This document shows positions 1-64,000 of a stretch of DNA of 64,000 nucleotides, piece by piece; the first letter of the stretch is position 1; each line of letters opens with the position of its first letter. Under the pieces are notes generated by a model. That model worked only from the letters and a program-made list of their open reading frames with translations, had not been told where the DNA came from and searched no databases. The position numbers and the translations under genes were made by a program. This DNA comes from an uncultured delta proteobacterium (lineage in GTDB: Bacteria; Desulfobacterota; Binatia; UBA9968). Location of the stretch: contig CAVYTU010000013.1 of the NCBI GenBank assembly GCA_963771465.1, positions 320,001-384,000 on the forward strand, read 5' to 3'.

Positions 1-59
1 CTAATCGGGTTGTCGTCACGGTAGGTGATCGGCTTTCCCACACCTCTGATATCCGCCAT
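1..59 (-). CDS. 5' end of a protein of unknown function running off the window edge
   Basis: AGGAGG RBS, then ATG at 59 reading MADIRGVGKPITYRDDNPI, open to the edge. Confidence 0.6.
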   Translation of the reverse strand, partial: MADIRGVGKPITYRDDNPI

Positions 60-168
60 AAAAACCTCCTTAGTTTCGGGCGACGGTTTCGCTTTCCTCC
101 TAACGATTAAATGCTTGGCGCCGATTTATTTGCCTTGCGACCTTTATGCACTTTGTCGTCAACTCTTC

Positions 169-1542
169 CTACGGGCGTGGACGTAGAACATCGGTGAGCC
201 CGTGCACGTCGCGTAGCTGCTCAAGGTGACGGGTGATTTCAATGACTTTATCGATCTGCTCCGGGGCGAGAACCCGCGCGGTCAGTTGGCGGAATTTCTT
301 TTCGAGCATATCGTCCGGCAAAAGGTTATTCGGATGGCCGGGCGGAAATACCATGGTTTCGGACAATTCCTTTCCCGCTGACGTGCGCATGGTGATCGTC
401 GTCGGATTGGCCTTGGGCCAGTGGATATCGAGCGATTCGTCCCCATAAACTGTCGATTTGTCGACCAGACTGAGGATGTCAGGCGAGCTCAGCTTTTCTG
501 GTTCGAATTGATCAGCGGTAAGTTGGTCGTCAACAAGAGCTGCCGCGATGCAGAAACGCACGCTATGATTGGCGGTGTCGCGGCTTTGTGGCCGCGCGTA
601 GGATTCGCGCGACTGCGTGTTGGCGTCCCGGCGCGCAAAACCGATGCGCAATGATGCGATATCGCGCCAATCTAACTTATTCTCGCGCACGAGTTTAAAC
701 GCCGCCGCCACCGCGGTCTGGCCGCACTTCACGGTGTTGTAAAGTTTCGTGTAGCTCTCCAAAATTTTATGCCGCGCGATGGGCGCGACTAAGCCATCGT
801 AGTCGATGGAGCCGGCGACCGCTTGCGTGAAGCCACCCGAGCTTTCGATTACGGCATGAGGTCCAGTTATTTTCTGCTCCGCCAGTAACGCCGCGACGAT
901 GGCGTTTGCTGCGGTCATGCCATCGAGAATCGATTTGTTCATCGGCACCTGGCCGTGGCTCGCGGCATCGAGCACGCCGCCATGAGTCACCGCCATGCCG
1001 AGAGCGCTCAAGGTTTGCTCTCTATTCAAATTGAGCAGACCAGCGGCCGCCAGCGGAATTGAAAAAGACAAATTGGTGCTGCCGGCCCAGCCGCGGGCGC
1101 CGAAATCGGGCAAGCCGGAGTTCTCCTGAAAGCGCGGCATGATTTCGTAGCCGGTGACGATCGCGGTAACGAGCTCTTTGCCGCTCGCTTGGACGCGTTC
1201 AGCCAGCGCAAGCAGCGGTGGAATATTGAAACAAGGATGACACGGATAGGGACCAGGATGGCCGTCCATGAAGTCGAGAAAACGGAGAGCGGTTCCGTTG
1301 ACCAGCGCCGCCCGTTCGCACGAGGTTCGCTCCCGAGTGCCAAGAATACTCGATTCCGCAACACCACCGAGCGCCAGCGCCACCCTTCGCACCGCTTCGG
1401 TAGTCTCGCCGCTGGCGCCGGCGATCATGCAGCCCAGCGCGTCGAGCAATCTTCGACCGGCTTCGCGAACGACTTCGGCGGGGAGATTGTCAAAACGAAT
1501 CCCGCGCGCCAAATCGACCAGCTTTTCTGTTACATCATTCAT
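169..1542 (-). CDS. MmgE/PrpD family protein
   Basis: LLDALGC, AALVNGTA..FLDFMDGH, HPCFN, PPGHPNN motifs; start taken at MNDVTEK (ORF extends to 1629). Confidence 0.9.
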   Translation of the reverse strand: MNDVTEKLVDLARGIRFDNLPAEVVREAGRRLLDALGCMIAGASGETTEAVRRVALALGGVAESSILGTRERTSCERAALVNGTALRFLDFMDGHPGPYPCHPCFNIPPLLALAERVQASGKELVTAIVTGYEIMPRFQENSGLPDFGARGWAGSTNLSFSIPLAAAGLLNLNREQTLSALGMAVTHGGVLDAASHGQVPMNKSILDGMTAANAIVAALLAEQKITGPHAVIESSGGFTQAVAGSIDYDGLVAPIARHKILESYTKLYNTVKCGQTAVAAAFKLVRENKLDWRDIASLRIGFARRDANTQSRESYARPQSRDTANHSVRFCIAAALVDDQLTADQFEPEKLSSPDILSLVDKSTVYGDESLDIHWPKANPTTITMRTSAGKELSETMVFPPGHPNNLLPDDMLEKKFRQLTARVLAPEQIDKVIEITRHLEQLRDVHGLTDVLRPRP

Positions 1543-1596
1543 TGTCGCCGAGTAACACAGGCACGAAAGCACTGTCAACCGAATCCAGGGAGCGTC

Positions 1597-1625
1597 TTGA
1601 CACAAAATTCGCCGCAGAGTATTCA
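1597..1625 (+). promoter_or_regulatory. Candidate sigma70 promoter for the downstream solute-binding protein gene
   Basis: TTGACA-N17-TATTCA; a divergent TTGACA lies on the minus strand at 1573-1578. Confidence 0.35.
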
Positions 1626-1748
1626 CCACGAGAGACAGCAGAGCACGAAGTACGAAGTTTTATCATCCGAACCCTTCGTGACTGTCTGCCTGGATGGTGA
1701 TAAGTATTGATCCAGCCACCGTCTGATAAAACCCGCGAAGGACAAAAC

Positions 1749-2759
1749 ATGAAGATCGCAAGAAGCATCGGTATCGTCTACTTAACTTTGTTGCTCCTCA
1801 GTTGGCACCATGCCTGGGGTCAAACCGATTCCACCGCCAAACTTATTGAAGGCGCAAAGAAAGAAGGCGAAGTAGTTATCTATGGGACGATGAGCTTGGA
1901 GGCGGTCAATTCGCTTAACGCAAAGTTCAAAGAAAAATACCCCTTCCTCGATATTAAATTAAATCGCCTGGGCTCGGGAAAATTTGCGCCGCGGGTAATC
2001 TCGGAAGTCAGAGCCAACAAACACCTCGCCGATATCTTACAGACCAATAGCCTGACTCTCCATTACATCAAGAAAGAAGGCTTCTTGATGAACTATCTCT
2101 CGCCGGAGGACCGTTACTACCCCAAACAATATAAGGAGCAAGGCTATTGGACCACAACCAACATGAACGTCCACGTGCTCGCCTATAACACCAAGCTGCT
2201 CACCCGCGACAAAGCACCCAAGACTTACGAGGATCTTTTGCTGCCGCAGTGGAAAGGGAAAATGTTGAGCGAAACTTCGGAGCAATGGGGCGCCTTGATG
2301 TTTCAGATCATGGGCAAAGAAAAGGCTATACGCTTTATGCGCGAACTGGCCAAGCAAAATGTATCATTGCGACGGGAGGCGAGCGCGCTACGTGTGCAAC
2401 TAATCGCTGCCGGCGAAGCATTGGTCGATTTCGACTCAACCCTCGGGCCGGTGGAGGATCTTAAACGACGCGGCGCGCCGATCGATTGGATCGCGCTCAG
2501 CCCGGCCCCCGTCGTCACCAGCGCGCACGCGATCGCCTTGCGGCCGCCCCATCCCAACGCCGCGCGGCTTTATTTGGACTACTTACTTTCACGCGAAGGA
2601 CAAAAAGCGGTCTTGGACACGCGCAGGAATGTCGCGCGCTCCGATCTTTTGCAGGAACAAGAAGCGATCAAGAATTTGGACCTCATGCCGCTCGACCCCA
2701 ACTTCGGAGCCAACGCGGAATACTACGCGCGACTGCTCAAAGAAATCTTCGGGCAGTGA
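1749..2759 (+). CDS. ABC transporter extracellular solute-binding protein (Fe3+/thiamine-like family)
   Basis: Signal peptide, AKKEGEVVIY, YNTKL, PPHPNAARLYLDYLLSREGQ. Confidence 0.9.
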   Translation: MKIARSIGIVYLTLLLLSWHHAWGQTDSTAKLIEGAKKEGEVVIYGTMSLEAVNSLNAKFKEKYPFLDIKLNRLGSGKFAPRVISEVRANKHLADILQTNSLTLHYIKKEGFLMNYLSPEDRYYPKQYKEQGYWTTTNMNVHVLAYNTKLLTRDKAPKTYEDLLLPQWKGKMLSETSEQWGALMFQIMGKEKAIRFMRELAKQNVSLRREASALRVQLIAAGEALVDFDSTLGPVEDLKRRGAPIDWIALSPAPVVTSAHAIALRPPHPNAARLYLDYLLSREGQKAVLDTRRNVARSDLLQEQEAIKNLDLMPLDPNFGANAEYYARLLKEIFGQ

Positions 2760-2876
2760 TTGAGCAAGCAATGAAGTCATCCGCGACGAAAATGTTTTCC
2801 AACAACTTCATGTCGCTAGCGTGAAAATGGGCAACAATGAATTGCCGACCGACCCACATACAGAGGAGAAATCATC

Positions 2877-3939
2877 GTGAAAATAACTGACGTGCGAGTC
2901 ACTCGCCTCAAGATGCCCAGGGTCGATCCCGCGTGGCGCACGGCATCTTACGCCGGCAACTCGGTTGAGAGTTTCATTCTCGAAATCGACGCCGACGGCG
3001 TGACCGGCATCGGCGGCACGGCCGGCCACCCGCGCAGCATGCCGCCGGACAAGTTGGAAGCGCAACTCAACGGTCCCATTCGCGCCGCGCTGCTTGGCGC
3101 CGACCCGCTCTGCGGCAATGCGGTGCGCGAAGCGATTGGTAAAGCCGACGTCGATGCGCGCGCTACCATCGCCGCCGATCTCGCGCTCTACGATATCGCC
3201 GGTAAAATCGCCAAGCTTCCTTGCCACGCGCTTTGGGGCGGCGCCGTTCGGCCGGAACGTTAGAATCGTTCGCATGGTCGGTATTAAAGCGCCTGAGGAG
3301 TTGGTGACTACCGTGGGGCAACTGCTCGAAGACGGCATCACCCACATGAAAGTTAAGGTCGGTACCGGCATCAAAGAAGATGTCGAACGCATCCGTGCGT
3401 TGCGCAAATCATTCGCCGAAAGAATTTCCATCGGCATCGACGGCAACGGTGCCTACACGCCGGATGAGGCCATCGAACTCAGCCGCGCCCTCACGCCGTA
3501 CAACGTTACTTTGATCGAGCAGCCAATCGATTACCATGACTTGGACGGCCTGGCGAAAGTTACCGCGGCGAGCCCGATTCCGATCATGGCCGACCAGTGT
3601 GTTGATGACGCCGAGTCGGCGTTGGAAGTATGTCAGCGTAAGGCTGCACACGTCGTCTCAGTCAAACTTAGCAAGATGGGATCCATCGATGAATGCCGGC
3701 GTGTCTTTGAAATCTGCCGCGCGTTTGGCGTGAGGGTTCATATCGGTGGCTCCGCCGGACCGGCGGTGGTTGACATCGCCGCAGCACAACTGGCAGCATC
3801 GTTCTCGACCATCGACGAGGACGCTGAGGTCGGCGAGTTTCAAGCGCTCACCGGGGAACCTACCCGCGGCGCGACGGTCAAGGGTGGTTGTGTTGAGATT
3901 GGTGACGCGCCGGGCTGGGGACTGAGTTTGGCGCGATAA
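2877..3939 (+). CDS. Mandelate racemase/muconate lactonizing (enolase superfamily) enzyme, +1 frameshift near 3255
   Basis: Capping domain (ADLALYDIAGK) in ORF 2877-3263 continues into the barrel (KVKVG, DGN, IEQP, ADQ) in ORF 3094-3939. Confidence 0.85.
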
Positions 3940-4020
3940 TTAAAACACTGGCGTCCTGGAACAATCGGTTCAGAGCGTGCCGTTCCAAAGTTTCAGCATG
4001 ACACATTTTGCGGGGGAATC

Positions 4021-5130
4021 ATGACACGAATTTATTTGGTATTTGCTTTGATCGTAACGCTATCCGTCGGCGGCACTGATTGTTTCGCCGCTGCGGCCGG
4101 CGCTTCATTGGCCAAGGCCAAACAGGATGCCGAGGCTAAGGGGTATACTTTTCTAACCAGCCACGAAGAGATTCTCGCGCGCGCTAGGAAAGAGGGCAGG
4201 TTGCGCGTGCTTAGCTCGCAAGACCCTGAAGCGATCAAGGCGATGTCCGCCGCTTTCAAGAAAAAGTATCCCTTCATCGATGCCCGCATCGAGGAAATCG
4301 GCGGCATGGAAAACTATCAACGCATCCTCCAAGAAATGAAGGCAGGTCTGGCCAAGACCTGGGACGCCAACTATTTAGCTTTCGATTTTTACAGCGAGTT
4401 CGTGCCGTTTCAGAAAAAGTTCGACATCCTGGGTATGGCCGAACAGGGCGTGCTGCAAATCTCGCCGAAACTGGTCGATCCGGTGAATCGCTCAGTCGTC
4501 GCCGTCCAAAGCAATATGCAGGTCATCGCATACAACAAAGAGATGATTTCCGGCGATAAAGTGCCGGATAGCTGGGAGGGATTCCTGGCGCCTGAGTTCA
4601 AAGGCAAAAAATTTCTGCTTGATGTGCGCCCGAAACCGCTCGCGGCTCTCGTTCCACTCTGGGGCCTGGAAAAAACCGTTGAGTTCGCCAAGAAACTCGC
4701 GGCACAACAGCCGATCTGGTACCGGGGCGAAGCACGCCAACTCATCCAAATGACGGTGGGCGAATATCCGCTCATCCTCGGACCGAATTACAAATCGTCG
4801 AAAGCGACGAAAGATCCACGCGGAGTTCTCGAAGTGAAAGTTGTCGAACCAGTTCCGGCGCGCTTCAGCGAAGTACAGGCCGTGTTGAATGCGGCATCGA
4901 GTCCACACGCCGCGCTACTCTGGCTCGAATTTCAAGCGAGCGCCGAAGGACAAAAAATTCTCGACGAGACCGATATGGCCGCGACCATCTACACACCAGG
5001 ATCGACGATCGAGAAGTTGACCCGCAACAAGAAAGTGTCGTTGCTTACCTGGGAGCACTATCCGAAAATGGGCAAGTACGAAGAGGAAATCATCAAAGCC
5101 TACGGGTTCCCGCGAGCAGAAGCTAAATAA
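4021..5130 (+). CDS. ABC transporter solute-binding protein
   Basis: Signal peptide, ARKEGRLRV, PHAALLWLEF; paralog of 47594-48718. Confidence 0.85.
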   Translation: MTRIYLVFALIVTLSVGGTDCFAAAAGASLAKAKQDAEAKGYTFLTSHEEILARARKEGRLRVLSSQDPEAIKAMSAAFKKKYPFIDARIEEIGGMENYQRILQEMKAGLAKTWDANYLAFDFYSEFVPFQKKFDILGMAEQGVLQISPKLVDPVNRSVVAVQSNMQVIAYNKEMISGDKVPDSWEGFLAPEFKGKKFLLDVRPKPLAALVPLWGLEKTVEFAKKLAAQQPIWYRGEARQLIQMTVGEYPLILGPNYKSSKATKDPRGVLEVKVVEPVPARFSEVQAVLNAASSPHAALLWLEFQASAEGQKILDETDMAATIYTPGSTIEKLTRNKKVSLLTWEHYPKMGKYEEEIIKAYGFPRAEAK

Positions 5131-5296
5131 CAGACGCAAAGCTCACGAGGGTTTTTTCGATCCGCTATTTAGTCGGCCCACGTGGCAGGCCTCGGCGGAG
5201 TGCACGGAGAGAGAGACTTCACCGAGAGGCGATAAGTAGTTCTCGAACGACTTGGCAGCGGACAAATTTACAACAATTATTTTTTCTCGCTGCTCG

Positions 5297-6523
5297 TTAA
5301 GCGGTCGCTGCGGCACGGTGTCGGCGGCTCAACACTAACAAGAAGCTCGCTGCGACAGTGCATACTAAGCCGCACATGGCAAAAGTCCATTCGATACTGA
5401 TCACTGCTGCTGAACCGCCGATGATCAGACTGCCAAGGGACCACAAACCTCGGTCCATGAAAAATAGGCTCAACACCCGACCCAGCAGATTCTGCGGCGT
5501 GTCTGTTTGAATCACGGTATTGGCCAAAGCGCGCTCGCCTAACTGGCAAAATCCTACCATCGTCAGCGCGATAATCGACAGCACGAACGAATGACTAAAG
5601 GCGAATAGGGTCAGGAACAACGCAAAACCCAATACACACGCACAGATCGAGCGGGTGCCGACGCGCAGCTTGTTGACGGACGCGAGAAATAATGATGCTG
5701 CCGTAGCGCCGATTCCCGGTGCCGACATCAGCAAGCCAAATCCTGACGCGCCGACGTGCAGCACATTCGTGGCGAAAATCGGCACGAATCGACTGTAGGG
5801 CGCGCCAAACAAGGCCATGAGGTAGGAAATGCCGACAATATGAAGAATACGCCGGTTGCCGCGCAGGTAGCCGTATCCTTCTTTGATATCGGCGAATAAG
5901 CTCTGACGGCCTTGGCGCGCTTCCCACGGCGGCAGGTCCATTAGATACAAATTGAAGAGCAAAAAGACAAAACTGATGGCATTGACCAGGAAGCAACCGG
6001 AGATGCCGAGGTAAGCGATAATCACGCCGCCCGCCGACGGTCCGGCGATCTTCGAGAAGTTGTTTACCGAGGAGTGCAGTCCGATCGCGTTGAGCAGCTC
6101 TTCTTTGGGTATCAGACTGTTTATCAACGACTGGCGCGCCGTCTGATTGATCGTGTTCACGACGCCCAAGAAACAAGCCAAAATTGCGATCTGCCATAAC
6201 TCGATGGTTTCAAATTGCACCAACAGCCAATAGACAATCGCTTGCATCATCGCCAGAGTCTGGGTGATCATCAGCACTCGCCTGCGGTCGAAACGATCGG
6301 CGATGGCGCCGCCCACTGCGCCGACCATAAGCCGCGGCAAGCTGTCAAAGACCGCGATTACGCCGATGGCGACCGGCGACTGAGAAAGGTGCCACACCAG
6401 CCAGCTTTGCGCGACGTTCTGCATAAAATCGCCGGAGTGGGAAATTAACGCACCTACTAATAGCAGGCGAAAGTTTCGATGGCGCAGGGAACGAAGTGTT
6501 CTGAATTTCCAAAGGTTTTGCAA
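5297..6523 (-). CDS. MFS transporter (MFS_3 type)
   Basis: SLRHRNFRLL, GAIADRFDRRR motif A, about 12 hydrophobic segments. Confidence 0.9.
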   Translation of the reverse strand: MQNLWKFRTLRSLRHRNFRLLLVGALISHSGDFMQNVAQSWLVWHLSQSPVAIGVIAVFDSLPRLMVGAVGGAIADRFDRRRVLMITQTLAMMQAIVYWLLVQFETIELWQIAILACFLGVVNTINQTARQSLINSLIPKEELLNAIGLHSSVNNFSKIAGPSAGGVIIAYLGISGCFLVNAISFVFLLFNLYLMDLPPWEARQGRQSLFADIKEGYGYLRGNRRILHIVGISYLMALFGAPYSRFVPIFATNVLHVGASGFGLLMSAPGIGATAASLFLASVNKLRVGTRSICACVLGFALFLTLFAFSHSFVLSIIALTMVGFCQLGERALANTVIQTDTPQNLLGRVLSLFFMDRGLWSLGSLIIGGSAAVISIEWTFAMCGLVCTVAASFLLVLSRRHRAAATA

Positions 6524-6698
6524 AGCTAATTTGCCGTTCGATCACGATTATCTACTATTGTTACGGCAATCATCGTCGCAATGCAAAGCTGCCACGTTAG
6601 AGACGGGTAATTGTCTTACCGTCTCGGCTGGCATAGAATTCCCGGCACGGCCTGATCCGACTTTTCGATCAGCCGCTTGTGTCCCTGGGGGATATCAT

Positions 6699-7217
6699 AT
6701 GTCTTCGATGCCCATCATCAATTTGCAGCGACACGCTCACCAACTAGCCGCCAGCGGCAAGCGCGTCAGCGTTCTGTGGCAGCATGCTGACACGCTCGCG
6801 TTTATCGCTCGCGGCCGCGAGTACCGCAGTGAATTTCACATCAATCCGAGCGACGAGACTATGTACATGATCAAAGGCGAGATGCGCCTGCACTTCCGCA
6901 CGCTGGAAGGCAAGGAAGACGTCGCGGTGATCGCCGAAGGAGCGATGATCTACACGCCCGCAGGCACACCGCACTCGCCGCGCTTCGCGCCCGATGCCTT
7001 CGCTTTGATTTCAGAGAGAAAAAGACGGATCGGCGAGATCGACAAGTTTCACTGGTACTGCCAGAAGTGTGACAACTTGCTGCACGAAGAACACTTTATT
7101 GTAAGAGACTACGCCGAAGACCCGGTGTCGAAGGCTTACCGGCGATTTTTCGACAGCGAAGAGTTCCGCACCTGCAAGAAATGCGGCGATGTCATGCCGG
7201 CGCCGGAAGAACTTTGA
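6699..7217 (+). CDS. nbaC: 3-hydroxyanthranilate 3,4-dioxygenase-like cupin
   Basis: RSEFHIN..DE, PHSP iron ligands, and two CxxC motifs (WYCQKC, TCKKC) of the rubredoxin-like site. Confidence 0.8.
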   Translation: MSSMPIINLQRHAHQLAASGKRVSVLWQHADTLAFIARGREYRSEFHINPSDETMYMIKGEMRLHFRTLEGKEDVAVIAEGAMIYTPAGTPHSPRFAPDAFALISERKRRIGEIDKFHWYCQKCDNLLHEEHFIVRDYAEDPVSKAYRRFFDSEEFRTCKKCGDVMPAPEEL

Positions 7218-7536
7218 TTACAAATCGAGAGAAGCACGCAGTTGCAAACGAGAAGACTCAAGAATTCCCAAACATTTCAGTATCGAAATCTGGCCACTGG
7301 GTTTGCTTAGGTCTCATGGCAAACAGTTCTCGGACAAACACGGACCGGCGAGATTAAGTTGATCGACTCTTCAGGCAATCTCACAGGACTTGTTCGTCTG
7401 AGAAATCAGTTCAATCTCAGGCTGCAGATGGAGGACATCGCCTGATAACCGATGCCGATCCGGCTTTATCTGTGGCGCCACTTTTCGTCGATTCTCTCCG
7501 AGGATCGTACGAGGACAAAAGGCTAAGAAGCTGAAA

Positions 7537-9477
7537 CTATTTTTTGGTGATGGTCGAATTAATTTCACACACAAGCCGATGAGCTTCAGCGTCCGACAGC
7601 GTTGCTAATTCGTCTAGGATGGTCGCCAACTGGCTCTCGTCTAACATCTTCCCTTGGTGTTCGGTGATTACCGCGGCCATTTCAGCAATGGTCGGAGACT
7701 GAAACAGTGATTGCAGCGGTATCTCTAACTGAAAGCGTTTGATGACCTGTGATATAACTTGGGTTGCGGACAATGAGTGACCTCCGAGGTCAAAGAAATC
7801 ATCATTTATACCTATGGGGGAAACATCAAGAACTTCTTCCCATATCTGGACTAAAATCTGTTCGGTCTCATTTCGTGGCCTAGAATATAACGCGCTGAGC
7901 TCCGGGCGCTTTTGGTCTGGTTCAGGTAAGGCTTTTCGGTCGAGCTTGCCGGTGGCAGTGAGTGGTAGGACTTCCATCCTGACAAATACTGACGGTATCA
8001 TGTAATCGGCCAGTACGTTACCCAAGCATTTCCGTAACTCATGTGCTGTAGGAGCTGTAGGACCCTGATCAGTTAAAGATGTAAAATAAGCTGCGAGTCG
8101 ACTCTTCCCCGATTTATCTTTTCGATCCACTACAACAGCGTCGCGGATCGCCTTATGACTGCGAAGGGCCGCCTCAACCTCGTTAAGATCCACACCGTAA
8201 CCGCGAATCTTAATCCAGTCGTCCTTGCGACCTTTGTGCACTAAGCAGCCTTCGGGAAGCATTAACCCAAGGTCCCCGGTGTAGTAAAGCCGTTTGTTCT
8301 GATCCTCTGGATCGTGCTTGAATTTCGCAGCGGTCAACTCCGGATTATGCCAATAGCCCGGTGAAAGATAAGCACTGCGAACGACGATTTCACCAACCTG
8401 CTCCAAGTCAACAGATTTACCGGTCTCATCAACGAGTAGCACCTCGCGATCGGGAACCGGGTATCCAACCGGCACCGTTTCCTCGTCAATAGGTGTATCG
8501 TGGTCGATGAAGTATTGCCGAATGGTCGTAGCCTCGCTCGATCCTAGGTTGTGAAGAAGACAGCAAGTGTTGGGAAATCGCTTGCGGTAGTCGAGGACGT
8601 CACTGCGGTACACGGGCTCGCCGCCAAGGTGTAGAACCCGCATGTGGGGAAACTTTACCGCTTCGTCCGATGACTGAATCATCGACCGAAAGAGCGTCGG
8701 GACGATCTGACAGACAGTGACGCGCTTCTCGATCAACCAGTGCGCGAAGCTCGCTGGGCCTTGCCCAGCCGTATCAAAAGGCAAAAGAGTCGCGCCGTTT
8801 AGCAGAGCGCGAAAAATCGACGACGTTCCTGCCAAAGTTGTGTAGCTCGCCGCCTGGCAGATGCGGTCTTCGCAGGTGAGGTAAAGCGTGTTGGTATGCA
8901 CCATGATGTTGTTCAAAACGATAGTGTGTGTGTGCACGACCCCCTTCGGTCGACCGGTTGATCCAGAGGTATAGATGATATTACTGGCGGTGTCCGGCGT
9001 GATATCGAGTCCGAGATTTTCGCCGTTTCCGGAGCCGATGACACATTCAATTGCCACGACTTCGGTACCATGGCCTACCAGTGTCGCTGCCTCTTCAATG
9101 TGATCACAATCAGTAAGGACCAAAACGCTTCCGGCATCCATCAACAAGGCGTGAGACCGCTCAGACGGACCACCTGGCAGCATGGGAAACCATGCACGGC
9201 CTGACTTGAGCACACCCAGGATGCCGGCTATCGCGTCGAAGCCCGGCGCGAAGAACAATGCCACTGGATCACTAGATTCCTGTGTGTGTAAAATCGCTCG
9301 CGCAATGCGGTTAGCACTTTCGTTTAAGGTACGGTAGGTCCAGCTCTGCTGCCCCGCTTCGATGGCAATTCTATCCGGGTGACGTGCGGCTTGCGACTCG
9401 AACCTGCGAGGAATGTTACCTTCTAGCTCTATCGGAAACTCTTCGAATCCGGCCACTGGAATTGGGCGAGTTACCAT
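7537..9477 (-). CDS. Stand-alone NRPS-like adenylation-thiolation (A-T) didomain protein
   Basis: YTSGSTGRPKG, LGSSE, YYTGDLG, GRKDDWIKIRG, TGKLDR, PCP motif FFDLGGHSL; start overlaps the upstream stop. Confidence 0.9.
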   Translation of the reverse strand: MVTRPIPVAGFEEFPIELEGNIPRRFESQAARHPDRIAIEAGQQSWTYRTLNESANRIARAILHTQESSDPVALFFAPGFDAIAGILGVLKSGRAWFPMLPGGPSERSHALLMDAGSVLVLTDCDHIEEAATLVGHGTEVVAIECVIGSGNGENLGLDITPDTASNIIYTSGSTGRPKGVVHTHTIVLNNIMVHTNTLYLTCEDRICQAASYTTLAGTSSIFRALLNGATLLPFDTAGQGPASFAHWLIEKRVTVCQIVPTLFRSMIQSSDEAVKFPHMRVLHLGGEPVYRSDVLDYRKRFPNTCCLLHNLGSSEATTIRQYFIDHDTPIDEETVPVGYPVPDREVLLVDETGKSVDLEQVGEIVVRSAYLSPGYWHNPELTAAKFKHDPEDQNKRLYYTGDLGLMLPEGCLVHKGRKDDWIKIRGYGVDLNEVEAALRSHKAIRDAVVVDRKDKSGKSRLAAYFTSLTDQGPTAPTAHELRKCLGNVLADYMIPSVFVRMEVLPLTATGKLDRKALPEPDQKRPELSALYSRPRNETEQILVQIWEEVLDVSPIGINDDFFDLGGHSLSATQVISQVIKRFQLEIPLQSLFQSPTIAEMAAVITEHQGKMLDESQLATILDELATLSDAEAHRLVCEINSTITKK

Positions 9478-10511
9478 GGAGTATTCGCTCCTAGTTCCCG
9501 CGCAGTGGTGCGCAATGCGTCGCAGGTGCGGTCGTCGACATGCAGCCCCTCGGCGGTGTGTTTCTCGTAAGCCAGCCAACGACGATCACCGGGGACGATG
9601 GACTCGTCCGTACCGGATGTGTGAACTGTCGATTGCATGAAACCGACCAAGGCTTCGATACGTTTGAAGTATGTTCTGCGCGAGATGAAGGCGTCAATAT
9701 CCAGGGCCACAAAAGTATGCCCGACTCCATTGGGCCGCGAGAAGTTTTCATAGATCGAGGCGACTTCATGGGAGATCGCCGCTCCTGTGATAACCCCGCT
9801 CAGAATCTCAACCATGATACTCAGTGCGAAACCCCTCGATCCACCCATGGGCTCTAGAACTCCGGACACCGCTGCGCGCGCGTCCTTTACAGCCCGACCA
9901 TCAGCATCTCGGGCGATGCCGGAGGACAACGCTTCTCCTTTTTCCGCCGCTCGACGAACTTTAGAGCCCGCCGATGCGCTCGTAGACAAGTCTACGAGGA
10001 TCGCGCGTCCCGACAGACGCGGCGCGCCGAGGGCGATGGGATTCGTACCCAATAGAGGGACTTTACTAACGGCGGGCGCGACCCGTGGCGCTGCATTACT
10101 AAAAGCCAACCCCAAGTATCCTTTTTCCGCCGCTAAGTTGACGTAATACGCAGCTGGTCCAAAGTGGTTGCTCCGTTTCACCCCGACCACTCCGACGCCG
10201 AAATCGGTCGCGAGTCGTATTGCCCGACGCATCGCCAGTTGCCCGATCACCTGCCCGAAGCCGTTACGCCCATCGACTAACGATACGGCTTTTCTGCGCG
10301 TGGCCGTGTAGGCGTGACATGGCGACCTGATCAAGCCATGCTTAAAGCGTTTAAGATAGGTAGGAAGCCGCCACACTCCCTGCTCGGGGCGGCTTATCAT
10401 GTCGGACCAGACCAGTACTTTCGCTAGCACGGCTGCCTCCTTTGGGTCTACCCCCGCGTGACAGGCCAACGACTCGATCCAGGTCTGAAATGTTTCTCGC
10501 TGGAACTTCAC
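9471..10511 (-). CDS. Ldh_2 family oxidoreductase (ComC/DpkA/AllD-like)
   Basis: VDGRNGFGQ, SNHFG, LGTNPIA, VDLSTS, PGDR motifs. Confidence 0.9.
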   Translation of the reverse strand: MKFQRETFQTWIESLACHAGVDPKEAAVLAKVLVWSDMISRPEQGVWRLPTYLKRFKHGLIRSPCHAYTATRRKAVSLVDGRNGFGQVIGQLAMRRAIRLATDFGVGVVGVKRSNHFGPAAYYVNLAAEKGYLGLAFSNAAPRVAPAVSKVPLLGTNPIALGAPRLSGRAILVDLSTSASAGSKVRRAAEKGEALSSGIARDADGRAVKDARAAVSGVLEPMGGSRGFALSIMVEILSGVITGAAISHEVASIYENFSRPNGVGHTFVALDIDAFISRRTYFKRIEALVGFMQSTVHTSGTDESIVPGDRRWLAYEKHTAEGLHVDDRTCDALRTTARELGANTPW

Positions 10512-10930
10512 AAATTATCATTCCGAACAATACGAAAATCACTTAATGTGCCGGAGTTAGCGACGCCATGTCGATGGTGCTGAGAAGCGTTGTGAACGAA
10601 AACGCTTAACTTTGAAAATCTGCGTGTCATTCGAAACGACTGTACAAGTCAACACATCATCCGACAGTAGATTGCCACCTCGTTCTTGAGCAGACTTATC
10701 ACGCACAAGGCAATTGCAAAAACGATTATTTACAGCAGAAGAGAATGCAAATCTGTCGAAGTGACAAGCCCGAAATTCGGCTTAAGATTGAACTGTATAG
10801 ACGCTTCAGTTCGAATCATTAGGTGCCAGTGATCGACTGTTTGTTTAGCGAGGTTCTGAGGAGGTTCGTCTGAACTTTGAACGCTTAAACCTTGGACTGT
10901 TCCGAAGTTTGGAACGTTTTGAACAAATCC

Positions 10931-11917
10931 TCAGATGTTAAGTTCCTTCGACCGATCGTAATCATGTCTGCCGCCGGCAACTGCTCCCAAAGGAAAAATT
11001 TCATTGATGGCAGCAAGCTCGTCAGCGTTCAGTGAGATTTCCGCCGCTGCGGCATTGGCTTCCAGATTGGCGATCTGATAGGTGCCGGGAATCGGCACGA
11101 AGAAATCGCCTTGATGGAGAATCCACGCCAGCGCCAGCTGCGCGACGGAACATTTTTTTGAATCGGCGATTTGTTCCAACTCTTTGAGCAAACCAACATT
11201 GCGCGCAAAGTTCTGCTCGTGAAAGCGCGGCCCGCGCCGTTTCGCTTCCGCCGCGCCGAGCTGTGCGAAGTCGCGCCATTTCCCGCTCAAGAAGCCGCGC
11301 CCCAGCGCGTAGTACGCAACGTAGCCGATACCCAGCTCGCGGCAGACGGGTATCGTGTTGGCTTCATAGTCGCGCGTCCAAAGCGAGTATTCACTCTGGA
11401 CGGCGGCGATCGGATGCACCGCGTTGGCCCGGCGCAATGTTTGCGGCCCCGCTTCGCTCAAACCGAGATGGCGAACCTTGCCTTGCTCGACAAGCTTCGC
11501 CATGGCGCCAACGGTGTCTTCGATCGGCACTTTGGGATCGACACGGTGCAAGTAATAAAGATCAATATAGTCGGTTTGCAGACGCTCGAGCGAATGATCG
11601 CAGGCCCACGCGACATACTCCGGCTTGCCCTCGACTGCGCGGCCATTCGCCCACGGCTGGCCGCGCAGGTTGCCGAATTTGGTCGTGAGCACGACCTCGC
11701 CGCGCCGATGCTTCAATACCTTGGCGAGAATCTCTTCGTTGTTGCCGTTGTTATGATCGGCGCTGTCGATGAAGTTGATGCCGATGTCGATGGCGCGGTG
11801 CAACACCCGAATCGCATGGGTTTCTTCGGCGTCGCTCAGTTTGCCCTGAAACGGCGGACAGCCGTAACCGATGGCGGAAACTTTCAATCTGTCTTTGCCA
11901 AGGAAACGATCCTTCAT
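10931..11917 (-). CDS. Aldo/keto reductase
   Basis: DYIDLYYLHRVD, GKVRHLGLSE, QSEYSLW, PIPGT. Confidence 0.95.
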   Translation of the reverse strand: MKDRFLGKDRLKVSAIGYGCPPFQGKLSDAEETHAIRVLHRAIDIGINFIDSADHNNGNNEEILAKVLKHRRGEVVLTTKFGNLRGQPWANGRAVEGKPEYVAWACDHSLERLQTDYIDLYYLHRVDPKVPIEDTVGAMAKLVEQGKVRHLGLSEAGPQTLRRANAVHPIAAVQSEYSLWTRDYEANTIPVCRELGIGYVAYYALGRGFLSGKWRDFAQLGAAEAKRRGPRFHEQNFARNVGLLKELEQIADSKKCSVAQLALAWILHQGDFFVPIPGTYQIANLEANAAAAEISLNADELAAINEIFPLGAVAGGRHDYDRSKELNI

Positions 11918-12014
11918 AAGAATTCCTCTATTGGGTTCGATAATGATCTCTCACTCGACCCACACATTCACTCCAACTTTCGCATCCGGGGTAGTGCAGG
12001 CGTTAACATCGTGC

Positions 12015-12053
12015 TGTGAACGTCGTTTACACCTGATGTAAACAGCGTTTACA
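12015..12053. promoter_or_regulatory. Two tandem palindromes, candidate enhancer-binding-protein UAS
   Basis: TGTGAAC-GTC-GTTTACA (12015-12031) and TGTAAAC-AGC-GTTTACA (12037-12053), 22 bp apart. Confidence 0.65.
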
Positions 12054-12135
12054 GTGAATTGCGAAAATTCCATCCTGCGTTGGCCGCTCTACCCGAGGCA
12101 CACGGACGTAATCGCTACAATTGCCGCGCAAAAAT

Positions 12136-12150
12136 TGGCACGACTCATGC
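12136..12150 (+). promoter_or_regulatory. Sigma54 (-24/-12) promoter
   Basis: TGGCACGACTCATGC has GG-N10-GC spacing and lies upstream of the OsmC-like gene. Confidence 0.65.
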
Positions 12151-12308
12151 GTTATTGTGGAAGCCAGTCTGCATTACTGTATGTTTCAACCGTCGGACAA
12201 TCGCGTCAGCCGAGCAGTATTGAGCGTAAGCAGTGCCGCCGCAATTGGTGACCCACCGAGTGAGCATTCGAGCGCAGCAACACTTGACGAAAGGAAAGCC
12301 CACAGTCC

Positions 12309-12855
12309 ATGAACGACCGGATCAACGGCTTTCAGCGTGACGATCTCGAACGATTGAAAAAAGAGCTGAACGCCAACCCGGACACCGGGATATTTCAAAT
12401 TACGCGCGAAAAATCGTTGGATCGATGGCACCCAAAGCCTTAGCCTAGTCAGCAGTTTCTACGGCATGTGCCGCGAGTTTAGCGTGCGCAGCACGCCGTT
12501 TATTCAAACCACAGACGCGCCGCCGGTACTATTGGGCAAGGATCTCGGGCCGACGCCGATGGAAGAGCTGCTCGTCGCGCTCGCCGCATCCATAACCATG
12601 ACACTCGCCTATCGTGCCGCGGTGGCGGGCATCGAAGTTGAAGAGATTGAGTGCGAAGTAGAAGGGGATATGAATCTTCATAGCGTCGTGGATCCGGCGA
12701 TCAGCGGAGCGCAAGGTTTTGATCAAATCCGCGTCACGGTCCGCGTCAAGTCGGCGGCGAGTGAAGAACAAATAGCCGCTCTATGCGCTTCGTCCCCGGT
12801 CTTGGCGTCGCTCAAACGGCCGATCCCGGTTTCGATTTCGGTGAAAAAGGATTAG
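12309..12855 (+). CDS. OsmC family protein, +1 frameshift near 12397
   Basis: MNDRING..; removing one A from CAAATTA gives FQLRAKNRWIDG, in frame with DAPPVLLGKDLGPTPMEELL..EGDMNL. Confidence 0.8.
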
Positions 12856-12928
12856 CCGGCCAGCTTCGGAGTTAAAACTATCATTCTTTGGGTACTTCGC
12901 GCTCCCGGCGGTTAACGTTCCGAATTCT

Positions 12929-14395
12929 TTACTTCAGCAGATAGCCGAACATCTCGCGCGCTTTGCGGGTGACTTCTTGGCTCGGGGCGTTGACCTTGGG
13001 GAATTTATCGCGCCACTCGTAGGGCCGGGTGGCGTCGATGACCATTCTAGAATTGGTAAAGTCGCGGACCTTACGCTGCTCCGGGGTCAGGCGCGGATCG
13101 GCCGGGGTGCTGCGCATGCGCCTTAGGATATCCACCGAAGTCGCCGGGTCGGAGCGTGATAACATCGCCCACATCAGCTGGTCGAGATTCGACACGTCGA
13201 TGTCGTCGTCGACGACGATCACCATTTTCAAGCCATAGACACTGGCGCCGCAGCTCGCGGCCAACACACCGACCTGCTTGGCGTGGCCCGGATAACGCTG
13301 CTTGATCGCCACCGCGACCAGCATGCGCGATGCGCCTATCTCATGGGGCCAGACTTGGGTGACGTCGGGGACACCGGTATTGCGCAGTTGCTGTTTGAGC
13401 ATCGCCGAGCGCATGATCGCGCGGTAGCGCGCCATCTCATCCGAGCCGCCGCCGATGGGCGGCACGCCGAGAATGATCGGATCGTTACGGTGATAGATCG
13501 CCTCGATTTCCAAAACGGGTTGCGCGCTTTCGTCCGAAGCGTAGTAGCCGGCCCACTCACCGAACGGACCTTCGAACTTGCGATTGTCGTTGTTCAAAAA
13601 ACCTTCGAAGACGATTTCTGAGTTGGCCGGAAACGGTAGCCCAGTAATCTTGCCGCGCACGCATTCCACCGGCTTGCCACGCATGCCGCCGACGACATCG
13701 TACTCGCAGACACCGTACGGATGCTCGGTGCCGGCCATGAAAAAAAACAGCGGATCGCCGCCGAGCACCAACGCCATCGGCATTTTTTCGCCCTTGCTAA
13801 AATATTTTTCCCGGTGCATGTAGCCATGCTTGCCGGGCACCATGAGCAAACTTACGGTTTTCTTGTCCTGAATCATCGCCCGGTAGCAGCCGGCATTGAT
13901 CCATTTCTCGTCCGGGTCCATGGTGACGGAATAGCAGCCCGTGCCGATGTAACGACCGCCGTCGCCGACATGCCAGATCGGCGTGGGAAATTTTTCGACG
14001 TCGACGTTAGCTTTTTGGATAACGTTCTCAAAAACCGGCCCGTTGTCGACGAACACGGGAGGAATATTTTGCGGCGTTTTTTGATAATGGTCGAAGTAAG
14101 CGTCGCTCAATTCTTGTTTAGTCAAACCCTGTGGAAAACCGAATGTCATCGCGCGGCGTTTGCCGGCAAACGTGTTGATGATCACGCGAAAGCCCTTCGG
14201 ACAACCCGGCACCTCGTCGAAGACCACCGCCGGCCCGTCGTCGGGCGGCACGACAACATCGGTGGCGAGGCCGATCTCTTCCTGCCACGACGCGCCGCGC
14301 ACAATCTTGAGCTCACCGAGTTTCTCGGCTTCAGCCATCCACTCGCGCAAATCGGTAAATGCCAATTGCGGTTGGATCTTTGAGCTGTCGAACAT
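12929..14395 (-). CDS. UbiD family (prFMN-dependent) decarboxylase
   Basis: DLREW, DGGRYIGT, EGPFGEWAGYY, VVDDDIDV, MVIDATRP. Confidence 0.95.
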   Translation of the reverse strand: MFDSSKIQPQLAFTDLREWMAEAEKLGELKIVRGASWQEEIGLATDVVVPPDDGPAVVFDEVPGCPKGFRVIINTFAGKRRAMTFGFPQGLTKQELSDAYFDHYQKTPQNIPPVFVDNGPVFENVIQKANVDVEKFPTPIWHVGDGGRYIGTGCYSVTMDPDEKWINAGCYRAMIQDKKTVSLLMVPGKHGYMHREKYFSKGEKMPMALVLGGDPLFFFMAGTEHPYGVCEYDVVGGMRGKPVECVRGKITGLPFPANSEIVFEGFLNNDNRKFEGPFGEWAGYYASDESAQPVLEIEAIYHRNDPIILGVPPIGGGSDEMARYRAIMRSAMLKQQLRNTGVPDVTQVWPHEIGASRMLVAVAIKQRYPGHAKQVGVLAASCGASVYGLKMVIVVDDDIDVSNLDQLMWAMLSRSDPATSVDILRRMRSTPADPRLTPEQRKVRDFTNSRMVIDATRPYEWRDKFPKVNAPSQEVTRKAREMFGYLLK

Positions 14396-14529
14396 GGGTC
14401 CCCTCCGATCACGACTTCCTTGTCAGCCATATCGCCAAGAATCGGCGCCGCTGTCAACTCCGCTAGTACGGCCACGTTGAATGTCAACACGCATAGCCCA
14501 GCGAGCGATCTTGCCTTGGCCATGACAGA

Positions 14530-15159
14530 ATGCGAAATTACCTCTACATGACCAATCGACCCAACATAACCAGGCGAAGGTTTCTGGTATCGTCGTTCCT
14601 GATCCTACCCGAGTTGGAACTCGCAGGATCGTTCTTCGATTGGCAAACGCTTGCGGCAACGCGAGAGCTGCAAGCGACGCCATCCTGCGGCGATGCTGAC
14701 GGCACGACGCCCCAGCAAACTGCCGGCCCGTTCTTCAAGCCGCGCTCGCCGGAACGGAAGTCCTTGCTCGAAGCGGGTATCCGAGGAAGCAGAATCATCC
14801 TGGAAGGCTTGGTGCGCTCAACCAAGTGTCAACCGATCCATAACGCACTGGTGGACTTCTGGCAGGCTGACGCAAACGGCGACTACGACAATAGCGGGTT
14901 TAGGCTGCGCGGCCACCAGTTTACCGACGGAGCCGGCAGATATCGCCTAGATACCATCGTGCCGGGAGTCTATCCCGGACGGACGCGACATATTCACGTC
15001 CGCGTGCAAGCGCCTAACGGTCCGCTGCTCACGACCCAACTCTATTTTCCCGGCGAAACGGAAAACCGCCGCGACGGGATATTCAATGCCAAACTACTAA
15101 TGGCTGTGAACGACTCGGCAAACGTGAAGGCAGCCAACTTTGACTTCGTATTACGATAG
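14530..15159 (+). CDS. Intradiol ring-cleavage dioxygenase-like protein with Tat-like signal
   Basis: TRRRFL, TAGPFF, DFWQADANGDY, PGVYPGRTRHIH. Confidence 0.85.
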   Translation: MRNYLYMTNRPNITRRRFLVSSFLILPELELAGSFFDWQTLAATRELQATPSCGDADGTTPQQTAGPFFKPRSPERKSLLEAGIRGSRIILEGLVRSTKCQPIHNALVDFWQADANGDYDNSGFRLRGHQFTDGAGRYRLDTIVPGVYPGRTRHIHVRVQAPNGPLLTTQLYFPGETENRRDGIFNAKLLMAVNDSANVKAANFDFVLR

Positions 15160-15293
15160 CTGAAATTTTTCGTGGCTCACACCAACTTTCAGTGCCAATG
15201 GTCCTGGAAACCCCAACGTTGACTGCGATTTTGAAATAGGAAAGAATCGCTCCCATCAAGAACCGCGTTGATCAAACGAGCGAGGAATCCCTA

Positions 15294-16361
15294 ATGATTA
15301 TCGATGCTGATGCCCACGTTGTCGAAACCGAGCAAACCTGGAGCTACATGGACGGCGCCGACAAGAAATTTCGCCCCCAGCTTTTCAGCTCGGCGGACAA
15401 TCCCAATATGCAGTATTGGTTTTGCGAGGGAAAGTCCGTCGGCTTTCGGCCGCCGACGCTGACCGAACAGGAGCTGATCGCGTTGTCCAAAGAAACCGGC
15501 CGCGAGCTCAAGACCGCCGCCGGCGCGCGCGAGCTGCGCGATATTGAATTGCGTTTGCAGCATATGGACAAGCTCGGCATCGACGTCCAGATCCTGTTCA
15601 ACACCATGTGGATCGCACGCGTCGCCGACAAGGCCGAAGCCGAGATCGCTCTGTGCAGCTCTTGGAACCGCTGGATGGCCGACATGTGGCAGGCCGGCAA
15701 AAATCGCCTGCGCTGGTCCTGCGTCGTGCCGGCGATGACGCTCAGCGAAGCGGTGCAGCAAATGCGCTTCGCCAAGGAGCATGGCGCCGTGGCCGTCAGC
15801 TTGCGCCCGTTCGAAGACGACAAACATCTTGTCGATCCGTATTTTTATCCGATCTACGAAGAAGCGACGCGGCTCAATCTTGCCGTTGCCGTGCATATCG
15901 CCAACGGCAGCCCGCAGCTGCTGGATCAATTCAAGCCGCGCTACGACAAGATGGGCGGCTTCGCGCAGTTCCGCATTCCCACCGTCATCACTTGTCTATC
16001 GTTGATGATGAGCGACGTGCCGAAAACATTTTCCAAGCTCAACTGGAGCTTCGTCGAAGCGTCGGCCCAATGGGTGCCTTGGGTGGTCAAAGAAGCGACG
16101 CGCCGTTCGGGCAGCAAAGGTTTTCCCAAACTGCCGTTTAAGGATTTTAATATTTACGTCACCACGGAAACCAACGACGACTTCGACTTCGTGCTGCGCT
16201 ACGCCGGCGAAGACAACATCGTGATCGGCACCGACTACGGCCACACCGACGCCTCGAGCGAAGTCGACGCCATCGATATTTTCCGCGCTAACAAAGAAGT
16301 CGCCGATCCGGTGAAGAAAAAAATCTTGGACGACAACCCGCGCCGGCTGTACGCGTTATAA
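15294..16361 (+). CDS. Amidohydrolase family 2 protein
   Basis: IDADAHVVE, AVHIANG, GTDYGHTD. Confidence 0.9.
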   Translation: MIIDADAHVVETEQTWSYMDGADKKFRPQLFSSADNPNMQYWFCEGKSVGFRPPTLTEQELIALSKETGRELKTAAGARELRDIELRLQHMDKLGIDVQILFNTMWIARVADKAEAEIALCSSWNRWMADMWQAGKNRLRWSCVVPAMTLSEAVQQMRFAKEHGAVAVSLRPFEDDKHLVDPYFYPIYEEATRLNLAVAVHIANGSPQLLDQFKPRYDKMGGFAQFRIPTVITCLSLMMSDVPKTFSKLNWSFVEASAQWVPWVVKEATRRSGSKGFPKLPFKDFNIYVTTETNDDFDFVLRYAGEDNIVIGTDYGHTDASSEVDAIDIFRANKEVADPVKKKILDDNPRRLYAL

Positions 16362-16500
16362 GAATGTATCGTTCGCAAAGAACGCATAGGACCAAAAAAT
16401 AGAAATTTGAATCTACGCGGCTATTTAGTTCTGGTGAATTTACCCCTGGGGCAACGTCGCGAGCACTCCAGTGAATCGGCTTTCCTTTAACGTTTCACCC

Positions 16501-18892
<2,392 letters not shown>

Positions 18893-18967
18893 CACCGACG
18901 AGACAAAGGTTCGGCGAGAAAATGTTTTCGCCATGCGCCGGCTTAGCATTGACCGCGGCCGGTTATT

Positions 18968-20032
18968 CTATAGGCCATAGAATGTCCGGGAATTGCGCTC
19001 GAGAATTTTCTCCGCCTGAGCGTTAGTGATTCTGCCTTCGTCCACCCAGCCGCGAACTTCGTCGAGCGCGCTCAGGTTGGCGGAGATGTCGGTGTGGCTG
19101 TAATCGGTGCCGATCATTAGGTTATCTTCGGTGCCGAACTTCAGTAAAGACTCGATGTCGTCGATGGGGTCGATGGTGACGAATAACCGATTGGCGCGAA
19201 ACAGTTCCGGTTCGAGTTCAAACAGACGGGGCAATCGCGTCTGTTGCCCGCGCAGCGCTTGGCGTTTTACCGCGCCCAATTGGGATATCGTATAGGGAAT
19301 CCACGAAGCTCCCGACTCGATCAATCCAAACCGCAGTCTCGGGAACTGCTTGGCAACTCCGGAACTCACCAGTGCGGCACAGGAGTACATTATCGGGAAG
19401 CCTCTATCCCATTCATGTCCCGGCAGCGGATGGCCGGTGTGGATGCACACGGGCAGGCCGAGGGCGCTGGCTTCTTCGTAAATTGGAAAAAAGTGCGGGT
19501 CGGTGACAGTCCTGTCGAGGTCAAAGCCGCGCTTGAAGATGGCGCAGGCGCCGTGCTCCTTCGCCCAGCGCAACTCGTCAACGGCTTTTTCAGGTCGAAG
19601 TAGCGGCAGCACGGCGGCCCATTGAAGGCGCCCGTTGGTTTGCGCACATTTCTCTGCCAGCCAGCGGTTGTAGGTCGTGGTCAGCGCCCATTCCGCTTCC
19701 GCGTTGTTGGTGTTGTAGCGGATGAAGAAAGTCGGGAAGATGACCTGCACCGCTACGCCCATCTTGTCCATGTGGGCCAGGCGTCCCGCCACGTCTTCGA
19801 GCTCACGAAAAACGCGCAGAGGATGATTGACCTCATCTCGGATGGCCCGGTTTTGCAACCTGCCTTCAACGACCCAGCAGCGGCGGTTGGTGGCGTTAAA
19901 GCCGGCGCGTTTGGCCTCGTCCGGTGGCAGTGACGTGGTCACCGGTATGTACTTCGCATAGGGAGTCCCATCCAACTTCTTCCAGGTGTCTTCGGACTCG
20001 TCAACGTGAGTATCGGCATCGATCATTGACAT
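18968..20032 (-). CDS. Amidohydrolase family 2 protein
   Basis: IDADTHVDE, CIHTG, GTDYSHTD. Confidence 0.9.
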   Translation of the reverse strand: MSMIDADTHVDESEDTWKKLDGTPYAKYIPVTTSLPPDEAKRAGFNATNRRCWVVEGRLQNRAIRDEVNHPLRVFRELEDVAGRLAHMDKMGVAVQVIFPTFFIRYNTNNAEAEWALTTTYNRWLAEKCAQTNGRLQWAAVLPLLRPEKAVDELRWAKEHGACAIFKRGFDLDRTVTDPHFFPIYEEASALGLPVCIHTGHPLPGHEWDRGFPIMYSCAALVSSGVAKQFPRLRFGLIESGASWIPYTISQLGAVKRQALRGQQTRLPRLFELEPELFRANRLFVTIDPIDDIESLLKFGTEDNLMIGTDYSHTDISANLSALDEVRGWVDEGRITNAQAEKILERNSRTFYGL

Positions 20033-20117
20033 GGAAAATCCTCCGCAAATAGTTCGCGAGCCATACGTCGCTCAGATGTTCTGAATACGGTTATAGCGTC
20101 TCGATTTCTCTGTCAAA

Positions 20118-20504
20118 TCAGGCGACCTTGGCGCCGCGATCGAGCAGCAGCTGTCGAAGCACGGACCGATGGCAGTGGGACTCAATTTCGCAATAGCAGC
20201 CCACCGAGAATTGCGCTCCATGTGACAGCGCAGCGAGTAGATCGAGGACTCTGCTATTTTCGGGCCTTGCCATCTCAGCGCGATAGCGCTTTACAAATTT
20301 AGCCCACTGACGCTCGCTGTCAGCGCTCAGTGCCAGTTTCACCGTCGCCGGCAAAGGCGCGAGGTTGGGAAACCAGACATCGTACCAGTTGCCAGACGAG
20401 AATTTAGCTTTGGAAACTCCCCGCGGCGGGCGCCGCACTGTGCCGATGCGCAATCCTTCATTAGGAGTTCTTTCACTACCAAGACGGACGATTCGGATGG
20501 CCAT
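20118..20504 (-). CDS. DUF488 family protein
   Basis: RIGTVRRPPRGV, WFPNLAP, CYCEIESHCHRSVL. Confidence 0.85.
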   Translation of the reverse strand: MAIRIVRLGSERTPNEGLRIGTVRRPPRGVSKAKFSSGNWYDVWFPNLAPLPATVKLALSADSERQWAKFVKRYRAEMARPENSRVLDLLAALSHGAQFSVGCYCEIESHCHRSVLRQLLLDRGAKVA

Positions 20505-20617
20505 GTATTCTCGACTTTCGCGCTGGGTTCAGCGCATCGGAAAAAACTCAGTTACTTGGATCAATTCAAACTAGATGTTTTGAAGGATGGGTGCCGCGAT
20601 ACCCGTTATATGTTTCG

Positions 20618-20995
20618 CTATCCGTCAGCGCCGCATGTGAGATAGCGCCATCGCATGGGAAGAATTTCGCGTGTAAGTGGGTTGAGCATGAAGCCGAGGG
20701 TTTCGAGCGTGACCGCGCCGAGCAATGCGCCGTCGTTTTTGTCGCCGAGCACAACCGGAGATGTGGCCGACTCGCCACGAATCTCGAACCAACACTCGGA
20801 AACGCCGCGTGTGATGGCCGTGCCATCCGCCAAAGTGAATTCGACCTGGCGCTGCGGTTTGAGCCGCAGCGCCCGCCAGATTTTCTCGGGCACTACGGAG
20901 TAGATCGCGCCCGAGTCGACGAGAAACCGCACGTCTCGTGAAGGACCTCGACCGGCAGACTTGCGAAGTCGCGCATGCACATAGGTAAGACCCAT
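20618..20995 (-). CDS. Clan AA (retropepsin-like) aspartyl protease
   Basis: FLVDSGA, FTLADG, ALLGAVTLETLG. Confidence 0.85.
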   Translation of the reverse strand: MGLTYVHARLRKSAGRGPSRDVRFLVDSGAIYSVVPEKIWRALRLKPQRQVEFTLADGTAITRGVSECWFEIRGESATSPVVLGDKNDGALLGAVTLETLGFMLNPLTREILPMRWRYLTCGADG

Positions 20996-21203
20996 ACAAT
21001 AATCCTATAGCACGGCCAATTTGCGGTCAACTACAGTCGGTGCCATTGAGTTTCGCAGGATTGTTGAGGTCACTCGGCTGATCCAATCAGCGCCGCGATG
21101 GCTATTTTATAAATAGTTTCTTTTACGCAGCCGTTTGACTTGCGTGGCGGCTAATCAATATTCAGCCGAGCTGAAAAGCGTTCAAATCAAGGATTGCGCT
21201 GCC

Positions 21204-22577
21204 ATGCCCAAAGACTTACGCAGTTTCATCGCCGAATTGGAAGCCAAGCATCCCGAAGAAGTCGCGCGCGTGACCCAACCGATCTCGCCGCGCTATGAGA
21301 TCACGGCGCTGCTGACGCAATTGGAGAAAGCCAAACGCTTTCCTTTACTCTACTGTGAAAACGTCGAAGGCAGCGACGCGCCGGTGGTGATCAACGCGCA
21401 GGCGAGCCGCAAGCTGATGGCGCTGGCGTTGGAGTGCAAAGCGGAAGAACTCGCCGCGAAATTTACCGAGCGCCAGGGCAAACCGATGGCGCCGGTGGAA
21501 GTAGCCGACGCGCCGGTGCACGAAGTCGTCAAGCTCGGCGACGATGTCGATCTTACTCAAGTGCCGCTGCTCACTCACTATGATGTGAACGCCGCGCCTT
21601 ATGTCACGGCGGGCATTGTCGTCGCCGCTGATGCCGATTCAGGCGTTAGAAACACCAGCTATAACCGGCTGATGATGGCGCGCAAGCGCGAGTTGAGAAT
21701 TTTCATGGCGATCGGCCGCCACCTGTGGACGCTGCAAAACAAAGCGGAACAACGCAACCAAGCGCTGCCCGTCGCCATCGTCGTCGGCGTTCATCCGCTG
21801 TTTTCCCTCGGCGCCCAGGCGTTCACGCCGTCGACCGATGATGAGTACGCCGTCATCGGCGGCATGATGAACGAAGCGCTGCGCGTGGTGAAGGCGAAAA
21901 CCGTGCCGATTTTAGTTCCGGCCGACGCGGAATTGATTATCGAAGGAACGATTTTGCCCAATGTCCGGCGCGAGGAAGGGCCGTTCGGCGAGTTCACCGG
22001 CCATGCGGTTTCCAAAGACGAGCGCCAAGTGATCGAGGTCAGCGCGATTACGCATCGCAAGAACTATATTTTCCAAGATGTCCATGCCGGTTACACCGAG
22101 CACAAGCTCATGGGCGCAGTGCCGCGCGAGGCAGCGTTGATCAAAGCCGTGCGCCAAACCGTGCCGACGGTGAAAAACGTCTGCATGCCAGTATCGGGCA
22201 ATTGCCGTTTTCACGCCTACATTTCGATTTCCAAGCGCACGCCCGGCCAGGCGAAGAACGCGATCTGCGCCGCCTTCGCGTCCGACATGTTGTTGAAGCA
22301 TGTCGTCATTGTCGACGATGACATTGACGTCTTCGACGAAGAGCAGGTGCTCTGGGCGGTGTCCAATCGCTTTCAGGCCGACCGCGGTCTCGTCGTGATA
22401 GCGAACGCCCAAGGCAGCGAGCTCGACCCGTCCGCCGGCCCCGGCGGCGTCAACGCCAAGATGGGCTTGGACGCGACCAAGCCGCTGACCGGTTTCGCGC
22501 CTGAGTTACGAGTGCCGGAAGCAGTGATGCAAAAAATTCGCCTGGAAGATTATTTGCCGAAACTGAGCAAACCGTGA
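21204..22577 (+). CDS. UbiD family decarboxylase
   Basis: KDLRSFI, EEGPFGEFTGH, IVDDDIDV, SELDPS, KMGLDATKP. Confidence 0.95.
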   Translation: MPKDLRSFIAELEAKHPEEVARVTQPISPRYEITALLTQLEKAKRFPLLYCENVEGSDAPVVINAQASRKLMALALECKAEELAAKFTERQGKPMAPVEVADAPVHEVVKLGDDVDLTQVPLLTHYDVNAAPYVTAGIVVAADADSGVRNTSYNRLMMARKRELRIFMAIGRHLWTLQNKAEQRNQALPVAIVVGVHPLFSLGAQAFTPSTDDEYAVIGGMMNEALRVVKAKTVPILVPADAELIIEGTILPNVRREEGPFGEFTGHAVSKDERQVIEVSAITHRKNYIFQDVHAGYTEHKLMGAVPREAALIKAVRQTVPTVKNVCMPVSGNCRFHAYISISKRTPGQAKNAICAAFASDMLLKHVVIVDDDIDVFDEEQVLWAVSNRFQADRGLVVIANAQGSELDPSAGPGGVNAKMGLDATKPLTGFAPELRVPEAVMQKIRLEDYLPKLSKP

Positions 22578-22595
22578 GTCGTGAAGTGAGCCGCC

Positions 22596-22657
22596 AGAAG
22601 TGAGAAGTCGGCGGTCGGATTTCAGGCTTCTGACCTCCGACCTCTGACCTCCGCCTT
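22596..22657. repeat. Heptameric tandem repeats forming an inverted pair between convergent genes
   Basis: AGAAGTG-AGAAGTC-GGCGGTC, then CTGACCT-CCGACCT-CTGACCT-CCGCCTT. Confidence 0.6.
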
Positions 22658-22659
22658 CC

Positions 22660-23631
22660 TCACTCCAACGAAAACTTCACACCCACGCCATTCGCCACCG
22701 CCCAGCGATATGCCCAGGCGGTCGTCACTGTGTCCCAGATCGGCATGCCGACTGACTCGAAGACAACCGTTTCGTTCTCATTTTGGCGCGGCGGAACCTT
22801 GCCGAGAATCACGTCACCCAACTCGCCGGCGATCTTTGCTGCCGACCAACTATCGTCGGCGATCATGGAGGAATAAGGTTGGCGCGGCGCTTCGCCGCCG
22901 AGCACTTCATCTTGCCACGACACGATCACGCGTGAGTGCGCCACCGTTTCGCGCGGCAGTTGGCCGCTGGTGATCGATACAACCAACGCACCGGGCTTGA
23001 TCCACTGGGGCTCGATCACGGGTGAGCGCGAACTGGTCGCCAAGCTAGCGATGGGCATGTTTTCCAAAGCCGCGCGCGCACTGTCCGCTGCTTCGACTTC
23101 GACTCCAAGCCGGGTTGTCATTTCCTTGGCGAAGGCATCCCGATGTTCTTTGGTGGAACTGAATACTTTCACTTTTCGCAATGACGGGACGGCGCGTGCG
23201 ATCGCCACGATCTGTCCGCGCGCTTGCCTGCCGCTGCCGATCAGCCCCAGTTGATCGGCGCCGGCAGGCGCCAAGTATTTACTGGCGACGCCGCCGGGGG
23301 CGCCGGTGCGCCAGACATTTAAGTCGCGGCCTGCCACCAGCCCCAACAAGTCGCCGCGCTCGCCGTCGAAAAGCAGGATAAAGTAAGCATCCTTGACGCC
23401 GCGAAACAGCGCACTGATGCGCATGCCTTGGCCGGCGTTAGGAACGGCCGAGGTCATGATGCGATATTTCTTCTGGCCGTCAAGCAAGCTGGTTTCGACC
23501 CGCGCCTGGCCGCCCACCGCGCCAATGCTCTGCGCGCGCATCGAGTCTTCAATCAACGGCAATAGCTCGTCCATGCGCGTCGGCGTATTTAAAAGCGGCG
23601 CGAGATCGTTTTCACTTAAGATGATCGGCAT
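22660..23631 (-). CDS. Ornithine cyclodeaminase/mu-crystallin family protein
   Basis: WRTGAPG, LIGSGRQA, LATSS, FESVGMPIWD. Confidence 0.9.
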   Translation of the reverse strand: MPIILSENDLAPLLNTPTRMDELLPLIEDSMRAQSIGAVGGQARVETSLLDGQKKYRIMTSAVPNAGQGMRISALFRGVKDAYFILLFDGERGDLLGLVAGRDLNVWRTGAPGGVASKYLAPAGADQLGLIGSGRQARGQIVAIARAVPSLRKVKVFSSTKEHRDAFAKEMTTRLGVEVEAADSARAALENMPIASLATSSRSPVIEPQWIKPGALVVSITSGQLPRETVAHSRVIVSWQDEVLGGEAPRQPYSSMIADDSWSAAKIAGELGDVILGKVPPRQNENETVVFESVGMPIWDTVTTAWAYRWAVANGVGVKFSLE

Positions 23632-23753
23632 CCGATTCTCCTACTGTTTTTCTTCTTGCACACACTCCTATCTACCTTTATCACCGCTGTCGATGGCCAC
23701 GGAACGATAAGAAATGATACTGTCGGCATGCACCTAATAATATTCTTAAGGAG

Positions 23754-24515
23754 TTGCCGGGTATTCAAGGACTGGTCGGCGGCAGTTTTCATTTTAGCCA
23801 AATCCTCGGCCAAGGCGCCGGCGCGATCCTGCGCGGTTTGCCGCTAAAGATTTCAATGGTCTTCGACACCCGCCCGCTCAACTGGCTTTACGCCAGTAAG
23901 AACATCAAAACGATTCAAGAACTCAGAGGCGGCAAACAGGTCGCGGTGTCAAGCTTCGGCGCAGCGCTCGATCAAATGACCCGCGAGTTGCTCGCGAAAC
24001 ACGGCGTCGATCCCCAGCGCGATGTAGTCCTACGCGCTATCGAACCGACGCCCAATCGGCTCGCCGCATTGCTGACCGGCGTCGTCGACGCCAGCGTGCT
24101 CAATCAGCTCGACCGTTTGATCGCCAAGAAGAATGGCTTCAACGAGCTGCTCTTTTACGGCGACGATCTGGAGTTCGTTACCGCCGGCATCGTCGTGGCG
24201 GAAAAAACGCTGACGCAAAACCCGGAAATGGTGCGTCGCTTTGTGCGCGGCACCTTGCGCGGTTTTCACTGGCTCAAGTCGAGCGTGGCGCGCTTTGCGG
24301 CGGCGATGAAGGTCAGCGAAAGCGAAGCCACCGATGTTTACAAGGCTGCTCTCCGGGTCATGTCCACGGACGGCACAATAGCGGCCGGCCTGCAGGAAAA
24401 AATGATCGCCCTCCAGCGCCGCTCGCTCAAGGTCGAGCGCGACGTCCTACCCGAGCAAGTCTATGACTTCACGATTGTCCGTGCCATCAATGATGAATTA
24501 CGCAAAAATCGCTGA
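23754..24515 (+). pseudogene. NitT/TauT (NMT1-like) solute-binding protein, apparently 5'-truncated
   Basis: VAVSSFGA, HGVDPQRDV, RLAALLTGVVDA; no signal peptide or N-terminal lobe segment. Confidence 0.6.
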
Positions 24516-24609
24516 CCTAGGACCGATTACCATTTTAGATCCTTCACTCTCCAAGGTACATCCATCCATAGAAACCGATCACTCCAACAGTCCAATGCAC
24601 CTTTCAAGC

Positions 24610-24638
24610 TTGACTTGACACCGGGCATCACCGATACT
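24610..24638 (+). promoter_or_regulatory. Candidate sigma70 promoter of the amidase-actin operon
   Basis: TTGACT-N17-GATACT, ending 37 bp before the amidase ATG. Confidence 0.4.
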
Positions 24639-24675
24639 TTTTGAGTTCGCGATTCCCTTTTCAACAAATCAAGCG

Positions 24676-25683
24676 ATGGCGACGGTCGACGAAACCAAGT
24701 CTCGGCTCCTGCGTGGAGTGGTGCAGGATAATATCGATGTGCTGCAAAACGTTAAGGCGCGGCGCCTTAACCGGCGCAAGCGATCTGTCCATCCGTGGAT
24801 TCTCGCTGGCTTGCTGTTGGCGCTAGGCGCCTACGTAATTCAACCCGCATTGCTAGTTTCCACTGCGCCGACGCCCGCTGGCAGCTCCGTCGCGTTGGCA
24901 ACCAGCGCCGTAACGCCGACCGACATCGACCTGACCCCGGAATTGTCCGCGCCGCTGACTAATCCTCGGCCCATCGACCGCGCAGCGATACCGCTCGCGA
25001 TCAAGCGAATCGTCATCGATCCGGGCCACGGCGGCGAGCCCGGCGCAATGTCCGAGTCCGGCGTCGCGGAAAAGGAAATTACTCTGGACGTGGCGCTGCG
25101 GTTGCGCCGTTTGATGGCCCATGATCCCTATGAAGTCCTGCTCACGCGCGAAACCGACCGTCTGATGTCCCTCGACAAGCGCGTCAACTTCGCCAACCAG
25201 CGCAAGGCCGATCTGTTCGTGTCAATCCATGCAAATTGGATGGAGCCGAAAACCATCCGCGCCTTGGAAACTTACTACATCGGACCCACCGACGATCCGG
25301 CGACATTGAAGTTGGCGAGCATGGAAAATAAGGGCTCCGGCTATTCGCTGTCGGATTACAAACAAATTCTTGAGAAAATTTATGTCGATGCCAGACACGA
25401 CGAGTCGCGCGCGCTGGCGAAATCAATTCAGACTAAGCTTTTTCGCTCGCTCAAACTGGTCAATCCCGTGCTCGAGAACCGCGGCGTCAAAACCGCGCCG
25501 TTCGTCGTACTGATCGGCACACAGATGCCCGCTATTTTGGTGGAGATCGCCTGCTTATCCAATGAGGATGAGGTTAAGTTGTTGACAAAAGAGGATTATC
25601 GCGAAAATATCGCCCTGGCTTTGGTGCAGGGCATCCGCAGCTACGCGGCGAGCCTCAATGCACCTAACAGGAAAGGCAGTTAA
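24676..25683 (+). CDS. N-acetylmuramoyl-L-alanine amidase (Amidase_3) with N-terminal membrane anchor
   Basis: IVIDPGHGG, EKEITL, FVSIHAN, PAILVEIACLSN; hydrophobic WILAGLLLALGAYVI after a basic stretch. Confidence 0.93.
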   Translation: MATVDETKSRLLRGVVQDNIDVLQNVKARRLNRRKRSVHPWILAGLLLALGAYVIQPALLVSTAPTPAGSSVALATSAVTPTDIDLTPELSAPLTNPRPIDRAAIPLAIKRIVIDPGHGGEPGAMSESGVAEKEITLDVALRLRRLMAHDPYEVLLTRETDRLMSLDKRVNFANQRKADLFVSIHANWMEPKTIRALETYYIGPTDDPATLKLASMENKGSGYSLSDYKQILEKIYVDARHDESRALAKSIQTKLFRSLKLVNPVLENRGVKTAPFVVLIGTQMPAILVEIACLSNEDEVKLLTKEDYRENIALALVQGIRSYAASLNAPNRKGS

Positions 25684-25686
25684 CTC

Positions 25687-26718
25687 ATGGAAGAAACCAA
25701 TGAAACCCTCTGTGTCGGCATCGATCTCGGCACTTCGCGCAGTTCTATTTCCGCATCCAATGGTCAGCGTCACGTCGTCGACAGCTACGTCGGCTGGCCG
25801 GTGGACATGGTGGCGCGCAAGCTGGTCAAAAAAACCGTCCTGGTCGGCCGCGATGCGCTCGACAACCGGTCGATGCTCGACCTGCGCCGGCCGCTTGAGC
25901 GCGGCGTGATGAAAGAAGGTTCGGAAAAAGATCAAGAAGCGGTGCAAGAAATTCTCCGTCATCTGATCGATGTCGCCGGTATCAAACAGAAGGGCAAGGG
26001 TAAAACCAAAGTGCGCGCCGTGGTGGGTGTGCCGGCCGAAGCGTTCCGCGTCAGCCGGCAAAACTTGCGCAACACCATGGAAGGCATCGCCGACAGTGTG
26101 ATGTTGGTTTCCGAACCCTTCGCCGTGGCGTATGGGCTAGAGGCGCTGCTGCACGCGCTGGTGATCGATATCGGCGCCGGCACCGCCGATTTTTGCGTCA
26201 TGCAGGGCCGCTATCCGACCGAAGAGGATCAACGGACGCTGCCCAATGCCGGTGATTCCATTGACGAACAGCTAACAAAACTCATTTCGGAGCGACATCC
26301 GGAAGCGCAGTTTTCGATCCACATGATTCGCGAGTGGAAGGAACGGTGGAGCTTTGTCGGCGAGCCTAAAAGCCGCGTCGTGGTCAGCGCGCCGGTGAAG
26401 GGGAAGCCGACCGAACTCGACATCACCGACGAGATGCGTACCGCCTGCGAGAGCATATTGTCGCCGGTTTGCGAAACTGCCGTGGATTTGCTTTCCAAGG
26501 TCGAACCGGAGTTCCAGGACAAGGTGCGGAACAACATCATACTTGCCGGTGGCACGTCGCTGATTTCGGGCTTTGCCGAGGTGATCCAGAAATCGCTTAT
26601 GGAATTCGGCGGCGGCCGCGCCGTGGTGGTCAAAGATCCTGTGTTCGCCGGCTCTGACGGCAGTCTCGCCATCGCGCGCGATGCGTCGAGCGCAGATTGG
26701 GAGAAACTCTCACTATAA
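25687..26718 (+). CDS. mamK: MamK-family actin-like ATPase (MamK-like; magnetosome role not implied)
   Basis: GIDLGTS, VVGVPA, VSEPFAVAYGL, IDIGAGTADFC, ERHPE, WSFVG, GKP, NIILAGG, KDPVFAG..W match magnetosome MamK as I recall it, more than MreB. Confidence 0.85.
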   Translation: MEETNETLCVGIDLGTSRSSISASNGQRHVVDSYVGWPVDMVARKLVKKTVLVGRDALDNRSMLDLRRPLERGVMKEGSEKDQEAVQEILRHLIDVAGIKQKGKGKTKVRAVVGVPAEAFRVSRQNLRNTMEGIADSVMLVSEPFAVAYGLEALLHALVIDIGAGTADFCVMQGRYPTEEDQRTLPNAGDSIDEQLTKLISERHPEAQFSIHMIREWKERWSFVGEPKSRVVVSAPVKGKPTELDITDEMRTACESILSPVCETAVDLLSKVEPEFQDKVRNNIILAGGTSLISGFAEVIQKSLMEFGGGRAVVVKDPVFAGSDGSLAIARDASSADWEKLSL

Positions 26719-26815
26719 TTCGTCGTCGCCGTGGGATCACTCGAACTGCAATTGCGGCAACTCGACGCGCCGATGAATTGGGGCGCTTGAATCATCGAGA
26801 ACCGACGCAGTCACT

Positions 26816-27124
26816 ATGGAAGAATTGATTCCCGATCTGGTCATTTTCATTGCTGGCACCGCCGTGGGGATGCTAATTGCATTAATCGTTCCCGGTCTCT
26901 CCGCCACCGAGAAGAAAACCAGCGAGCTAGTTGCCGCGCGCCGGCGCATGCTTGCCGATATCAAAGAGAAACACCACGAGGAGATTCTCGATCAAGCATT
27001 TCGCACCACCGAAGCGATCCGTGGCGAGCTCGACAAGTCAGTGACCACCTTGCGCAAAACTTTGGATGCCGTGCTGCCGTCCGGTTCAGATCATCCGAGC
27101 GGGCAGAGGAAACCCGCTGGTTAA
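26816..27124 (+). CDS. Small single-pass membrane protein with predicted helical/coiled-coil C-terminus
   Basis: LVIFIAGTAVGMLIALIVP followed by a charged helical segment; co-oriented with the actin gene. Confidence 0.7.
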   Translation: MEELIPDLVIFIAGTAVGMLIALIVPGLSATEKKTSELVAARRRMLADIKEKHHEEILDQAFRTTEAIRGELDKSVTTLRKTLDAVLPSGSDHPSGQRKPAG

Positions 27125-27274
27125 TTTTCTCGACCCCTGAAGCCGAATTGATCCCTATCACCGTTGGGCGCGTACTGAGCAAAGTTGTCCGATGAGAACT
27201 CAACAATTGGCAGGGAAATCACTGCGAATGAAGGAGTGTTGGCAGCCACGTTTGTGCTGCTGCCGCTAAAACAT

Positions 27275-28201
27275 ATGGCTGAAGATGTCATTAAGCTTGG
27301 GTTGTTCAATCAGGACGCGGCGATCATCGCGGCGAACAAAAAGGGCTTTCTCAAACAAGAAAACATCCAGGTCGAGATCAACACGGTCACCGACTCGCCG
27401 ACTTTGCTGCGCAATTTGATCAGCGGCCGATATGACCTGATCTTAAACAACGCCGACAACGTCATTGCCTGGGCCGAAGGCCAGGGCGAGGACCCGCAGA
27501 AAAACGATTTTGTGATTTTTCTCGGCGGCAGCCAAGGAGTCGATCAAAAGCTTGTCGTCGCCCCGGGAATTAACGACTACCAAGACATCAAAGGCAAACT
27601 CTTGGCCGCCGACGCCGTCACCACCGGTTACGCCGTTGTCGCCATGGCCATCTTAAAGAAATATGGATTGCTATGGAATCGCGACTACACCATGAAATCT
27701 TTCGGCAACACCACGGCGCGCGCCGACGCCATGAGCCGCGGCGATGCCGCCGGCGCTATGATGAGCATGCCCACTGAAGAAATCCAGAAACGAGGATTCA
27801 AAGTTCTCGCCGAAGCGAAAGATCATGTTAAACACTACGCCCGCGGACTCGGCGCCACCCGCCGCGAATGGGCTAATGCAAATGAAGATCTGGTGGTGCG
27901 CTTCACCCGCGCCCTGATCCGCGCCACCGACTGGCTGCAAGACGCCAAGAATAAAGACGAGGCCATCGAACTGCTGCTCGGCGAAACCAATAGCAACAAA
28001 GCGCGCGCCGTGGCGATGTACGAATCGACGCTCAGCCCGACTATGGGTTTGACGGCGCGCAGCCGCATCGACATGGAAGGCATCCGCACGGTGATCGAGC
28101 TGCGCGAGACCGCCGGCCTGATGAAACCGCCGGTGCCAAAGCCGGAAAAGTACGTCGACGAGCGGTTCTATAGTAAAGCGCTGGCGACATTGGCGCGGTA
28201 A
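27275..28201 (+). CDS. NMT1/THI5-like solute-binding protein
   Basis: KKGFLKQENIQVE, DIKGKLLAADAVTTGYA, YVDERF; start uncertain (27185-27275). Confidence 0.85.
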   Translation: MAEDVIKLGLFNQDAAIIAANKKGFLKQENIQVEINTVTDSPTLLRNLISGRYDLILNNADNVIAWAEGQGEDPQKNDFVIFLGGSQGVDQKLVVAPGINDYQDIKGKLLAADAVTTGYAVVAMAILKKYGLLWNRDYTMKSFGNTTARADAMSRGDAAGAMMSMPTEEIQKRGFKVLAEAKDHVKHYARGLGATRREWANANEDLVVRFTRALIRATDWLQDAKNKDEAIELLLGETNSNKARAVAMYESTLSPTMGLTARSRIDMEGIRTVIELRETAGLMKPPVPKPEKYVDERFYSKALATLAR

Positions 28202-28252
28202 GTGCCGACGCAAACTAGTCCTACGGCAATTTGGCTTGGGGGTTAATCGAAC

Positions 28253-28341
28253 AAAATCTCCCCTAACCCCTCTTTTTCAAAGAGGGGAAAACTCGAATTC
28301 TGAGTTTCCCCCTTTGAAAAAGGGGGACCAAGGGGGATTTT
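28253..28341. repeat. REP-like multi-hairpin intergenic element
   Basis: CCCCTCTTT-TTC-AAAGAGGGG, AAACTC..GAGTTT and CCCCCTTT-GAA-AAAGGGGG inside a closing stem AAAATCTCCC/GGGGGATTTT. Confidence 0.8.
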
Positions 28342-28431
28342 CTCATGAGCGAGCTAAAATTTTCGCTTGCGTGTCCACACCAAGTTTGGCTAACTTCTCC
28401 ACTTCAATGAAACAACTCACGGAGGTGACCC

Positions 28432-29070
28432 TTGTTCGAACTCGCCGGTAGAAAAATCGCCAACACGTTGGACGAGTTGATCGAACCCGGGCGCGTGGCG
28501 TTGCTGCTGTGGGACATGGAGTACGGCATCGCGCCGCATGCATTTAACTACCAGCAGGTTTTGCCAAACTTGCAAAGCCTTTCGGCTACCGCGCGCCGAG
28601 TTGGCGTGCCGGTTTTCTATTCAATCCAGCAAGGTTTCGATCTCGCCAAAGAAGAAGCCGGCGTGTGGGTGCGCATCCGCATGAGACGCGCCAACACCAA
28701 CGACCCGAACCAGCTATTGAAACAGAAAGAGAATCCCCACGACAGCGTGATTGTCGAACCACTCAAACCGCAACCGCAGGACAGCGTCTTTCACAAACGC
28801 CGTCCCGATGGCTTTGTTGGCACCGACTTCGATCTCATGCTGCGCAGCAAAGGCGTCAAAACCATCGTGATCGGCGGCGTCGCCACCGAGGGCGGCGTCG
28901 AAGGCACGGCGCGCAGCGCGCGCAATCTTGGTTACGACGTGGTCGTGCTGCGCGACGGCGTCGGCTCGCGCAATCCCGATTTGCATGAAATGGCCTTGAA
29001 GCTAATGCAGCAAACCTTTTTCGACGTGGTTAGCACAGCGGAGGTCGCCGCGATATGGGTGAAAGCATGA
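28432..29070 (+). CDS. Cysteine hydrolase/isochorismatase family protein
   Basis: ALLLWDM, KRRPDGFVGTDFDLMLRSKGV, GVATEGGVEGTAR. Confidence 0.9.
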   Translation: MFELAGRKIANTLDELIEPGRVALLLWDMEYGIAPHAFNYQQVLPNLQSLSATARRVGVPVFYSIQQGFDLAKEEAGVWVRIRMRRANTNDPNQLLKQKENPHDSVIVEPLKPQPQDSVFHKRRPDGFVGTDFDLMLRSKGVKTIVIGGVATEGGVEGTARSARNLGYDVVVLRDGVGSRNPDLHEMALKLMQQTFFDVVSTAEVAAIWVKA

Positions 29071-30062
29071 GGACTGAGTCAAGAACGACACTTTGCTTGA
29101 TCGTGCTTTTGCTCGAATCTCTCAGCTCAATGCTTTACGCCGCGGATGAGAAGACGATTGAACTGGCGAAAAAAGAAGGCCGGGTCAGCTTCTACACTTC
29201 GATGGGCGCCGATGAGACCAAGATGGTCGCTGACGCCTTCCAGGCGAAGTATCCTGGTATTCGCGTCGAGATCACTCGGCTTGGCAGTGAAAAGCTATTG
29301 CAGAGAATCATCACTGAGAGCCGCGCCGGCAGCCATCTTTTCGATGCCGTCACCAACAGCGGTATGGAAATCCATATGCTCGGCAAGATGAAGCTGCTCG
29401 CGCGTCATTTCCCGCCGGAATTTTCACAGTTCATGCCGGACTCGCGCGACGCCGCCTTCGGTTGGGCCGACATGTATTCCAATCTCCGGCTTGTCGCGTT
29501 CAATACCCGCATGGTGCCGAAGGACAAAATTCCGCGGCGCTACGAAGACTTAACCGACCCGATGTGGAAAGGCCAAATTGGCTTTCCCGAGGGTCAATTT
29601 TCCTGGTTCGCGACTGTGATGAAAACGATGGGAGACGAAGCGGGGAGAAAGTTTTTCCAGGGACTGGCGCGGCAAAATTTGCACTTTCGCAATTCGCAGG
29701 TGCTGGTCACTCAGTTCGTGGCTGCCGGCGAGTTTAGCCTTGGCTTTGTCTATGACACCCAAGTCTTGCGCTTCAAAAAACGCGGCGCGCCGCTCGATAT
29801 CGCGCCGATGCCGTTCATCACCAAAAATATTCATCCGCTCGCCCTCGCCGCCCACGCGCCCCGTCCCAACGCCGGCAAAGTTTTCATCGACTATGTTTTG
29901 TCCAAAGAGGGGCAAATGCTGATCAAAAACATGGGCCGGGTAATCTCGCGCAGCGATATTCCCCAGGAAGATTTCGCCCGCGCCAAAATCATCTCCGAAG
30001 ACCCCGCCATCGCCGACCGGCTGAATCCCGTGATGGAGGAGTATAAGAGATATTTGCATTGA
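29067..30062 (+). CDS. ABC transporter solute-binding protein (Fe3+-like family)
   Basis: Signal peptide, AKKEGRVSFY, FNTRMV, APRPNAGKVFIDY. Confidence 0.9.
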   Translation: MRTESRTTLCLIVLLLESLSSMLYAADEKTIELAKKEGRVSFYTSMGADETKMVADAFQAKYPGIRVEITRLGSEKLLQRIITESRAGSHLFDAVTNSGMEIHMLGKMKLLARHFPPEFSQFMPDSRDAAFGWADMYSNLRLVAFNTRMVPKDKIPRRYEDLTDPMWKGQIGFPEGQFSWFATVMKTMGDEAGRKFFQGLARQNLHFRNSQVLVTQFVAAGEFSLGFVYDTQVLRFKKRGAPLDIAPMPFITKNIHPLALAAHAPRPNAGKVFIDYVLSKEGQMLIKNMGRVISRSDIPQEDFARAKIISEDPAIADRLNPVMEEYKRYLH

Positions 30063-30320
30063 ACGCGGGCCAACGGCCTCTGCTCCGACGTCGATCCAAT
30101 GGACGGAGTCGAAAATTTAGCGACCAGCAGTTTCATGATTCGAGTTTCTTGCCGAAATTGAATTGATTTCCGCGCAGCCGGTTTCCCAAGCTGGCTACTG
30201 AGTAAGGTCATTCCAAAAGCTTCGAGAGTCCGTCATACCCGAGCGCGGCTACTAGCTTGTAAAACTTCAGGTGCAGGAATAAGTAAGAGTGATATTGAAG
30301 ATCTGAAATAGGACGCACGC

Positions 30321-31565
30321 ATGTCTGTACGACAAAAATTTTCAAATCAGATTCGCGAGTTACGCCAAACCGATTCCATTCTCTGGATGATCGCGTTGGG
30401 CCATACCTTCACCCACTGGTGTCCCGCCACATTCTATTTGCTGCTGCCGTTCTTGGTAAAAGAAATGGGCCTCACCTATAGCCAAGCCGGCTTTCTGGTG
30501 ACGATCCGGGCCGCGGCCAATCTATTGATCAACATTCCAGCCGGCATGCTCGTCGATTTGATCGGCAAGAAGGCTTTGCTCATGGCGCTGGCGCTGGTTG
30601 CCACCGGCGTGCCGTACTTTCTCGTCGGCATCAGTCAAAATTATTTTTGGATCGCTTTATTCATGGCGTTCGTCGGTGTCGGCAATTATCTGTGGCACCC
30701 GGCGGCGATCTCGACTCTTTCGGAGAAGTATCCCGACAAGCGCGGCTTCGCCATCGCGATCCACGCCATGGGACCCAACGTCGGCGAAAGCATCGCGCCG
30801 CTTTTGGTCGGTGTTTTATTGCTCTATATGTCCTGGAGAAACGTTCTGTTTCTAAACTTGATTCCCGGTGTCGTGATCGCTTTCGTGCTGTGGAAGTATC
30901 TTTTTGGCAAGCTCGGATCACGTGCCGAGTCTAAAAAAGGCCTGTCTGCCACGGAGTATTTCTCCGGCATGAAAAAGTTAGCGCAGAACCCGAGTATCTT
31001 GCTGCTCGTCTTGGTCGCCGGAATGCGCTCGATGACCCAGCAGGGACTGCACACGTTCTTGCCGATCTATCTGACCAACGACCTCGGCCTGTCGAGCGCG
31101 GTGGCCGGACTTTATCTTTCCGTGGTTCAGACCGCGGGCATGATCGGCACGCCGATCGCCGGCAGCATTTCCGATCGCAGCGGCAGAAAGCGCGTACTCA
31201 GCGCAGGACTTCTTTCGACGAGCGTTGTCCTCGTCGTCCTTGCCTACTTTCGTTTGAACTGGTTGTTTGTCTCGGGTCTGGCGATCCTCGGCTTCTTTCT
31301 CTACGCCGTGCGTCCAGTCATATGGGCTTGGGTTCTCGACCTGAGTCCCAAAGAAGTTGGCGGCAGCACGGTGAGTTTTTTCTCCGGCTCGCAGTCGCTG
31401 CTAAGCTCGGTTTCGCCGTGGCTCTGCGGGCTGATCGCCGACCGCTGGGGCATTCTCGCCGCATTCTATTTTCTCGCCGGCACGGTGTTCGTCGCTAACC
31501 TGGTCGTGCTGGCGATCCGAGAAGAAGCTAAGGAATCGCCGGCGCTGGTCGAGGAGCCCGCTTGA
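30321..31565 (+). CDS. MFS transporter (Fsr-like)
   Basis: WHPAA, GSISDRSGRKR, about 12 hydrophobic segments. Confidence 0.9.
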   Translation: MSVRQKFSNQIRELRQTDSILWMIALGHTFTHWCPATFYLLLPFLVKEMGLTYSQAGFLVTIRAAANLLINIPAGMLVDLIGKKALLMALALVATGVPYFLVGISQNYFWIALFMAFVGVGNYLWHPAAISTLSEKYPDKRGFAIAIHAMGPNVGESIAPLLVGVLLLYMSWRNVLFLNLIPGVVIAFVLWKYLFGKLGSRAESKKGLSATEYFSGMKKLAQNPSILLLVLVAGMRSMTQQGLHTFLPIYLTNDLGLSSAVAGLYLSVVQTAGMIGTPIAGSISDRSGRKRVLSAGLLSTSVVLVVLAYFRLNWLFVSGLAILGFFLYAVRPVIWAWVLDLSPKEVGGSTVSFFSGSQSLLSSVSPWLCGLIADRWGILAAFYFLAGTVFVANLVVLAIREEAKESPALVEEPA

Positions 31566-31638
31566 AACCAACCGATCGAATCGATTAAAAATTAATCGGG
31601 TCGCGCGCAGCGGGCCATTCAAAAGGAGAGATACTCAA

Positions 31639-32703
31639 ATGGATTGCCGTTTAAATCATTCAGCACACTTGTTCGCGATCGTCTTTGTTTTCGCGTTGCT
31701 ATTCCATACCTCTCCAGCATTCGCCCAGGCGCCATTCTACCAGGGAAAAACCATCACCGTACTGCAAGGCCGCGAGCCCGGCGGCACCGGCGATCTGCGC
31801 GCGCGTGCGACAACGCAATTTCTACAAAAATATATTCCGGGTAATCCGACCATCATTCATGAATTCATGGGTGGGGGCGGCGGGCTCAGAGCGGCAAACC
31901 ATATGTTTGCCGTCGCCAAGCCCGACGGCCTCAACATCGGCAGCGTGAGCTCGGGCATGCTCAGTAGCGCAATCCTCGGCAGTGCCGGCGTCAAGTATCA
32001 ATTCGAAAAATTTAACTACCTAGGCGCGGCGGATGCCGGCGGGCATTATGTTTTCTATACTCGTAAGGAAACCGGCACCAACAATTTGGAAAAGCTGCGT
32101 GCTGCAACCGGCATCCGCATCGGCGCGCAATCGATCGGCCACAGTAATTATAATTTGGCGCGGCTCATCGCCTTTCTGTTGCCTTTGAAGGATGCGCGGT
32201 TTGTGACCGGCTATTCGAGTCCGGAGATTGACGCGGCGGTTTTGCGCGGAGAACTGGACTCGAGATTCAACCAGTCGCACACCATCCTGCAGCGATTTCC
32301 GGAATGGCTAGACAAGGGGCTGATGGATTTTCATGCTGTCTTGGAAATCCCCAGAGGCGACAAACACCCAAGGTTTGCCAATCTGCCCGAGCTGGAAAGT
32401 TTCGCCAAAACGGAAAGAGAGCGCCAGCTGCTGCAGCTGCTGCGTGGTTTCCGCTTGTCCGGCTCGCCCTTTATCGCGCCGCCGGGGACGCCGCGCGACC
32501 TTGTGACGATTCTGCAAGACGCCATGACCAAAGCTTTCAAAGACCCCGAGTTCCCCGTGGTGTTCAAAAAAATGGTCGGTGACGATGCCGAAATTGTTTT
32601 TCCGGCGGTGATGGACAAAGGCATTAAAGAGTTGCCACGCAATCCCGAGGTTATCGAACTTTTTACCAAAATCGCCGGGCCCAACCCGTTGCCGCCTCGT
32701 TGA
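31639..32703 (+). CDS. Tripartite tricarboxylate transporter substrate-binding protein (Bug/TctC-like)
   Basis: FYQGKTITV, PGGTGD, AKPDGL, APPGTP, DPEF. Confidence 0.88.
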   Translation: MDCRLNHSAHLFAIVFVFALLFHTSPAFAQAPFYQGKTITVLQGREPGGTGDLRARATTQFLQKYIPGNPTIIHEFMGGGGGLRAANHMFAVAKPDGLNIGSVSSGMLSSAILGSAGVKYQFEKFNYLGAADAGGHYVFYTRKETGTNNLEKLRAATGIRIGAQSIGHSNYNLARLIAFLLPLKDARFVTGYSSPEIDAAVLRGELDSRFNQSHTILQRFPEWLDKGLMDFHAVLEIPRGDKHPRFANLPELESFAKTERERQLLQLLRGFRLSGSPFIAPPGTPRDLVTILQDAMTKAFKDPEFPVVFKKMVGDDAEIVFPAVMDKGIKELPRNPEVIELFTKIAGPNPLPPR

Positions 32704-32771
32704 TATCGTCGCCGTCGCCGCTAGCGCCGCGACAAAGGCAAAATCGCCGGCGCATTTTTGAAGGAGTAAAC

Positions 32772-33719
32772 ATGGCGCGATTGCCCCTGTGCGTGATCTT
32801 GGCCGCATGGACATCGCTTAGCGCGATCAATGTTGGCGCGGAAACCGTTCACATCGGCATCTCCACGCCCGGGCTGTATGAAATCCCCACGGAAATCGCC
32901 CAGCGCAAAGGCTATTACCGCGAGGAAAATCTCGACGTGCGTAAAGTGGTGATCCGCACCAACCTGCAAGTTCCCGCGCTCATGGCCGGCGAGCTCGATT
33001 ACTCCACTGTCAGCGGCATCATCGCGCGCGCGTCGATCCAAGGTCTGCCGGTGAAAGGCGTGATGGGCTGGTTCGATCGGCCGCTGCATATTTTGATCGC
33101 CAAGCCTGGCTTCAAGCGCTTGAGCGATTTCAAGGGCAAAAGAATCGGCGTCAGCGGCTTGGGCTCGGCGCCGCATATCATCTTGCGCGAAGCGCTGGCG
33201 CAAGCCGGCATGCATCCGGATCGCGACGTGACCACGCTCGCGCTGGGTGGCTCCGGCGAACGTCTTGCCGCGCTCATCGCTGGCACGGTGGACGCCACGC
33301 CGCTCGACGTTGCTTACGTTGAGAAAGCGGAAAAACTCGGCCTGGTTCCGATCCTCTATTTCGGCGATGTCGTGCACACGCGGCTCGGCGGCTTCGGCGT
33401 CTCGCTGGACAAGATAAGAAAGAATCCGACGCAGATCACTCGCGTGATTAAAGCGACGTTGAAAGGCGTCAGATTTATTCGAGACAACAAACTGGAGACG
33501 CTGGCGATTATGCGCGACTACTTAAACGTCAGCGCCGACGGCGCGCAGAAGGTCTATGATTTCTCCATGCGCTCGCTCAATGCAGACGGCGGCGTGGCCA
33601 AAGCCACCATGGACAGCGAAATTCGTCTCGCCAAAGAGCAGCTAAAGATCACCGAAGAAATCCCCGAAGAAAAAATCATGGACTGGCGCTTTCTCAGAGA
33701 AGTGCTGGGGCAGAAATAA
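32772..33719 (+). CDS. NitT/TauT (NMT1-like) solute-binding protein
   Basis: Signal peptide, KGYYREENLDV, KGKRIGVSGLGS, RLAALIAGTVDA. Confidence 0.9.
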   Translation: MARLPLCVILAAWTSLSAINVGAETVHIGISTPGLYEIPTEIAQRKGYYREENLDVRKVVIRTNLQVPALMAGELDYSTVSGIIARASIQGLPVKGVMGWFDRPLHILIAKPGFKRLSDFKGKRIGVSGLGSAPHIILREALAQAGMHPDRDVTTLALGGSGERLAALIAGTVDATPLDVAYVEKAEKLGLVPILYFGDVVHTRLGGFGVSLDKIRKNPTQITRVIKATLKGVRFIRDNKLETLAIMRDYLNVSADGAQKVYDFSMRSLNADGGVAKATMDSEIRLAKEQLKITEEIPEEKIMDWRFLREVLGQK

Positions 33720-33820
33720 TTGCGTCACCAGCGCCGCTGCACATCGAATTTCGACACGAAGATCGCCATGGTTTTGATCCATTGTTGGCGAACTTCTGAG
33801 TTCATCCGTGTTGCCAAGTC

Positions 33821-35218
33821 CTACCTTGCAACCGGAGGATTTGCGCTTTGGTAGCGGAACTCTAGAATTGCGCCTGGATTGTCACCGTCATTGTCGGTCG
33901 CGACATAGAACGTTTTACCATCGGGGTGGATTGCCAGATCGCGGTAACGGTTCTTGGTGCGCCATAGTTCCGGCGCCTCACTAACGATCGAATTCCCGTC
34001 CGCGCTCAACTTGAGACGAAATACGCTTCCGCGTTTTAGGCTCGGTATGAGCAATGAGGTGACCCAATGTGGGATTGCAACCGAAGCGTTTGGATAGATC
34101 TCTATGCTCGACGGTGCAATTGAGGGGTAACAAGCGATACCTGAGCAATCCGGACGCTCAAACTTGAAGTCGTTATCTACGGTACCAAACGTCTTGATCG
34201 GTGGGACGAAATTGGAATCGACGAACGAACTTTCCTTCAGGCGCGGCACTGACGCGGGAGTGTTTACGGAATGATACGCGATAGATTTACAAGGAGTCGG
34301 TGTCGAAGCGGACCAGTTATCGTAGGTATAGGCTTTGTCATCTATGTAACCCGCCACTCTAGGCCAACCATAGTTTTTGCCAGCCTTTATAAGGTTGACC
34401 TCATCGTCCGTTTTGGCTCCATGTTCAGAGGAGTATAATTTTCCGCCGAGTCCGAACACGATTCCCTGAGCATTCCGATGGCCATAACTGTAAACGTGGC
34501 TTCGCACGCTGCCGATCGCGGGATTATCTGCCGGGATGCTTCCATCCAGATTCAATCGCAAGATCTTTCCTTGGTAGGAAGACCAATCCCGAGTGCTAAC
34601 TTCGGCAGGAGTGGGAAGACTCATAGCGCGATTGACGCTACATTTGTTCCAGGAATGGTTGGCGCCTTGATCACCGATGGTATAGAAAAGCTTCCCGTCG
34701 GGTCCGATTTTTAGTCGGCCAGCGTTGTGATCAGCGCTGGCCGGCAATCCACTGATGAGGTCTAGCGCATTGCCAAGACTTTGCGTTGCCGAGTCGTAGG
34801 TGTATCGCCGGATTTTTGCGCGTCGAGTCCCGGTAGCCTCGGCGCCTTCCAAGTAGGTATAGGCAACGTAAACATAATCCTCCCCCATGCGCCGTAGCAT
34901 ATTCGGGTGCAAGGTCATGCCGAGTAAACCCATCTGACTACCCCTCAAATACACTTCACTGATCATGATGGCGACGACCTTAGAACCGTTCGTCGGATTC
35001 ACCCGCAATACCTGTTTGCCATGCCGTTCCGTAACCCAGAGATGACTATCCGGCCCCCATACGATTTGCCATGGATAGTTGAGACCCGTCACCACGACAC
35101 GAGAAGAAAACACATCTTCCTGAGCAAAAACTGACCGAGAAAGCGTCAAGACAAACGAAAACAAGAATGCAATAACGATAACCTCAATTAAAGTTGCGCA
35201 GCGGCTCATTCCCGCCAT
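33821..35218 (-). CDS. PQQ-dependent glucose/sorbosone dehydrogenase (soluble GDH family)
   Basis: GLNYPW, HNAGRL, IGDQG, GKILRLNLDGSIP, YGHRNAQG, RYRD; signal peptide. Confidence 0.9.
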   Translation of the reverse strand: MAGMSRCATLIEVIVIAFLFSFVLTLSRSVFAQEDVFSSRVVVTGLNYPWQIVWGPDSHLWVTERHGKQVLRVNPTNGSKVVAIMISEVYLRGSQMGLLGMTLHPNMLRRMGEDYVYVAYTYLEGAEATGTRRAKIRRYTYDSATQSLGNALDLISGLPASADHNAGRLKIGPDGKLFYTIGDQGANHSWNKCSVNRAMSLPTPAEVSTRDWSSYQGKILRLNLDGSIPADNPAIGSVRSHVYSYGHRNAQGIVFGLGGKLYSSEHGAKTDDEVNLIKAGKNYGWPRVAGYIDDKAYTYDNWSASTPTPCKSIAYHSVNTPASVPRLKESSFVDSNFVPPIKTFGTVDNDFKFERPDCSGIACYPSIAPSSIEIYPNASVAIPHWVTSLLIPSLKRGSVFRLKLSADGNSIVSEAPELWRTKNRYRDLAIHPDGKTFYVATDNDGDNPGAILEFRYQSANPPVAR

Positions 35219-35475
35219 TAGTTACCTCCAACGATTTGTGCGAAAGTTACGGCAAACGCTACGCCGGCGTCAAGGTGAAGCGCGAATTCGCCGCAAAGCT
35301 TCTGCTGAGTCTTCGGCTGCGTAAAGGTTAAACTCCTACGTAGGAACTAGAGTTTGCGTCACGACCGTTGCTTCCTGGCTGCCGCTTGCTTGACAGAGGG
35401 TGAACTTTGCTTGTAGACCAATTTCATCAGAACGTTCCTGCTTATGAGCGGGACCCATAAAGGAGTAAACAGTTT

Positions 35476-36434
35476 ATGGCACAGATTGTCATTGGCATCG
35501 GCACATCGCATAGCCCGCAGTTGAGCATCCGGGCGAAGGACTGGGAACATCTTGCTGAAAAAGGATCAGACTGATCCGAGGCTGGATTATCCGGCTCTCG
35601 TCAAGCGCGCAAAGCCTGGGTTAGAGGCGGAGCTCACACCGGAGAAATTTCGCGAGCGCGACGAAGCTTGCCTGAAGGCGGTCAGTAACTTAGGCGAGGC
35701 GCTAAAAAAGGCCAATGCAGACGTGGTGGTGGTGTTCGGCGACGATCAGCAGGAACAGTTTCACGACGACAACATGCCGATGTTCGCGATCTATCACGGC
35801 AAGTCGCTGCCGGTGGTGAAAGATCACGGGCTTGCGGCCGTCCGGTTGGAAAGACGCCGAGCGGCAAGGCTGGGCCGAGACTCAACCCGAGTACGATACC
35901 GCGTCCGATCTGGCGAATCATTTGATTCGCGCTTTGACTGACGCTGAGTTCGATATTACGCGCTGCAATAAATTGCGCGCTGAGATCGGCGTCGGCCATG
36001 CGTTTAGCTTTCTCTACCGGCGCATTTTGCCGGGCGGAAAAATTCCGATGGTGCCGGTCATGGTCAACACCTATTATCCGCCGAACCAGCCAACGCCCAA
36101 ACGTTGCTATACTTTCGGCCAGGCGGTGCGTAAAGCGATCGAGGCGTGGAACAGCGATAAGCGCGTCGCGTTGGTGGCGTCGGGCGGATTGAGCCACGTC
36201 GTGATCGATGAAGAGATCGACGCGATGGTCATCGACGGCTTGAAGAACAAGAAGCCTGAGGTACTGTTTCAACTGCCGCGGGAAAGACTGTGGGGCGGCA
36301 CATCGGAGATTCTCAATTGGGTTGCGCTCGCCGGGGCGATGGAAGATCGCGAACTAAAATACTTGGAATACGTGACCACTTACCGTTCACCGGCGGCGAC
36401 CGGGTGCGGGATGGGGTTTGCGTATTGGATGTGA
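35476..36434 (+). CDS. Extradiol ring-cleavage dioxygenase class III (LigB-like), two +1 frameshifts near 35550 and 35830
   Basis: AGGAG RBS, MAQIVIGIGTSHSPQL, GDDQ.EQF, GHAF, ASGGLSH, GTSEILNW spread over three successive frames. Confidence 0.85.
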
Positions 36435-36500
36435 GTTGAAAGAGATTTAGCCGCAAAGAACGCAAAAAAGGAACTGGTTACAGAAAGAAGAAGAATTTGA

Positions 36501-37163
36501 ATGGGCCGTGAACCGATCATCGAACGACTGGCGAAACTCGACACCTGTGCGGTTTCGGATGCGCTGGACAGTTTGAATTTAAAGGGTGCGACCTGGGGCG
36601 TGCGGCCGCAGTGGCCGTGTCCAAAGATCGCCGGACGCGCGGTGACTATGAAGATCAAACCCGCCGGCTTGCAACAGCCGACGCAGCATCTCGGCACGGC
36701 GCCGATCGAAACTGCCGAGCCCGGCGATATCATCGTCATCGATAACGGCGGCAAGTTGGAGTTTTCCTGCTGGGGCGGCTTGTTGGCCTTGTCGGCTAAA
36801 CTAAAAGGCGTGAGCGGCGTCGTCATCGATGGCGCGTCGCGGGACATCGACGAAGCGCGCGATTTAGAATTTCCCGTTTACGCGCGCGGCGTGGTGCCCA
36901 TGACGGCGCGCGGCCGGGTGGTGCAGGAATCTTACAATCAGGAAATTCAATTCGCCGGCGTGCAGTGTCATCCCGGAGATTTGGTTTTGGCCGACGGCAG
37001 CGGCGTTATCATTATTGCCAAGGAAAAAGAAAACGAAGCGGTCGCCGCGGCGGAAGCGATTTACGCCAAAGAACAAGAGATGGCAGCGGGTATCCGCAAA
37101 GGTTATTCCGGCCTCGAGATGCTCGAGAAGCTCGGTTACGAGCAGATGCTCAATAGGAAATGA
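36501..37163 (+). CDS. RraA family protein (HMG/CHA aldolase-like)
   Basis: VSDALD, AGRAVT, WGGLL, IDGASRD, PGDLVLADGSGV. Confidence 0.9.
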   Translation: MGREPIIERLAKLDTCAVSDALDSLNLKGATWGVRPQWPCPKIAGRAVTMKIKPAGLQQPTQHLGTAPIETAEPGDIIVIDNGGKLEFSCWGGLLALSAKLKGVSGVVIDGASRDIDEARDLEFPVYARGVVPMTARGRVVQESYNQEIQFAGVQCHPGDLVLADGSGVIIIAKEKENEAVAAAEAIYAKEQEMAAGIRKGYSGLEMLEKLGYEQMLNRK

Positions 37164-37264
37164 GGCTACTGAGATTGGCGTGGCGGAGTAGCGGAGTGTT
37201 GAATTATTGTAAAGGCCGACGACGGCGTATCGACGGAAGTTTCTCACGCTGGTAAAAAGCCAAA

Positions 37265-38440
37265 ATGCTGACGCATGATGAAAATATATTTTTGACTCAA
37301 GTTGGACGGGGCACGCCGTGCGGCGAGCTCTTGCGGCGTTACTGGCATCCGGTCGCGGCGGCGGCTGAATTGACCGACGAAAAGCCGATTCGACGAGTGA
37401 AGATTCTTGGCGAAGAGTTGGTCGTTTATCGCGATAAGAAGGGCAACTACGGCTTGGTCGGCGAGCATTGTCCGCACCGTTTGGCTTCGCTCGCTTATGG
37501 GCGGGTGGACGAAGAGGGAATTCGGTGCCCCTATCACGGCTGGAAGTTCGATGGCACCGGCAGGTGTTTGGAGCAACCGGCCGAGCCCGCTGACAGTACG
37601 TTTAAAGATCGTATCAAACATGTCGCCTATCCCGCTGAATATCTCGGCGGGCTGATCTACGCCTATCTTGGACCGGCGCCGGCGCCGCTGTTACCACGCT
37701 GGGATGTTTTGGTGTGGGAACATGGCCGGCGCTGGATCGTCAAGGAGTCGGTGATCGATTGCAATTGGCTGCAGCCGATGGAAAATTCCGTCGATCCGTC
37801 GCATCTGTTCTGGCTCCACGGCGACACGGCCCATCTGGCGCCGCGCGTGAAGAAGTATGCCGAGAAGCACGAGTTCATTCGTTTCGAATACGGCATCAAA
37901 AAACGGCGCACGACCTTGCCGCTTTCATCAGGCGGCAAAGCGGAAGTTGACGAGCACCCGCTGCTGTTTCCCTCCGTGTTGCGCCACGTCGCGCCATTCG
38001 ATGACGGCAAGTCGGTGCGGCACAACTTGCAAATTCGCGTGCCGATCGACGATCACCACACGCAAGTGTTCCGTGCTAACTTTGTACCCTCGGAGACCGA
38101 GCGCTCGCCCGCCGATGCGCCGGTGCCGTTTCGATTCACACCGTTAAAGACCGCGCCGCGTGAATACCGGATGGACATGGTTTCGGCGCAGGATTCGATG
38201 GCGTGGGAAACTCAAGGTCATCTGACCGACCGTGCCACGGAGCATCTCGGTGTTGGCGATGAAGGCGTCATCGAGTTGCGCAAACTTTTGAAAGAGCAGA
38301 TCGAGCGGGTGCAGCAGGGACTGGAGCCGATCGGCATCATCCGCGATCCAGCAAAAAATCAACTCATCGATCTCGGTGTCATCAACGAACGGATTGGTCT
38401 TTACCGAAACCGCCCGCAACAGAATCGCATCGCTTCATAA
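37265..38440 (+). CDS. Rieske non-heme iron oxygenase alpha subunit (phthalate dioxygenase family)
   Basis: CPHR..CPYHGW Rieske motif, ENSVDPSHLFWLH, QDSMAWETQG. Confidence 0.93.
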   Translation: MLTHDENIFLTQVGRGTPCGELLRRYWHPVAAAAELTDEKPIRRVKILGEELVVYRDKKGNYGLVGEHCPHRLASLAYGRVDEEGIRCPYHGWKFDGTGRCLEQPAEPADSTFKDRIKHVAYPAEYLGGLIYAYLGPAPAPLLPRWDVLVWEHGRRWIVKESVIDCNWLQPMENSVDPSHLFWLHGDTAHLAPRVKKYAEKHEFIRFEYGIKKRRTTLPLSSGGKAEVDEHPLLFPSVLRHVAPFDDGKSVRHNLQIRVPIDDHHTQVFRANFVPSETERSPADAPVPFRFTPLKTAPREYRMDMVSAQDSMAWETQGHLTDRATEHLGVGDEGVIELRKLLKEQIERVQQGLEPIGIIRDPAKNQLIDLGVINERIGLYRNRPQQNRIAS

Positions 38441-38729
38441 ATTCCATTTTCTCTTCTCTCATCGGCTCTCGTGACAAACGGGAATCCATTCTCGGCAGCT
38501 CAATCGATTCTTAATCGAAGCTCCTGACGGTGCGGCCCTTTAGTTCCGCTTGTACTCCTTCACGCGCGCGCCGTTAGAATCGTTTAGGTATAAAAATTAC
38601 AGATATAATATAACCTATTGATTTTAAAAGCTTTTTTTCACATCAAGTCTTGCGTAAAGAAGGCTTAATCGACTATGATCACAGCCTATGTCGTTGCCCA
38701 TAGACACAGCGCGATTGTCCATTAACGGC

Positions 38730-38860
38730 ATGCATATCTGCACGCGATCAAGAACTCTCGCCGGCTTAATTTTTTTACTGGCAATTTCGCTCAGCTCCAG
38801 CGCGCTGACAGCGCGTTGAAAATCGTCGACGAGGCATTGACCAAAGCAGGCAAGAAGTAA
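38730..38860 (+). pseudogene. Remnant of an exported (solute-binding-like) gene: signal peptide abutting a C-terminal helix
   Basis: MHICTRSRTLAGLIFLLAISLSSSAL, then out-of-frame DSALKIVDEALTKAGKK*; junction repeat CAGCGCGCTG/CAGCGCGTTG. Confidence 0.5.
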
Positions 38861-38893
38861 CCATCGATTGCAATCAAGACGGAGGAGAGGGTC

Positions 38894-40060
38894 ATGTTAA
38901 CCAGAGAAGAAAATAATATTCTCACCCAAGTGGGGCCCGGAACGCCGGCCGGCGAACTGCTGCGCCGTTACTGGCTGCCAGTCGGTGTGGCGAACGAGCT
39001 GACTCCGGACAATCCGACACAGACGGTGCGGATTCTCGGCGAGACGTTGGTCTTGTTCCGCGACAAGAGCGGTAATATCGGTCTCATCAACGATCGCTGC
39101 CAGCACCGCGGCGCGTCGCTCACCTATGGCCGGGTCGAATCCCGCGGCATTGCTTGCCCGTATCATGGCTGGCTCTATGACACGAAGGGCAACTGTCTCG
39201 AAACCCCGGCCGAGCCTTGCGAGAGCAAATTCCATCTAACCGTTAAGCAGAAAGCCTATCCGGTGCAAAAGTTGGTTGGTTTGTATTGGGCTTATCTCGG
39301 CCCGCTGCCGGCGCCGTTGATCGCCAATTTCGATATTTGGTTTCGCAAGGACGGCCATCGAAAACTCTTTATTCAACCGCCGCTGGACTGCAACTGGTTC
39401 CAGCCCATGGAAAATTCCATGGACCCGGCGCATCTGCAGATTCTGCACCAAGACACGGCCAACCGCGGCCGGTCGATTCAAGATTCGACGCGGGGGTTGA
39501 CCGACGACGTCCACGAGTTCGATTTCTATGAAACGTCTTACGGTTTGATGAAGCGGCGCACTTATAAGAACGGCATGATCGATGAGCATCCCGTGATCTT
39601 CCCCAACATCCTACGTCAGGGCAATGTCGGTCAAATCCGCGTGCCGATAGACGACACCCATACAAAAGTCTTTTTCGTACGCTTCTTCCCATCCGCCAAC
39701 GGCGAGATCGTCGAATACGACGATCCACCGGTGGAATACATCAAGCCGTATAAGAATCCGCCTGACGCGCTGCATCCGTTTACGAAGTTTCGCATGGACG
39801 CCGTGCAGGCGCAGGATCACATGGCTTGGGAAACCCAGGGGCCGATCTGTGACCGTACTCAGGAACGTTTAACCAGCTCCGATCGCGGTGTTATCCTGCT
39901 GCGCGAAGTGATGTTCCGGGAGATGAAAAAAGTTCGGCAAGGCCAGGATCCCATGGGAGTGATTCGCGACCCGGCGAATAATCCTTTCATCGACACCCAT
40001 CTGATGGAATCCATCGCGCAAAGCAGCAACAATCGCGCGCCCCGCGTGGTCAACGAATAG
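38894..40060 (+). CDS. Rieske non-heme iron oxygenase alpha subunit (phthalate dioxygenase family)
   Basis: CQHR..CPYHGW, ENSMDPAHLQILH, QDHMAWETQG. Confidence 0.93.
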   Translation: MLTREENNILTQVGPGTPAGELLRRYWLPVGVANELTPDNPTQTVRILGETLVLFRDKSGNIGLINDRCQHRGASLTYGRVESRGIACPYHGWLYDTKGNCLETPAEPCESKFHLTVKQKAYPVQKLVGLYWAYLGPLPAPLIANFDIWFRKDGHRKLFIQPPLDCNWFQPMENSMDPAHLQILHQDTANRGRSIQDSTRGLTDDVHEFDFYETSYGLMKRRTYKNGMIDEHPVIFPNILRQGNVGQIRVPIDDTHTKVFFVRFFPSANGEIVEYDDPPVEYIKPYKNPPDALHPFTKFRMDAVQAQDHMAWETQGPICDRTQERLTSSDRGVILLREVMFREMKKVRQGQDPMGVIRDPANNPFIDTHLMESIAQSSNNRAPRVVNE

Positions 40061-40075
40061 CGGACCGGCCCGCCA

Positions 40076-40112
40076 CCGCGCTCCTCTGGTGCTTCCGGAG
40101 GAGCGCGGCTTT
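40076..40112 (+). terminator. GC-rich hairpin after the second Rieske gene
   Basis: CCGCGCTCCTCTGG-TGCTT-CCGGAGGAGCGCGG followed by only a short T run. Confidence 0.5.
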
Positions 40113-40291
40113 GCTCCGCGAAGTTCCGTGTTTTCGGTTTACCCAATCAATAACTTGAAAATTGCATAATTCAGTTCGCGCTTAGTGCGCGAGCCGTCAT
40201 CTTCGCTTGCCTTAACCCCACGGCGAGATTATGATCCACTCGCTTTGGCGTTCGCTCACGGCAAATCTAAAATTAGTCGAGGAATAAGTTT

Positions 40292-41023
40292 ATGGCCGAT
40301 CTAAGTAAACTGCGCGAACTCGTCGCACAATCTTGCCGCATCCTCGGCAAGCTCAATTTGACCAAGGAGCCGAGCGGCCACGTGAGCGCGCGGGTGCCGG
40401 GCGAAGATCGCGTGTTGATCAAAGCGCGCGGACCGGAGGAGACCGGCTTACGTTTCGTGTCGGCGCGCGACATTATCACGGTTGATTTCAACGGCAAGAA
40501 AATCGCCGGCGACGACGGCCTCGACGTGCCGCAGGAAGTGTTCATTCACACCTGGTTGTATAAAACTCGTCCCGACGTGGAGTGTGTGGTGCATGTGCAT
40601 CCACTGACAGTGGTGTTGTTCACGATCTGCAACAAGCCGATTCAACCTTTGTACGGGGCCTACGATCCGTCGGGTTTGCGCTTGCTGGTTGAAGGTCTGG
40701 CAACCTATCCGCGCAGCATTACGGTGTCGAACGAAGCGCTCGGCGAAGAGTTTGCCACGGCGATGGGCGACAAGCAGGCGTGTCTGATGCGCGGCCACGG
40801 CATAACCAGCGCCGGGCCGAATGTCGAAGACGCGACCTTGACGGCGATCAAGTTAAACGATGCCGCGGTGATCAACTATCAAGCCAGTCTACTCGGCACG
40901 CCGGAGCCCATTTCGCAGGAGGACATCGATATTCTCGTCGGCAAGTCGCGCACTGCCGGCAACAAATCGGTGCACGCCGGCTCCAATTGGCGCTACTACC
41001 GTAAACTGCTCGATGAGGAATAA
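40292..41023 (+). CDS. Class II aldolase/adducin family protein
   Basis: GHVSAR, EVFIH..Y..RPDV..VVHVHP, LMRGHG. Confidence 0.92.
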   Translation: MADLSKLRELVAQSCRILGKLNLTKEPSGHVSARVPGEDRVLIKARGPEETGLRFVSARDIITVDFNGKKIAGDDGLDVPQEVFIHTWLYKTRPDVECVVHVHPLTVVLFTICNKPIQPLYGAYDPSGLRLLVEGLATYPRSITVSNEALGEEFATAMGDKQACLMRGHGITSAGPNVEDATLTAIKLNDAAVINYQASLLGTPEPISQEDIDILVGKSRTAGNKSVHAGSNWRYYRKLLDEE

Positions 41024-41031
41024 GCGAGTGC

Positions 41032-41075
41032 GTTCAAACGGTTCCAATCGTTCAAGGCGTTCAAATCGGTTCGGA
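41032..41075 (+). repeat. GTTCAA-type roughly 9-mer tandem repeat
   Basis: GTTCAAACG GTTCCAATC GTTCAAGGC GTTCAAATCG GTTCGGA. Confidence 0.7.
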
Positions 41076-41199
41076 ATTTAAGAGCTAAGTCGTTGGCGCG
41101 ATGTCGAATCAATGCTGACCCAGACTGCTTTGCCTCGTTATGCACACGAGTCGAGGCAAATCCAGTATTCCATCGGCGACAGAAGAGGAGAAGGGGACG

Positions 41200-42303
41200 A
41201 TGACAAATAGTTTCGTCCTGATAAGCGGCGCCTTTCTATTGCCGTTATTTTTGTCGATTACTTCCGGTTTGGCGCAGGACAAGGGTTGGGAACAAAAGTG
41301 GGATCAATTGCTATCGGCGGCGAAAAAAGAAGGCAAAGTGGTTTTCGCGGCGGCGCCGGATCCGCTCATGCGAAAACATATTCCGGAAAAATTTACGTCC
41401 AGGTTCGGTATCCAAGTCGAATATTTGGCCGGCCGTAGCAGCGACCTGGCGGCCCGCCTGCGCGTGGAGCGGCAAGCAGGAATTTACACGGTGGATGCCG
41501 TGACCGCGGGTATCCAAACCATGGCGACCTCACTTTATGCGGAAAAGATGCTCGATCCGCTGAAGCCGCTGCTGATTTTACCCGAGGTGGTGGACGGTTC
41601 TAAATGGAAGAGAGGACAGCCGTGGTTCATCGATCCGGAAGCACAGTACATCTTGCGTCTGTTCAACACGGCAAGTTCGCTCTTCTACCTGAACACCCGC
41701 TTTGTCCAGCCGGCCGAAATGAAGTCCATCAAAGATCTGTTAAAGCCAAAATGGCAAGGCAAGATTTCCGTGTTCGACCCCACCGATGCCGGCACCGGCA
41801 GCAATACGGCGGCGGCGCTTTACGTCCAGTTTGGCGAGCCCTTTTTGAAAGCGCTCTTTGTCGACCAAAAGCCGGTCTTTAGCCGCGACAAGCGCCAAAT
41901 GGAGGACTGGCTCGCCAGAGGCACTTACCCGATTTCATTCGGCGCACGCGGAGAAGAGGTGGACCGCCTGCAGAAGGACGGCTTCCCGATCATCAAGGCG
42001 GCTCCGGCAGACGCGAGGGACATGGTTACCGCCGCATCGGGTTTGCTCGCGATCATGAATCGCGCGCCCCATCCCAACGCCGCGCGCGTGTTTCTCAATT
42101 GGTTGGCTTCCAAAGAAGGCGCCGAAGTTTTTTCCCGGGCCCAATTGCACGCGACCACTCGATCCGACGTGGATGAAACCTTCTTGCCGTCCGAAATTGT
42201 GCCTCGCCGAGGGGTAGAATACTTCGACAGCTACGAGTGGGAATTTACCCTTTCGACGAAAGAGAAAGTGCGAAATATTCTGGCCAAGCTATTGAAGAAA
42301 TAG
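41200..42303 (+). CDS. ABC transporter solute-binding protein
   Basis: Signal peptide, AAKKEGKVV, APHPNAARVFLNWL; paralog of 45258-46340. Confidence 0.9.
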   Translation: MTNSFVLISGAFLLPLFLSITSGLAQDKGWEQKWDQLLSAAKKEGKVVFAAAPDPLMRKHIPEKFTSRFGIQVEYLAGRSSDLAARLRVERQAGIYTVDAVTAGIQTMATSLYAEKMLDPLKPLLILPEVVDGSKWKRGQPWFIDPEAQYILRLFNTASSLFYLNTRFVQPAEMKSIKDLLKPKWQGKISVFDPTDAGTGSNTAAALYVQFGEPFLKALFVDQKPVFSRDKRQMEDWLARGTYPISFGARGEEVDRLQKDGFPIIKAAPADARDMVTAASGLLAIMNRAPHPNAARVFLNWLASKEGAEVFSRAQLHATTRSDVDETFLPSEIVPRRGVEYFDSYEWEFTLSTKEKVRNILAKLLKK

Positions 42304-42374
42304 GGATGGAACCGTTCGATCAAAACGAAAACTGTGTTCGCCGGAACCAAGTATCAAGTTAGGAATTTCTTCTT

Positions 42375-43466
42375 ATGGCGCAAGTGGTTCTTGAGTTTCG
42401 CGCGGTGGTCAAGCGTTTTCAGTCCGTCAACGCCGTCGACGGTGTAAGCTTCTCGCTGCGAGCGGGTGAAATTTTCACCCTACTCGGACCGTCCGGCTGC
42501 GGCAAGACGACTACGCTTAGATTAGTCGCCGGATTGGAAGAACCCGACGATGGCGAGATCTTAATCAACAACGTCGCCGTCGCGGCACCTGGGCTGGGAC
42601 TATTTGTGGCGCCGGAAAAACGCCGGCTTGGCATGGTGTTTCAATCCTACGCGATCTGGCCGCATCTTTCGGTTTTTGAAAACGTCGCTTTCCCGCTGCG
42701 TGTGCGCAAAGAATCGAATGAAAGCGTCCGCCAGCGCGTGCTTCAGGCACTCGAAGTAGTCGGCCTCGGCGGTTTCGCCGAACGCGGCGCGACTCAGTTG
42801 TCCGGCGGCCAGCAGCAGCGCGTCGCGTTGGCGCGCGCGCTGGTGTACGAGCCGGCGATCCTGCTGCTCGACGAGCCGCTATCCAATCTCGATGCCAAAC
42901 TGCGCGAGCAGATGAGAGTCGAGATTCGCGCGCTGCAAAAAAAACTTGGACTTACGGTTCTCTATGTGACCCACGATCAAGCTGAGGCCATGACCTTGTC
43001 GGACCGCATCGCGGTGGTGAACCGCGGCCGCTTCGAACAGATCGGCGCGCCCGAAGAAGTCTATGAAAAGCCTGCCACGCCGTTTGTCGCGGAGTTCTTG
43101 GGACGCACGGTGAGCTTCGAGGGAAAAATCGCCAAGAACGCCGACGGCTGCTGGATCGAGTTCGCCGACGGCGCCGGCCGTTGCGCGCTTGCCGGCGCAA
43201 CGAGTGATGCTTTGACCGACGGCGCTATGGCGAGAGTCTTTACCAGGCCGGAGGATGTGGAAATTTTTACCAGCGACGGGCACGCAGCGAATCAGCTCGC
43301 CGGCATCATCGAGCAAGTCGCCTATCTTGGCGATCGTTTCGAGTATCATGTCAAAGCCGCGGGAGTTTCTTTAGTCTTGCTGGCGCCGAAGAAACAGCGC
43401 TTCAATACCGGTGACGTAATTCATCTCGCCCTGGATTCCGCTCGTCTCAACGTTCGCCCGATCTAG
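42375..43466 (+). CDS. ABC transporter ATP-binding protein (PotA/FbpC-like)
   Basis: GPSGCGKT, LSGGQQQR, LLLDEP, YVTHDQ, TOBE-like tail. Confidence 0.96.
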   Translation: MAQVVLEFRAVVKRFQSVNAVDGVSFSLRAGEIFTLLGPSGCGKTTTLRLVAGLEEPDDGEILINNVAVAAPGLGLFVAPEKRRLGMVFQSYAIWPHLSVFENVAFPLRVRKESNESVRQRVLQALEVVGLGGFAERGATQLSGGQQQRVALARALVYEPAILLLDEPLSNLDAKLREQMRVEIRALQKKLGLTVLYVTHDQAEAMTLSDRIAVVNRGRFEQIGAPEEVYEKPATPFVAEFLGRTVSFEGKIAKNADGCWIEFADGAGRCALAGATSDALTDGAMARVFTRPEDVEIFTSDGHAANQLAGIIEQVAYLGDRFEYHVKAAGVSLVLLAPKKQRFNTGDVIHLALDSARLNVRPI

Positions 43467-43472
43467 CTTTGT

Positions 43473-45203
43473 ATGAAAGCGCCGACCGACATACTTCTGC
43501 CGATGACCGGCCGCTTTCGCCTGCGGCCGATTCGCGTCGCCGAATTTTCCTTCTTGATCTTTCTCTTGGTTGTGATGGGTTTGCCGCTGCTGTTTTTGCT
43601 ATCCGGCAGCTTCAATCTTGCCGCGCCGGGCAAGCCGGCGGTCTACGGCTTTGGCAACTGGGTGAGAGCGTTTACCGACAGCGGCACGTTGAGCGCGCTG
43701 TGGATGAGTTTTTTACTCTCCGTCGTGCGGCTCATTCCGGCGATGATTCTTTCGGTGCTGTTCGCCTGGCTGATCGCGCGCACCGACATGCCCGGCGGTA
43801 AATTCATCGAGTCGATCTGCTGGGTTGCTTATTTCGTTCCCGATTTTCCATTGGTTCTCGCGTGGATACTTTTGCTTGATCCGAATTTTGGCTTTCTCAA
43901 TACCATCGGTAAAAACTTGCCCTTTGTCGACGGCGCGCTTTTCAATCCATATAGTTTTTGGGGCATCGTCTGGGTGCACACTTCCACCGGCGGGATTTGG
44001 TTCAAGGTGATGTTGCTGGTGCCGGTGTTTCGCCGCTTGGGCGCGACGTTGGAAGAAGCGGCGCGGGTCGCCGGGGCCAATACGACGACCATGCTCTGGC
44101 GCATCACGTTGCCGGTCTTGGCGCCGATGATTCTAGCGGTGTCGGTGTTGAGCTTTATTCGCGGTCTGCAATCGTTTAACACCGAACTTTTACTCGGTAC
44201 GCCGGCGGGCCTCTACGTTTACTCAACAAAAATTTATGATTTCCTCCACCGCGAGCCGCGCGCTTATGGCGAAGCGACGGCGTTGGGCTCGGTTTTTTTG
44301 TTCGTGCTCGCAATCCTGCTGTTTTTCTACTGGAAGTTTCTCAGTGGCAACAAGAAATTCACCGTCGTGACCGGTCAAGGCTATTCCACGCTGCGCGTCA
44401 AGCTCGGTAAATGGCGCTACGTCGCTTTTGCCAGCTGTCTGCTCTACGTCATTGTCATGATGCTTTTGCCGCTGGCATTTTTGGTGCTCGGCTCGTTCAT
44501 GCGCCGCTACGGCTTTTTCAACATCGCTGCGCCATTTACCGTCAATCACTGGTACAACATGCTGACCGATCCGATCTTTTTGGTCGCCTTGAAAAATAGC
44601 CTGATCATCGCCAGCGTCACCGCCGTCGGTGGCATTATGCTTTATTCCGGGCTCGCCTATTTGCTGGTGTCGCGGCGGACGAAGTTTGCTCCGCTGCTCG
44701 AAAGCCTCTGTTGGATTCCCCATGTGCTGCCGGGGATCTTGCTTAGCCTGAGCGTGCTCTGGTTATTTCTCGCCACGCCGTTGCGCTTTTTTCTCTACGG
44801 CACGGTTTGGGGCATCGCCTTCGCTCTGATCCTCGCCGACAGTCCGGTGACGACACAAGCGTTCAAGGCCGGCTTGCTGCAACTGGGCGGCGACCTGGAA
44901 GAGTCGGCGCGGGTGAGCGGCGCGGGCTGGTTGTACACGTACCGGCGTATTCTTTTGCCACTCCTGGCGCCCATCGCTGCCGCCGTCGGCTTGATGAATT
45001 TCGGCAGCGCCTTGACCAGCATCAGCACTCCCGTGCTACTCTACAGCCACGAATCGCGGCCGCTGGCGATTTTATTGCTCGAATACAGTTTTACCGGCGA
45101 GCTCGAACGGGCCGCGGCGCTCGGTCTGCTGATTACGTTGATCATTGGCACGATGATGCTGATCGGCAGGAAATTTGGCCTGAAACTTTCGGGCAACGAT
45201 TAA
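43473..45203 (+). CDS. ABC transporter permease (FbpB-like, two BPD_transp_1 domains)
   Basis: Two EAA loops (LEEAARVAGA, LEESARVSGA) and multiple TM helices. Confidence 0.94.
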   Translation: MKAPTDILLPMTGRFRLRPIRVAEFSFLIFLLVVMGLPLLFLLSGSFNLAAPGKPAVYGFGNWVRAFTDSGTLSALWMSFLLSVVRLIPAMILSVLFAWLIARTDMPGGKFIESICWVAYFVPDFPLVLAWILLLDPNFGFLNTIGKNLPFVDGALFNPYSFWGIVWVHTSTGGIWFKVMLLVPVFRRLGATLEEAARVAGANTTTMLWRITLPVLAPMILAVSVLSFIRGLQSFNTELLLGTPAGLYVYSTKIYDFLHREPRAYGEATALGSVFLFVLAILLFFYWKFLSGNKKFTVVTGQGYSTLRVKLGKWRYVAFASCLLYVIVMMLLPLAFLVLGSFMRRYGFFNIAAPFTVNHWYNMLTDPIFLVALKNSLIIASVTAVGGIMLYSGLAYLLVSRRTKFAPLLESLCWIPHVLPGILLSLSVLWLFLATPLRFFLYGTVWGIAFALILADSPVTTQAFKAGLLQLGGDLEESARVSGAGWLYTYRRILLPLLAPIAAAVGLMNFGSALTSISTPVLLYSHESRPLAILLLEYSFTGELERAAALGLLITLIIGTMMLIGRKFGLKLSGND

Positions 45204-45257
45204 CATAAAATACAATGAGAACAGTGCGGAGGACAATTCAGATGGAATCGAATACTC

Positions 45258-46340
45258 GTGGCCGTGCTCGTATTGGTGTTGGGAGGATACGACGCCGCGC
45301 GGGCGCAGACCAAGGCGAGCGACAAAGAGTGGGCGGCGATCGTCGAGGCAGCGAAGAAGGAAGGCAAGGTCGTAGTCGCCGGCTCGCCCGATCCGGTGAT
45401 GCGCAACGACGTTATTCCAAAATTCACCGCGCGCTTTGGCATTCCCATCGAGTTCATCGCCGGCCGTTCGAGCCAGATCGTGTCGCGGGTCGAGACCGAA
45501 CGGGCTTCGGGCATCTTCAGCATCGACCTTTATCTCGCCGGGCCCGACACCTCGGCCAACGAGCTTTACAACGGTAAGATGATCGATCCGCTCAGGCCAC
45601 TGCTCGTCATGCCCGAAGTGGTCGACGGTTCGAAGTGGAAGAGCGGCAAAGTATGGTTGGCCGATCCGCAAGAACAATTCGTCGTGCGCGCGTTTAACAG
45701 CATCGCGTCATTGCTGTTTGTCAACACCGATCATGTAAAAACCGATGAGATGCGCCATATCAAGGATCTGCTCAATCCCAAATGGCGCGGCAAGATTTCC
45801 GCCGAAGATCCGACCACCACGGGGGCTGGCGCCAATATGGCCGCGCGGCTTTATAGCCAAATCGGCGAGGAGTTCGTCAAGAATCTCTATATTGAACAAA
45901 AGGTCGTGCCCACTCGCGAGCGGCGCCAAATGTCGGACTGGCTGGCTCGCGGCACCCAGCCGATCTGTCTCAATTGCCGCGAGGACGACGTCCGGCCGTT
46001 GGTCAAAGACGGGTTTAAGATTTTGGAGATCTTCGAGCTAAACGGCATCCCAGGTACGATCAACGGTTCGCCATGGATGCTGACGTTGGCCAACAAGGCG
46101 CCGCACCCAAAAGCGGCGCAGGTGTTCGCCAATTGGATTCTCTCGAAGGAAGGCTTGGAGACTTATGCCAAGGGTTATGGCTCGGCGACTCTACGCGCGG
46201 ATATCGATGAGTCCTATCTCAACCCGGGCAATCTGCCGAAGAAAGGTGTCAAATATTTCGACGATACCGATTGGAAATGGATCGTCGGCGGGCGCCACGA
46301 AAACCGTGAGAAGGCTTGGAAGGTTTTGAAGGCGAAGTAG
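45258..46340 (+). CDS. ABC transporter solute-binding protein (true start possibly 45215 via a +1 frameshift)
   Basis: AAKKEGKVVV, APHPKAAQVFANW; signal peptide lacks an in-frame basic start. Confidence 0.88.
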   Translation: MAVLVLVLGGYDAARAQTKASDKEWAAIVEAAKKEGKVVVAGSPDPVMRNDVIPKFTARFGIPIEFIAGRSSQIVSRVETERASGIFSIDLYLAGPDTSANELYNGKMIDPLRPLLVMPEVVDGSKWKSGKVWLADPQEQFVVRAFNSIASLLFVNTDHVKTDEMRHIKDLLNPKWRGKISAEDPTTTGAGANMAARLYSQIGEEFVKNLYIEQKVVPTRERRQMSDWLARGTQPICLNCREDDVRPLVKDGFKILEIFELNGIPGTINGSPWMLTLANKAPHPKAAQVFANWILSKEGLETYAKGYGSATLRADIDESYLNPGNLPKKGVKYFDDTDWKWIVGGRHENREKAWKVLKAK

Positions 46341-46433
46341 AATAGCAAGTTCGATACGTACCAGCAGTTCAAATCGTTGCGGCAAATTCAGTTGAAAAAA
46401 CTATAGATAAAAAAAAGAAAGGTACGAGACAGC

Positions 46434-47366
46434 ATGGCAAAAAAAATCAAAATTCACTATCGAGCGCCAAGTCATGTGCCACTGTGGAAGGTGATGGAAG
46501 TGGGCGGCTTTCTGGCAAAGCATGGATTGGAGATGGACATGGGATCGCTCGAAGGGCAACGCAAGCAAGCCACCGAGGGTTTGAAAGCCGGCACCCTCGA
46601 CGTAGTGTCGGGCAATCACCACAACTTATACGCCTTCAAAGCGCTGCACGGCGACCCGTATGTCCATATCGCCCAGAGCAACAATTCTTGGCGGGAGAAT
46701 TTTCTGGTGTGCGGCAAGGGAGTTGACGGCTTGAAAGATCTCAAGGGCAAAAAAGTCGCGATGGACGATTATGACGGCCACACGGGATTGAACGTCTGGC
46801 TTTATCTCAGACTCAACGGTCTGGAAGAAGGGCGCGATGTCGAGCTGGTGACCGACCCGGTTAAAGGCACCGAACGCGCCAAAGCGGTGCTGGAAGGCAA
46901 GTACGACGCGACGTTCATCCGCGCCGTCGACCGCCTGCGCGCGCTCAAGTTCGGCGCCAAGATTATCGAAGTAGCGCCCATGGCGATGATCGAAGGGGTG
47001 ACCTTGACGACGACCACGACCTACGTGAAACATCACGAAGAAGAATGCCGCTCGCTGATCATGGCGATGATCGACGGCACGCATTTTTTCAAGACCAACA
47101 AAGCCGACACCGTGAAGATCGTCAAAGAACATTGCTCGGAGCTGCTCAAGATGCGCAGCGACGAGGAATGGGATTGCTTCTACGACAACCAAGTGACGTC
47201 GTTGGAAAGCGTGCCCTATCCATCTCTAGAGGCGATTCAAAACGTCTTTGCCCTGGCGGTCAAGCGCGACCCGGAAATCAAAGAATACAATCCTCTGGCG
47301 CTGTGGGATTTGCACTACGTAAAAGAGCTCGATGACAGCGGCTATGTTCGTAAGCTCTATGCGTAA
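46434..47366 (+). CDS. NMT1/THI5-like solute-binding-fold protein without signal peptide
   Basis: GFLAKHGLE, DLKGKKVA, GLEEGRDVEL, VKELDDSGY; RBS-preceded hydrophilic N-terminus. Confidence 0.8.
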   Translation: MAKKIKIHYRAPSHVPLWKVMEVGGFLAKHGLEMDMGSLEGQRKQATEGLKAGTLDVVSGNHHNLYAFKALHGDPYVHIAQSNNSWRENFLVCGKGVDGLKDLKGKKVAMDDYDGHTGLNVWLYLRLNGLEEGRDVELVTDPVKGTERAKAVLEGKYDATFIRAVDRLRALKFGAKIIEVAPMAMIEGVTLTTTTTYVKHHEEECRSLIMAMIDGTHFFKTNKADTVKIVKEHCSELLKMRSDEEWDCFYDNQVTSLESVPYPSLEAIQNVFALAVKRDPEIKEYNPLALWDLHYVKELDDSGYVRKLYA

Positions 47367-47400
47367 GTGATACATTATTCAAATGTTGCGCGCTAACAAA

Positions 47401-47435
47401 GGGGACGCCGGAGTCATCGATGGGTCCCCGTTTTT
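47401..47435 (+). terminator. Probable intrinsic terminator
   Basis: GGGGAC..GTCCCC stem followed by TTTTT. Confidence 0.5.
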
Positions 47436-47593
47436 GAGTTCGATTCCGAGTGCTGTGTATTCGCTTGTTGGCTCGTTGACAACACCGAACGTGTATATTA
47501 CCGCTATGCCGCCGTTGATGCTTACGCGTCAAGACGGCGTGGTAAACCTTACTCATGCTTAGAGCTGGCTAGTCAAATATTTGGAGGTATGCC

Positions 47594-48718
47594 GTGAAAA
47601 TCAATTTTATCAAACTCTGGGTTACTTCTATCGTTATGCTCGGGCTGCCGATCGCTGTGCTCAGCGCATACGCCGCGTCAGCCAATCCGACGCTGGCAAA
47701 GGCCAAGCAAGAAGCCGAAGCGAAAGGATTCATCTTCGCAGCCAGTCAGGAAGAGATCATCGCCAACGCCAAAAAAGAAGGCAAACTGCGCGTCATGGGC
47801 TCCCTTGACGCCCGAACCTTGAAAGCTCTGAATGAGGCGTTCCGCAAGAAGTATCCATTTATCGATTCAAACGCTCAAGAAATCGCCGGCACGGACAACT
47901 ACATCCGCATGATTCAAGAAATGAAGGCGGGTATGGCTAAGAGTTGGGACGTCAATTACGTCGCCTTCGACATGTATCCCGAGTACGTGCCGTTCCAGAA
48001 AAAGTTCGACATATTGGGCATGGCGCAACAGGGTGTGGTGCGAATCCCACAGAAGATGATCGACCCGGTCAATCGTCACGTGGTAGTCGTAGCCAGTGAC
48101 CTCCAGGCGGTCGCGTTCAATAAGAAGCTATTGCCGGCTGAAAAAATTCCCAATACCTGGGAAGGTTTTCTGCGGGAAGAGTTCAGCGGCAGAAAATTCA
48201 TGCTCGACATTCGCCCCAAGGATGTCGCGTCGCTCATCCCAGTGTGGGGAATGGAAAAAACGGTGGACTTCGCGCGCAAGCTGGCGGCGCAAAAGCCGGT
48301 GTGGATCAGGGGCAACAGTCGAGCGCTGACAATGATTCAGGCGGGCGAATATAGCACGCTTGTCGGTCCCAATCTGGCGACTGCCATGGAGGTCGAGAAA
48401 AAAGATCCGAACATCGGCTACAAAATCATCGAGCCCGTGCCGACCCGGCTCAACGAAGCGCAAAGCGTCCTCGGCGCGGCGAGCAATCCGTACTCAGGTC
48501 TTTTATGGTTGGAGTTTATCTGTTCTCCCGCGGGGCAAGCGATCATAGACCAGTATGAGCCCTATGGCGCATCTTATCTCACCGCCGGCTCGGTCCAGGA
48601 GAAGATTGTGCGTGGATTGAAACTGTCGGTTGTCGACTGGGAGCATATTACCAAGCTCGAAGATTACCAAAAGAAAATCACCGAGGCCTATGGTTTTCCA
48701 CGAGCCGATTCGAAATAG
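47594..48718 (+). CDS. ABC transporter solute-binding protein
   Basis: Signal peptide; shares AKAKQEAEAKG, PFQKKFDILGMA and AYGFPRA with 4021-5130. Confidence 0.85.
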   Translation: MKINFIKLWVTSIVMLGLPIAVLSAYAASANPTLAKAKQEAEAKGFIFAASQEEIIANAKKEGKLRVMGSLDARTLKALNEAFRKKYPFIDSNAQEIAGTDNYIRMIQEMKAGMAKSWDVNYVAFDMYPEYVPFQKKFDILGMAQQGVVRIPQKMIDPVNRHVVVVASDLQAVAFNKKLLPAEKIPNTWEGFLREEFSGRKFMLDIRPKDVASLIPVWGMEKTVDFARKLAAQKPVWIRGNSRALTMIQAGEYSTLVGPNLATAMEVEKKDPNIGYKIIEPVPTRLNEAQSVLGAASNPYSGLLWLEFICSPAGQAIIDQYEPYGASYLTAGSVQEKIVRGLKLSVVDWEHITKLEDYQKKITEAYGFPRADSK

Positions 48719-48957
48719 TTTCCGGCATTGATGCGGCTAAATGTAGGTTGCGATAAAAACGTCGAGTTGTAGATAGTTGCCCCCGATATCCTGGCCATTT
48801 CGCCTCGATGCGGTAAACCCGTTCGTCAAGGTGAGCGCATATATTTCTGTGGCGTAATTTTATTGCCTGGTGCGCCGCGAAAGTAAGTGTGATGCGGTGT
48901 GACGCCTTGTGTGGTGTTTCCGCAATCGGTTGGATTCAAGCTCGAAGCCGATAAATC

Positions 48958-49512
48958 ATGCAGCAACCCGAGTCCAATAAGCCAAGCGTCAGCCGCTTGG
49001 AGTTGTTCCTTACATTCTCGCGGATTACCCTATCGAGTTTTGGCGGCGCGTTATTCTGGGCGCGGCTGGGGCTGGTGGAGCGGCAGCGCTGGCTGAGCGA
49101 GCGCGAGTTTGCCGAGTTGTTAACCCTTGGACAACTCCTGCCTGGGCCCAACGTACTCAACCTGACGGTGCTGGTCGGCTATCGTTTCGCCGGCTGGAGC
49201 GGCGCCGCAGCGGCTGTCTCGGGTTACTTAATTTGGCCGTTTCTCGTCGTCATCGGTATGGGCATGGCATATCAGCACTACGGCGCGTTGCCACAGGTGC
49301 GCCAAGCGCTCGCCGGCATGTCGACCGTTGCCGCGGGTCTATTGCTCGCCACCGTGATCAAGCTGGCGATGGTGTTGCCGCGACGGTGGCGGCCGTGGAT
49401 CTTTGGAGCGTTTGCGTTTGCCGGCATCGGCTTGCTGCGCTGGCCGCTACTATGGGTCATCGGCGCACTCGCGCCTTGCGCAGTCTTCATGGCGTGGCGA
49501 GCGAGGGATTGA
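48958..49512 (+). CDS. chrA: Short-chain chromate transporter subunit 1
   Basis: SFGG, RQRWLSEREF, QLLPGPN. Confidence 0.9.
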   Translation: MQQPESNKPSVSRLELFLTFSRITLSSFGGALFWARLGLVERQRWLSEREFAELLTLGQLLPGPNVLNLTVLVGYRFAGWSGAAAAVSGYLIWPFLVVIGMGMAYQHYGALPQVRQALAGMSTVAAGLLLATVIKLAMVLPRRWRPWIFGAFAFAGIGLLRWPLLWVIGALAPCAVFMAWRARD

Positions 49513-50039
49513 TGGATCGTGTCGATCTCGGCGCACTGTTTCTTCATTTTCTCGCCCTGTGGTGTGTCGCTGTCGGCGGACCGTCGGCGATATTGCCGGA
49601 TATTCACCGTTACGTTGTCGAGGTGAATCACCTATTGACCAACCGGGAATTCGCCGAGATCTACACCTTGGCGCAGGTGGCGCCCGGTCCTAACGTCATG
49701 TATGTGACTTTGATTGGCTGGCACCTGGCCGGCTGGGCCGGCGCTGCCGCGACCACAGTTCCACTACTGGTGCCGGCAACCACGCTGACGTTACTCGTCG
49801 GACATCTCAACGAGCGCTATCCCAACGCGGCGATTTTCCGCGCCGTTCGCAGCGGTCTAATGCCGATCACGATCGGACTGATGTTCGCCAGCGCGACGAT
49901 ACTGATGCGCACGGTGAACCACGACTGGCGCGGCTACTTGATTTCGCTGCTCACTGCCGCCGTGGTGTTGGGCAGGCCATGGAATCCATTGTGGCTGCTC
50001 GGCGCCGGCGCGCTGGCCGGCGTGCTCGGGTTTGTGTGA
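49512..50039 (+). CDS. chrA: Short-chain chromate transporter subunit 2
   Basis: AVGG, AQVAPGPN; TGATG coupling to the previous gene. Confidence 0.9.
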   Translation: MDRVDLGALFLHFLALWCVAVGGPSAILPDIHRYVVEVNHLLTNREFAEIYTLAQVAPGPNVMYVTLIGWHLAGWAGAAATTVPLLVPATTLTLLVGHLNERYPNAAIFRAVRSGLMPITIGLMFASATILMRTVNHDWRGYLISLLTAAVVLGRPWNPLWLLGAGALAGVLGFV

Positions 50040-50156
50040 GTAGAATTGGCGCTGGTACGATTCGAACGGCCGCTGTTTTAACGAGCGGCGAGCCGCGAAT
50101 CAGCCATCCGCCAATCACTTATTACGCTGGAACCGCCACGCAACAAAACTCCAGCG

Positions 50157-50561
50157 CTATTCGGCGATCTCGTCATAGCCTCGCCCGACGAACTGGACGA
50201 AACAGAAACCGTGGCCGAAGGGATCAGCCATAAGCGCTAGCTTGCCCCACTTGTGCATGGCGATGGGTTGCTCTAGGCGCGCGCCGGCAGATGCCGCTCG
50301 CTCAACCGCCGGTTCGATTTCATCGACGACAAAATCAAGATGCGCCGGCGTCCAATGGCGCTGGTAACTTCGAAGCTGCTGAGTTGTATCCGCGGCCGGC
50401 GTGCCAGCTGATTTGACAAGCAGGTAGATTGGCGCCGTGCTCCCGAGCATTTCCACTCCAACGGCTCCAAAGCGACGGCCAACCTTCAATGCAAACGCAG
50501 AACTGTAGAAGCGGATTGCCTTCTCGAGATCGTCAACGTCGAGATTTACCAAGAGATCCAT
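50157..50561 (-). CDS. VOC/glyoxalase family protein
   Basis: VDDLEKAIRFY, HLDFVV, ADPFGHGFC. Confidence 0.9.
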   Translation of the reverse strand: MDLLVNLDVDDLEKAIRFYSSAFALKVGRRFGAVGVEMLGSTAPIYLLVKSAGTPAADTTQQLRSYQRHWTPAHLDFVVDEIEPAVERAASAGARLEQPIAMHKWGKLALMADPFGHGFCFVQFVGRGYDEIAE

Positions 50562-50586
50562 GTCCCATTGTCCGCCGCCGCTGATT

Positions 50587-50934
50587 TCACAACGAGCGTC
50601 CGTCGAAGTGCTGCACCGGGACTTTTTCTAGTTCGATCCCTTCGAGACAGCGAATGTTGATTGCGGCCGTCTGATTTCCCTTGGCATCGGCGCCTTCGCC
50701 GTAGGGGTGAATACCGCAAGTCCGGCAAAAGCGGTGCTTGATGACGTGCTTGTTGAATGTGTATGTGCCGAGGTCGTTTTCCGAGGTGAGCAAGCGGAAC
50801 TGTTCGCGCGGCACAAACCACAAAAGAGATCCCTTGCGGGAACACATCGAGCAATTGCATGCCATCGCGCCATTGAGTTCGCCTTCTACCTCGAACGATA
50901 TTTTGCCGCAGTGGCAGCTTCCTTGGTATTTCAT
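50587..50934 (-). CDS. GFA (glutathione-dependent formaldehyde-activating) family protein
   Basis: GSCHCG, CNCSMC, FCRTCGI, FDGRSL. Confidence 0.92.
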   Translation of the reverse strand: MKYQGSCHCGKISFEVEGELNGAMACNCSMCSRKGSLLWFVPREQFRLLTSENDLGTYTFNKHVIKHRFCRTCGIHPYGEGADAKGNQTAAINIRCLEGIELEKVPVQHFDGRSL

Positions 50935-51053
50935 GGGTGCTCTCCTTAAGCGTCGTTGGCGGATTGCGGAAAGCTTTTCGAAAACATCTTTCCTGCGAAT
51001 CAAATTCTGCTTGGCATCGGCGCCAAGGTCAAGACTCTAGTGACTGCGTCGGT

Positions 51054-51425
51054 CTAAACGCGAGACGATGTTGGTGTCAGGCGCCAGCGGCCGTAGGCGA
51101 CGAACGCGCAAAGGATTCCCGTCACAAACGGCATCAGCGCCATTACGATCCCCGCTGTCATTATCGTAATCACGGTGGCGCCGATCATGATGATCAGCAG
51201 ACCGGCGGCGGCGAGCGGCGTCAGGCCGGGTCGAATGCGCAAAAGCCAAGGTAGGATCAGACCGATGGCGCCGAGCACCTCGGCGACGCCGAGGAAGCGC
51301 AGGAACAAACCCGGCAGTGGGAAGTCCTTTGTCATCTCCTCGATGGGCAGGATCAGTTTCGTGCCGCCGGCGAACAAGAAGAGCGCAGCGAGCAATCCTT
51401 GGATAATCCAGAGCGCAACGTTCAT
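51054..51425 (-). CDS. DoxX family membrane protein
   Basis: LWIIQGLLA..F..AG..K, G.AEVLGAIGLILP. Confidence 0.88.
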   Translation of the reverse strand: MNVALWIIQGLLAALFLFAGGTKLILPIEEMTKDFPLPGLFLRFLGVAEVLGAIGLILPWLLRIRPGLTPLAAAGLLIIMIGATVITIMTAGIVMALMPFVTGILCAFVAYGRWRLTPTSSRV

Positions 51426-51554
51426 GGTCGGTGTCCTCCTAGATGATTCGCCGCGTTGCCGCGCGACGGACAGTGTTGTTTGTTGTCATTTGTTTTCCCG
51501 CGTCAACCATTCGTCGTATTAATTTCAGCCGCTGTTGATTGAACCAGCGCCGCG

Positions 51555-52094
51555 CTATCGCTTGGCTGGCGCTTCCACCAGCGATTTTATTTGCGTCAGA
51601 CCCTTCTCGAATTGGCCGCCGATCATTTTATCCATGTTGATGAACAGGTGAATCGCCTTGGCCATGAAATTGTTTTCGCCGGTCATACTCCATGTCACGG
51701 CAGTTTGATTGCCCTCCGGCTTGAAAGTGAACTCGGCGATACTGTTGCCTGCGAAGGGTTTGAAGAATTCCATTTTGATCCGGATCAGATCGTTCGGCCG
51801 GCTCTCAATTATTGTCATGCGTCCTTCGCCAACTTCTTTATTGCCGACCCATGTGTAAACGGCGCCGATTCCGGCCGGTGTGCCTTGGTAGCTATGCTTC
51901 ATCGCCGGATCGATTTTGCCCCAGGGATTCCATGCTTCCCATTTGTGGAAATCGTTCACCTGGGCAAATACCGCCTGCGCAGGGGCGGAGATGGTGGCGC
52001 TGCGCGCGACGCGATATTGCGCCGGCTGCATGGCCACGATGATGAGAAAGACAACTATGATAACGGCGAGAGCGATGAGAATTATTTCAAGCAT
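51555..52094 (-). CDS. SRPBCC/polyketide cyclase family protein, membrane-anchored
   Basis: TM helix, RSATISAP, WEAWNPW, GNKEVGEG, FEKGL. Confidence 0.88.
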   Translation of the reverse strand: MLEIILIALAVIIVVFLIIVAMQPAQYRVARSATISAPAQAVFAQVNDFHKWEAWNPWGKIDPAMKHSYQGTPAGIGAVYTWVGNKEVGEGRMTIIESRPNDLIRIKMEFFKPFAGNSIAEFTFKPEGNQTAVTWSMTGENNFMAKAIHLFINMDKMIGGQFEKGLTQIKSLVEAPAKR

Positions 52095-52173
52095 GATATT
52101 TTGTTCTCGAGTGCCTGACCGTGCCACCCTAAAATAGGGTGGAAGACAAGCCGCCCGCTGCTGCCCCTTTCCT

Positions 52174-52578
52174 CTATCGTGTCTGATTGTGGCGCGTGGT
52201 TTTGGCAAGCTTGCCATCGGCGTTGAAAGTACGCCATGCGCCAACCCGCTTGTCGTTGCGGTATTCGCCCTCGTCATAAAGCGCGCCGTTGGGATGGTAT
52301 CTTTTCCACACACCGGCTTTCTTTTCATCATCAAACGAACCGGTCTGCATCAATTGCCCATTCTCGCGATACCATTTCCATTCGCCCGTCATTTTGCCAT
52401 TGGCATATTCGCCAATGGCTTTAAGTGATCCGTTACGCAGATAATATTTCCACTCGCCGGTCTTCTCGCCGTTGTGAAACTCGCCGACGCACGACAGGGC
52501 GCCGTCTTTGAAGAATTCTTTAAATATGCCGTTCTTGAGCCGGCCCCCAGTGTCGAATTTGCTCTTGTCCAACTTCAT
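52174..52578 (-). CDS. MORN-variant repeat protein (YwqK-like)
   Basis: Repeated GEWKYY..NG.L...G.Y units. Confidence 0.85.
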   Translation of the reverse strand: MKLDKSKFDTGGRLKNGIFKEFFKDGALSCVGEFHNGEKTGEWKYYLRNGSLKAIGEYANGKMTGEWKWYRENGQLMQTGSFDDEKKAGVWKRYHPNGALYDEGEYRNDKRVGAWRTFNADGKLAKTTRHNQTR

Positions 52579-52595
52579 CGGGCATCAGTGCGTTC

Positions 52596-52955
52596 TTAGC
52601 CCTCGACCATGACTTTGAAGCCGCCCCAAAACATGCGCTTGCCGTCGAATGGCAAAGCCTTGGGGTCCATCATACTTTTCAAGCGCGGGTCTTTCATGAC
52701 CTTGGCGTTGACCCGGTCGCGATGAGCGCGCGACTTGTAGACGATGTAGGCGAACACCACCGTCTCTCCGGGCTTGAGCTTGACGCTTTGCGGAAACGAC
52801 GTGTGCTTGCCCGGCTGCACGTCGTCGGCGACGCACTCGAAGTACTCGATCGCGCCGTGTTCACGCCAGACTTTTCCCGCCTTCTGCGCCATGCGTCGGT
52901 AGGCTGCTACCTTCTTCTTTGGAACCGGTACGACAAATCCGTCTACATATCGCAT
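52596..52955 (-). CDS. DUF1428 (YbaA-like) protein
   Basis: YVDGFVVPVP, EHGA, TSFP, PFDGKRMFWGGF. Confidence 0.92.
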   Translation of the reverse strand: MRYVDGFVVPVPKKKVAAYRRMAQKAGKVWREHGAIEYFECVADDVQPGKHTSFPQSVKLKPGETVVFAYIVYKSRAHRDRVNAKVMKDPRLKSMMDPKALPFDGKRMFWGGFKVMVEG

Positions 52956-53007
52956 GAATCCTCCATTTGATTAGTTTGATTCCCAAAAATTATCGATACA
53001 AAATCAC

Positions 53008-53304
53008 CTAGCCGCCGGCGATAGCTCCGATAATCATAAAAGGCTCCGTGCCCTTGGCGACGGCATCGGGCAGCGGCGCGTCCGGTGTTTCGTGAGATAG
53101 ATCCTCGCCGCAGGCAAAGAAGCGCACAAAGGCTCGGCGCCGTTGCGTGACGTGGTCGCGAATCGTGCCGCGCAACATCGGATAGCGCGCTTCGAGCGCG
53201 TCGAGCACCGTGCGCTGCGTAACCGGACCCGCGACGTCAAGTTTCACCTCGCCGTCAATTTGCGCCAGCTTGCGCAAATGCGGCGGTAGCGTGACTCGGA
53301 TCAT
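53008..53304 (-). CDS. MoaD/ThiS family ubiquitin-like protein
   Basis: [28 protein letters not shown]-terminus; overlaps the stop of the BNR gene. Confidence 0.9.
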
Positions 53305-54488
53305 GGCAGTGTTTGAACCTCGACGGACACCACGGCCGGAAGATCGCGCACAATCGGCGCCCAGTTGTCGCCGGCATCGGCGGACGCGTACACCTGGCCG
53401 CCGGTGGTGCCGAAGTACACGCCACACTTGTCGAGGGAATCGACGGCCATAGCGTCGCGCAACACGTTGACGTAGCAGTCGCTTTGCGGCAGGCCTTTCG
53501 TCAGCGCCTCCCATTCGTTGCCGCCGCTGCGGCTGCGGTACACGCGCAATTTGCCGTCCGGCGGAAAATGTTCCGAGTCGCTTTTGATCGGCACGACGTA
53601 GATGGTATTCGGCTCGTGGGCGTGCACGTCGATCACGAAGCCGAAGTCGGTGGGCAAGTTGCCGCTGATCTCGTGCCACGATTCGCCGCCGTCGTCGCTG
53701 CGCATGACGTCCCAGTGCTTCTGCATGAACAATACGCCGGGGCGCGAAGGGTGCATGGCGATGCGGTGCACGCAGTGGCCGACCTCCGCAGTCGGATTGG
53801 GAATATAAAGCGAGTGCAAGCCGCGGTTGATCGGCTGCCAGGTTTTGCCGGCGTCGTCGGTGCGAAACGCACCCGCCGACGAGATCGCGGTGTAAATCCG
53901 GTTTGGATTCTTCGGGTCGAGAATTATCGAATGCAAGCACATTCCCCCGGCGCCCGGCGCCCAGGCCGAGCCTGTGCCGTGTCCGCGCAGGCCTGAGAGT
54001 TCCTGCCAATTCTGCCCGCCGTCGGTGGAGCGGAACAACGCGGCGTCTTCGACGCCGGCGTAAATCGTGTCGACGTCGGTCAGCGACGGTTCGAGATGCC
54101 AGACGCGTTTGAACTCCCACGGGTGGGGCGTGCCGTCGTACCACTGGTGGGTGGTGAGAGGTTTGCCGGTCTCGGGTGAGGTGTCGTAGGCGAATTTATT
54201 GCTCTCCCCTTTGGGTGAGCCATCGGGAGCGGTGGTCGGTTCGCCGGGTGGGGTTCCGGGTTGGTGCCATGTTTTGCCGCCGTCATCGGAGCGTTGAATA
54301 ATTTGCCCGAACCAGCTGCTCGACTGGGACGCATAGAGCCGATTCGGATCAACCGCGGAACCTTTGAGATGGTACATCTCCCAACCGGCAAAGTGCGGTT
54401 CACTGATATCCCAGCGTTCCCGCTTTGCGTCCGAGGTGAGAATGAACGCGCCTTTGCGCGTGCCAACTAATACTCGTACTCCACTCAT
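53301..54488 (-). CDS. BNR/Asp-box beta-propeller protein (sialidase-like fold)
   Basis: VLVGTRKG and repeated SxDGGxxW boxes; no signal peptide. Confidence 0.9.
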
Positions 54489-54522
54489 CGTTTACTCCTC
54501 CTTGAGTTTTAACGGCTTGCGC

Positions 54523-54930
54523 TCAATCGTTAGTCGCCGCGTTTGGTTCCATGTAGATCAATTCCCAGCCGTGGCCGTCCAAATCCTGGAAGCCGTGTTG
54601 ATACATAAATCCATAGTCTTTCGATTCCTTGGCGGCTACTCCACCGGCCGCAACCGCTTTGCCGACCATCGCATTCACGTTTTCTCGACTTTCCAACGAT
54701 AGGCAGACAAGCACCTCTGCGTTTTTGCTGGTATCGCAGATATCCTTCGAGGTGAACGTCTGAAAAAATCCTTCGACTAACAGCATAACAAATATATTTT
54801 CACTGACGATCATACAGGTGGCGTTGTCGTCGGTGAATTTTGGATCGAATGTAAAGCCGAGTTTAGTGAAGAACTCGATCGATCTCGCGAGATGTTTTAC
54901 CGGTAAGTTCACGAAAATTTGTCGCGCCAT
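54523..54930 (-). CDS. VOC/glyoxalase family protein
   Basis: IFVNLPV, FFTKLGF, DYGFMY, DLDGHGWE. Confidence 0.9.
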   Translation of the reverse strand: MARQIFVNLPVKHLARSIEFFTKLGFTFDPKFTDDNATCMIVSENIFVMLLVEGFFQTFTSKDICDTSKNAEVLVCLSLESRENVNAMVGKAVAAGGVAAKESKDYGFMYQHGFQDLDGHGWELIYMEPNAATND

Positions 54931-54958
54931 TTGTCAATCCTTTCGAATTTTACCCGCG

Positions 54959-55327
54959 CTATTCGCGCATGTCTTCAGCCGGCAGACCGGGAATCTCGAT
55001 GACCGGCCGCACTTCGACAGTACCCTTGCGCGCCATGGGAATCCGCGCGGCGATGCCGAGCGCTTCGTCGAGATCTTTGGCTTCGACGAGGAAATAACCA
55101 CCCAGCTGTTCGCTAGTCTCCGCGAACGGTCCATCGGTGACCAGGCGCTTGCCATTGCGCACCCGGACGCTGGTGGCCATCGCCGTCGGTTGCAACGGGT
55201 TGGCAGCGACATAGTTGCCGTTGGCATGAATCGCATGGGCGAGCTGGGTCGATTCGGTGTAACACTCCTGGCGTTCGGCTTCGCTCAAGACTTTTTCGTC
55301 GAGGTAGATTAACAGCATGTATTTCAT
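54959..55327 (-). CDS. YciI/DGPF family protein
   Basis: MKYMLLIY, TDGPFAET, EVRPV. Confidence 0.92.
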   Translation of the reverse strand: MKYMLLIYLDEKVLSEAERQECYTESTQLAHAIHANGNYVAANPLQPTAMATSVRVRNGKRLVTDGPFAETSEQLGGYFLVEAKDLDEALGIAARIPMARKGTVEVRPVIEIPGLPAEDMRE

Positions 55328-55379
55328 CTCAGTGCCTCCGTTTCGCGCTGCTGTGATGGCTGCGATGGATTATTGTCCC

Positions 55380-55853
55380 TCATACGCTCTCATACGCTTT
55401 CCTTAAAAGGCCTATGTCAATTTTATCCATTTGCATCATTGCCGCCATGACTCGTTGTGATTTCTTAGCATCTTTGTCCTGCAACATCTCGCCTAGAATG
55501 GGAGGAACAACTTGCCACGACAGGCCATATTTGTCCTTGAGCCAGCCGCACCGACTTTTTGCTCCGCCTGCGGAAAGTTTTTCCCACATCTCGTCTATTT
55601 CTTCCTGGGTCTCGCAGCGCACCCAAAACGATATGGCCTCGGTAAATTTGAATTGCGGGCCACCGTTGAGTGCGACAAATTCTTGGCCATCGAGTTGGAA
55701 CGCCGCGGTCATGACCGTTCCTTTCGGACCGGGCCCGGCTTCGCCGTATCGAGCAATGCTTAGAACCTTGGAATTCTTAAAAATCGAAACATAAAAATTA
55801 ACCGCTTCTTCGGCGTTGCCATCGAACCACAAGAATGGGGTAATTTTTTGCAT
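55380..55853 (-). CDS. VOC family protein (PhnB/3-dmu-9-3-mt type)
   Basis: [26 protein letters not shown]. Confidence 0.92.
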
Positions 55854-55937
55854 ATCGTCTCCTTTGGCTTTGAAATCATCGCGCGCTATTCGATGGCAGC
55901 GTTGTCGTCGCTAAGTTGGCACCCAGCGCCGGGCATC

Positions 55938-56351
55938 TCAAGGCGCCATGCTGACCATCCAACCGACGCCGAAACGGTCGGCGACCATGCCGAAGCAAGG
56001 CGACCAGAAAGTCTTCCCGAGCGGCATCTGAATCTGTCCGCCTTCGGCTAGCGCGGTGAACTTGCGCTTGGCATCGGCTTCGTCGCGGGCTGTCAGCGAC
56101 AGGGAGAATCCTTGGAAACTGGTTTGACCGGTGCAGTGTCCGTCGGAGGCCATGATATTGGCATCGCCAATGCGCATGCACAGATGCATGATTTTATCGT
56201 CCGAGCCGGGCGGGACCGTCCCCGGTGCAGGCGGTTCCGGGCTCTCTTTGAAGCGCATCATCATGAGCACTTCCGCGCCTAATGCCTTTTTGTAAAACTC
56301 GATCGCCTCTTCGCAGCGGCCGTTAAAAAACAGATAAGGTTCGATAGCCAT
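55938..56351 (-). CDS. VOC family protein (PhnB-like)
   Basis: PYLFFNGRCEEA, MASD, TFWS..FGMVADRFGVGW. Confidence 0.92.
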   Translation of the reverse strand: MAIEPYLFFNGRCEEAIEFYKKALGAEVLMMMRFKESPEPPAPGTVPPGSDDKIMHLCMRIGDANIMASDGHCTGQTSFQGFSLSLTARDEADAKRKFTALAEGGQIQMPLGKTFWSPCFGMVADRFGVGWMVSMAP

Positions 56352-56459
56352 GATCGTCTCCTTTACAGGGTTAATGTTTCTCGATCGTTCCAATTACTTT
56401 CTTAAATCAGCCCTGAACTTACCGGCTCTTGTTGAACGAAGTCGGGTGCCATCGCTCGC

Positions 56460-56840
56460 TCACATGGGTTCGGCTGAGTTGACGTGCGCTGTGGATTCCT
56501 CGTCGAGGGGACGGATCTCGAAGGTCGCCAAGCGGATGCCCGGATGCTTCGACATCAGTTCCGTGGCGTGGTTCAAGTCATGGGCATCGAGCAAGAGAAT
56601 GCCGCCTATTTGCTCTTTGGTTTCAGCGTACGGTCCATCGGTGATGGACACTTGTTCGTTGCGGTAACGCAGGGTTTTGGCGTTCCGGGCGCTTTCCAGA
56701 GCTTCCAGCCGAATGAATCGGCCGCTCTTTCGAAGGCTATTGTCGTAAGCGGTACATTCCTTCATGAAGGTCTCGCGCTCGCTATCGGACAGAAGCTCGC
56801 TTTTCGTATCGTCCATGTATGAAAGGCAAAGAAACTTCAT
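56460..56840 (-). CDS. YciI/DGPF family protein
   Basis: TDGPYAETKEQIGG, EIRP. Confidence 0.9.
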   Translation of the reverse strand: MKFLCLSYMDDTKSELLSDSERETFMKECTAYDNSLRKSGRFIRLEALESARNAKTLRYRNEQVSITDGPYAETKEQIGGILLLDAHDLNHATELMSKHPGIRLATFEIRPLDEESTAHVNSAEPM

Positions 56841-56885
56841 AGTTGCGTCCTCCTACGGCAGCCAACCCGCATGTTCATCAATTAC

Positions 56886-56914
56886 TAGTCGAATAAGAAT
56901 CAGCCAATTCGACA
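56886..56914 (-). promoter_or_regulatory. ECF42-type promoter copy 1
   Basis: Minus strand TGTCGA-N17-CGACTA upstream of YciI 56840. Confidence 0.85.
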
Positions 56915-56946
56915 CAGCTGGCAGATTTTTTTTCTTGCGGCGCTCT

Positions 56947-57825
56947 TTACTGTGCAATCGGAATCCAAATTTCCATGCCGCCCATGCCGGTCTGCGGATT
57001 AAACTCTTCAGTGTAGCGTTCAAACGACGGCGACTCTTTTATTTTTAGCCCGGATTGGGGTACCCAGCTATTCCATATCTTGTCGATCGTAGCGCCGATG
57101 GTAGATACATGATGTGCGTGCGTGAAGACCGCATATTCTTGGGCGGGAAGACGCACGGTTGCGAACTCGGCAGGTAGCTTCGCCGTATCTTTCACTTCAA
57201 CACCGGAGAGGTAGTCGAATCCATGAGCTGGCCGATAGTTCCAGCAGATGCCATAAGCCACGTTGCCTGTCTGTCCGGGGACCTTACCGATAGACGGCAC
57301 GAAACTTTCCCATTGCACGGGAATTTTGACGCGGGTCTCGAACGTGTAGCTCTTATTAAAACCAGCCACAATCAATTCTCTGCCTTGTGCAAATTTCACT
57401 GCTCCGAGGCCCAGCGTTTGCGCGCGAATGCCGGCTTCCTGTCTTTTGAGCTCGGGCGTAAATTCAGCGCCGAAGTCTTCGGCCTCGAACACTTGGCGAA
57501 TCTCAATTTCGCCATCTTCATTATGAGGATTGGGGCAGCGCTTGACCCATTCGATGGCCTCTTCTTTCGATTTTACTTGCCAAATCCAGAAGCCAGCGAT
57601 CAATTCTTTAGTTTCGGCAAACGGTCCGTCGATCACAATCCGCTTGTCTCCATGAAATCTTACTCTGGCGCCTTTTGAGCTCGGATGGAGCCCTTCGCCG
57701 GCCAGCATGACGCCGGCTTTGACCAGCTCTTCGTTGAACTTGCCCATCTCGGTCAGGAGTTGCTCGCTCGGCATCACGCCCGCTTCGCTGTCCTTGGTGG
57801 CTTTAACGAAGATCATAAATCGCAT
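56947..57825 (-). CDS. YciI/DGPF domain fused to a GyrI-like small-molecule-binding domain
   Basis: N-terminal IDGPFAETKELIAG; C-terminal IPVQW, FDYLSGVEV, YAVFTH, FERY, MEIWIPI. Confidence 0.85.
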   Translation of the reverse strand: MRFMIFVKATKDSEAGVMPSEQLLTEMGKFNEELVKAGVMLAGEGLHPSSKGARVRFHGDKRIVIDGPFAETKELIAGFWIWQVKSKEEAIEWVKRCPNPHNEDGEIEIRQVFEAEDFGAEFTPELKRQEAGIRAQTLGLGAVKFAQGRELIVAGFNKSYTFETRVKIPVQWESFVPSIGKVPGQTGNVAYGICWNYRPAHGFDYLSGVEVKDTAKLPAEFATVRLPAQEYAVFTHAHHVSTIGATIDKIWNSWVPQSGLKIKESPSFERYTEEFNPQTGMGGMEIWIPIAQ

Positions 57826-57894
57826 TTTCATGTCCTCCATTGGTCAAAGTTTCGAGCCCGCGATTTCAGTCAGGTTAGAGGTTTTTGCATAGAG

Positions 57895-57923
57895 TAGTCG
57901 TTTGACGGTTTGCCAAATCGACA
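57895..57923 (-). promoter_or_regulatory. ECF42-type promoter copy 2
   Basis: Minus strand TGTCGA-N17-CGACTA upstream of the YciI-GyrI gene. Confidence 0.85.
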
Positions 57924-58368
57924 CGGGTCGATTAATTTTTCCGGACGAAACGGGCTTAGCGATCAGCGCGATATTCTTGGGATTGTAATAAAGTTTTATC
58001 GCAATCCCTCGCCGATAAGAATTAGCAAGCGTTTAGTTTATGTGAATTCACGCATTACACTGTGGTTCCGATTTAACCGACTCGGTAAGCTTTTTCGGCG
58101 TCGCCTAACAAGCGGCGCAAGCTACGTGCCAATCATTACTGAATTGTTTCTAAAGGAGTTTCGCCAAGAGTGGGGTTTGGGAAATCTCCTCGCGGAAGGA
58201 ATTTTCCTACGCGTGGTAGAAAATTTTCATTGAGCCTGTCTGCGCAATTGCGGTGTCATGAATCATATCGTTCGTCGCAGGCGAAACGACGAGCCGATTG
58301 CTGAAGGTTTCGGAAAGAGAATCGGACGCTGCACGCCGTCGCCGGCGTGCCTTGTTGGGCCGGCTACA

Positions 58369-59283
58369 TTACCGGTAGCCGGTTACGTCGGCGGGTTTGC
58401 CTGGGTCCTGAACTTCGACGAGGTAGCGCCAGGCATCGGGTTGGCTGCCGTCGAGATCGGTAAAGCCGTAGATCTTCGCCAGCTGTCCGCTGGACAACGA
58501 CTTTCCGTTCCAGCGCGACACGTCGGGATCTTGCGCGAGCGCCGCCACCGCCCGGCCGACGAACGCCGGACTCTCGGAAATGGCGAAGTGGGGATTGATC
58601 TTGGTCGCGTCACGCCAGTTTGATTCGGTGACGCGGTAGGCATCGAGCATAAACTCTGAGCGCAGCCAACCGGGAGTGAGTGACACGGCCGTCGCGCCGT
58701 AGGGCTGCAGCTCGTGCGCCAACGCGAACGCCATTCGATTCACCGACGCCTTGGCCAGATCGTAGAAGAAGGAGACCCGGTAGTTGATGTCGTTATACTC
58801 GGCGGTTCCGTCATTTACCTCGACAACCAAACCGCCCGGCGTCTTGATGAGCAGCGGTAACGCGAAGTGGCTGGTGATGGCGTGCGTGTCCACGGCGAGG
58901 TGCAAGGTGCGCAACCCAATATCCAAAGAGGATTCCCAAACCGACTTGTTCCATTCGATCGTGGTGGCTCCAAAGATATCGTTCACGAGAACGTGCAGCT
59001 TGCCCTGTTCGGTTTCGATGCGAGTCACCAGCGCGCGCACCTCGTCGGGTACGAGATGGTCGACCTGAACCGCGATGCCGCGCCCTCCGGCTTCATCCAC
59101 GAGCGCCGCGGTCTCCTCGATCGTTTCCGGCCGGTCCATTTCCGAGCGCTCGGACCGGGTCGTGCGCCCGGTGACGTAGACGGTGGCTCCCGCCGCACCT
59201 AATTGCACGGCTATTCCTCGTCCCGCTCCTCGGGTCGCGCCGGCGACCAATGCGGTTTTTCCCTTAAGGCCTTGACTCACCAT
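58369..59283 (-). CDS. SDR family oxidoreductase
   Basis: VAGATRGAGRG, YDLAK, LTPGWLRSE. Confidence 0.93.
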   Translation of the reverse strand: MVSQGLKGKTALVAGATRGAGRGIAVQLGAAGATVYVTGRTTRSERSEMDRPETIEETAALVDEAGGRGIAVQVDHLVPDEVRALVTRIETEQGKLHVLVNDIFGATTIEWNKSVWESSLDIGLRTLHLAVDTHAITSHFALPLLIKTPGGLVVEVNDGTAEYNDINYRVSFFYDLAKASVNRMAFALAHELQPYGATAVSLTPGWLRSEFMLDAYRVTESNWRDATKINPHFAISESPAFVGRAVAALAQDPDVSRWNGKSLSSGQLAKIYGFTDLDGSQPDAWRYLVEVQDPGKPADVTGYR

Positions 59284-59358
59284 CGAACTCCATATCGCTT
59301 GCTTCCGCCAAATATGAATTCACCATTTCAGTTTCAGCTCTTGGCGGATTTCCGCGTG

Positions 59359-59775
59359 CTAATCTAATTGCGCGCGCAAGCGTTCTTCTTGTTCTCGCAG
59401 TTCAGGTGTAAACTCGGCGCCGAAGTCTTCGGCTTCGAACACCTGGCGAATTTCAATCTCACTCTCGCCGCTATGGGGATTGGGGCAGCGCTTGACCCAA
59501 TCGATGGCTTCTTCCTTCGACTTTACTTGCCATATCCAGAAGCCGGCGATTAGTTCTTTAGTCTCGGCAAATGGTCCGTCGATCACGGTCCGCTGGTTTC
59601 CGGAAAATTTTACGCGCGCACCTCTGGCGCTCGATTGGAGTCCCTCGCCCGCAAGCATCACGCCGGCTTTCACTAACTCTTCGTTGAATTTGCCCATCTC
59701 GGTAAGAAGCTGCTCGCTCGGCATCACGCCCGCTTCCGAATCCTTGCTGGCTTTGACAATAATCATGAATCGCAT
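59359..59775 (-). CDS. YciI/DGPF family protein
   Basis: IDGPFAETKELIAGFW, EIRQVFE. Confidence 0.92.
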   Translation of the reverse strand: MRFMIIVKASKDSEAGVMPSEQLLTEMGKFNEELVKAGVMLAGEGLQSSARGARVKFSGNQRTVIDGPFAETKELIAGFWIWQVKSKEEAIDWVKRCPNPHSGESEIEIRQVFEAEDFGAEFTPELREQEERLRAQLD

Positions 59776-59855
59776 TGCTTTATCCCTCCTTTTTTTGATT
59801 GGCGTGGGAGCTTGTCGGATCAGATGACTAACTTCGCTCTCGCGCTAACATTGAA

Positions 59856-59884
59856 TAGTCGTTTGCGGGTACCCACAATCGACA
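59856..59884 (-). promoter_or_regulatory. ECF42-type promoter copy 3
   Basis: Minus strand TGTCGA-N17-CGACTA upstream of YciI 59775. Confidence 0.85.
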
Positions 59885-59913
59885 AAGAGTTTAAATTAGA
59901 ATTCTTGGCGGTG

Positions 59914-61194
59914 TTAGTCCGGCAATCCGGCCAGCCGGTGCAGCAAAAACCGCCGTTCCGGCTCTTGCGCGGTGAGGCTCAGTGCCCGTTCGTAGGCGGT
60001 GCGGGCTGCCGCCACTTGACCCAGCCGCCGGCAGAGGTCGGCCCGCGCCGCGTGCGCGAGGCGGTAGTCCGACAAGTCGCCGCGTGCCAAGATGGCGTCA
60101 ACTAACAAGAGGCCCGTCTCGGCACCGTCGCGCATCGCCACCGCCACGGCCCGGTTCAATTCCACAACCGGGGAGGGTTCAGCTCGCAGTAAAAGATTGT
60201 AGAGCGCCACGATCTGGGTCCAGTCGGTGGCGGCCGCGCTGGCTGCGTTGGCGTGGACGGCGGCGATCGCCGCTTGGATGGTGTAAGTGCCCACCTGGGG
60301 TGACGCCAGTGCCCGCTCCACTAACGACGTGCCCTCCGTGATGTAATCCCGGTTCCAGAGTGAGCGGTCTTGGTCCTCCAAAAGTATCAAGTCGCCCGAT
60401 GACGTGGCGCGCGCGGCGCGCCGCGAGTCGTGCAGCAGCATTAGCGCGAGAAGTCCGAGCGCTTCAGGCTCGTGGAGCAATTCGGCGACCATGCGGCCTA
60501 AGCGGATCGCTTCAGTCGAAAGATCATGGCGGGTCAACGTAGTTCCGGAGGACGCGGAGTAGCCTTCGTTGAAAATTAGATAGATCACGCGCAGCACGGC
60601 ATCCAATCGATCGGGCAGGTCAGCCAGCGCAGGTACTTGATACGGAATGCGCGTGTTACGGATCTTGGCCTTGGCGCGCACGATGCGTTGGGCCAATGTC
60701 GGTGCGGCGGTTAAAAAGGCTTGGGCGATCTCTTCGGTGGTGAGACCGCATACTTCGCGCAGCGTGAGTGCGATCTGAGCGTCCGGCGCCAGCGCGGGAT
60801 GGCAGCAGGTGAAAATCAGCCGCAGGCGGTCATCTTGAACGTTCTCGCCGTCCAAGCCGGCGACGTCGTCGGACTCGGCGGCGAGTCGTTTTTCGAAATC
60901 GTCGGGTAATGGGTCGAATCGGGATCGCTTGCGGATCGTGTCGATCGCTTTGAAGCGGCCGGCCGAGACCAGCCAGGCGCGCGGATTGGCGGGCAGGCCA
61001 TCGCGCGGCCATTGTTCGAGCGCCGCCCTAAACGCGTCGTGCAGCGCTTCTTCGGCGAGATCGAAGTCGCCAAGCAAGCGAATTAGAGTGGCGAAGATGT
61101 GGCGTGACTCGGCGCGGTAAAGCGCGTCGACTTGCTGGCGCGCTTGTTCAGCCGCCGCAGTATCCAAGTCTGCTGTTGGGTTGCGATCCGACAT
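59914..61194 (-). CDS. ECF RNA polymerase sigma factor with long TPR-like C-terminal extension (ECF42-type)
   Basis: DFDLAEEA, WPRDGLP, DDRLRLIFTCCHPAL, YLIFNEGY, QDRSLW, QAAIAAVH, VVELNRAVA; adjacent DGPF genes. Confidence 0.92.
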   Translation of the reverse strand: MSDRNPTADLDTAAAEQARQQVDALYRAESRHIFATLIRLLGDFDLAEEALHDAFRAALEQWPRDGLPANPRAWLVSAGRFKAIDTIRKRSRFDPLPDDFEKRLAAESDDVAGLDGENVQDDRLRLIFTCCHPALAPDAQIALTLREVCGLTTEEIAQAFLTAAPTLAQRIVRAKAKIRNTRIPYQVPALADLPDRLDAVLRVIYLIFNEGYSASSGTTLTRHDLSTEAIRLGRMVAELLHEPEALGLLALMLLHDSRRAARATSSGDLILLEDQDRSLWNRDYITEGTSLVERALASPQVGTYTIQAAIAAVHANAASAAATDWTQIVALYNLLLRAEPSPVVELNRAVAVAMRDGAETGLLLVDAILARGDLSDYRLAHAARADLCRRLGQVAAARTAYERALSLTAQEPERRFLLHRLAGLPD

Positions 61195-61304
61195 GACGAG
61201 AATGGGAGGTTAAATCACAATTATCCGTAAGTTTCCTCAGTCGCTTCTGATGAAGTCCCAACGACTCGAAGGGTCCACGGTCGCAACCGTTTGAACAATT
61301 TATT

Positions 61305-61871
61305 TCAGCGCGCAGCCAGCAGTTTCTCGATCTGTGCGGTAATCCGCCGATCTTCGGGTTCGACGGCGCTTTCGAACGCAGCTATTGGCGCGCCTGCCTT
61401 GCTGAGGAGATATTTATGAAAGTTCCATCGCGGCGGCTTGCCGGTCTTCGCGGCGAGGGTGCGAAAGAGCGGGTTCGCGTTGGCGCCGACAACCGTTGTC
61501 TTGGCAAATACTGGAAACGTGATGCCGTAATTCACCCGGCAAAATTGCGCGATCTCCTGGTTCGATCCGGGTTCTTGGCCACCGAAGTCGTTGGCGGGAA
61601 AACCGAGCACGGCGAAGCCTTTGTCGCGATAGCGGCGATATAATTTTTCCAAGCTTTCGTACTGCGGCGTGTAACCGCATTCGCTCGCGGTATTCACTAT
61701 CAGCAACACTTTGCCGCTGAACTGGCAGAGCGACACCGGCTCATCCATTAAATTGGCGAATTTGTGATCAAGAATCATGGGGCAAGGAGTGTCCGCCGCA
61801 GAGCTCGGCGCTATACCGGCCAAAGTTATGAGCGCGGCGATGATCAATGCCAAGATCGTTTGCGTCAGCAT
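61305..61871 (-). CDS. Glutathione peroxidase family protein with signal peptide
   Basis: VNTASECGYTPQY, LGFPANDFGGQEPG, WNFHKYL. Confidence 0.93.
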   Translation of the reverse strand: MLTQTILALIIAALITLAGIAPSSAADTPCPMILDHKFANLMDEPVSLCQFSGKVLLIVNTASECGYTPQYESLEKLYRRYRDKGFAVLGFPANDFGGQEPGSNQEIAQFCRVNYGITFPVFAKTTVVGANANPLFRTLAAKTGKPPRWNFHKYLLSKAGAPIAAFESAVEPEDRRITAQIEKLLAAR

Positions 61872-61968
61872 GCTTCTCTCGTTGATGCTCTTCCTAGAGC
61901 AGTTCAATTCACTCGACGTTGAGATGAATCAGTCATGCGCCAAAAACTAAGTCGCTAAACCGGCGTCC

Positions 61969-63028
61969 TTAAGCCGCGCTTGCACGTTGGGACTTTGACA
62001 GATCGAGTCCGACGATGAACGCCGGGTTCACCGTGCACATGGTGTAAATTTCATCTTCGGTGCAGCCGAACGCAGTCATGTGGCCGCGCAGCAAACGGAG
62101 CGACTCCACTGAATTGGGAAACAGCGGCTCGCCGGCGTCGGACGACAGCGTGCAGTGCTCGGGACCGATGGTGCGAATCGCCTTGTACATGTTTCCCGGG
62201 TCGATGCCGAGGAGCGGCGACAATTCGTCGTAGGTGAAGTTTATCCACAGGCCGGCGGTGCCTGCTTCTTTCATTTCCTCGATGGTCAAACTGACGAACG
62301 GGCTGAACGGATGGTCGACGACGCCTCGCTTGAAGCCGATCTTTTGGCTGTACTCCGCCATGGCGCGGAACTCCGGCTTGGTCGGATGGCCGAAGAATAT
62401 CGCCGCGTTGTGATCGTGAGCCATGCGAAAAATTTCTTCGATGTCCGCTAGCAGGCGGCCTTTGTCGTCGAGCAGATAGTGGCCGTATTTGAGCGAGTCT
62501 TCCCACGACAGCGGTTCGGTGTGTGCTTTCGGATCGGCGTTCTTGTCCCAAGCACTGGGCTTGCCGCCGACGATGTTGAGGGTATTAGCCGAGGTGTTGT
62601 TGGGCATCCATAGGCCGACGACGCCGGCTTTTAAATTTTTCTCCGACCACGCCGGCTCGATCTTGGAAAGAAAACCCTGTGTCACCGAGCTGCCAGGCCA
62701 GAGATGAACGGGAGTGTAGATTTTTTTCCGCGCACCACGACTCTAGCGCGCTGCGCACGCCGCCGACCGTTCCGGCCGGATCCGTTCGTCCGACGATGGT
62801 TTTGTAGAGTATGCCCATCATGCCGCTCTTCGAGGCGAGCTTGGCGACACCGAGCGCGTCCTGCTGCCCTTCGTGGGCGTGGCAGTGGATGTCGATGGAG
62901 TCTTCGACGCCGATCACATAGTCGAGGGACGGATCGACGGGCCCCTGCTTGAAGCCGCGGCGCGCGGGATAAGACGTCACCGAGCGCACCGCGCTCGGCG
63001 TGGAATAGTTGGGTCTCGTGTCTGCCAT
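61969..63028 (-). CDS. DUF6282-like amidohydrolase-fold protein, +1 frameshift in the A7 run near 62724
   Basis: IDIHCHA, FGH, VDHP, LSSDAG, TVNP; removing one A joins the two ORFs. Confidence 0.75.
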
Positions 63029-63172
63029 GGTCATTCCTCCTGTTTATCGATTTGATCGGACAATATCGCGTCATGACGCGCGCGGCAAACCCATATTTCA
63101 GCGCTGGTAAAGCGCTTGATGCGCATTCGCTTGTAACGAGTCATTTCTGCGATGGCGTCCGCAAAGCTATTT

Positions 63173-64000
63173 CTAGAAACCATGCAGCCGCGCCGGATTG
63201 TCGACGAGAATCTTGCGCAGCAACGCCGCATCGCCGTCGACGTAACGGTAAAGCAGTTCGACTTCTTCGGCGTCGTTCATCATGCGCTTGGTCCACTGCG
63301 GATGGGGCCAATCGGTGCCCCAGACGATGCGCTCGGGCGCCGCCTCGATGAATGCTTTACCATAGGGCAGCGCGTCGTCCCAGCCCGCGTCCAAGCGCGA
63401 ATCGCGGTTGCCGTTGGACACCATCATCCACCAATTTTCTTGCTTCAGCATGTCGAGCACCCAACGGATCACCGGCCGATCCATGCCGCCCTCGAAACCG
63501 ACGTGGCCGAAATGATCGATCACCATCGGTATGTCTTTGAGCGAACGCAGCAGGTCGGAATTTTCCAGCAGATCTTCGCCATTGACGTGCAGCCGCGCGT
63601 GCCAGCCGAGCTCGCCAATGCGCGCCATCGAGCGCCTGACCTCCGCCGCGCGCTGCTCCATGGCAAAAAAGCGGACGAAATTGAAGCGCGCGCCGCGCAC
63701 ACCGGCCGCATGTAAGCGCTCAAGCTCTTGGTCGGAAACGCCATCGTCGACAATGCCGATGCCGCGGTACCGGTCGCGATCATGCAAACTTTCGAGAGCG
63801 TGTAGCAGTAGGCGGTGATCGCTGCCGTAAATCGCGCTATGGACGATGACGCCGCGATGGAAGCCGATCGCCTCGTGCATTCGTTGGGCTGCGCTAAAAG
63901 TCGCGCTTTCGATGGGCGGGTACGGCGGATTGGCCCGCGGCGGAAACTTCGCCGGATCGTCGTAGATATGAAATTGACAATCGCAGCTTCCCACCGGCGG
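63173..64000 (-). CDS. Amidohydrolase family lactonase (LigI-like), 5' end beyond the window
   Basis: CDCQFHIY, GVRGARFN, IDHFG, VWGTDWPHP, VDNPARL. Confidence 0.88.
   Translation of the reverse strand, partial: PPVGSCDCQFHIYDDPAKFPPRANPPYPPIESATFSAAQRMHEAIGFHRGVIVHSAIYGSDHRLLLHALESLHDRDRYRGIGIVDDGVSDQELERLHAAGVRGARFNFVRFFAMEQRAAEVRRSMARIGELGWHARLHVNGEDLLENSDLLRSLKDIPMVIDHFGHVGFEGGMDRPVIRWVLDMLKQENWWMMVSNGNRDSRLDAGWDDALPYGKAFIEAAPERIVWGTDWPHPQWTKRMMNDAEEVELLYRYVDGDAALLRKILVDNPARLHGF

Follow-up and report, generated by a model that had tools for sequence, protein, structure and literature searches.

A MamK-like actin without a magnetosome context is paired with a predicted membrane-anchored amidase across bacterial phyla

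The stretch of DNA analysed here (the window) comprises 64,000 nucleotides of contig CAVYTU010000013.1 from an uncultured delta proteobacterium (assembly GCA_963771465.1, positions 320,001 to 384,000 of the forward strand). It carries an Amidase_3 amidase gene (24676-25683, + strand; 335 aa), a gene for a MamK-like actin-fold ATPase, assigned below to a distinct, amidase-linked subfamily (25687-26718, + strand; 343 aa), and a small membrane protein ORF (26816-27124, + strand; 102 aa). An earlier, sequence-only reading had called these three ORFs on one strand, and all three were found exactly there, as was the interval of 3 nt that it had placed between the amidase stop (TAA, 25681-25683) and the actin ATG (25687). 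A Shine-Dalgarno-like element, AGGAAAGG (25669..25676, + strand), lies 10 nt upstream of the actin ATG, within the final R-K-G codons of the amidase gene, and a C-terminal KGS is common across an amidase alignment of 25 sequences from several phyla. Instead of the 3-nt gap observed in the window, other lineages display an overlap at this junction (TAATG or ATGA). Open frames of 666-728 aa in relatives were suspected of being amidase-actin fusions; these were rejected, since the stop overlaps the start (TAATG) at the junctions, and because the DNA is G+C-rich the long frames are regarded as chance open frames.

A promoter-like site (TTGACT, 17 nt, GATACT; 24610..24638, + strand) is located in the 160-nt gap 5' of the amidase gene. 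It is only a weak consensus match, and the recovery of 2 such sites versus 1.2 expected from shuffles is not significant alone. A terminator scan was uninformative, returning only 2 sites, both within coding sequences and fewer than in shuffles. The flanking genes, which had been described as unrelated, are indeed metabolic and transport genes with no relation to the pair (UbiD, OCD/mu-crystallin, two NMT1-like binding proteins, isochorismatase, an SBP, an MFS transporter and an amidohydrolase), and the G+C of the locus is similar to that of its surroundings. Both the amidase and the actin gene are present in soil RNA libraries: contigs X1 (25343-25817) and X4 (25614-25784), from RNA libraries of two studies, span the amidase-actin junction with zero differences from the window. 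A single transcript is not provable from these contigs, and RNA libraries may contain DNA. Furthermore, RNA runs X1-X4 do not cover the whole stretch; no conclusion is based on these holes, on depth or on the many runs with small word shares.

Pfam identified an Amidase_3 domain in the first protein (E 2e-48, residues 112-321). Its architecture is bitopic, consisting of an N-terminal helix, a basic stretch, one TM helix (about residues 40-61; 24793..24858, + strand; placed from the sequence and from a model helix at 40-55), a linker that is disordered and rich in Ala and Pro, and the catalytic Amidase_3 domain (residues 111-328; 25006..25659, + strand; delimited by Pfam, the alignment and structure matches). 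Since the basic stretch, RRLNRRKR, precedes the TM helix, the positive-inside rule leads us to place the N-terminus in the cytoplasm. The topology inferred is that of a bitopic N-acetylmuramoyl-L-alanine amidase with a cytoplasmic N-terminal helix and a periplasmic Amidase_3 domain. The cytoplasmic tail motif (residues 1-25; 24676..24750, + strand), derived from the same alignment of 25 sequences from several phyla, reads x6-K-x-R-L-L-R-x-A-V-x-[D/E]-N, with M1 and N19 invariant and K8 and R13 conserved in at least 90%. It recurs in relatives whose actin is 47-54% identical, and mean pairwise identity is 40.8% in this N-terminal motif versus 18.6% in the linker. The tail helix spans residues 3-23 in a structure model; the AlphaFold model of the amidase has a pLDDT of 76, with the tail at low confidence when folded alone.

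Residues H118, E132, H185 and E290 are invariant among the 25 amidase sequences and, judged by their position relative to AmiC, are presumably the metal ligands and catalytic Glu. Also invariant are E217 and N218 of a regulatory insert (~205-245), in which the model contains helices at 208-217 and 225-235. PDB alignments run through this insert for AmiB (3ne8), AmiA (8c2o) and AmiC (4bin), while those of the CwlV and LytH types break near residue 202. Foldseek agrees on an AmiA/B/C type, the best structural matches being E. coli AmiA (8c2o) and AmiC (4bin) and Bartonella AmiB (3ne8); PDB 8c0j, titled AmiB bound to the EnvC LytM domain, was also among the matches. By sequence comparison, then, the window amidase is of the AmiA/B/C type with a regulatory insert. 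The insert of AmiB blocks the active site, and blocking by an insert helix is not shown for the window amidase, which reached none of the NCBIfam cut-offs for AmiA, AmiB or AmiC. Pfam detected no AMIN domain in it, and the helix, TM segment and linker stand in that place. Thus, although the catalytic domain with its regulatory insert is common to E. coli AmiA, AmiB and AmiC and the window amidase, AmiB and AmiC possess an AMIN targeting domain and are exported as soluble proteins, whereas the window amidase has a predicted cytoplasmic helix and a TM anchor.

The actin aligned over its full length with Magnetospirillum magneticum MamK (PDB 5ljw, 5jyg and 5ljv; E 1e-75), and all MamK motifs that the sequence-only reading had recognized were matched in that alignment (GIDLGTS, VSEPF.V.YGL, DIGAGT, ERHPE, SFVG.P, GKP, VKDP.F.G and a W near the end). 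The top Foldseek match was the MamK filament 5ljv (TM 0.82/0.86), and BLASTP identity to named MamKs was 38-42%. The NCBIfam MamK model (NF040964) scored the protein at 377.6 bits, 22 bits under its cut-off of 400; a representative near solved MamK reached 508 bits on the same model. Scores were 218.8 bits versus a cut-off of 530 for NCBIfam BeeR, and 71.9 versus 293 and 57.4 versus 365.75 for the NCBIfam/TIGRFAM MreB models, with a match of 84.3 bits to the broad Pfam MreB_Mbl model. Residues D13, D161, G163, G288 and G289 of the nucleotide-binding motifs, together with E143, show no variation among 25 actin sequences. The actin fold begins at ~residue 7, with no disordered N-terminal domain of the BeeR type; the AlphaFold model has a pLDDT of 75.5, with residues 35-79 below 50. 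Neighbouring mreC and mreD genes of the kind that accompany MreB are lacking, as had been remarked, the neighbours being the amidase and the small TM protein. The sequence-only reading had named 3 outcomes that would refute it: grouping of the actin with MreB, an amidase linkage not conserved in other genomes, or a full magnetosome cluster in the genome. The MreB and MamK scores speak against the first of these, as does a separate MreB in the genome (contig C14), to which the window actin is 28% identical.

In a tree of MamK-like actins, 32 of 32 amidase-linked actins fell into one clade (SH-aLRT 99), all 12 named MamKs into another (support 88; 18 rows, 0 amidase-linked), and 11 of 11 actins of a clade without the amidase into a third (support 92). 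The tree was rooted on a single long MreB branch, and MamKs of deep-branching magnetotactic groups are unlabelled in it. The amidase-linked clade also holds 15 unlabelled representatives with unknown neighbours; a 7-sequence divergent group (P0250 and others) is without gene context. Because the window actin lies outside the clade of named MamKs, we do not regard it as MamK proper; on this phylogenetic evidence the amidase-linked actins are a separate subfamily. The label "MamK-type" given to it earlier is apt insofar as the protein is MamK-like (377.6 bits; PDB E 1e-75), but not if taken to mean MamK proper. MamK and the window actin share their fold, align over the full length and have the same ATPase motifs, the catalytic Glu of VSEPF among them, whereas they differ in clade-specific residues of the IA/IIA cleft and in company, MamK having Mam partners and a magnetosome context and the window actin having the amidase as its constant partner. 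The distinction has practical consequences. One protein, P0125, carries the label 'MamK family actin-like protein [Nitrospira sp.]' and exceeds the NCBIfam MamK cut-off with 425 bits; the sequenced proteins closest to it (58-67% identity) are amidase-linked. "MamK family" labels, or mamK used as a magnetotactic marker, will therefore yield false positives from the amidase-linked clade.

MamK-like actins of non-magnetotactic bacteria have been described as BeeR (Verrucomicrobiota) and saltatorellin/salactin (Saltatorellota), and mamK-like genes of Thiomargarita adjoin a flotillin-like gene; to judge from the accessible portions of these sources, the MamK-like group reaches beyond magnetotactic bacteria and forms filaments, and BeeR is reported to have 25-30% identity to MamK and a disordered N-terminal domain (PMC11929497, 10.1101/817700, 10.1101/2022.04.11.487978). 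The window actin differs from BeeR in lacking that domain and in falling far under the BeeR cut-off. Those same portions mention no amidase partner for the BeeR, saltatorellin or Thiomargarita actins (PMC11929497, 10.1101/817700, 10.1101/2022.04.11.487978). A literature search that did not extend to supplementary files found no paper on amidase-actin pairing. The supplementary trees of the BeeR and saltatorellin papers may contain the amidase-linked clade, unnamed.

In one explanation, the actin would be a genuine magnetosome MamK that survives as a remnant or belongs to a magnetosome cluster located elsewhere in the genome. Its full-length similarity to MamK structures, its narrow miss of the MamK cut-off (22 bits) and the relatives that exceed it (P0125, 425 bits) would agree with this. 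However, 0 of 4 tested magnetosome families exceeded their cut-off in the 99.4%-complete genome: MamP reached 34 bits versus 300, MamQ 81 versus 250 and MamO 81 versus 800, in each case without a positive control genome, and MamI had no match, in a search that matched no control genome either and whose sensitivity is thus untested. The search comprised these 4 families and not mamA/B/E/J/M by name. Moreover, the window actin is the only MamK-like gene in the genome, 12 of 12 named MamKs belong to a different clade, and hundreds of soil and sediment genomes contain the pair, the amidase being the only neighbour that the loci have in common. We consider this explanation as good as excluded, and with MamI, MamP, MamQ and MamO all below cut-off the full magnetosome cluster that would have refuted the sequence-only reading did not materialize. 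The genome also encodes MreB, FtsA, a paralog with AMIN and Amidase_3 domains, and 7 M23/LytM genes; hence the window actin is a third actin and the window amidase an extra one.

At 77 of 80 genome loci, the gene directly upstream of the actin gene, and on its strand, is the amidase gene; in the other 3 the actin lies within 100 nt of a contig end. The same arrangement was observed in all 19 loci of the window's genus and in 6 of 6 deeper relatives with 47-59% identity (L105 and L106, 52-54%; L107, L108 and L109, 47-59%; L188, 49.7%). Because it recurs in every testable relative, this adjacency is far beyond chance. Amidase_3 was found at 0 of 79 loci of the neighbouring P0130-like clade, 54 of which have at least 1100 nt of upstream sequence; this clade includes the Verrucomicrobiota-labelled representative P0132. 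No neighbour besides the amidase was common to more than 12 of 81 loci, and actin and amidase diverge in step, with a Pearson correlation of 0.82 between their pairwise identities (reached by 0 of 2000 permutations), a pattern suggesting that the pair moves as a unit. Conservation of the linkage in other genomes, on which the sequence-only reading had also staked itself, therefore extends across phyla (77/80, 19/19 and 6/6). The module is common: among 201 sampled genomes of the Thermoanaerobaculia, an acidobacterial class, 132 carry the actin as a single chromosomal copy, and the module occurs in several other soil phyla as well; by phylum sample, it occurred in 3/301 genomes of the window's own phylum, 32/401 Acidobacteriota and 17/135 of a Rokubacteria-type phylum. 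Since it was not found in 69 of the 201 Thermoanaerobaculia genomes (each at least 90% complete) or in 3 of 24 genomes of the genus (one of them 99% complete), the module is dispensable; 2 further genomes of the genus gave a partial or split match (G007, residues 1-125 only; G018, in pieces). Taken together, these findings leave us with hardly any doubt that a distinct, conserved amidase-actin module unrelated to magnetosomes exists.

Its patchy occurrence between phyla (3/301, 32/401 and 17/135) would also fit a mobile element or prophage, with the actin segregating DNA in the manner of ParM or Alp and the amidase serving as a lysin, and some phage endolysins with the Amidase_3 fold were among the lower-ranked matches to the amidase structure. 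Yet the flanks share no mobile-element, phage or plasmid genes, G+C resembles the surroundings, and the Thermoanaerobaculia genomes that have the gene (132 of 201) carry one chromosomal copy of it. The amidase, for its part, is membrane-anchored and closest to cell-division amidases with a regulatory insert, and the actin belongs to the MamK-like group rather than to ParM or Alp. We therefore give a mobile origin very little credence.

How might the two proteins be related? A docking model placed the amidase tail in the cleft between actin subdomains IA and IIA, with an ipSAE of 0.83 (three runs) versus 0.01 for the best of 3 controls. The runs showed at least 97% contact agreement and a partner pLDDT of 72-73, and the predicted contacts involve tail residues 7-20 and actin residues 124-128, 139-155, 174-176 and 329-341. 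In a calibration of the tool, 58 of 80 solved complexes attained that mark, as did 2 of 110 mismatched pairs; since own alignments were used here, these rates apply only approximately. Clade-specific conserved residues occupy 4 of 20 contact positions (R128, R175, A333 and D337) versus 18 of 323 elsewhere; this is only a weak enrichment (one-sided p 0.03), computed on related rows that are not independent of one another. The contact rests on a single structure-prediction job, with nothing experimental behind it. We nevertheless consider it probable, on the model and in the absence of binding data, that the amidase tail binds the actin. Since the IA/IIA cleft is also used for along-filament contacts in other actins, the tail might bind only filament ends or monomers.

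Docking of a short peptide or small partner domain on a bacterial actin, as predicted for the window pair, has precedents in ParM-ParR, where ParR occupies the IA/IIA cleft of ParM, and in FtsA-FtsN, where the cytoplasmic N-terminal tail of the bitopic FtsN binds FtsA. The solved MreB-RodZ complex 2wus was among the Foldseek matches of the actin. MreBH directs the wall hydrolase LytE in Bacillus subtilis; however, that hydrolase is secreted and the link is indirect, whereas the window's partner would be the hydrolase itself, docked. In contrast to each of these systems, the hydrolase of the window is encoded in the same two-gene unit as the actin, which appears dedicated to it.

Gene order alone does not show binding, and the two genes could instead be co-regulated neighbours with related jobs, for example in division, whose proteins do not touch, the tail serving another partner or membrane insertion. 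The basic stretch in the tail is typical of membrane-protein topology signals, and the predicted contact exists in silico only. On the other hand, the conserved part of the tail is the helix at 3-23, upstream of the basic stretch; the pair, with its start/stop overlap, is kept across phyla while its surroundings change; docking reached 0.83 versus 0.01 for controls; and clade-specific residues lie in the cleft. Neighbours that do not touch are thus an unlikely explanation, albeit one that cannot be set aside.

We favour, with some reserve, an explanation in which an actin filament positions a tail-docked amidase and thereby steers wall cleavage. The locus would constitute a self-contained two-gene module, an amidase gene followed by the translationally coupled gene for a dedicated MamK-like actin. 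In the amidase, a membrane anchor and the conserved 25-residue cytoplasmic helix would replace the signal peptide and AMIN domain. The actin is inferred to polymerise in the cytoplasm, and the tail would dock in the hydrophobic cleft between its subdomains IA and IIA, such that the filament decides the position of the amidase in the envelope and possibly the timing of its release from auto-inhibition. Wall cleavage, most likely in daughter-cell separation or local wall remodelling, would in this manner be steered from inside the cell; this specific cellular role is inferred and remains tentative, and could well prove to be another. Because none of the 3 outcomes that would have refuted it occurred, the proposal of the sequence-only reading, a non-magnetosome MamK-type cytoskeleton coupled to wall hydrolysis, stands as the best-supported one; the roles in budding, appendages or organelle insertion that it added are so far without evidence. 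In E. coli, AmiA, AmiB and AmiC work with the LytM activators EnvC and NlpD and with FtsEX, a cytoplasmic ATPase that controls a periplasmic amidase across the membrane. Control of that kind would be common to the E. coli amidases and the window module, but the controller in E. coli is an ABC transporter, whereas the presumed controller here is an actin.

Control could also run in the reverse direction, with the amidase acting mainly as a membrane and wall anchor for a filament that has other cargo or serves purely mechanically in shape or in organising the membrane. Tethering to the membrane is a general need of bacterial actins, examples being FtsA with its amphipathic helix, MreB, and MamK with MamJ/MamY, and the tail-TM-linker design would also suit a tether. 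We regard this as improbable: neither the presumed metal ligands nor the presumed catalytic Glu vary among the aligned amidases, and conservation extends to the regulatory insert, which argues that enzyme activity is selected; no second conserved partner gene was found in the neighbourhoods.

Returning to positioning by the filament, a more elaborate version can be imagined, in which the amidase is the cargo of a cytomotive filament. The tail would bind the cleft left exposed at one filament end, in the manner of ParR on ParM, growth or treadmilling would carry the enzyme along the membrane, and engagement would relieve auto-inhibition across the membrane, so that one actin replaces both the AMIN domain and the FtsEX-EnvC switch. 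This version is speculative and probably wrong in at least some part. Were it true, it would be the first instance in which a cytoskeletal polymer directly moves and gates a peptidoglycan hydrolase, and the trait would be mainstream within the class Thermoanaerobaculia. Where and when bacteria let their wall-cutting enzymes act is an unresolved question at the heart of cell division and shape, and the solutions known for it are periplasmic targeting domains and the FtsEX-EnvC/NlpD switch. The module suggests a third, much simpler solution with two parts only, an actin filament that would grip the enzyme's cytoplasmic tail, and its predictions are sharp and testable, concerning a peptide of 25 residues, one cleft and a few individual positions.

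The third ORF had been described as a small membrane-anchored helical protein. Kyte-Doolittle analysis places its single hydrophobic segment, the presumed TM segment, at residues 3-31, and its C-terminal part is helical and charged. The ORF lies outside the conserved core: tblastn recovered it at 17 of 19 loci of the genus (2 of them weak or partial) and at 3 of 80 loci from other genomes, restricting it to the window's genus and 3 close relatives. The 102-aa protein has no match above noise in Pfam or NCBIfam, and its Atlas scores (0.77-0.79) are no higher than shuffled proteins can give. It is thus either an accessory confined to this lineage or a neighbour without relation to the pair. Elsewhere the genes downstream of the actin vary, with a ~675-aa unidentified protein at that position in several Thermoanaerobaculia.

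An ORF scan of the window recovered, on one strand, all three ORFs proposed in the sequence-only reading: an amidase gene at 24676-25683 (335 aa; Pfam Amidase_3, E 2e-48, residues 112-321), an actin gene at 25687-26718 (343 aa; a Pfam actin-fold protein) and a small ORF at 26816-27124 (102 aa) without a Pfam family. Only 3 nt separate the amidase stop codon (TAA, 25681-25683) from the actin ATG at 25687, and a Shine-Dalgarno-like AGGAAAGG lies within the final amidase codons, 10 nt upstream of that ATG. A C-terminal K-G-S is common to these amidases across phyla (amidase alignment A3; window codons 25669-25683). Since the same codons form the Shine-Dalgarno-like sequence, part of this conservation may be due to the ribosome-binding site rather than to the protein. 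The flanking genes encode UbiD, an ornithine cyclodeaminase-type protein, two NMT1-like binding proteins, an isochorismatase, a solute-binding protein, an MFS transporter and an amidohydrolase; the region is uniform in G+C content. Genes for NMT1-like substrate-binding proteins at 23754-24515 and 27185-28201 bracket the three-gene block, which might be an insertion in a transporter region; a similar gene for a binding protein also occurs downstream in one relative (locus L024).

The actin most closely resembled MamK in profile and structure comparisons. It scored 377.6 bits with the NCBIfam MamK model (cut-off 400), 218.8 bits with BeeR (cut-off 530) and 71.9 bits with MreB (cut-off 293). Among solved structures, M. 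magneticum MamK matched over the whole length (E 1e-75), ahead of BeeR (2e-42) and MreB (2e-11), and every MamK motif listed in the sequence-only reading was matched in an alignment with the M. magneticum protein. The AlphaFold model (pLDDT 75.5; residues 35-79 poor) found the MamK filament 5ljv as its top structural match (TM 0.82/0.86), followed by BeeR and then MreB. By BLASTP, the window actin was 38-42% identical to twelve MamKs or MamK-type proteins named for magnetotactic taxa, and 28% identical to MreB of the same genome. That genome (6.9 Mb, 19 contigs, 99.4% complete, 6.3% contaminated) contains only one MamK-like gene; it already has MreB, on another contig, and FtsA, making the window actin a third actin homolog.

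At the outset, magnetosome genes had not been noticed near the actin, and four NCBIfam magnetosome models run over the whole genome likewise gave nothing that reached a cut-off. MamI had no match (cut-off 80 bits), nor did it have one in any control genome, while the best scores for MamP, MamQ and MamO were 34, 81 and 81 bits against cut-offs of 300, 250 and 800, respectively. These searches lacked a magnetotactic genome as a positive control. Because the MamP, MamQ and MamO models also gave matches below cut-off in many control genomes, we took the weak matches, whose domains were not inspected, to be generic relatives; MamP contains a PDZ domain, MamQ resembles LemA and MamO is a protease of the trypsin type.

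We next considered the pairing with the amidase. Within the window's genus the actin was present in 21 of 24 genomes, and in none of 16 genomes from other families of the order. The amidase lay directly upstream in 19/19 genus loci, and the small protein had a downstream match in 17 of the 19 (weak or partial in two). Two actin matches in the genus, a partial one covering residues 1-125 (G007:C4:7129-7503) and one split into overlapping pieces (G018:C43:369836-370691), could reflect gene decay or faulty assembly. Scanning one genome per species returned at least 581 relatives. The best 80 of these were 63-85% identical to the window actin and came from genomes labelled Candidatus Binatia, 'Rokubacteria'/Methylomirabilota and, mostly, Acidobacteriota (Thermoanaerobaculia, Holophagales). 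An amidase homolog immediately preceded the actin, on the same strand, in 77 of these best 80 loci, its aligned end 3-214 nt ahead of the actin match; in the remaining 3 the actin was <100 nt from a contig end. The amidase stop codon and the actin start codon share nucleotides in many lineages. When all ORFs within 7 kb were clustered across 81 loci, only the actin (81/81) and the amidase (78/81) were common to the loci; no other gene family was common to more than 12, and the genes downstream of the actin differed between loci.

More distant relatives retained the arrangement. An upstream amidase accompanied the actins of two loci of the window's own phylum (L105 and L106, 52-54% identical to the window actin), three from Acidobacteriota (L107 and L108, 47-49%; L109, 59%) and one on a metagenome contig (L188, 49.7%). 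As a negative control we used 80 metagenome loci around the P0130-like clade, a neighbouring group of MamK-like actins 38-47% identical to the window's. Apart from L188, the sole exception and the control locus whose actin comes closest to the window's, an Amidase_3 homolog was found in 0/79, of which 54 had at least 1100 nt of upstream sequence. Thus the linkage, first seen at a single locus, is conserved in homolog neighbourhoods: 77/80, every genus locus and six deeper loci. Two further features were noted in these genomes. One (G344, the genome of L034) carries two actin copies, at C807:2343-3368 and C23:5862-6890, sharing 77% and 75% identity with that of the window, which may stem from true gene duplication or from a mixed bin. 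In seven Thermoanaerobaculia loci (L038, L041, L043, L055, L057, L063 and L101) the actin is followed by a protein of ~675 aa with similar starts, which by its first residues we take to resemble DNA ligase.

Phylogeny resolved three groups. In a quick maximum-likelihood tree of 114 rows, rooted on the single long branch of the window genome's MreB, all 32 labelled amidase-linked actins fell in one clade (47 rows, SH-aLRT 99; the other 15 rows are representatives of unknown gene context), all 12 named MamKs in a separate clade (18 rows, SH-aLRT 88) and all 11 amidase-free control actins in a third (29 rows, SH-aLRT 92). An earlier 98-row tree agreed. The window actin, called MamK-type on its motifs, therefore belongs to a clade separate from the named MamKs, with MreB as outgroup, although no labels were available for MamKs of deep-branching magnetotactic groups. 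The amidase-linked actins are a distinct, monophyletic and widespread subfamily, and the conserved unit is exactly two genes. Pairwise distances for actin and amidase were correlated (Pearson 0.82; 0/2000 permutations as high), indicating that the two genes travel together. The actin is far better conserved than the amidase: its mean pairwise identity reaches 68%, against 55% in the amidase catalytic domain, 41% in the amidase tail (N-terminal residues 1-25) and 19% in the amidase linker. Counting actin matches at E 1e-100 or better, the actin occurred in 132/201 genomes (>=90% complete) from the class of a Thermoanaerobaculia-labelled genome, 32/401 in an even sample of that genome's phylum, 17/135 from the phylum of a 'Rokubacteria'-labelled genome, and 2/300 from the window's phylum outside its genus, both of the 52-54% type. 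Considered with the mixture of phylum labels in the tree, such a distribution, prevalent in a single class and patchy in other groups, suggests, though without a formal test, that the pair has spread laterally.

To derive the anatomy of the amidase we combined an AlphaFold model (pLDDT 76) with the aligned sequences of 25 amidases drawn from several phyla. A helix at residues 3-23 is followed by a basic stretch, a TM helix at residues 40-55 (from the model), an Ala/Pro-rich disordered linker up to about residue 101 and the catalytic domain at residues 111-327. Within the tail, M1 and N19 do not vary and K8 and R13 reach >=90% conservation; the consensus, x6-K-x-R-L-L-R-x-A-V-x-[D/E]-N, is also visible in deep relatives. 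Invariant too are H118, E132, H185 and E290, which by position we take to be the metal ligands and catalytic Glu of the Amidase_3 fold. The closest solved structures were Bartonella AmiB (3ne8) and E. coli AmiA (8c2o) and AmiC (4bin), in agreement with the Foldseek ranking. Alignments with these three continue through an insert at ~residues 205-245, and those with amidases lacking the regulatory helix end near residue 202. The enzyme thus looks like a cell-separation amidase with an auto-inhibitory insert, its activity and inhibition being inferred. In contrast to AMIN-type amidases, it bears a membrane anchor and cytoplasmic tail where the AMIN domain would be. The genome also encodes a second amidase (AMIN + Amidase_3) and seven M23/LytM-domain genes, whose products could supply amidase activators.

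A docking prediction suggested how the two proteins might meet. One job combining the actin with amidase residues 1-40, each with a 25-sequence alignment, gave ipSAE values of 0.83, 0.84 and 0.83 in three runs (best of three controls, 0.01), with contact agreement between runs of >=97% and a partner pLDDT of 72-73. In the tool's calibration, this score level was reached by 58/80 solved complexes and 2/110 mismatched pairs, and is only a rough guide here because we used our own alignments. Tail residues 7-20 are predicted to contact actin residues 124-128, 139-155, 174-176 and 329-341, placing the cytoplasmic helix in the IA/IIA cleft formed by the VSEPFAVAYG helix and the C-terminal helix; this placement rests on model confidence and no measurement. 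Four of the 20 contact positions (R128, R175, A333 and D337) are conserved in the amidase-linked clade and different in both other clades, compared to 18/323 positions outside the contacts (one-sided Fisher p 0.03). As the rows are related, this enrichment is only weak support. In other actins the IA/IIA cleft takes regulatory peptides and the neighbouring filament subunit. Because of the latter use, the tail could possibly bind at a filament end, by analogy with ParR on ParM, a precedent for end binding.

The sequence occurs in Logan contigs of RNA libraries made from soil, sediment and rhizosphere; those that match it without differences cover each of the three genes in part. Two of them, from different studies, span the amidase-actin junction (X1, 25343-25817; X4, 25614-25784). 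They fit co-transcription of the two genes but do not prove it, since the contigs lack transcript ends and RNA libraries may contain DNA.

With magnetosome models below cut-off and the pairing conserved, the initial interpretation, a MamK-like cytoskeletal protein that lacks a magnetosome context and is linked to a membrane-anchored peptidoglycan amidase, holds. To it our analysis adds subfamily status, the two-gene unit, the regulated cell-separation type of the amidase and the predicted cleft-docking helix, and we liken the module to the known pairs of a bacterial actin with a docking partner, here a predicted one. Its most likely function is placement, perhaps gating, of wall cleavage, which a MamK-like filament would guide; the cellular process remains unassigned. 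A full-text search, which left out most subscription journals and all supplements, found no published link of a MamK-like actin to an amidase and no description of the clade. Only two texts contained both 'MamK' and 'amidase'; one is an insect transcriptome study, and in the other the terms occur in unrelated places.

MamK-like actins outside magnetotactic bacteria include BeeR of Verrucomicrobiota, 25-30% identical to MamK (PMC11929497), and saltatorellin of Saltatorellota (10.1101/817700), and a mamK homologue adjoins a flotillin-like gene in Thiomargarita (10.1101/2022.04.11.487978). P0125, labelled 'MamK family actin-like protein [Nitrospira sp.]', scored 425 bits, above the NCBIfam MamK cut-off, and shares 58-67% identity with the actins of the amidase-linked loci L105-L108. 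Both the 'MamK family' annotation and the use of mamK as a marker of magnetotaxis can therefore be misleading. Several proteins of 700-1230 aa (P0137, P0140, P0142, P0144, P0160 and others) end in a MamK-like actin domain of 330 residues, with about 40-43% identity to the window actin; over their N-terminal 440-900 residues they matched no Pfam family. The P0130-like clade, which has a Verrucomicrobiota-labelled representative, has a conserved upstream gene of its own, ~300 aa, on the same strand and without a Pfam family, in 38 of 80 loci (L110-L189; for example, L143:646-1560). Each MamK-like clade may have its own dedicated partner.
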